Source of the DNA: Hormiphora californensis
Taxonomy: Eukaryota; Animalia; Ctenophora
DNA length: 64,000 nucleotides
Assembly: GCA_020137815.1 (NCBI GenBank)
Contig: CM035361.1
Span: forward strand, 62,001 to 126,000
Direction of reading: 5' to 3'
Shown: piece by piece, positions 1-64,000 of the stretch
Numbering within the stretch: position 1 is the stretch's first letter
Layout of the letters: the number at the start of each line of letters is the position of its first letter
Made by a program: the position numbers and the translations under genes
Notes under the pieces: generated by a model
What the model saw: only the letters and a program-made list of their open reading frames with translations
The model's database searches: none
Told to the model about the DNA's origin: nothing

Positions 1-428
1 TTCTCAGTCTCTGGCTTCTAATCTTCTCAGTTACACGAGGAATATCTTGGAAAACCACGGCATTTGACACTCTGTCCGCGCACCTGATGTTCAGTGCTGC
101 CCTCAACATCCTCGAGTAACACCCATCAATCTTCTTGCCTAGGCTCTTGGTTATAGTCCACGTTTCAGATCCGTAGAGAAAGATAGTCTCGACAGTGGAT
201 CTGAATAACCTCACCTTCATCTTCCTAGACATCTTAGACTTCCAGACTCTGTTCATCCTATTAAGGGCACTCCATGCCTTAGCCTTCCTAACTTCGAAAT
301 CTTTCACACTGTTTGCAATCCATGATCCCAGGTATACAAAGTCATCCACTTCATCCAGCAACTGTCCATCAGATGCTCTGATACCGTTGTGATCTGGACC
401 AATGCTGTTAGCCATGTACTTCGTCTTA
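1..428 (-). mobile_element. RTE-clade LINE reverse transcriptase fragment, 5'-truncated, runs off the window edge
   Basis: The reverse complement is near-identical to 60002-60429 of the RTE copy and encodes ...VDDFVYLGSWI...KAKAWSALN...GSETWT... Confidence 0.9.
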
Positions 429-1321
429 TAGTCTAATATAGTCTAATATTATATATAGTCTAATATTATATTAATAATACGGATTTAATGGGTGAATTTG
501 GAGCAAGTAAATAATAAATTACTGCAAATTCGCCGGTTGCTAGGGTAACAAACTCCGTTGCTATAGCAACCCCAGGGAATTGCATTGAGTGGGAATCAAC
601 CACGAACATGATTTATTAGACTGGATCCCCATAATAGAAATTTCAGGCCTTGTATAGACTAGCAAACACGACATGCAGTTCACACACTGAATATGGTGTG
701 TCGCGGTCACGTGATTGAATGCGCGCATTGTGATTGATGTAGAAGCCACTAGTCCAAATTGCCTCGTGTCTCGCGATCGAAATTGTTCCGACTTACCTTT
801 ATTAACAAGGTTAATTAGCTATCTAAAAGTTATGCTTTCGGTGTAAATTTGTTGAGGCTCTAGATAAAGGTTCAGTTGCACAAATTGAGTAGCTAACTAA
901 TTGATTAAGTAAATAAATGGCTCTTGAAATACCAGTTGAATGCCAAAAGTGGTCCAAATTACCCCGGTATACCCTAATGAAAATGTGTGTAAACACACAG
1001 TTCTGTCAACAAAAGAGAAGGGAAACATGTTTGCAACCCTAATCAATGTTATCTCTCTCATAAAGAGTCAAAAGAATCGCATTCCTATCTTTTCTCTCTC
1101 CCGTTACATTGTCTCTCTTACTGTTGATATCTCTCACTGTGTGTATTGGCCCTAATCTGTTGATGGGATCCCATTAATGGGATGCCATTCAGTTAAGGTT
1201 CCCCTAAGGGGGAAACTCTAACTGAATGGCATCCCCATTGACAGGGCTCATGCCTCATCAAGATTACCCATTCTTTTTCCATTGTATGTAACTCGTATGA
1301 CGTTTGTATTTGCAACTGTAA

Positions 1322-1925
1322 GGCTATAAGCATACTGATCGTGATGATCATAATCAGTTAAAAAGATGAAGTGTGCTCATGGTTTTGATCATCATCATCT
1401 GCAAAAAACTACAGTGTGCGGAACATTATGATCATCACGTAAGAGCTGGCCCTGGAGCCGTCTCTTAAGTTGGATGATGATCATCAACACCTAGTGTGCG
1501 CAGGTTTTGATCTTATTCTTGTGGAGGGCTGCACTGTAGTCATGTGATATGTACCACGTGGTACGACTTCGCGCGCGCGAGAGGCTGTTGTACAGGTCAC
1601 GTGATATGCAACAGCCTCTCAGAGCGCGCGACTAGGCAAGGGGGAGCTCCCGGGAGATAGCATCATCATGCTGAGCACACTGGTCATGATGATCATGATC
1701 AAAAGGCAAGTTCCAGCAAGTTGAGCATGGTTTATGATGATCAAACGTGAGCACACTATGGTTCATGATGATCAAACGTGAACACACTATGGTTTGAGAA
1801 CATCATGATGCATCAAGCCTCCATCATGATGATAACCATCAGTGTGTGCGCTCCTTTGATGGTGACCATCAAAACGTCCGCACACTGACCTGATTATGAT
1901 CATCACGATCAGTATGCTTATAGCC
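1322..1925. mobile_element. MITE, PIF/Harbinger-like
   Basis: TIR GGCTATAAGCATACTGATCGTGATGATCATAATCAG / CTGATTATGATCATCACGATCAGTATGCTTATAGCC, flanked by TAA on both sides; interior rich in TGATCA motifs. Confidence 0.8.
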
Positions 1926-1928
1926 TAA

Positions 1929-2219
1929 GGGGAAACTCTAACTGAATGGCATCCCATTAATGGGATCCCATCAACAGTAAAACTCTAACTGATAATGGAC
2001 CACAGTGATGGTTCTTTCTCTGTATTCTCTCTGTGTGCGCGCCCGTGCCCGGGCATGCCCTATAGTTCTTTCTCTGTATTCTCTCTGTAGGCAGTACATA
2101 TAGGTGTACTGCCTACAGAGAGAATACAGAGAAAGAACCATCACTGTGGTCCATTATCAGTTAGAGTTTTACTGTTGATGGGATCCCATTAATGGGATGC
2201 CATTCAGTTAGAGTTTCCC
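1929..2219. mobile_element. Fold-back MITE of the GGGAAACTCTAACTGAATGGCATCCC family
   Basis: ~100 bp TIRs; other copies at 1157-1240 (partial), 3042-3302, 37203-37560 and 41845-42190. Confidence 0.85.
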
Positions 2220-2932
2220 ACACAAGAAACAAGTTGTTCCTTGACAGTTGACTTGTCCGTTGTCCTTTGTCCTTACTTGTCATTAATCATTTGAATTTCA
2301 AGTTAGTTTGTACCAGTCTGTGCAATCTGTTATTTGGGATTTCACGTGTAAAGGGTGATATCGGATTGTCAAAATCAAGTAAAAGCGGTGAAAATTTTCA
2401 GGGGGGCTTCGCCCCCACGTCCTCCACCAGCGCCCTGCTTGCGGGGGCTCTGCCCCATACGCCCCTGGCCCGGACCAGTAAGGTGGAAGGCCGAAGGCCA
2501 CGAGCCGCCCCTGCTATTTGCCAACACTCACTAGTGTGTTTCACCTTGTTTTGTCTCTCATCAGTGTGTAATTGCTATCGGGGTTTATAAACTATGAACG
2601 TTTGTTAGCTTATCGTGTTATAGGTTTAAATATCCTCCCCCTCGGCTGGCGCCTCGGGATCGGCGTGGTGATTTAAACCAGTTTAATCGCCCTATAACAT
2701 ATGTATAATAATAGCTACTAATGATACCAAACCTACTCAGGAAGTATACGAGGTTGCTAAGAGTGATGGGCATGTTTTGTCGACTCGACCACTCAGTGCA
2801 GTTTTTCACAACGACTTGGACGCGTGTAATAAAAACTGATAAACATTAATAATATTTAGTTGTGACTAAGTTGGTGACATTTTGTAGGCAATAGCCAATA
2901 CAAGATATGGGGGATCGACGTCAGACTTTTAA

Positions 2933-3667
2933 AGTGAGAGTGGACAGTATCAGAATTGGACAAGTTTGTTGGAGGTTGTAGAGATTAGTTTTATGAGCAT
3001 TTTGCCTTGTTGCCGCTCAAAATCGACCCATCCATCACTGAGGGGAAACTCTAACTGAATGGCATCCCATTAATGGGATCCCATCAACAGTAAAACTCTA
3101 ACTGATATTGATAATGGACCACACTGATTGTTCTTTATCTGTATTCTCTCTGTGTGCGCGCCCGCGCCGCGCCCGGGCATGCCCAATGTACTGCCTACAG
3201 AGAGAATACAGATAAAGAACCATCACTGTGGTCCATTATCAGTTAGAGTTTTACTGTTAATGGGATCCCATTAATGGGATGCCATTCAGTTAGAGTTTTC
3301 CCTGAGATATTTTTGTTACTCTCGGGGAATTCCTGTTTAATAAGTATGTATAAAACAGAATAGAAACAATCGTCGTGTTTTACTAACACATTCTGAATAT
3401 AAGCAGTGAGGTTGACATGTCCATGCACAGAAGTAGAGCAACAATGCAAGTCAGCATACTAAAAATTTAAAGAATGTGTTAGTAAAACACAAGGTTTGTT
3501 TCTATCCTGTTTGATAAATATTGATCCAGCAGGAATTCCCCGAGAGTAAAAAAATATATCAGTGATAGATGGGTCGATTTTGAGCGGCAAAAAGGCAAAA
3601 AGCTCATAGAACTAATCTCTACAACCTCCAACAAACTTGTCCAATTCTGATTCTGTCCACTCTCACT
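2933..3667. mobile_element. TTAA-targeting MITE with AG termini (Kolobok-like), containing a nested MITE at ~3042-3302
   Basis: TTAA|AGTGAGAGTGGACAG...CTGTCCACTCTCACT|TTAA; long inverted arms. Confidence 0.8.
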
Positions 3668-4916
3668 TTAAGCTTTATCTTCAATCATTTAGCCGTTATT
3701 TAGCTTTAAAGGTGTTCAAAATCGGGCTCAGCTAGAACTCGAGATTTATTTAAATTTGAATATTTCATAAATATGCGAATAACGCCGTAATTACCGTTTG
3801 AGATTTTGGTCTCAAGCAAGACCCCCTTCCCCCCCCCCCCCCCCCCAAATTCGACCATTCCGCGTTGAATATGACCAGTTTCAACCTTCCAGCCTTATAC
3901 TATCGCAACCATGGTTAAATAAACAAGGGTCAGCACACATCTACGGCAAAAATTAAAACTTTAAACCCAGACACCCATGAGCGGCTGATAAAAATTATCC
4001 TCCCTATTCTCACAGTAACAATCTCGCGTGCCATTTTGACGCTGTTAAAATGTATCGTTGGATAACTAAATATCGCGTTGGATGACTTTCAGAGGGGAAC
4101 CTCTGCCGAAAAAACAACTACTCGATATGGGACCCACGTGTATACGGGCAGTTCTGTGTCATTAAACGGCCACCCACGCCTATAATATTTTGGTGGCGCC
4201 GTCACCTCTCTAGAGAGGCCCGCTACGCAGGCTTCGTTAATCGTTTTGGCGCACTACGCACGCGAGTTGCAAGGGTGACTGTGTCACCAAGCCTATAGGG
4301 TAGCGACTGGCTATTTCAAATGGCGGCTAATTTGAAACACCCCCTCTACAGGCCAGCAGATGCACCAAATTTGGATTTTTAGACATCAGTGGGCTATTCA
4401 GAACTCATATCATGCCAAGTGTACTGATGTCTAAAATCCAAATCTGGTGTACCTTACTTACTTACTTACTTAAGGCGGCTTCATTGTCCGAGCAGTCAGT
4501 TCGGTCCGCCATAGCACACGATCTTCCATAAGCTTCTTGATGTCCATGTCGCCGTCATCGGATAGGCCAGTATCCTCCCTGAGCTGGTTTATATAGGTTT
4601 TCTTGGGCCTACCCCGGCCTCTGGAGCCCCTATCTGGTTCCCAGAACAGCAGTTGGTGAGCTGTTAGCTCCTCGTGCCTTTGTACGTGTCCAGCCAGCCT
4701 AAGTCTACGTGTCCTCACAGTCTCAGAAACTCTGGGGACATTTTGGAAAACTTCCTCATTAGAGACCTTATCCCACCAGCTGATACCGAGCGCCATTCGT
4801 AGCATCCTACTATAACAACCATCCAATTGTTTCTCCATAGTAGATGTGAGCGTCCAGGTTTCGGCGCCGTAAAATAAAATGGTACGGAACAGGTTTACGG
4901 AACAGGTTTACCTTAA

Positions 4917-7025
4917 AGTGAGAGAGAACAGCCCCGATTTTGATGAAACTTGGTCAGAATAGTGTTTGGTGTCTAATTAGGAGTCAAAAAAATTTTTAGT
5001 GCTCAAATCCTAAATTTAGGATTTTTAGGTTTTTTAGGTTTTTCGGCTTTTATGGGTTTCAGGAACGTTCTAGAACAAAATGAATAAAACCACCTTTCTC
5101 GGCATTAAATTCTGCATCGATTATAGTGGTTATGAACCTTTCTATGACGTAAGGTTCAGAAGTTATCGCGAAAAAGCCCAAACGGGTACATGTGTTAGGG
5201 GCGGGTTCATGTTTTAGGCTTGGTGATGCCATCACCTCTCTGCGCGGGCTTCGTTTTCGCGCGCTACGCGCGCGAGTTGTAAGGGTGACTGCGTCACCAA
5301 GTTTTAGGCTAACCGGCGAACCTCTTGTCAGAACGAATCTATCGGTTATCCCATACTTTCGGGATCCCATACTCCTAATTAGAAGAAAGTATGGGATCTC
5401 GGACAATTGCCGTATTCCTTGTTGAGTAAGGGGGAAGACTCTTCCCCCTTACTCAACAACGTATTCCCATACTTTCGAGATCCCATACTTTCGAAGTCCC
5501 ATACTTTTCGGGTGGGGTTCACAAGATGCTAATCCAATCAATAAAACGCCAAACGGTGTTTTGTATCGCTAAATTGGGTAATAATTTAAACCGAGTTATG
5601 TGTGCATTCGTACCGTTTCACTATTTACGTTGCACATACACGGTGTGATTATAATTTCGTGATCAGACTAGATGCTGAATGATTCAGCATCTGATCACGA
5701 AATTCTAATCACTGAATCAGTGAATGCTGATCAGATGGTAAATGAACTCGGCCGAGTTCATTTACCATCCGAGCTCGGATCACTTATGGAGTGCGATTAC
5801 TCAAGTCTCAAACAGGGTACCAGTCAATGAAGCTTTTGATAGGCTGATCACTGATCAGATGGTAAATGAACCATGATTACTTGAGGAGTGCGATTACTAG
5901 GGAGCTAGGATATGAACGGTATATATGGTGATTGATTTCGTCACAATATTATCCATCAATGATGGACACGGTTGTATTGTCTTCTACTCATTAAGCCCCC
6001 TAGTAAGGGAGAAACCTTCACCGAAACTCTACCCGAATCGTGTCTCATATTCGTCTCACACTGCTAATATGCTTCTCTGAATCATGTGTATTATCATGTG
6101 TATTATCCAATCAATGATGGACACGGTTGTGTTGTCTTCTACTCATTAAGCCCCCTAGTAAGGGAGAAACCTTCACCGAAACTCTACCCGAATCGTGTCT
6201 CATTATATCGTCTCACACTGCTAATATGCTTCTCTGAATCATGTGTTTCATACCCCGAATAATATGTCTCACACTGCTATTAGCAGTGCTAATAGGGCAT
6301 CCCAGATTCGTATCACATACATAATTAGAAAGTATGGGATCTCGGACAATTGTCGTGGTCCCATACTTCCGAGATCCCATACTTTCTCTCTCTAATTGGG
6401 AGTATGGGATCCCGAAAGTATGGGACTAGGGTGATCACCGTCAGAACACCATGTTATAGGGTGTCAATCGACGCGTATTGATAAGGAGATCATTTTAGTA
6501 AAAATTATTTTGTTCTGCGATGTCTGTGTAACGAATGCAACCTAAAAAACCTTACTGAATGAAGCATACCCGTTTGGTTAAAACATGTGGTAAGGTTTTT
6601 TAGGTTTCATTCGTTACACAGACATCGCAGATCAAAATAATTTTCATTAAAATGATCTCCTTATCAATACGCGTCGATTGACACCCTATAACATGGTGTT
6701 CTGACAAGAGGTTCGCCGGTTAGCCTAAAACATGAACCCGCCCCTAACACATGTACCCGTTTGGGCTTTTTCGCGATAACTTCTGAACCTTACGTCATAG
6801 AAAGGTTTATAACCACTATAATCGATGCAGAATTTAACGCCGAGAAAGATGGTTTTATTCATTTTGTTCTAGAACGTTCCTGAAACCCATAAAAGCCGAA
6901 AAACCTAAAAAACCTAAAAATCCTAAATTTAGGATTTGAGCACTAAAAAATTTTTTGACTTCTAATTAGACACCAAACACTATTCTGACCAAGTTTCATC
7001 AAAATCGGGGCTGTTCTCTTTCACT
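4917..7025. mobile_element. Kolobok-like long-TIR MITE with further nested MITEs (~5219-5301 and ~5335-6439)
   Basis: TTAA TSD at 4913-4916 and 7026-7029; AGTG...CACT termini; >400 bp inverted arms. Confidence 0.85.
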
Positions 7026-8023
7026 TTAATGCTCCTTCTTAGGTCAGTTTTCCATATCCCTTTGAGCCTGTGACAGGCTGCCCAGGCTTTAGCCTTGATC
7101 CTAATGTTAAAATCCTTCTCCGTCGATTTAAGGTGGGCCCCAAGGTAGACGAAATCGTCCACCTGCTCTAGATGATTTCCCGAAGAGCTAACAAGGGAAG
7201 GATTCTCTAAGCCGGTAGCCATAAACTTGGTCTTCCCTTCATTCAAGTGGAGACCTACTGCCGCTGCTGCCGTTTCCAGACTTTCCAAGAATTCCTGTGC
7301 CTGTTCGATCGTGTCCGAAAGGAGTGACAGGTCATCAGCGTAGTCGGTGTCAGTGATTTTCACTTCAGGATGACGCCTACTCTTCCTCTTCCTGAGGGTA
7401 AATCCAACGTCCCTACCAGCCAGAGCCTCTCTCATGACATAGTCAATAGCTATAATGAACAGATATGGAGCTAAGGTGTCCCCCTGTAATACGCCAGCCA
7501 GAATTAATATAGCCTCCGTGAGTCCATCCTCCGTTTTGATCCGGGCCATGGTGTCCTGATAAGAACATTCCATAAGACGGACTAATTTGTCAGGTATAAC
7601 GTAGGCTCTCAGAATGCGCATGAGAATACCCCTGTGCAAGGAGTCAAGGGCACGCCGAAAGTCTATAAATAGGATAACAGAAGTTAATTTCCTTTCTGTT
7701 ACCCCCTCCAACAACCGCCGGAGGGCCAGAATGTGGCTGGTAGTAGACCTCCCTGGTCGGAATCCATTCTGGTTATCCCTCAGAATAGGCTCAATATGAG
7801 GTAGTAGGCGGTTGAGGATCATCTTATTGAGAGTTTTTAGAGCAACGGAGGTTAAAGAGATTCCCCTATAGTTGCTAGTTTTAGTGAGGTCCCCCTTTTT
7901 AGGAACTGGGACTATAAGAAGGCTCCTCCATTGTTCAGGGAAACTACCATATTCCAGTGCATCGTTGAAGAACTCTAAGACAATGTCATCAACACCTCCC
8001 CGTTTCAGGACCTCCGGTGCCAG

Positions 8024-8415
8024 GCTTTTAATGCATAGCCATCAGCAGGCAACTGTAATTCACAAAGTGAAACGTTCATCTAATCGCTTGGCAATCTCGC
8101 CCCCTAATTTGCCAACTTGTTTATTAGTGATGGGTGTTTACATCGCTCTCACGGCGAAGTATCGATACATGTGCTAGTGATGCGAAGAGTGCAGCTGAGC
8201 CAAGACTATCCGACCGTGAGAGTGGAGTAAATGCCCCCACACGCACAATGACTGACCGACATCGGCTCTTAATACAAGTCTCCAGACAGACCCACAATTA
8301 CACCCGACCAGACGCCGACGGAGTCATAGTAGTCCCTTCTACTACCGCACAGCTGCTACTCGATAGCATTGCTCCCGGACGACTCAGCGATCCAAACCAA
8401 ACCAAACCAAACCAA
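8024..8415 (+). mobile_element. Retroposed non-coding insert (SINE or LINE 3' end) with a (CCAAA)n tail
   Basis: 14-bp TSD ACCTCCGGTGCCAG at 8010-8023 and 8416-8429; CCAAA repeats at ~8392-8416. Confidence 0.8.
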
Positions 8416-9444
8416 ACCTCCGGTGCCAGACCGTCATCCCCAGGCGCCTTACCCTCCTTAATGGACCTCCTAGCTGCAGTATACTCATCCTGGCTGAACG
8501 AATCTGTAGATATAGGGAGCTCCTCACATACTGTGTTAATGACAAGGTCCTCATCAGGAACACTAGGCGGTTCACCGAGTATCCCATAAAAGTGTTTCCT
8601 CCAAGACTCCAGCCTCCCCTCAACGCTACCGCCTTCTACCAAGCCACCACCATTTCCTTTAGTGTCCCCAGTAACATCTCTAATGAGGTCTCACGCCACC
8701 TTATTTTTCCTCTCATCATTAGCAGTTTCTACCCGACGTATCTTCTGAGAAATAAGTTCTTCAGTGACTAAGGCATGCGTTTCCTTTAAGAGTTCTCTCC
8801 TCTCGCTAACCTCGATTCTATTATTCTCAGTGGGATGGTGTACCTGCTGGCCTGTAAAGGGGGTGTTTCAAACTAGCCGCCATTTCAAATAGCCAGTCGC
8901 TACCCTATTATAGGCAAGTAGAAATTCCGCTATGCATCTCTGGAAGCTGATACTTTATTTATAGCTCATGATGACGTTAAACGTCGTATTATCTTTCCTG
9001 AAAAAAATCTCCGAGTCGTCTACAGTCCTAATAATAAACACTTTTTTATTGTATCAGAACTATGCGACTCAAAAACAGCCGATTGGTCAACTTATTGATC
9101 CAGATTTGTAAGCTAGCCTACAACTCTGGCTCATAGAAATGTGATCTGCATGATTAGGTGATATTCTATGAGCCAGAGTTGCATGAGCCAGAGTTGTAAG
9201 TAATCACACCAACACTATCCCTACGTGTGGGGGACGGTGGAGGGGAATGATAATAATAAAGGCTGGCTGTCGGCTGCCGACCTTTGCTGGGGCAGTAAAA
9301 TGGGAGGAATGACGGGACGTGCTAAACACACACAAACACACTGTTATAGTAGACAGTTGGGTGATCGGATAACTGTTTATTAGCCTCATGTTTGATTGTC
9401 AGAGTTTTTGTTATTCTCTCTGGGCTGAACGAATGAAACAGACG

Positions 9445-9495
9445 GGTATAATTGTCGCAACAAGTTTCGAGGATCTACCTCTTCATCAGGTTACA
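9445..9495 (-). ncRNA. Hammerhead-ribozyme-like core in the Penelope pLTR
   Basis: CUGAUGA-(A)GAGG UAGAU CCUC-GAAAC-UUGU UGCG ACAA; stem I and the cleavage triplet are imperfect. Confidence 0.55.
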
Positions 9496-9866
9496 TAGTG
9501 TTAATTATAAATATATAGTAAATCACACACGTCAATCAACATAAAATTATAAATCAGCACTTTAATTATAAACTAAACACTGTTATACAGAGGAGCAAGT
9601 CTCATATGATCAATACAGAGTGAACTGAAGTTACCGTTACAATACAACAGGTGAGATGAAGTGATAAACAAATAGGGCGTGCATGAGGTGATACACAAGG
9701 ACTATCACAAATTATTACAAACTACTACGCACACAAACACACGAACCCACTAAACAACAACAACAGCAACTAAATAGTAAATTAAATATCTCGTAAGTTC
9801 GGAACATTCCTCTTTATTGTTCATACCAGGTCTCAGTTTCTGTATATACATGGCCTCTAAAATGTT

Positions 9867-10567
9867 CAATTAATATGTCGTGATTACTGTTTAATAGCCC
9901 AACTGGTCATTCCGAAAAATCAGATACAAACACATTAATGTGCCGCACTGTATATGAGTTACTCCAACCCTCCAGTTTCAATGCTTGTTTAACGAAGGAA
10001 GTAACCAAGCGATCCACTGGATTCGATATATCTAGGCGCATATCATATTGCCACAGTACTGATGTATTAGCACTATCTTTATATCGGATATCTCGAACAG
10101 CAACAATCCTTGTATTTAAACAGGGTTCTTGCTTTCTAACCAGTTAGGCGTATTAAACAGGGCACATGTTATCTGCAGCGCTCACATATCATGATAATGA
10201 ACTACATTAACCGTAGTATTATGCACTATGCTGCAGGGACATCACACACACACACATCACCCACACACATGATATTGATCAAGCCTGAACAACAGGTTAT
10301 TGAATCAATCGACCGTTCAACGGTACGAGGTGCCATCACTGATTCGTGCAGTTGATCCGAGGATCACGAATTCAATTAATATGTCGTGATTACTGTTTAA
10401 TAGCCCAACTGGTCATTCCGAAAAATCAAATACAAACACATTAATGTGCCGCACTGTATATGAGTTACTCCAACCCTCCAGTTTCAATGCTTGTTTAACG
10501 AAGGAAGTAACCAAGCGATCCACTGGATTCGATATATCTAGGCGCATATCATATTGCCACAGTACTG
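9867..10567. mobile_element. ~700 bp non-coding element with ~200 bp direct terminal repeats (TRIM-like), inserted in the Penelope ORF
   Basis: 9865-10065 is approximately equal to 10371-10571; ATGTT is duplicated at 9862-9866 and 10568-10572. Confidence 0.7.
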
Positions 10568-11504
10568 ATGTTCCTCTTTAAAATGTTTCTCTCGGTGGTT
10601 AATATCTTAAAACTGAGTTCAGGGGGTGTGTTTTTAAGACGTGATGTGTAATGAATGGCTAGAGGGGTATCAATGTAACTCGGTGTATTAGGATTGTTAT
10701 CATTACGGGAATGTTCTGACAATCTGTCGTGCACCGACCTGCAAGACTCTCCCACATAGATTTCACTACACAATAAACATGTTATCTGGTACACTGGTGA
10801 CATAGTGTTACACGAGCCCTTCTCGAGTCGTTCACAAATATTACAATTTCTCGCAAGGCACTCTAGATTGTCGTGAGGTCGTGAGCTACATAGCATGTCT
10901 CTCAAGCGGGTGCCTGGGGTGAAGACTATATCGATCGGCAGAGCTCTGGCGGTGATAAACTTACGTATTTCACCACTCACAGTTTCAGAAACATACGGTA
11001 ATTTCAACATCACATTGTTACTACCCTTTGTCAACCTACCCCGGGTTCTCTGTTCTCCAAATTGTCTGGGGTGTTCATACCCATTAGCTAAAAGTAAAAG
11101 AAGTTTGTCAGTAATGGCTAAGGACTTACAATAATTCCGGGTTAGATTATGAAATCTCTGCAGTTCTGTAGAAGTTGCGTACTGTCTGCACTTTTGTTTC
11201 CAGAGGATGGTGAGACCAGAAGTGCAGGGTGATGTCTTTTCTCGTACCTTTTCGATAGAAGTTAGATTCCAGCTTATCATCAGTAATTCGAATCTCAGTG
11301 CCAAGGAATGTTGTAAAATCTCTGTCCTCAGGAAAATCCACCTCCTTCAGTTCACTCTGTATTGATCATATATATGAGACTTGCTCCTCTGTACAGTATT
11401 TAGTTTATTATTAAAGTGCTGATTTTGATTTTATGTTGATTGACGTGTGTGATTTACTATATATTTATAATTAACACTATGTTTTTTGTAGCCTGATGAA
11501 GAGG

Positions 11505-11586
11505 CTGTCAGGCCAATGCTCTGACCACAGTTCTCGCGCTCCTTATTAGAGGGAAACGAGAATGGGTCAGGCCAATGCTCTGACAG
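11505..11586. mobile_element. 82-bp MITE with an 8-bp TSD (hAT-like TSD length)
   Basis: TIR CTGTCAG/CTGACAG; TSD TGAAGAGG at 11497-11504 and 11587-11594; a related copy starts at 63914. Confidence 0.85.
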
Positions 11587-12078
11587 TGAAGAGGTAGATC
11601 CTCGAAACTTGTTGCGACAATTATACCCGTCTGTTTCATTCGTTCAGCCCAGAGAAAATAATAAAAACTCTGAAACACTGTTATAAGTAACATTAATTTC
11701 AATTCAAATAGCCCTGTACATTATTGTATACAGTTTTTCGCCCATCAAGAGGCAAAATAATCGCATTCCATTATTTTCTCTCACTCTCATTCTCTCTTTT
11801 TATACTGTTCGGTATCTCTCACTTTGTGTATTGGCCCTAATCTTGCGTTCTTTCTTAAATTTGTTAGGCCTAATTAGAAACGGTTGTCAGTTAGTCTACA
11901 CACAGTTTGGGGACTATTTGCCTGCACTCCTAGTGTTTTTCACCTTGTGTTGTCTCTCTTATTAGTGCGTAATTGCTATCGGGCTTTATAAACCATGAAC
12001 GTTTGTTAGCTTATCGCGTTATAGGTTTAAATCCGGGCGATGTAAATCCAGTTGGCTGGGAACAGCCAACTGTCTAAC

Positions 12079-35905
<23,827 letters not shown>

Positions 35906-35920
35906 TGACTTCTACAACTG

Positions 35921-36056
35921 TCAGAGTTTTTGTTATTCTCTCTGTGGCTGAACAAATGAACCAGACGGGTTCATTTGTTCAGCCACAGAGAGAATAACAA
36001 AAACTCTGACTATCAAACATGAGGCTAATAAACAGTTATCCGATCACCCAACTGTC
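35921..36056. mobile_element. Penelope pLTR micro-insertion forming a hairpin, 15 bp upstream of the BMP ATG
   Basis: Matches 9352-9445; 14-bp TSD GACTTCTACAACTG at 35907-35920 and 36057-36070; mirrored in the right palindrome arm. Confidence 0.85.
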
Positions 36057-36096
36057 GACTTCTACAACTGTATATATTGTATATGAATTTTATTTA

Positions 36097-36821
36097 GGGT
36101 AGAAAGGGGTAAAATGGCACACTTTCTAACGTTTTAGGTTCTAAAATACTCAATTTATACAGCAAGAAGAAAAAAAATTATATAGGCTATCCAATGAAAC
36201 GTTTTCCTTTCAGACGAGCTAAATTTTAAAATCTGAAAGTTTTATTTAATAGCTTAATTAATCAATTCAAAAAGTTTGGTAGGGCTTTTTTTGGAAATTT
36301 TGCACTGGGGTAAAATGGTCCAGCCAATAGCATTGCTCGATTTTTATCACGTGCCTGGTGTTGTTAGAGCACTGGGGTAAAATGGTCCATGTTATCTTCA
36401 GTAATTTCTGTTCTGCTGGACCATTTTACCCCAGTGTGCTGGACCATTTTACCCCAGTTGGTATCACGTGGTATTGGAGGCTCGATTTCATTGGTCCCAG
36501 GGTGAACCATTTTACCCCAGCGAGGGTGAACCATTTTACCCCAGTTTGACTAATTTGACAATTTAATCAACTTAATAGTGGGTTTTTTGAAAAATTTTTA
36601 TACCAAGTTTTAGAAGGATAAAAACCCTAACTGGCAGTTTTTGCAAAATTAAAATCGGCCAACTCAAACAGAAATTACAGCAGTTTTAAAGCAAAAATTC
36701 GGAACAGAACGAGCAGGTCTCCGCTGGAGAAAAAGTCACGTGACTACATGTAATAACTAGGACCATTTTACCCCATACATGTGCCATTTTACCCCGTGTG
36801 CCATTTTACCCCTTTCTACCC
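36097..36821. mobile_element. MITE (TA-GGGTAGAAAGGGGTAAAATGGCACAC TIR), related to 31170-33035
   Basis: TIRs and TA flanks; internal CCATTTTACCCC motifs. Confidence 0.8.
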
Positions 36822-39800
36822 TACATGACGAAGACTTCTTAGTCTGTAGAGATGGTATCTCCTTCCGGCTGGGTCAACAGGGACAAAATGAAAATACGGT
36901 GGTCTATTATTAGAACAGTTTCGATGTAACAACATCTTCATCAGCCTCAAATTAAGTTTCAAACTTTTCAACACTACTTTAAACAAATTAATTTGAGGCT
37001 GATAAAAATGTTGTTACATCGAAACTGTTCTGATTAATAAACCACCATATTTTCATTTTGTCCCTGTTGACCCAGCCGGAAAACCATTTCTACAGGCTAT
37101 TATCATGCGGCTCATAAACAATTATCTGATACTTATCCTGAAGGCTTCTTATACGCACACAAATCATAGCGCTGGAAAGCGCTTGGGTTCAAACCCCCTA
37201 AGGCGAAACTCTAACTGAATGGCATCCCATTAATGGGATCCCATCAACAGTAAAACTCTAACTGATAATGGACCACAGTGATGGTTCTTTCTCTGTATTC
37301 TCTCTGTAGGCAGTACATTAATGTACATTAATGTACATTAATGTACATTAATGTAGGCAGTACATTAATGTACATTAATGTACTGCCTACAGAGAGAATA
37401 CAGAGAAAGAACCATCACTGTGGTCCATTATCAGTTAGAGTTTTACTGTTGATGGGATCCCATTAATGGGATGCCATTCAGTTAGAGTTTTCCCTTATCA
37501 ATTAGAGTTTTACTGTTGATGGGATCCCATTAATGGGATGCCATTCAGTTAGAGTTTCCCCACTGAGCAAAGATTTTGAGAAATGTGCTAGTATATGAGT
37601 GTTTAGTTACCCAATACAATAGAAGTTAAGTAAGCTGTAAGGCAACATTAATCATCAACATCAAGAAAGCTCCCGGTTCCGGCTGAGAGAAAGTGTGTGT
37701 CTTATAAGGATCACTGGTCGGGCTCCCTTGCAATTGCGAACTCAGGGGACGGAGTTATAAGTCATTACAGGTTGCTACTGTAATTGTGTACAGTCGCCTG
37801 CAAATCAATAAGGCGTGTGGAAATTAGGGGTCTACTATGCAGTAAGGTACTGTGACATTAAATGTTAAACTGGAGTCCGGGTTAATTAACTGTCTCACTA
37901 CACGTGACTTGTCATATATTAATCTAGCTGGATCACGTGTATGCATGGGAACCTCTCTTCCTATGAAACTCATTCTCTCGCCTTCTCCATCACGTCTACT
38001 TGTATCAGAGTACCTGCTGCTGCACTGGTCTAGACGAATTTTCGGGGAGGGGGTGAAGGATGGCTAACTAATTAATGTAACTAACAGGCAACTCTCCCTT
38101 GTTGCATGCCTTCATGAGAAGTCCCCTCCCATTATGTTTTTATATATCCCGGCAGTACACATTTTGTGTCACCGTGGGTTGCGCGTGTATCGACAGCATG
38201 TTATTAGAGGATATTACCACGCGCTAGCGTAGTACATCATCACTTAAAGTGAAAGTGGACCGACACAGAATTGGACAATGTTGTTGTAGGTAGTAGAGAT
38301 TATTTTTCTGAGTCTTTTGCTTTTATCCCCGCTTAAAATTGGCGCCTCCATCACTGGGATACTTTTGTTATGTTGGGAGCATGACGTCACGCATCTATCT
38401 CTGTAGTCTCTCTGTAGGCAGCACATCGAACATGCCCGGGCACACACACATAGGGTATAACAGTCTTAAATAAACACTACCTTACTTACTGTATATTAGC
38501 GAACCTAAAATTAAGAATATGGCCAAAAATTATTCTTAATTTTGTTATTCTTAATTTTAGAGTTCCTTTTTTTACAACTTCTTCCACTCTGATAAGGGAA
38601 AGCGTATCATGGATAGTGGCTGGAGAGCAGCTGACATCATTGATGCGTTGGAGAGTGCACGTAGTGACAGTGTTGTAAATGATTTGGTTGACCCCTTTGC
38701 TTCAATGGCAATTTGAAACAAGTATAGAATCTATATGTACTAAATTGTATTTTAGCCTTTTTATCCAAATTTTGGTCATATTCTTCGCTAGAAAATTTAT
38801 TCTTAATTTTGTTATTCTTAATTTTAGAAGCGATAATTTACGGTTCGCTAATATACAGTAAGTAAGGTATTTCATTATAATAGAGACTAGCGCACCCATT
38901 GGGTGCCCCTCAAGTAAGGGCTTTTTAGTAAACCACCCGGCTTCGCCGGGTGGTTCTTTTCGCCAACCGACCCAGAGAATATATGGGACACCCTGTATGT
39001 GCTCCAATTAATGATTACGGGAGAAAGACTTGAAATATCTCTTAGAGTCTCCGGATGCTTGATCAGGACACCAACCTTCACCTTTGTACAAAGTTTCATC
39101 AAAATCAGCCGAAAAAACTAAGTCAGATTTTTGTTATGATCCACAAAATTTCAAATACCGATAACACCATAATGAAAACATTTTGTGAAAAATTAACACT
39201 TGTTTAGAGGTCGTATCGAGGCTCCAAACAAATGTAAAACTGGAACAATTGGGAGGGGTCGGTGTAGCTCGCTAGCTACTTTGTACCAACGGGGCTGAAT
39301 TCAAAGGAGATTTGTGCAGGCCGCAGGGTTACACTTCCAAACGGGGGCTCTACTTGAAGGATTCCCTAGTAAAGAAAGCAAATCAAATACAACTAATCTT
39401 AATAGTTTTGCTCTTTCATTCCTAATCACTTGGTGTCACCCCTCTTTCTAATTCCGTCTCCAACTATATTTATTCATTAACATCTCCTTGGTCAAATCAA
39501 AGAAGTTCTCCAAAGCCCTACATTAAAGAGTAATGACCGGGTTCACACAGGAAATTGTTAGATGAACAATGGAGAGGTGATAACAATTGACAAGCCGGAA
39601 GAGGACTCCCAGAATCAGAGAGAAAAAGAAGAGAGGGGAGAGTGAGACAGAAAAACAAAGAGACGGAGAAGGAGGGAGAAAGAGACATAGATATATATAT
39701 ATATATATATATATCTATGTCTCTTTCTCCCTCCTTCTCCGTCTCTTTGTTTTTCTGTCTCACTCTCCCTCTCTTCTTTTTCTCTCTGATTCTGGGAGTC

Positions 39801-42800
39801 CTCTTCCGGCTTGTCAATTGTTATCACCTCTCCATTGTTCATCTAACAATTTCCTGTGTGAACCCGGTCATTACTCTTTAATGTAGGGCTTTGGAGAACT
39901 TCTTTGATTTGACCAAGGAGATGTTAATGAATAAATATAGTTGGAGACGGAATTAGAAAGAGGGGTGACACCAAGTGATTAGGAATGAAAGAGCAAAACT
40001 ATTAAGATTAGTTGTATTTGATTTGCTTTCTTTACTAGGGAATCCTTCAAGTAGAGCCCCCGTTTGGAAGTGTAACCCTGCGGCCTGCACAAATCTCCTT
40101 TGAATTCAGCCCCGTTGGTACAAAGTAGCTAGCGAGCTACACCGACCCCTCCCAATTGTTCCAGTTTTACATTTGTTTGGAGCCTCGATACGACCTCTAA
40201 ACAAGTGTTAATTTTTCACAAAATGTTTTCATTATGGTGTTATCGGTATTTGAAATTTTGTGGATCATAACAAAAATCTGACTTAGTTTTTTCGGCTGAT
40301 TTTGATGAAACTTTGTACAAAGGTGAAGGTTGGTGTCCTGATCAAGCATCCGGAGACTCTAAGAGATATTTCAAGTCTTTCTCCCGTAATCATTAATCCC
40401 GGTGGAGCACATACAGGGTGTCCCATATATTCTCTGGGTCGGTTGGCGAAAAGAACCACCCGGCGAAGCCGGGTGGTTTACTAAAAAGCCCTTACTTGAG
40501 GGGCACCCAATGGGTGCGCTAGTCTCTATTATAATGAAATACCTTACTTACTGTATATTAGCGAACCGTAAATTATCGCTTCTAAAATTAAGAATAACAA
40601 AATTAAGAATAAATTTTCTAGCGAAGAATATGACCAAAATTTGGATAAAAAGGCTAAAATACAATTTAGTACATATAGATTCTATACTTGTTTCAAATTG
40701 CCATTGAAGCAAAGGGGTCAACCAAATCATTTACAACACTGTCACTACGTGCACTCTCCAACGCATCAATGATGTCAGCTGCTCTCCAGCCACTATCCAT
40801 GATACGCTTTCCCTTATCAGAGTGGAAGAAGTTGTAAAAAAAGGAACTCTAAAATTAAGAATAACAAAATTAAGAATAATTTTTGGCCATATTCTTAATT
40901 TTAGGTTCGCTAATATACAGTAAGTAAGGTAGTGTTTATTTAAGACTGTTATACCCTATGTGTGTGTGCCCGGGCATGTTCGATGTGCTGCCTACAGAGA
41001 GACTACAGAGATAGATGCGTGACGTCATGCTCCCAACATAACAAAAGTATCCCAGTGATGGAGGCGCCAATTTTAAGCGGGGATAAAAGCAAAAGACTCA
41101 GAAAAATAATCTCTACTACCTACAACAACATTGTCCAATTCTGTGTCGGTCCACTTTCACTTTAAGTGATGATGTACTACGCTAGCGCGTGGTAATATCC
41201 TCTAATAACATGCTGTCGATACACGCGCAACCCACGGTGACACAAAATGTGTACTGCCGGGATATATAAAAACATAATGGGAGGGGACTTCTCATGAAGG
41301 CATGCAACAAGGGAGAGTTGCCTGTTAGTTACATTAATTAGTTAGCCATCCTTCACCCCCTCCCCGAAAATTCGTCTAGACCAGTGCAGCAGCAGGTACT
41401 CTGATACAAGTAGACGTGATGGAGAAGGCGAGAGAATGAGTTTCATAGGAAGAGAGGTTCCCATGCATACACGTGATCCAGCTAGATTAATATATGACAA
41501 GTCACGTGTAGTGAGACAGTTAATTAACCCGGACTCCAGTTTAACATTTAATGTCACAGTACCTTACTGCATAGTAGACCCCTAATTTCCACACGCCTTA
41601 TTGATTTGCAGGCGACTGTACACAATTACAGTAGCAACCTGTAATGACTTATAACTCCGTCCCTGAGTTCGCAATTGCAAGGGAGCCCGACCAGTGATCC
41701 TTATAAGACACACACTTTCTCTCAGCCGGAACCGGGAGCTTCTTGATGTTGATGATTAATGTTGCCTTACAGCTTACTTAACTTCTATTGTATTGGGTAA
41801 CTAAACACTCATATACTAGCACATTTCTCAAAATCTTTGCTCAGTGGGGAAACTCTAACTGAATGGCATCCCATTAATGGGATCCCATCAACAGTAAAAC
41901 TCTAATTGATAAGGGAAAACTCTAACTGAATGGCATCCCATCAACAGTAAAACTCTAACTGATAATGGACCACAGTGATGGTTCTTTCTCTGTATTCTCT
42001 CTGTAGGCAGTACATTAATGTACATTAATGTACTGCCTACATTAATGTACATTAATGTACATTAATGTACATTAATGTACTGCCTACAGAGAGAATACAG
42101 AGAAAGAACCATCACTGTGGTCCATTATCAGTTAGAGTTTTACTGTTGATGGGATCCCATTAATGGGATGCCATTCAGTTAGAGTTTCGCCTTAGGGGGT
42201 TTGAACCCAAGCGCTTTCCAGCGCTATGATTTGTGTGCGTATAAGAAGCCTTCAGGATAAGTATCAGATAATTGTTTATGAGCCGCATGATATAGCCTGT
42301 AGAAATGGTTTTCCGGCTGGGTCAACAGGGACAAAATGAAAATATGGTGGTTTATTAATCAGAACAGTTTCGATGTAACAACATTTTTATCAGCCTCAAA
42401 ATTAATTTGTTTAAAGTAGTGTTGAAAAGTTTGAAACTTAATTTGAGGCTGATGAAGATGTTGTTACATCGAAACTGTTCTAATAATAGACCACCGTATT
42501 TTCATTTTGTCCCTGTTGACCCAGCCGGAAGGAGATACCATCTCTACAGACTAAGAAGTCTTCGTCATGTAGGGTAGAAAAGGGGGTAAAATGGCACACG
42601 GGGTAAAATGGCACATGTATGGGGTAAAATGGTCCTAGTTATTACATGTAGTCACGTGACTTTTTCTCCAGCGGAGACCTGCTCGTTCTGTTTCCGAATT
42701 TTTGCTTTAAAACTGCTGTAATTTCTGTTTGAGTTGGCCGATTTTAATTTTGCAAAAACTGCCAGTTAGGGGTTTTTATCCTTCTAAAACTTGGTATAAA

Positions 42801-43492
42801 AATTTTTCAAAAAAACCCACTATTAAGTTGATTAAATTGTCAAATTAGTCAAACTGGGGTAAAATGGTTCACCCTCGCTGGGGTAAAATGGTTCACCCTG
42901 GGACCAATGAAATCGAGCCTCCAATACCACGTGATACCAACTGGGGTAAAATGGTCCAGCACACTGGGGTAAAATGGTCGCAGCAGAACAGAAATTACTG
43001 AAGATAACATGGACCATTTTACCCCAGTGCTCTAACAACACCAGGCACGTGATAAAAATCGAGCAATGCTATTGGCTGGACCATTTTACCCCAGTGCAAA
43101 TTTCCAAAAAAAAGCCCTACCAAACTTTTTGAATTGATTAATTAAGCTATTAAATAAAACTTTCAGATTTTAAAATTTAGCTCGTCTGAAAGGAAAACGT
43201 TTCATTGGATAGCCTATATAATTTTTTTTCTTCTTGCTGTATAAATTGAGTATTTTAGAACCTAAAACGTTAGAAAGTGTGCCATTTTACCCCTTTCTAC
43301 CCTAAATAAAATTCATATACAATATATACAGTTGTAGAAGTCGACAGTTGGGTGATCGGATAACTGTTTATTAGCCTCATGTTTGATAGTCAGAGTTTTT
43401 GTTATTCTCTCTGTGGCTGAACAAATGAACCCGTCTGGTTCATTTGTTCAGCCACAGAGAGAATACAAAAACTCTGACAGTTGTAGAAGTCA

Positions 43493-43869
43493 ATGAACCA
43501 ATGTAACGCTGGCAATTTTTCTGCTATGTACCATACTCCTTCCTTGCGCTAAGAGGTAAGTATTGAAAGAAAACCCAGGCAAAAATATACCTCACTTGGG
43601 TTTTGCATTTTTTTCTTGCGGGGCGGGTGATAAACATCCCGCTCCCTTTCTTTAGTAAAATATCATCTCAGAATAGCGCCAAAATGGCAAATACACTGTT
43701 TCCAATCAATCAATCAAAGCTACCACGGTGGTAGCAGTCAGTTTTTTTTTCAGTACAGAGGAAGTACCGGGATACTTGGTGGACTTGTATAATAAATTCA
43801 GCTCTGGTACTGGGCCTATTGAGGAAGAGGAGCGAACAAGCAATAAGATATTGACAGTCCTACAATTAG
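43493..43869 (+). pseudogene. Duplicated BMP exons 1-2 in the right palindrome arm, frameshifted, with no downstream exons
   Basis: Exon copies at 43493-43555 (extra G at ~43511) and 43754-43869. Confidence 0.7.
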
Positions 43870-45035
43870 GTAAGAGTCGGGCACTAACGTGCTCGAATCA
43901 TGCACTAAGGGCGTGCACAGACTGATTAAACTTGATCACGACCATATGTGGTCAAGATTTTGACCGAAACGGTGATAGTTGTGCAAAAACAAACTACGGG
44001 AACATGCTGGAACGATTCCTTGATAACTTTTTGCAATTATTATAATATAGATTAAGCCAAAAAAACTAATTGAAATCAGTTGGCGGGAAAGGTGACCCAC
44101 TTACACCTTTTGCTACTGCCGGGTATCACCACGAACTCTCATTCTATCCCTCGGTATCTCAATCTCTTATTTTTCGAGGGTAACTTATTCCCGTTCGTTC
44201 TAGCCTCTCTTCCTCCTGTCTCCCTTCTCTTCTCTCCTCTTTCTCTCTTCTCTCTCTCCCCTCTCTCTCTCCCCCTCCCTCTTTGCTTCCGCTCCTTTTC
44301 ATTCTCCCCTCTCCTCCTCTCCTCTCTCTCCTCCTCCTCGCTCGCTCTCCTCCTCTCTCTCTCTCTCCCCTCTCTCCCTTAATTTGTATGGGAAACCATA
44401 GTTCTAGATCATTCCCAACAAATCAAAAAAACTCAAAAATTGCAAACTACTGTTCCCCCGACCCGCTCTGTCCGCCAACTTTCTGACCAATTCGAGGTTC
44501 CTCCGACCAGCATTCCGCATGGTATCCCTTCTTCCTAACAATCTCTTCTCGGCAGAGCGAGGCTAGCTGAGCTAGGAGGAGACGAGAGAAGGAGAGAGCG
44601 AGAGAGAGAGAGAGAGAGAGTAGGAGGGAGAGAGAGAGAGAGAGAGGGCGAGCGAGCGAGAGAGGAGAGAGAGCGCGCGCGAGAGAGAGCGCGAGAAGCG
44701 TATCGGCGCGAGGAGAGAGAGAGACTTCGCGAGATAGGCGAGCTAGACGAACAGAGCCGCGACGCGAGCGAGCCGAGAGCGGAGAGCTCTCTTCTATCTC
44801 CATCTCTCTCTCTTATCTCTCTCGAGCTCTGCTTCATCTCTCTCTCTCTCCCTCTCTCTCTCCCTCTCTCACAAATATTGCAGTGTACTATAGATTGTCA
44901 CCCCATCCCCCTATCGTGGTCCTGTTCATTTCAGTTTGTTGGTGTGCGTATTGTCTGCAGCAGTGTACAATTCATCGAAATTATATGTTGCAGATTGTGT
45001 ACAATGATTTGAATGTGTCTACTTTAAACTGTCAG

Positions 45036-45285
45036 CTAACACCCCTAACACCCTAACACCCTAACACCCCTAATTTAATACCCCTAACACCCCTAACACC
45101 CCTAACACCCTAACACCCCTAATTTAATACCCCTAACACCCCCAATACCCCTAACACCCCCTAAAACCCCTAACACCCCTAACACCCCTAAAACCCCTAA
45201 CACCCCTAACACCCCTAACACCCCCAATACCTCTAACACCCTAACACCCCTAATTTAATACCCCTAACACCCCTAACACCCTAAA
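45036..45285. repeat. (CACCCCTAA)n-type repeat just upstream of the astacin gene
   Basis: Read directly from the sequence. Confidence 0.9.
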
Positions 45286-45320
45286 ATCACCGTAACATCC
45301 TATCATCTTCCTCAAGGAAT

Positions 45321-45329
45321 CTATAAAGA
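45321..45329 (+). promoter_or_regulatory. Possible TATA box (CTATAAAGA) upstream of the astacin ATG
   Basis: Motif match and position only. Confidence 0.25.
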
Positions 45330-45347
45330 GGATATGTAGAAGGAGGA

Positions 45348-48300
45348 ATGGTTCGATTATTTCACATATTTACCCTCATCGCCCTACTTCCCCACTCGAC
45401 CCATCAGAGGCAACACGGTAGGACTTTGTTTCCCAGCAATTCATTAATCAGTGTCCTTATCTTCCTTACCCAGGCCCATTAAGTTATTCTAGGCGTCCTC
45501 CATATTGTTTTACAGTTGTTTCTAAAACTGTAGTGGAGGGGATGTTCAGGATATACTAGCCTACATTTAAATACTTGTTACCTATAATAATGGTTAGATT
45601 GTATTACTTCAATCATTTATGGTTAGGTTTTGGATTTTGAACACAGTATGTATGAGGCATGGTTATCGGTGAGAATATTCAGAAATTACAGCTCGTTACT
45701 GTGTATGACGCATAACGATATAGTCAGAAGCTAATTAACCGTTCTACCAAAAAATTATAGGAGTCGCTTGAGCATTCTTCATTACACACTGTAATATATA
45801 CTATATACTATGAAACCATTTCTCTTTACTAACTGACAGGTCCTTCATAATACCCCCCACTATAATTTTAACCTACCAGTCTTCCATTACCCCCCCCCCC
45901 CCCCCCCAACTATAATTTTAACTTACCACTCTTGCAGGCTTCGCAATCGGAGAGGTGCCTGAGATTACAGAAAAGAAGAGAGCACATCACAACAAAGGTA
46001 TGTATAAATTTCTAGCGGCACCGATCACCCGATCTGAACGCACTATTTGAGAATCAAAACAGAGCCTGAAACTTCTTCTATTGCTATTCATACTTTCCCC
46101 AGTACATTCGGACCAATATTTGCCACACGTTGTACCCTTAAGATCCCTTGCAGCCCGATAAAGGCCCCGCAACCATAATAAAATTAGTTGGTCAACCATA
46201 ATAAAATTAGTTCTCAGATTAACCATTTTTATCATCTTTAGGGAGTTCAAAGCATCACGACAGAAAAAGAGAAAAGTGGAGAAAGAAAGAGAGCAGTACT
46301 GCTGGAAATGAGATAGACCTGAATCATGCAGATTATGAAGATAGTGCCCTGGTTGCCGACCTTAATAAAAGTAAGTTGAAGCCGAACAACACAGCGTTCC
46401 CGAAAAATTCTGACAATTTATTGATTCAGAACCATTATATCGTTAACATCGTTGTGAAAGTAAGTAATGTATTTACTTGTATGTAATTAGTAATAGATAT
46501 AATAACTTAAATAACTATAACAGAGAGATACCAATAAAAGAAACATAAATATTAAAGTAAATCAGGTTTCTCGGGGTCCGACTGTTTAACTGCAGAGCAT
46601 AGCGTGAAATTAACTATAAAATATCAAGATTCAAGCTGTAAAAAGCTATCCGAGTATGGCGAGAGTTTAGTTAAGTACTTTAGAAATGCAAGGCCAGCTA
46701 GTGGGAAGGTTCGCACATATATAACTTCCTTACTCAGTCTGGCAGTTGAGCTGCTGAGAACTCAATGCTAGCTGACAGATGAGAACTGACACTGTGAATA
46801 CTTTCAGATATCATATTCGACAACTCGGTACAAGTGATACAAGGAGATATGCTAATTGATTCTGAGGATAGAAGGAGGTAATATATCGTCATTTTATCAT
46901 ATCAATAACTACTTGCTGCCACATTTTGCTAGTTATATGTAGTTCAATACTACTTTTTAGGATTACAAGAGGCGCAGTACGCCCCAACAGGAAGCTTTGG
47001 CCAAAAGGAATAATTTATTATTCCATTACAGAGGACCTGGGTGCGTAAGATATTACTATAAATTAATATAAACTGGAGTTGCTCCTCTCTAATCGCGATA
47101 TCTCCAGCTGCAGCTAGTTTTCATAACCTATCGTTGTGTGTAGTTGTTTGACCCTCCTTCCCCGCGTGTAGGGCAGTTAAAGGAACAGCTTGTGAAAAGT
47201 GCGATTAAACACATAGAGGAATCAACGTGTCTGAGGTTCAAAGAAAGATCTACGGAGGTTGATTTCCTTAACATAACATCAATGAAAGGGTTAGTCAGCT
47301 ACATATAGTTAGCTATATAATATATATATATAGTCAGCTATATCTGATTTGCTTTTGGTTAATCGAATATGTGTCTTCTAGACCTCAAGAGATATGTGTC
47401 TTCTAGAAGATATTTTATTTACAGGTGTACCTCCTTCGTCGGAAGGAGAGGAGGACCTCAGGAAGTGTCGGTTGGAAGCGGCTGTGTAACTAGAGGAATC
47501 ATCGCCCACGAACTGGCACACGCTATAGGTAATTAGAGAAAGAAATTTCCCTGAGATCCCTCACATAGCGACCCTAGGTAGCTGAGCTGCACCAATCATA
47601 TATAATGTTCTCACAACGAGCTGTATAAACGCAGTACTTCCCTGGCAGAGTATGCAGTACAGATGGTGGTTAGATGTTCTAATCTTAACGCACTCTTTGT
47701 ATATTATAGACACCGTGTGATTTCGAGCTGGTTCAATACCAAATACCAATCCGTTACTCGAAAACAGCATACTCAACAACACATCTCTCTCCAGGATTTT
47801 ATCACGAGCAGTCCCGTCCAGATAGAGATCTATACGTGGAGCTGCTTAAAGAAAATGTTAAGACTGACGAGCTTGGTTAGTTAAGTTCATACAAAAACCA
47901 GTGATCTATTTTTAGAAACATTACATGATTTGTTTCAGGTAACTTCAGAAAAAGGGACCCTTCTGAGGTGGATTCTCTAAATAGCCCCTACGATTACGGC
48001 AGTTTGATGCATTATGGACTGAAAGATTTCTCCGGGAACAAGCAACCTACACTTCGGGTTAGTAGGATATGTAGTAACCAGGAACCGACCGAATCAGGAA
48101 ATACTGGTCCCTAAATAACGAGTTCTAATTGGTTGTTTATGTTTTGGTCGGTTCCTGGTAGTAACTGCACACCATTTGTAATGGGATGCATTCGAATTGT
48201 GCAGATACTATTTGTATTATTTATGTCTGACTAACTTTTCTTCAGACATTGAGGCCGGTACCACCCGACGTGCAGATAGGACAGAGGGTAAAGCTGAGTG

Positions 48301-51300
48301 ATCAGGATATACACCAAGCTAATAAACTATATAACTGCCCTGAGAGCAGCTACAGTAAGTTAATACTAAATAGTTTCCATGGAATATATTAGAAACCTTG
48401 AACAGCTCTAACATACACCACGCCCTATTAAACAGTACAAATCATGCTATAACACACACCCCCTACATAGGATCACCGAGTCAACAGGAAACAGATGTAT
48501 ATGAATACCGGCCCAATCGTCACGTTACAAACTCAATTGATAGTTTTATGATAACGGGGGGAACCCAGGACACTACAGAACCCCTCTGTTTGGATGGGAT
48601 GACTTATCAAGGTAAGAAACTACAGAACACCTCTGTTTGGATGGGATGACTTATCAAGGTAAGAAACTACAGAACACCTCTGTTTGGATGGGATGACTTA
48701 TCAAGGTAAGAAACTACAAAACCCCTCTGTTTGGATGGGATGACTTATCAAGGTAAGAAACTACAGAACCCCTCTGTTTGGATGGGATGACTTATCAAGG
48801 TAAGAAACTACAGAACACCTCTGTTTGGATGGGATGACTTATCAAGGTAAGAAACTACAGAACACCTCTGTTTGGATGGGATGACTTATCAAGGTAAGAA
48901 ACTACAAAACCCCTCTGTTTGGATGGGATGACTTATCAAGGTAAGAAACTACAGAACCCCTCTGTTTGGATGGGATGACTTATCAAGGTAAGAAACTACA
49001 GAACCCCTCTGTTTGGATGGGATGACTTATTAAGGTAAGAAACTACAGTATCCCTCTGTTTGGATGGGATGACTTATCAAGGTAAGAAACTACAGAACCC
49101 CTCTGTTTGGATGGGATGACTTATCAAGGTAAGAAACTACAGAACACCTCTGTTTGGATGGGATGACTTATCAAGGTAAGAAACTACAGAACCCCTCTGT
49201 TTGGATGGGATGACTTATCAAGGTAAGAAACTACAGAACCCCTCTGTTTGGATGGGATGACTTATCAAGGTAAGAAACTACAGACCCCCTCTGTTTGGAT
49301 GGGATGACTTATCAAGGTAAGAAACTACAGAACCCCTCTGTTTGGATGGGATGACTTATCAAGGTAAGAAACTACAGTATCCCTCTGTTTGGATGGGATG
49401 ACTTATCAAGGTAAGAAACTACAGAACCCCTCTGTTTGGATGGGATGACTTATCAAGGTAAGAAACTACAGAACCCCTCTGTTTGGATGGGATGACTTAT
49501 CAAGGTAAGAAACTACAGTATCCCTCTGTTTGGATGGGATGACTTATCAAGGTAGGAAACTACAGAACCCCTCTGTTTGGATGGGATGACTTATCAAGGT
49601 AAGAAACTACAGAACCCCTCTGTTTGGATGGGATGACTTATCAAGGTAAGAAACTACAGAACCCCTCTGTTTGGATGGGATGACTTATCAAGGTAAGAAA
49701 CTACAGAACCCCTATGTTTGATGGGATGACTTATCAAGGTAAGAAACTACAGAACCCCTCTGTTTGGATGGGATGACTTATCAAGGTACAAATCAAAGAA
49801 ACTCGAATTGCACCTTAAGGTATCAAGGCAATCTGATCCCCCAATAGAATGAAATAGAACTACACCTTGTGGCTATAAACGTTATTTCTTGGAAAGGGGG
49901 AACTTCGAGATTGATAAATGAGCGGTTACAGATCTTGGGTTCTAGAAGGTTTTAATAAATCACAAAATGTTTAACAAGTGTATGATTTGATCCAGAACAA
50001 GCGTTCTGACAGCAACAGTGGTGTTATAAGAAAGGTTTTGTCTTCCCTTAAATGGATAAATTGTAGAGAAAACATTTGCAGACCTTGACAGGCGACAGCT
50101 GATTATGATGATCAACGCTATAATTGTATATTTTAAATTTAGTATATTTCATAATCATGATAATTACATCGACTAATTTATTACAAGTGTTATCCAAATC
50201 ATGATATTTCAGGTAATCAGGTTTTAGTGACGGGATGTGGCCTGAGTAAGAGCAGTCAGAAATGGAGTTGGACCAGCAACTATCAACTCAGAAACGAAGG
50301 TAATGTTGAATCACGTGCAAGATATTGCAATACAATTAAAATGTTATGATACCTTGTAAAAGATATGATCTTGATTGAATGATGAATGAATGGGCCCATA
50401 TGAGTTGTGAAGACCCCCTCTTCCACAGGGCTAACTCTGTGCCTGTCAGTGGAGGATGGAGCCAAGCTAGGTGATCCTGGAGACGTGCCAATTCGGATGG
50501 TTGCCTGCGATGCAAATGAAGATAGACAGAAGTGGGTAGGTGATCCCATTTAGCACAGGATAACCACTTTACTACCCCTTGAAAATGTGCCACAGATTTG
50601 TAACGGAGGGACGTTGAAGAATATTGCATTGGAGAAGTGTGTTAATGCCGGCTGGACGGCCCTGAAAAAAAGTTATATGATAGCTGTATCGGAATGTGAT
50701 GTGGGAGATATTAAACAGGTACCTTGGCACCATGCCCGCTCTGATTAATGATGTTTCTATATCACGCTTGTACACAAACATGCATGGGGAGGGCTATGGC
50801 GCTAATCTCGATGGTTCATGAAAGTAACACACATGTTTAGGTGCTAAGTGTATACACTATGGGACGACGCTACGAGCCAGTGTGTCATCGTTGGACTGTA
50901 GCTGGCCCTAAACCAGAGTGCTATGATGAAACTACTAAGAGCATCTCATATCTCGGTAAAAAGAGAATATCATTTCATATTTAAGAGGGTCTGAACTTCT
51001 AACCGCCCCAACTAGTTGGGTAGTTGCCCCGAGGTTTTCTCTACATTGATATACTGACAGTCCACATGATATCGACAGGATGCAGGAAACAAAACAAGAA
51101 CTACGCAATGATCGGATACGAGAAAAGAGGGAAAAGGAACAATCTAAAGGCGATCAGAGATATCAATTGTTGTCAGCTTGTTAACACTACAGGTACAAGA
51201 TCTTTATTCATGTGTATACTGTTGCCTAACAGCTGTTATTCTCACCCTGAGAGTTTTAACAGTGTTATATCTTCAGGAAACATAAGAAAGACGGTGATTC

Positions 51301-52444
51301 GAAATATAGTAAGCCCCGGGACTTCTGAGTGTCCAGAAGGATACTTCGTACAAGGTATTGAGTTGTAAAAAATTATAATTAGGACGCTGATTCCCCGCTG
51401 TTTTTCTAGCGCTGATTAACTCTCCTTCTCTTTTACTTGCACGGGCAAAGCACAGATATACACCTTTTGATTCGCCTGACAACATACAATGAACATTTCA
51501 AGTTTCTTTTACCCATTCATGCTTTCCACTTGTATATCAAATTCCCACTAGAACATCCATTTATGAACATCACGTGACACGCATCCATGAATTATATGGG
51601 CAACACGTCGCACACATCCATATATGGGCAACACGTCGCACACATCCATGTATATGGCCAACACGTCGCACACATCCATATATGGACAACACGTCGCACA
51701 CATCCATATATGGGCAACATGTGGGATCAATTATCTTTAGATTTTGTGTTTCAGGCTTTGGAACGGGCCCATCTACAGGTGACTTTTGCACCTAATACAT
51801 ATTTTGTGTCTGTAAACACCGTGCATCAGCATGTATTTTGCTCCTCTTTGCCTTTTCTTTAAATATGTTTGCATGTATCGACGTATCGTCTTTTCCAATA
51901 GATTGCAAGTTTTCATTCAGACTTTAACCCAGACAATATAAGGTAAAACTAAACATAAAAAGGCCCTCGGTTAGCTCTTTTCATACAATCAAACATTCCG
52001 GTTTCTGGGTAGACCTTTTTAAGTTAAGTTTTACTTTTATTGCTTTGACCTCTCCCTCTGTTCATAGTCCCAGCTCTTCCTATACCTAATATCTCCCTTT
52101 CAAAAGGTGTCAATCTATACAAAACGAAGCAGAGGAATCTGAAAGCACTGGCGTATTTACATTGTAGCATGCCGAGTGAGAACATAAAATACCAAAACTG
52201 CTATTGGGACACCCTAAGAACAGCGGTGAGTTGATGGTGACTGTTTTCTATTGTTTAGAAGAGTTACACCAGCATATAAACTGATCCCCTATTATTATAG
52301 GACCAGCAGAGAGGGATGAATTCTTGTTCCCGTGGTGGATTCTTCCTAGCTGGAATAAAGAAGAAATCCTGCAACAGATTAAACTGCATCACAGCAATCA
52401 AGTGTTGTTCGGTGAAGCATCTCTCCACCAACTACACTTGGTGA
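45348..52444 (+). CDS. Secreted astacin (M12A) zinc metalloprotease with a ricin-B/QxW domain and C-terminal Cys-rich triple repeat, 19 exons, 655 aa
   Basis: Exons 45348-45417, 45938-45997, 46242-46370, 46808-46877, 46961-47040, 47172-47289, 47425-47528, 47795-47875, 47939-48057, 48246-48354, 48471-48611, 50213-50299, 50429-50535, 50596-50718, 50841-50955, 51079-51192, 51277-51354, 52107-52225 and 52301-52444; all phase-compatible. Motifs IQGDM (pro), [56 protein letters not shown], two QKW. The first three exons are less certain. Confidence 0.9.
48572..49788 (+). repeat. 47-bp minisatellite, ~26 copies, spanning the astacin exon 11 donor site
   Basis: Unit ACTACAGAACCCCTCTGTTTGGATGGGATGACTTATCAAG|GTAAGAA. 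Confidence 0.97.
51594..51720. repeat. ~29-31 bp tandem repeat (GGGCAACACGTCGCACACATCCATATAT) x~4 in an astacin intron
   Basis: Read directly from the sequence. Confidence 0.85.
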
Positions 52445-53221
52445 ATTGCTGACAAACCTCCCTAAACTAAGATCTATGTGCTGCTGTTGACAGTCAAAAC
52501 GAACTGAACTACCCCAAAATATGAGAAATTGGTCATTATTGGCGTGATCACCCGTCAACATCGATTTGTTGGCAAATGTTTCTGGTAGCTTGAATGTTAA
52601 AAGAAGCAGTGTGGTGCTAGAAGAGTAGAAGGTAATTGCCAATTACTAATTGGAAGAAACTTTTGTAAACATTATTTGTTGAATATATGTATCTATATGA
52701 TATCTTTTTCCGTTTAAAATTTTTGAGCTGCAACTAAACGCCTTTAATTTGAAAAGGGTCATCAGATCATATCATATTACCTTAGTCAGGATCAAATCAT
52801 CCCTCTAGGATCAGATCACATACCACCCAGGATTTGGTGACATAGACATAGACACCGTGCGCGACCAAGATTGAGCCAGGTGTCTATATGTCACCAAACC
52901 CAGGATCAGATCTCACATACAGTCGGACCCCGATTTACCGGAACCCCTATTTACCGGGAGGATAATCTTGCCCTGAAATAGGAAATAAACAATATTTGAC
53001 CCCAATATACCGGGCCCGGCCGGGCACCCCGATTTACCGGGCAAAACCCTTTCCCCCGAGTATCCCGGTAAATCGGGGTCCAACTGTACCAACCCCTGGG
53101 TCCTGGGATTTACCAAAATTGGACATTTTATTGTTATATGTGAGCACCAATAGTTTTACTCTCAAATAGGACTTCCAAATGCATGAAAATGCATGAAAAT
53201 CTGTTAAAATGTATTTAAAAA

Positions 53222-54320
53222 ATTCTACCTCTGTCTACCGGAAACCTACACATACCAACCTCTATCTCAAGTACAACTCCTCTACTCCTGCCTCTACACG
53301 CCGCTCTGTTATCCAATCCTTAACCCGTCGGGCCTACAACATCTGTTCTCCCCAACATCTCGAAGAGGAACTCGACACAGTCTACAACATCTGTCTCTGC
53401 AATGGATTTCCTCCCTACGAGATCTCCATTCTGATGTCTACTGTTCGGGACCGCCTTCTACACCCCAAACCGTCTAAATCCCGTCCTCCTTCTTCCTTCG
53501 TCCACCGTGTAGTCCTACCCTATCACCCGGACCTCTCCTCTCGACTCAAACGGACCCTCAACCGCTACAACATAGACGTCACCTTCTCTTCCTCTTCTAC
53601 CCTACGGAACATCCTCACCCAGACCAAATCTTCGCCTCCTTCTGATAGTACTCCCAACTCCATCTACTCCATTCCCTGCCGCGACTGCTCATCCTTCTAC
53701 GTTGGCCAGACCAAGCGACCAGTTAAAACTCGGATTAAGGAACACGAATCAAACTTCTACAACAACTCTCTCTACAACACCGATGGGAAGATGAAATCTG
53801 CTCCTGCTATCCACGCTCGGGAATCTGGACATACCATGGACTGGAATTCTACCTCTATCCTCTCCTCTTCTTCCTCCTGCCTCAGTCTAAATCTACTGGA
53901 ACAAGCGGCTATTCACACTCTTCAACCGGCGATTAACCGAACAGATAAAGTTCCTACTGTCAACCTCCAATGGACTCACCTTCTCCCCAGGATTGCTAAC
54001 TCCTTCAAACCCCGTCCTGCTGGCATCTCCATCAAACCTAGATCTCCCAAACCTGTTTCCTAATTCTCTTCAGCTCGGATCACCTCTTCTCCCTTCCCGT
54101 GGATCACCTCCCCCATCCCCTCCTCTCGGATCGCATCTTCCTTCTCGGATCTCATCCCTTCCTCTCTCCTCCCCTCCCCGGATCCCATATCCTCTTCTCC
54201 ACTACATAAACACTTTCATTTTCATTGTTGTTATAGCTGAAGACGTCTGACATAGATCAGTCGAAAGCTCCTGTTCTTAATTGAATATTAGTACTGCAAA
54301 ATCGTTGTTTCTCTTTAATT
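53222..54320 (+). mobile_element. Penelope-like retroelement, 5'-truncated (RT C-terminus plus GIY-YIG endonuclease)
   Basis: ORF 53209-54063: VYRKPTHT, NGFP, LPY, IYSIPCRDCSSFYVGQTKR, RIKEH; C/T-rich 3' region with a hammerhead. Confidence 0.92.
54233..54274 (+). ncRNA. Minimal hammerhead ribozyme (Penelope type)
   Basis: AUAG-CUGAAGA-stem II (CUGA/UCAG)-GAAAGCUC-CUGU; palindromic AGCU stem III; AUAG/CUGU stem I. Confidence 0.7.
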
Positions 54321-55125
54321 TAAATGCCAGGTTGTTTATGGACATTTATAGCTCTATACATGCTGTATACACGACTGCGCGCTAAAAACCAACTGCTAAC
54401 AAATTGTTTTCAATACAAGAGACACAGCGCGCGTTCCAGATATCCAGGAATTGTAAACATTCGGTTCATTGGTCAACTTGATGCAGTCTCGTGACACTAC
54501 CTATATTTAATATTAACAGCCAAGGCTAGAATAGTGCGTGTAGTAGAAACTATTACATGTGATAACTGGCATGTGTTTTAAACCCTATCAAAACTCGAAT
54601 GATTTACCGCTAACCCCCTGCAGCAGTCAGCAGTGGAATAAAAGGACAAACGCACAGTAAATCGAAATTCGAAAACTTCGTTATTATTTCCAAATGTCTA
54701 TCTACCAGTTCAGGCATGAGATGGGCATAAGATCTCTCTTTTTAATCAGGAAACAGATAGAAGGAGAGAGGGAGATGGTGATCATAGAGCAAGTACCAAA
54801 CTGGAACTTGGCCAGGTGTCCAGGTAGAGAAAACTATCATAACAACAATTTAAAAGTGGTAAAACAAAAGTTGTTACTTAAAAAACATTGGAAAATAAAA
54901 TCTTTTGTGTTATTATCATCCCCTATAATATAATGGTGGGTGTTTGAAAATAGCGGAAAATGGTGCTCTATGTGGTTTTATCTCCCTTCCATCAGAGTCC
55001 ACAGTATCACAATCAAATGTTCTATACCCTTCTACATAATTCTGTGGTTTTTCTTCCGAGAGTTTCAATAAAATCTTTCAGTTTGTTCTCTCTCTTTCTT
55101 TCCCTCTATATCTTCTCCTAATCCA

Positions 55126-57932
55126 TTATTTATCAGAGAGAATGCATTTCACTTCGTATCTTGTAACATCTCCAGTTCTCTCGTCATAAGTGTGTACCTG
55201 GGAGATTATAGAGTATAATATATACTTGAGAAATAGTAGAGCCTGGGAGATTATATACTTGAGAAATAGTAGAGCCTGGGAGATTATAAACTTGAGAAAT
55301 AGTAGAGCCTGGGAGATTATATACTTGAGAAATAGTAGAGCCTGGGAGATTATAGACTTGAGAAATAGTAGAGCCTGGGAGATTATATACTTGAGAAATA
55401 GTAGAGCCTGGGAGATTATAGACTTGAGAAATAGCAGAGCCTGGGATATTATATACTTGAGAAATAGTAGAGCCTGGGAGATTATATACTTGAGAAATAG
55501 TAGAGCCTGGGAGATTATAGACTTGAGAAATAGTAGAGCCTGGGAGATTATAGACTTGAGAAATAGTAGATCCTGGGAGATTATAGACTTGAGAAATAGT
55601 AGAGCCTGGGAGATTATAGACTTGAGAAATAGTAGAGCCTGGGAGATTATAGACTTGAGAAATAGTAGAGCCTGGGAGATTATATACTTGAGAAATAGTA
55701 GAGCCTGGGAGATTATAGACTTGAGAAATAGTAGATCCTGGGAGATTATATACTTGAGAAATAGTAGAGCCTGGGAGATTATAGACTTGAGAAATAGCAG
55801 AGCCTGGGATATTATATACTTGAGAAATAGTAGAGCCTGGGAGATTATATACTTGAGAAATAGTAGAGCCTGGGAGATTATAGACTTGAGAAATAGTAGA
55901 GCCTGGGAGATTATATACTTGAGAAATAGTAGAGCCTGGGAGATTATATACTTGAGAAATAGTAGAGCCTGGGAGATTATAGACTTGAGAAATAGTAGAT
56001 CCTGGGAGATTATAGACTTGAGAAATAGTAGAGCCTGGGAGATTATAGACTTGAGAAATAGTAGAGCCTGGGAGATTATATACTTGAGAAATAGTAGAGC
56101 CTGGGAGATTATATACTTGAGAAATAGTAGAGCCTATAAAATATTGCTGGCTGTGTGCAGCAGGTGTTCGGTGTGCAGATGTCACACATTACACACAATG
56201 ACAGGTTATTTTAAGCCGCCATACGGCCACACGACCACACATTATCCCATGTTGGGGAGTATGAAATATTCATGAGCAGAATTATATGCAGCTTCATACC
56301 GTTACTGAATACATGGTAGAATATTCTTGGCTTCTCCGGAATTATTTGTTTTGCATAAAAATAAATGAGAATTCTAACTCGAATTGACTTCAGCCCCTCA
56401 GACACGCCTACAAATCTAATAACTACATTAAAATTTTGATAACTCACCATTTTGTAGGGTGGGAAGTAACAGTGCAGTGTAACACATGTATCAGTGTCAC
56501 TATCATTTGACATCCTGTGGATACCTGCAGGGTGTGGCCTTATTTGAGACGAAAATAATAACACTTTTGGATGATGACATAGTTGTTGCATAATATCATC
56601 GTGTTACATTTGTTGTTACTAGATCATGTACGCTCAATAAATGCGGTAACTATGGCGTGCTCAGTCCCTTTATCTCCCAAGGGAGAAAAGGGACTCATGG
56701 TTTGGGTTACGTACCGAGAGAGTCGTTAATGTGACCAACATCGCCCTCCTCTAGAGTCATTTCACTGGCCACTCTCAGGTTATCTCCACAACTCTCTGGC
56801 ATCTCAAACCTGGGTTAGGGAGTTAGCTGTTAGGGGTTAGGGAGTTAGCTGTTAGGGGTTAGGGGGTTAGGGGTTAGGGGTTAGGGGTTAGGGGTTAGGG
56901 GTTAGGGGGTTAGGGGTTAGGGGTTAGGGGTTAGGGAGTTAGCTGTTAGGGGGTTAGGGAGTTAGCTGTTAGGGCCTATGGGGTTAGGGGTTAGGGGTTA
57001 GGGGGTTAGGGGTTAGCTGTTAGGGAGTTAGGGAGTTAGCTGTTAGGGAGTTAGGGAGTTAGGGAGTTAGCTGTTAGAGCCTATGGGGTTAGGGGGTTAG
57101 GGGGTTAGGGGTTAGGGGTTAGGGGTTAGGGGTTAGGGGTTAGGGGTTAGGGGTTAGGGGTTAGGGGTTAGGGGTTAGGGGTTAGGGGTTAGGGGTTAGG
57201 GGTTAGGGGTTAGGGGTTAGGGGTTAGGGGTTAGGGGTTAGGGGTTAGGGGTTAGGGGTTAGTGGTTAGGGGTTAGGGGTTAGGGGTTAGGGGTTAGGGG
57301 TTAGGGGTTAGGGGTTAGGGGTTAGGGGTTAGGGACTAGTGGGTTAGGGAGTTAGGTATCAGTAGAGGGTTAGGTATCAGTAGAGGGTTTAAGGGAGTTA
57401 GGACGTAGTGCAGTTATAACAAGGTACATCCGGGGTATGTTACACCTCCTTTACCCCGTGTGTGTGTTATGTCTAGGTTACAACATTCCCAACAGTGCCC
57501 ATCACATATAATAGGGGCAGCCCAGGTGTATTGCACATTCTCTAGGGGCAGACCAAGTGTGCAGTGTATTTTGTGCATACCTTGTTTCTGTGATCTCGCC
57601 CTCACACACTTTGAACATACACTCGGACGCGGGATGGTCATGGATTGGAGTTCCCTGTCCCGTGTTCCAGCACACAATCACTAAGTTGTACCTGAAGAGA
57701 GGGGGTGCTGGTTAGTTAGAGGTTTACAAGAGAAAAACTTATTACGATCGTTTGATATTTGTATAAGGGGGGCCGGGGGCGACTTTTAGGCCACTAGGCC
57801 AGTGATCGCAATTTCTTACACTGGTCAGTATCCCTCGGTAAAGTAGTTTTCTCTCTCTCTCTCTAGGCCAGCTCATATAAGGGCTTAAATAAACACTCAA
57901 CTCGACAACTCGGGTATGTCGAAATAGAAGGA

Positions 57933-57968
<36 letters not shown>

Positions 57969-59090
57969 AAGTAAAAAGAACCTTGGTGACGCAGTCACCC
58001 TTACAACTCCCGCGCTTAGCACAGTAAAACGAGGCTTGCGACGCCTTGCGTAGCCGGAAGCAGGCCGAGTTGTATGGTGACTCAGTGACTGCACCACCAA
58101 AAAGGACCATACTATGGTACATAGCCACTACAATACTGGAATGAGTTGTTGGTGCCTCTGTAAAGCGAGTTGTGTAAAATATCATTTGAATGATTATACG
58201 TGTATTGGGGAAGCCTGTCTCAGTCTGGCTGTCAAACTATAGTGTAATAATTACTAATGTATCTTTCTCTCTCTTTCTTTCTTTTTCTCTTTCTTTCTCC
58301 TTCTCTCTCTTTCTTTCTCTCTCTCCCTCTCTCTTTCCCCGACTTAGTCGACTTACATCTCATCATCTTCACTAGGTAAAACAATCAGTGAATCTGCTAA
58401 AAGGTTTTATCCCACATACAATATGCGTGTGTCAGATGTCTAAATGTGACATGTGTTTAAACATGCGTTGGACTGCGTGTGTCTTCTATTATAACAAATG
58501 AACATACGCAATTCAGGCCTGAAGCACAGACTAAGGGGTTAGTTGGTTGGATTATTTGAAGACAAAATGTCAAAAAGATAAATTATCCGCATCGCGTGTG
58601 AAAATAATGGTACTACATTGCTTTACTCGACTTCTCTCAGTGGTAATATATACTGTTGCTTTGCTCAACTCTCTCTCACCACGATCCACGACAAAAACTT
58701 TAAAGGAGGAACAATGGTTGGAACTAAATAATGATAATAATCTTGGTTATAATCTTTCAGTGGATGACAACAACAATTTACCTGTCATTTCCCTGGTCAA
58801 TTACAACCCTGTAGTAGGCGTGATCGTTGAATTGACAATGTGTCTTCCACTCCCCACTGTGATGGTCGTAACTGTTGGAGAGGAAGTTTGAAAAAGTAGC
58901 TTGACCATTATAATAAATACATTTAACATGTTTCATCATACATTTCAATGCATGATGAAACATGTTAAAGTATGATCTTCATTGATTCTTACTTTTCAAG
59001 AATTGCTCCGACGGCTTTAGTAGTCCATTTATCAGTTGCAAATTCCTCTCTGAGGGCTGCTTTCACCTCCGACAAGGTAAATTTTGTCAT
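55126..59090 (-). CDS. CDO1: Cysteine dioxygenase type 1, 6 exons, 180 aa
   Basis: Exons 59090-58993, 58871-58782, 57691-57581, 56809-56715, 56524-56448 and 55197-55126. Motifs YYRVVIDQGN, CWNTGQGTPIHDHPASEC, INDSLGIHRM, TLHCYFPP, YDERTG. The 3-His iron site and the Cys and Tyr of the cofactor are present. Confidence 0.93.
55198..56136. repeat. 33-bp minisatellite, ~28 copies, abutting the last CDO acceptor
   Basis: Unit CCTGGGAGATTATAKACTTGAGAAATAGTAGAG. Confidence 0.97.
56812..57400. repeat. Telomere-like (TTAGGGG)n array within CDO intron 3
   Basis: Pure tract ~57100-57333 with degenerate GGGAGTTAGCTGTTA units toward the acceptor. Confidence 0.95.
57981..58100. mobile_element. Small MITE (CTTGGTGAC...CACCAA)
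   Basis: Related copies at ~4190-4296 and ~5219-5301. Confidence 0.65.
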
Positions 59091-59329
59091 TACATAAATA
59101 GTATCTAGGAAACTGAGATTTAGTAAATATCCAATTGTGATATTAATGGACAACTGAGACAATGAAGTTATTGCAGAGAAATTGTTTCGTCGATCATCAC
59201 CATCATCAAATTAATTTGTTTGAAGAAGATTTGAACAGTTTCCTGTTTCAAGCGTTAAAAAGTTGCAAGGGGGTCGCCATATAGTGTACCTATCAAAGTT
59301 TAAGTAGGGTTTGAGTAAATGATGCGCCA

Positions 59330-59480
59330 GATCCAAGAGTGCACCACATCCAGAAGAGACCACATCCAAGAGTGCACCACATCCAGAAGAGACCATATCC
59401 AAGAGCGCACCACATCCAAGAGATACCGCTCTTGGAGTGGTCTCTTCTGGATGTGGTGTGCTCTTGGTTGTGGTGCACTC
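59330..59480. repeat. 32-bp tandem units followed by their inverted copy (hairpin)
   Basis: ATCCAAGAGTGCACCACATCCAGAAGAGACCAC x2-3, then its reverse complement. Confidence 0.8.
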
Positions 59481-59499
59481 TTCCTATCTTATCTCGATT

Positions 59500-60674
59500 T
59501 TATTGCTCGTCTCACCAGACGGATATTGGAGGGTGCGAGGGCAAAACAGATCACGGCAGTGCTCCTGTTTGTGGACTTTCGTCGTGCCTTTGACTCCCTT
59601 CATCGAGGTATCCTAATAAAGATTCTGACGGCTTATGGAGTCCCCGACCGCCTGGTAGACCTTATTGATGCCCTTTATCAGGATACTGTGGCAAGTGTAA
59701 TCACTGAAGATGGACCAACTGAGATATTCCAGATCTTAGCCGGTGTTCTTCAGGGGGATACTCTTGCTCCCTTGCTATTTATTATAGCCATCGATTATAT
59801 AATGAGGAAAACTCTTGAAGGAGTAGATCTTGGATTCACTATCCAACCACGGAGGAGCAGAAGGTACCCGGCTAAAAAGCTAACAGATGCTGATTATGCC
59901 GATGATCTCGCTCTGTTAGCTGATACCATCGATGGGGCCCAGGTATTCCTGGCCCGGCTGGAGGAGTTTGCTGCATCTGTTGGTCTCCACATAAATGGTA
60001 GTAAGATGAAGTACATGACTAACAGCATTGGTCCAGATCACAACGGTATCAGAACATCTGATGGACAGTTGCTGGATGAAGTGGATGACTTTGTATACCT
60101 GGGATCATGGATTGGAAACAGTGTGAAAGATTTCGAAGTTAGGAAGGCTAAGGCATGGAGTGCCCTAAATAAGATGAACAGAGTCTGGAAGTCTAAGATG
60201 TCTAGGAAGATGAAGGTGAGGTTATTCAGATCCACTGTCGAGACTATCTTTCTCTACGGATCTGAAACGTGGACTATAACCAAGAGCCTAGGCAAGAAGA
60301 TTGATGGGTGTTACTCGAGGATGTTGAGGGCAGCACTGAACATCAGGTGTGCGGACAGAGTGTCAAATGCCGTGGTTTTCCAAGATATTCCTCGTGTAAC
60401 TGAGAAGATTAGAAGCCAGAGACTGAGAATGGCAGGGCACCTTGCTAGACACGATGACCTAGTGGGACATGAACTACTTATGTGGAAACCAGCTCATGGC
60501 CAGGCGCGGCGTGGCCGCCCGTTACTAACCTTCCCAGATGTCCTATTACAAGGCCTGGACAGTAACGAATAACGATAACAGTAACGAAATGCTTGAACTT
60601 ATGTGCAACCGGGATAACTGGAGATCGTTCATTACTACTCGACCTCTCCGGCCGCCATAAGTCAAGTCAAGTCA
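59500..60674 (+). mobile_element. 5'-truncated RTE-clade LINE
   Basis: FVDFRRAFDS, GVLQGDTLAP, YADD, YLGS, LYGSETW, RRGRP; a small duplication near 60560-60590 breaks the ORF; (AAGTC)n tail. Confidence 0.93.
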
Positions 60675-60739
60675 CCTGTCCTGATCTTGCTTTGTTCTTA
60701 CACGGAGTATGAGCAGTAATCACCGCAAGCGTGACGAGA

Positions 60740-61240
60740 ATGACAAGTACCTGCCTCAATCCTCATGCCTGTACCGGGTGTTATTGACACCAAAAAGTTA
60801 TTGCGATATCTCTGTGAGCACACATCCAAAATTCTCAGCATCTTGATAGAGAAATGTTTGCCAAAACTAGCCTGTGTTGCCAAGAAGGAGGAGGTGGAGT
60901 ACAGTGACTTTTCCAACGTCAGTATTACGGAAACCGTAGTCAGTAGTGTCAACTGTCAAGAAACTGTGCTGCAGCATGAGTCGCACCATCGCGGTTGAAG
61001 GCCGCGCTCAATCTTGTGAGTTCACTGGAGAAGGAGTCGGCAGATGAGTCGGGGAAATAACAAAATCGGATGATCTTTGGTCTGAGTGAGCTGGAAGAGG
61101 ACTCTAGTTTGGAACTTGGAAGCTGCTGCAGCTTAGCTGCAGTTACCAATATTTTAGAGGAATTAGGATAGAAGCCACCCTTCACTTTATGCACCCAGGT
61201 TGGTGTGGCCATTGGCCAATATAAGTAAGATTTAAAGTGT
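60740..61240 (+). mobile_element. Degenerate LINE ORF1 (RRM-type) fragment
   Basis: ...NRMIFGLSELEED...VTNILEELG*KP...PI*VRF, with stops. Confidence 0.4.
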
Positions 61241-63913
61241 ATAAAAATTTCCCGTTGGCATACGCTGCAGGCCTCTCTGACGAGGGGGTTACAGGGGTTA
61301 GGTGTGTGCTTAGGGATCCAGTGACGGCGCTCGTGGGTGTCCGGGTGTCCGCGGACACCCAAACCAGAAATACGGAGAGAGAAAAGAAGAAAAAATGGAG
61401 AAAAAAAACAAAGAAAATTTGAAAAAAATCGATGAAACTGTTGGCATACGTTGCAGGCCCCTTATAATATAATATAAGGGGCCTGGAGGGAATACCGCGC
61501 TAGGGGGGAATACATAATCAATCATATCTCCGGTTCCAGATAAGGTACAGAAATCGTTTTGGTAGCGTTGGAAAGAGGAAGATAACAGCTTTCAAATGCA
61601 ACCGGTTTCAGGTCTCTATCTTATCAGGAACAGGAGATATGAACCAAACTCCGCAAAATCGAGTGCGGTAAAATCAAAATTTGAATGAAATTTTAAAAAA
61701 GGTGTCCCTGCAAGAATCTGTGACGTCACTTTTTGAAAACAACCCATCTTTCAACGGCTATTGCTCAGCCTTCTTAAGTCCAATTAACTTCTCTCAAAAA
61801 CAGCAAGGTAGATAATCGTCAGATCTAACAACTGGTGAAAGAATCAAGTCAAACGGACTTCAGGAGCCAAAGTTATAAGCACCGCCGTTTTTTCGACCGC
61901 AAAGTTATCTTCGACCCAGCCGGGATCAGGCCAAACGCGCGCGCGGCATTCCCTCCAGTCCCCTCGTTGCGGGGGTGCGCGCATGAGGGGGCTGCAGCGC
62001 ATTCCAAATGAAACTGCGAAATTTTGAATCTGCCGGACACCCGGCCCAGCTCATATCAGGTCCACTGCGCGCACCTGTAACGCACGGCAGAGCATAAAGA
62101 GGGTTCTTCCGCGCGCCACAGTGTATTTTTACGTGACCAGGGTGTCCGGTTCACCCAGAAAATTGTGTGTGCGCGCGGATGATTTTTTTCTCATGATCAG
62201 GAAATTTTCGGCCAGCGTTAAAATCTGGGTGTTTTGGGAGTGCTGACAAACTGTTTTTTAGGGTTAGGGCTAAAGTAGGGTTAGGGTTAGGGTTGGGGTT
62301 TGGGTTGGGGTTAGGCCTTGACATTCCCTACTTTGAATCAGCCAAAACGGTTGAGTGGTTTGCAGGGACGGCGCTCGTGGGTGTCCGGGTGTCCGCGGAC
62401 ACCCAGACCAAAAAGACGGAGAGAGAAAAGAAGAAAAAATGGAAAAAAACAAAAATAATTTGAAAAAAATCGGTGAAAACTGCGAAATTTTGGATTTGCG
62501 CGCAGCCGGGTGTCCGGAGCTCTGCCGGACACCCAGGTTCACTGCGCGCACCTGTAACGCACGGCAGAGCATAAAGAGGGTTCTTCCGCGCGCCACAGTG
62601 CATTTTGACATGACCAGGGTGTCCGGTTCACCCAGAAAGTTGTGTGCGCGCGGATGAGTTTTTTTTGTTGTGATCAGAAAACTTTCATCTTTTTTTCCAT
62701 TTTTCACAAAAGGAGTTCAGAAATGCTTAAAATCGTTTAAAAACGCCTCAAAATGTCCGAAATTTTCACCGGGGCTTGCAGCCCCTGGACCCTGCCTGCG
62801 GGGGCTCTGCCCCCTACACCCCCGCCGGGGCTGCGCCCCTGGACCCTGCTTGTGGGGGGTTTCACCCCCCACACCCCCTGACCGAGGCTACCGCCCCTGG
62901 CCCCGGACACCCAGGAACTTGCTGGGCCCAAGGCCCAGCGCCGTCCCTGGTGGTTTGGCGGTTAGAGCCATTTTAGTGAATCAACTTTTTTGGCAGCGCG
63001 CACCTGTAAACAGGCCTCCAAACACCCAGATCGTAACGGCGCCCGAAATTTTCCTGTTGGTGCGTGCTCCATTATTTTACACTATAAAGTGGTATATATA
63101 AATGATTATATTACATTTACAAATTGGTATGGTTGCCGTTAGGTTGCTTAGGAGTTAGGTGTGGAGGTTGGTGTTGTGCGGTTTTGTTTCGGTTCATTGG
63201 GGTTGGTCTGGCAGCATGATTCATCATTCATGTTCTCAACTTATTGAGGGGTGCAAGTATCTTGGTTGTATCGGTTTTCCATGTCTTTTATGCGGTTGTG
63301 GTACTTCAGGACTCCTTTTCCGAGTGCCTGCAGTGCCAGGGATGATATAATGATCCTGGGTAAGGTGATGACGGAGATGTTTGGCCGAAGCAAGTAGCAA
63401 CACGTGCATTGCATTACATAATCAGGATCAGTATATAATGGGCTCTCTCCGCGTGGGTTGGAAGTTTGACTTCACTTCTAGCATGCTGAGATCACTTTCT
63501 TTCTTGCTTTTCTTACGCGCACACACACACACAGGTTTACTGAAATCACATAAAAACCCTCTCTACCACCCGGTTCTTCAGGACAAACGTGTAAGCCAAA
63601 TTATTTACCGAGAGTCTCCGAGACCGAGTCTGATGCATACTGGTGACCTCTTGCACGTGCTAGATCTTTCTCCCCTCGGCACAAACAGAAAAGGAAAGGT
63701 CGGACCGTATACAAGAATACAAGATATGGAGTAAGAATATTAGGATTCACTTTAGCGAGTATGTTATGCATATGGACCCAACCAAATGGCATTTGATTTG
63801 AAAAATCCGCCCATGATCAACCAGAATATGGCTGTCATGAGACTTATCAAAGAGGTTAAAGTGGATGTGAGGCCGCTTGCTTCAGTATAGTTGATTGATT
63901 CAACGATGACAGG

Positions 63914-64000
63914 CTGTCAGAGCATTGGCCTGACCCATTCTCTTTTCTCTCAAATTTTTTTTTCTGCACGCGGAGCGTGCGAGAACTGTGGTCAGAGCAT
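63914..64000. mobile_element. Second copy of the CTGTCAG-TIR MITE, runs off the window edge
   Basis: Reverse-orientation match to 11505-11586. Confidence 0.7.

What the first reader, a model, noticed from the sequence alone, without database searches (positions are those of the whole stretch)
48572..49788. Minisatellite that reads as ~25 frame-preserving micro-exons separated by 14-nt GT-AG spacers
Seen: the 47-bp unit is the last 40 nt of astacin exon 11 plus its donor. Each unit parses as ctacag|33 nt|gtaag, that is a 33-nt phase 1-1 cassette (G+AA CCC CTC TGT TTG GAT GGG ATG ACT TAT CAA = [11 protein letters not shown]) and a 14-nt spacer gtaagaaactacag. Established: 14 nt is below normal spliceosomal intron size. 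Inference: splicing from one unit's donor to a later unit's acceptor (14+47n nt) would stay in frame and add Cys-containing 11-aa repeats at the start of the ricin domain. Read-through to a later donor hits a stop. The array could therefore act as an isoform generator or an NMD rheostat. A few units carry a TAA or a 1-nt deletion.
Basis: partly seen in the sequence, partly recalled or inferred. Interest (0 to 1): 0.8.

Follow-up and report, generated by a model that had tools for sequence, protein, structure and literature searches.

The report
Splice-donor minisatellite in comb-jelly protease gene
In a comb jelly, the last 40 bases of a protease-gene exon plus its splice signal have been copied 26 times in a row into the next intron; the copies are likely ignored during splicing, as in similar repeats known from lancelet and human genes, so this looks like an ordinary example rather than a source of extra mini-exons.

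Summary
The repeat is real: 26 units of 47 bp at 48572-49788, each the last 40 nt of an exon plus GTAAGAA, in an intact ctenophore astacin/ricin-B-lectin gene. Contigs of two samples of this species hold it at high depth; a related organism has one copy joined to the same intron, so it is young. The 33-nt in-frame parse is correct but weakly meaningful. The acceptor AG is a synonymous-site accident (absent in the relative). It has the lowest pyrimidine content against the 19 gene-model acceptors and two upstream AGs where none of the 19 has one. Unit variants are not purged of stops or frameshifts. About 29% of simulated donor-spanning duplications in this gene give such a cassette. No RNA run could be laid, so splicing is untested. 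Best reading: a 'mirage'/F7-type exon-boundary minisatellite, probably removed inside one 1601-nt intron from the first donor, perhaps with minor leakage to later donors (stop at 48647). Micro-exon ladder about 8%. The scan has reported this layout before in several other genomes. A literature search found no ctenophore case.

The parts
48572..49788 (+). 47-bp minisatellite, 26 units (unit 25 is 46 bp, unit 26 partial); each unit = exon 3' end (40 nt) + donor GTAAGAA
   Evidence: depth and junction in X3 and X5
48471..48611 (+). Coding exon (linker and first strand of the ricin-B domain) whose last 40 nt are unit 1; ends at the first donor AAG|GTAAGA
   Evidence: tblastn to orthologs P0003/P0004
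48612..50212 (+). Predicted 1601-nt intron that holds units 2-26 (other introns of the gene: 60-437 nt)
   Evidence: gene model; splicing inferred
49746..49788 (+). Last unit, collinear with the ancestral intron start; donor AAG|GTACAA; would give a 427-nt intron to 50213
   Evidence: X7 single-copy contig runs from the exon end into 49789 onward
48647..48649 (+). TGA reached if the first donor is skipped
50213..50299 (+). Next exon (GNQVLV...), strong acceptor; continues the ricin-B domain
   Evidence: 27/28 identical to P0001
46961..48354 (+). Astacin (M12A) catalytic-domain exons, zinc motif HELAHAIG at the end of exon 47425-47528
   Evidence: Pfam PF01400 on 5 exons between 47174 and 48353
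45938..52452 (+). 19 located coding exons of the astacin + ricin-B + Cys-rich C-terminal gene; open frame to the stop in the last exon
51755..51778 (+). Separate candidate 24-nt micro-exon with a strong acceptor, at the position of a 9-aa optional segment in ortholog models

Best explanation
The last 40 bases of an exon plus the start of its intron were tandemly amplified to 26 copies after this species split from a close relative, and the spliceosome likely uses the first donor (48611) and the strong acceptor at 50213, removing units 2-26 inside one intron and giving the normal protein. Shown: the array, its absence in the relative, the intact conserved gene, the poor internal acceptors. Inferred: origin by slippage or unequal exchange, followed by ordinary minisatellite turnover (units 1-4 and 5-8 form a four-unit block); first-donor choice by 5'-to-3' selection as in human F7; a possible small leak to the second or third donor that would give stop-containing transcripts.
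For: (1) One copy in organism B: a 290-nt contig at flank-level depth (106) covers 48450-48614 and 49752-49874; same length and depth, taken as one contig. (2) In B the Thr codon before the cassette is ACT, not ACA, so there is no AG; 6 of the 10 codons in that loose end differ from the window, all synonymously (table 7, read by eye). (3) Array CAG acceptor: pyrimidine fraction 0.29 against 0.41-0.82 for the 19 gene-model acceptors; AGs at -16 and -11, whereas 0 of 19 have an AG in -15..-3; score 3.5 against 10.4 for 50213, and 20% of 54 unused intronic YAGs score higher. (4) Cassette variants: 1 synonymous, 4 missense, 1 nonsense, 1 frameshift, against 19:72:5 possible single changes: no sign of coding constraint. 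(5) Null: 3583 of 12400 simulated donor-spanning duplications (29%) give an open in-frame YAG cassette; 206 of 775 for this exon. (6) The gene looks functional: no internal stop in 19 exons; downstream exons 176/179 identical to Pleurobrachia bachei P0001, astacin exons 136/137; listed exonic differences are synonymous in 9 of 9 codons for X5 and 7 of 7 for X7. (7) One copy of the motif, joined to GNxVLV, in all 9 Bolinopsis and Mnemiopsis models that cover it. (8) Precedent: F7, LMNB2 and PDGF use only the first donor; lancelet mirages do not disturb splicing.
Against: No RNA was seen: no RNA holder was listed and X9 laid 0 contigs. The first-donor rule comes from mammals and lancelets; this gene has short introns (60-437 nt), where pairing across the intron could favour the last donor. 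IFI6 and CBS use two extra donors. The array acceptor (3.5) still scores above the weakest real acceptor in leave-one-out (2.8) on a model of only 16 sites. The gene has a separate candidate micro-exon that is optional in ortholog models, so short exons can apparently be spliced here. All 9 synonymous X5 differences lie upstream of the array and may predate it, and 38 of 78 difference rows were not shown.
Confidence: 0.7

Rival explanations
1. Later identical donors capture a sizeable share of splicing; the extended exon stops at 48647 and would be degraded or yield an astacin without lectin domains, so copy number would tune expression.
For: Array donors AAG|GTAAGA score highest among the gene's donors (9.1; last unit 6.1). 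Stop at 48647. IFI6 and CBS use two pseudo-donors. Unit variants differ between samples (49-nt junction in X5).
Against: In the cited cases only the nearest one or two pseudo-donors are used, which would not scale with copy number (the scaling point is inference). No expression data. No sign of relaxed constraint downstream.
Confidence: 0.15
2. Units are spliced as 33-nt micro-exons (donor n to acceptor n+2 or later, 61+47k nt), adding [11 protein letters not shown] copies before the ricin domain, which could still fold from the last copy.
For: Frame is kept; 21 of 25 extra cassettes are open; 61 nt matches the smallest introns (60, 63); strong donor; branch-like CTTAT about 19 nt upstream (sequence); exon skipping in Mnemiopsis is enriched for 3n exons (PMC6142364 passage); the last unit is followed by the ancestral 427-nt intron.
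Against: Weakest acceptor context in the gene, with upstream AGs and a donor 14 nt before it; AG absent in the relative; neutral variant spectrum including acceptor loss, stop and frameshift; 29% chance rate; no repeat in ortholog models.
Confidence: 0.08
3. The AG|GT at each unit end serves as acceptor and then donor, so the array is removed in two steps and regenerates the exact exon end (tandem-duplication intron gain).
For: Each unit has CAAG|GT; the tandem-duplication AGGT model is described in PMC3443670 (passages); the gene uses one AAG acceptor (52107); no AG in the 30 nt upstream of this site. The three AGs of a unit give 0, 33 or 42 nt, all in frame (sequence).
Against: Score -3.5, far below all real acceptors; G-rich upstream tract, whereas the real AAG acceptor has a long pyrimidine tract. 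The mature mRNA would equal the best explanation.
Confidence: 0.04
4. The array is an assembly artefact, or it has broken the gene.
For: The window has a 9.4-kb fold-back-like palindrome nearby, so the assembly is not beyond doubt.
Against: Core-unit depth 29-54 times the flank in X3; also multi-copy in X5 from another study; units carry distinct, block-structured variants; reading frame intact.
Confidence: 0.03

Closest known systems
Lancelet 'mirage' minisatellites (Adh3, troponin C, globins BflGb6/BflGb9, PGBD5). PMC3087553, section 16 read whole; PMC3902484, one passage
   Same: Tandem copies of an exon-intron boundary, many with AG/GT signals; unit 10-160 bp; block-wise turnover; reported not to disturb splicing; recruitment of a unit as an exon is proposed there only as a hypothetical model.
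   Different: Here a ctenophore, 26 nearly identical units (BflGb6 has 3-6), and most units hold an in-frame AG as well as the donor. Splicing was tested there by RT-PCR and not here.
Human F7 intron 7 37-bp VNTR, with IFI6 (6-16), CBS, LMNB2 and PDGF as cited there. PMC1557585: abstract, synopsis, introduction and passages
   Same: First monomer spans the exon end; identical donors follow (IFI6 has 25, as here); the first donor dominates.
   Different: F7's unit holds 4 exonic bases, this one 40. The scanning rule was shown in mammalian cells with minigenes; a short-intron ctenophore gene may differ.
Intron gain by tandem genomic duplication at AGGT (PMC3443670 passages; PMC2812944 passages). 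Zhuo et al. 2007 seen only as a reference entry; its content is recalled
   Same: A duplicated AG|GT can serve as both splice sites.
   Different: Here an intron already existed at this boundary; the array lengthens it from about 427 to 1601 nt.

Membership tests
Exon-boundary minisatellite (mirage / F7 type) | Head-to-tail units whose first copy spans an exon-intron boundary | tested here: met
Exon-boundary minisatellite (mirage / F7 type) | Splice signal reiterated in the intron | tested here: met
   24 units GTAAGA, 1 GTAGGA, last GTACAA
Exon-boundary minisatellite (mirage / F7 type) | Derived from a single-copy boundary | tested here: met
   one copy in X7 and in ortholog proteins
Exon-boundary minisatellite (mirage / F7 type) | Copy number varies between alleles | tested here: inconclusive
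   contig depth is not copy number; X3 depth is 29-54 times the flank against 26 assembled units; X5 has a unit variant not in the window
Exon-boundary minisatellite (mirage / F7 type) | Normal mRNA made from the first donor | not testable with these tools
   no RNA holder listed; X9 laid nothing
Array of alternatively spliced micro-exons | Length 3n, open frame | tested here: met
   33 nt; 21 of 25 open with AG; chance rate 29%
Array of alternatively spliced micro-exons | Acceptor like the gene's real acceptors (pyrimidine tract, no AG just upstream) | tested here: not met
   0.29 against 0.41-0.82; AG at -11 against 0 of 19
Array of alternatively spliced micro-exons | Conservation of sites and coding constraint | tested here: not met
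   AG absent in X7; variants 1 synonymous, 4 missense, 1 nonsense, 1 frameshift
Array of alternatively spliced micro-exons | Inclusion seen in transcripts | not testable with these tools
Host gene: astacin (M12A) with ricin-B lectin domain | PF01400 with HExxHxxG zinc motif; PF00652 downstream | tested here: met
   astacin on window exons; PF00652 on P0001, P0003, P0004, not on single window exons; in P0004 the match starts at residue 395, the repeated motif

The most novel reading that the evidence does not exclude
A young minisatellite in which nearly every unit is a splice-competent 33-nt exon, so that one ctenophore gene makes a ladder of secreted astacin isoforms with extra Cys-bearing 11-residue repeats before the lectin domain, set by allele length: exon birth from a mirage repeat caught in the act.
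Probability: 0.08. Interest if true: 0.65.

Novelty: new member of a known kind. Interest (0 to 1): 0.2.

Why it matters
As most likely read, little: one more exon-boundary minisatellite. It may be the first described in a ctenophore (one search found no paper with ctenophore + minisatellite + intron + splice; subscription journals are not covered). It offers a cheap test of whether first-donor selection holds in an early-branching animal with short introns, since 26 donors compete and a single-copy relative exists as control. If cassettes were included, it would show the exon-recruitment step that the mirage literature only proposes.

Tried and rejected
No whole genome is held, so no genome-wide splice model or count of such arrays was possible; splice scores rest on 16-19 sites of one predicted gene. 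No RNA holder listed; X9 (RNA is a guess) laid 0 contigs and X8 laid 0: no evidence either way. Protein search with the array-bearing exon found nothing. P0001 is a model that lacks the two exons before the array, so it does not test the junction. The representatives search with exon 50596-50718 never left the queue, no result. RNA folding of four units: z = +0.80, no structure that would hide or expose sites. Literature on ctenophore intron size or micro-exons gave nothing usable (listings, passages); and listings not used. Zhuo 2007 is not held. No supplements were read. Own-genome and by-sequence look-ups of earlier findings were empty. Assembly artefact rejected.

Full report
Observation. 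The array is as described: 48572-49788, period 47, 25.9 copies, 97% matches. All 26 units were listed. Unit 1 is the last 40 nt of exon 48471-48611 plus GTAAGAA. Thirteen units match unit 1 (unit 26 over its 43 bases); five carry C11A; two (4, 8) lose the AG; three carry A8T+C10T, one of them also GTAGGA; one carries A9C; one (10) a TAA; one (25) a 1-nt deletion and C15A. Units 1-4 and 5-8 repeat the same variant order, which points to block duplication (inference). Reading through the first donor stops at 48647.

Host gene. Nineteen coding exons from 45938 to 52452 give an open frame to the final stop; the start codon was not located. Five exons match Pfam Astacin. The closest protein is a Pleurobrachia bachei model, P0001, 136/137 identical over four astacin exons and 176/179 over the five exons after the array, so the window is from a closely related ctenophore. 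Orthologs exist in Bolinopsis microptera and Mnemiopsis leidyi, with astacin and ricin-B domains. Of 13 proteins examined, 9 cover the motif, and each has one copy followed directly by KGNxVLV; 4 lack the region. The ricin match in P0004 starts at the motif (residue 395), so the repeated peptide is the conserved start of the lectin domain.

Is it real, and how old? Nine runs were listed, none on record as RNA; five were laid. In X3, core-unit contigs have depth 2300-2930 against 55-79 in the flanks, 29-54 fold, and a junction from 49788 back to 49746 with AGAA between. The tool warns that depth is no copy number, and X3 may be the assembly's own sample. X5, another sample and study, is also multi-copy and has a 49-nt junction variant. 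X7, organism B, has a 290-nt contig at depth 106 that covers the exon end and runs on into 49789-49874; I take the two rows as one contig from equal length and depth. So B has one copy, the sequence after the last unit is the ancestral intron (427 nt), and the array arose on this species' branch.

Does each unit look like an exon? The donor does: AAG|GTAAGA scores highest among the gene's donors. The acceptor does not. Its AG comes from the codons ACA GAA (Thr-Glu); B has ACT GAA, one of 6 synonymous differences in 10 codons (read by eye). Its pyrimidine fraction is 0.29 against 0.41-0.82 for the 19 gene-model acceptors, and it has AGs at -16 and -11, while 0 of 19 have one within -15..-3 although only 45% of intronic 13-mers lack AG. 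It scores 3.5 against 10.4 for the real acceptor at 50213; 20% of 54 unused intronic YAGs score higher; one of 16 real acceptors scores lower (2.8) in leave-one-out. The model is small. Variants in the cassette are 1 synonymous, 4 missense, 1 nonsense and 1 frameshift, close to the 19:72:5 spectrum of possible changes; numbers are too small for a test but show no purge. An open in-frame cassette is common by chance: 3583 of 12400 simulated 30-60-nt duplications across 16 of the gene's donors, 206 of 775 for this exon.

Skipping one unit gives 61 nt, equal to the gene's smallest introns (60, 63). 21 of 25 extra cassettes are open. A branch-like CTTAT lies about 19 nt before the AG. All three AGs in a unit keep frame (0, 33, 42 nt). 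The gene has a separate candidate 24-nt micro-exon (51755-51778) where ortholog models have an optional 9-residue segment, and Mnemiopsis skipped exons are enriched for 3n lengths (PMC6142364 passage). That micro-exon, unlike the array units, has a strong acceptor.

Is the gene still working? Listed exonic differences are synonymous in 9 of 9 codons for X5 and 7 of 7 for X7 (from the 40 of 78 rows shown and the 10 rows). The X5 differences are all upstream of the array and may be older than it. Downstream exons show no excess change against P0001. This fits normal splicing but does not prove it.

Mechanism. Shown: amplification of the exon end plus donor on one lineage; intact gene; poor internal acceptors. 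Inferred: first donor to 50213, one 1601-nt intron, normal protein (0.70, allowing a minor leak). Rivals: meaningful leak to later donors with decay (0.15), micro-exon ladder (0.08), two-step removal at AG|GT (0.04), artefact or broken gene (0.03). The main uncertainty is that first-donor selection is known from mammals and lancelets, whereas this gene has short introns.

Comparison. Human F7 has the same layout and uses only the first donor; IFI6 (25 pseudo-donors) and CBS use two more; LMNB2 and PDGF none (PMC1557585: abstract, synopsis, introduction, passages). Lancelet 'mirages' are tandem copies of exon-intron boundaries, often with AG/GT signals, reported not to disturb splicing, with exon recruitment offered as a hypothesis (PMC3087553 section 16; PMC3902484 passage). 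The AGGT duplication model is in PMC3443670 (passages) and PMC2812944 (passages). One search for a ctenophore case found 0 papers. Earlier notes of this scan report the same layout in annelid, urchin and shark genomes; they are unchecked AI notes, seen after I had found these papers, and are not counted as support.

Verdict. Real, young, ordinary in kind. New member of a known kind; interest 0.2. The micro-exon reading stays open at about 8% until RNA is seen.

Noticed in passing
window 35020-44379: 9.4-kb near-perfect inverted repeat centred near 39700; arms 98.45% alike with 14 mismatches and 40 gap openings. The indel-heavy difference suggests a long-read fold-back artefact, but a real palindrome is not excluded.
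   Followed up: partly
window 43755-43869 (mirror copy near 35530-35645): Exon-like open segment with good splice sites inside the palindrome arm, upstream of the astacin gene; an upstream hydrophobic stretch ends at a donor near 43556 but has no in-frame ATG. Whether it belongs to the gene was not established.
   Followed up: partly
window 51755-51778: Candidate 24-nt frame-keeping micro-exon; Bolinopsis (P0003/P0007 versus P0005/P0006) and Mnemiopsis (P0012 versus P0004) models have an optional 9-residue segment at the same place. Possibly an old ctenophore alternative micro-exon.
   Followed up: partly
window 55219-56135: Second young minisatellite, 33 bp x 27.8, 96% matches; no ortholog match there. 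Shows that such kilobase arrays recur in this genome.
   Followed up: partly
window 56812-57356; 45036-45281: Telomere-like GGGTTAG array, and a CTAACACCC array in the gene's upstream region.
   Followed up: no
window about 53230-54000: Open-looking C/T-rich segment that resembles, from recall, the reverse-transcriptase end and GIY-YIG part of a Penelope-like element; not searched.
   Followed up: no
window 48067-48158: Short inverted element in an intron with extremely high contig depth in X3, X5 and X7; X7 lacks it at this place: a lineage-specific insertion of a high-copy small transposon-like repeat.
   Followed up: no
window 27455-29009, 13113-13999, 16127-16738: Further palindromic elements, 82-95% between arms.
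   Followed up: no
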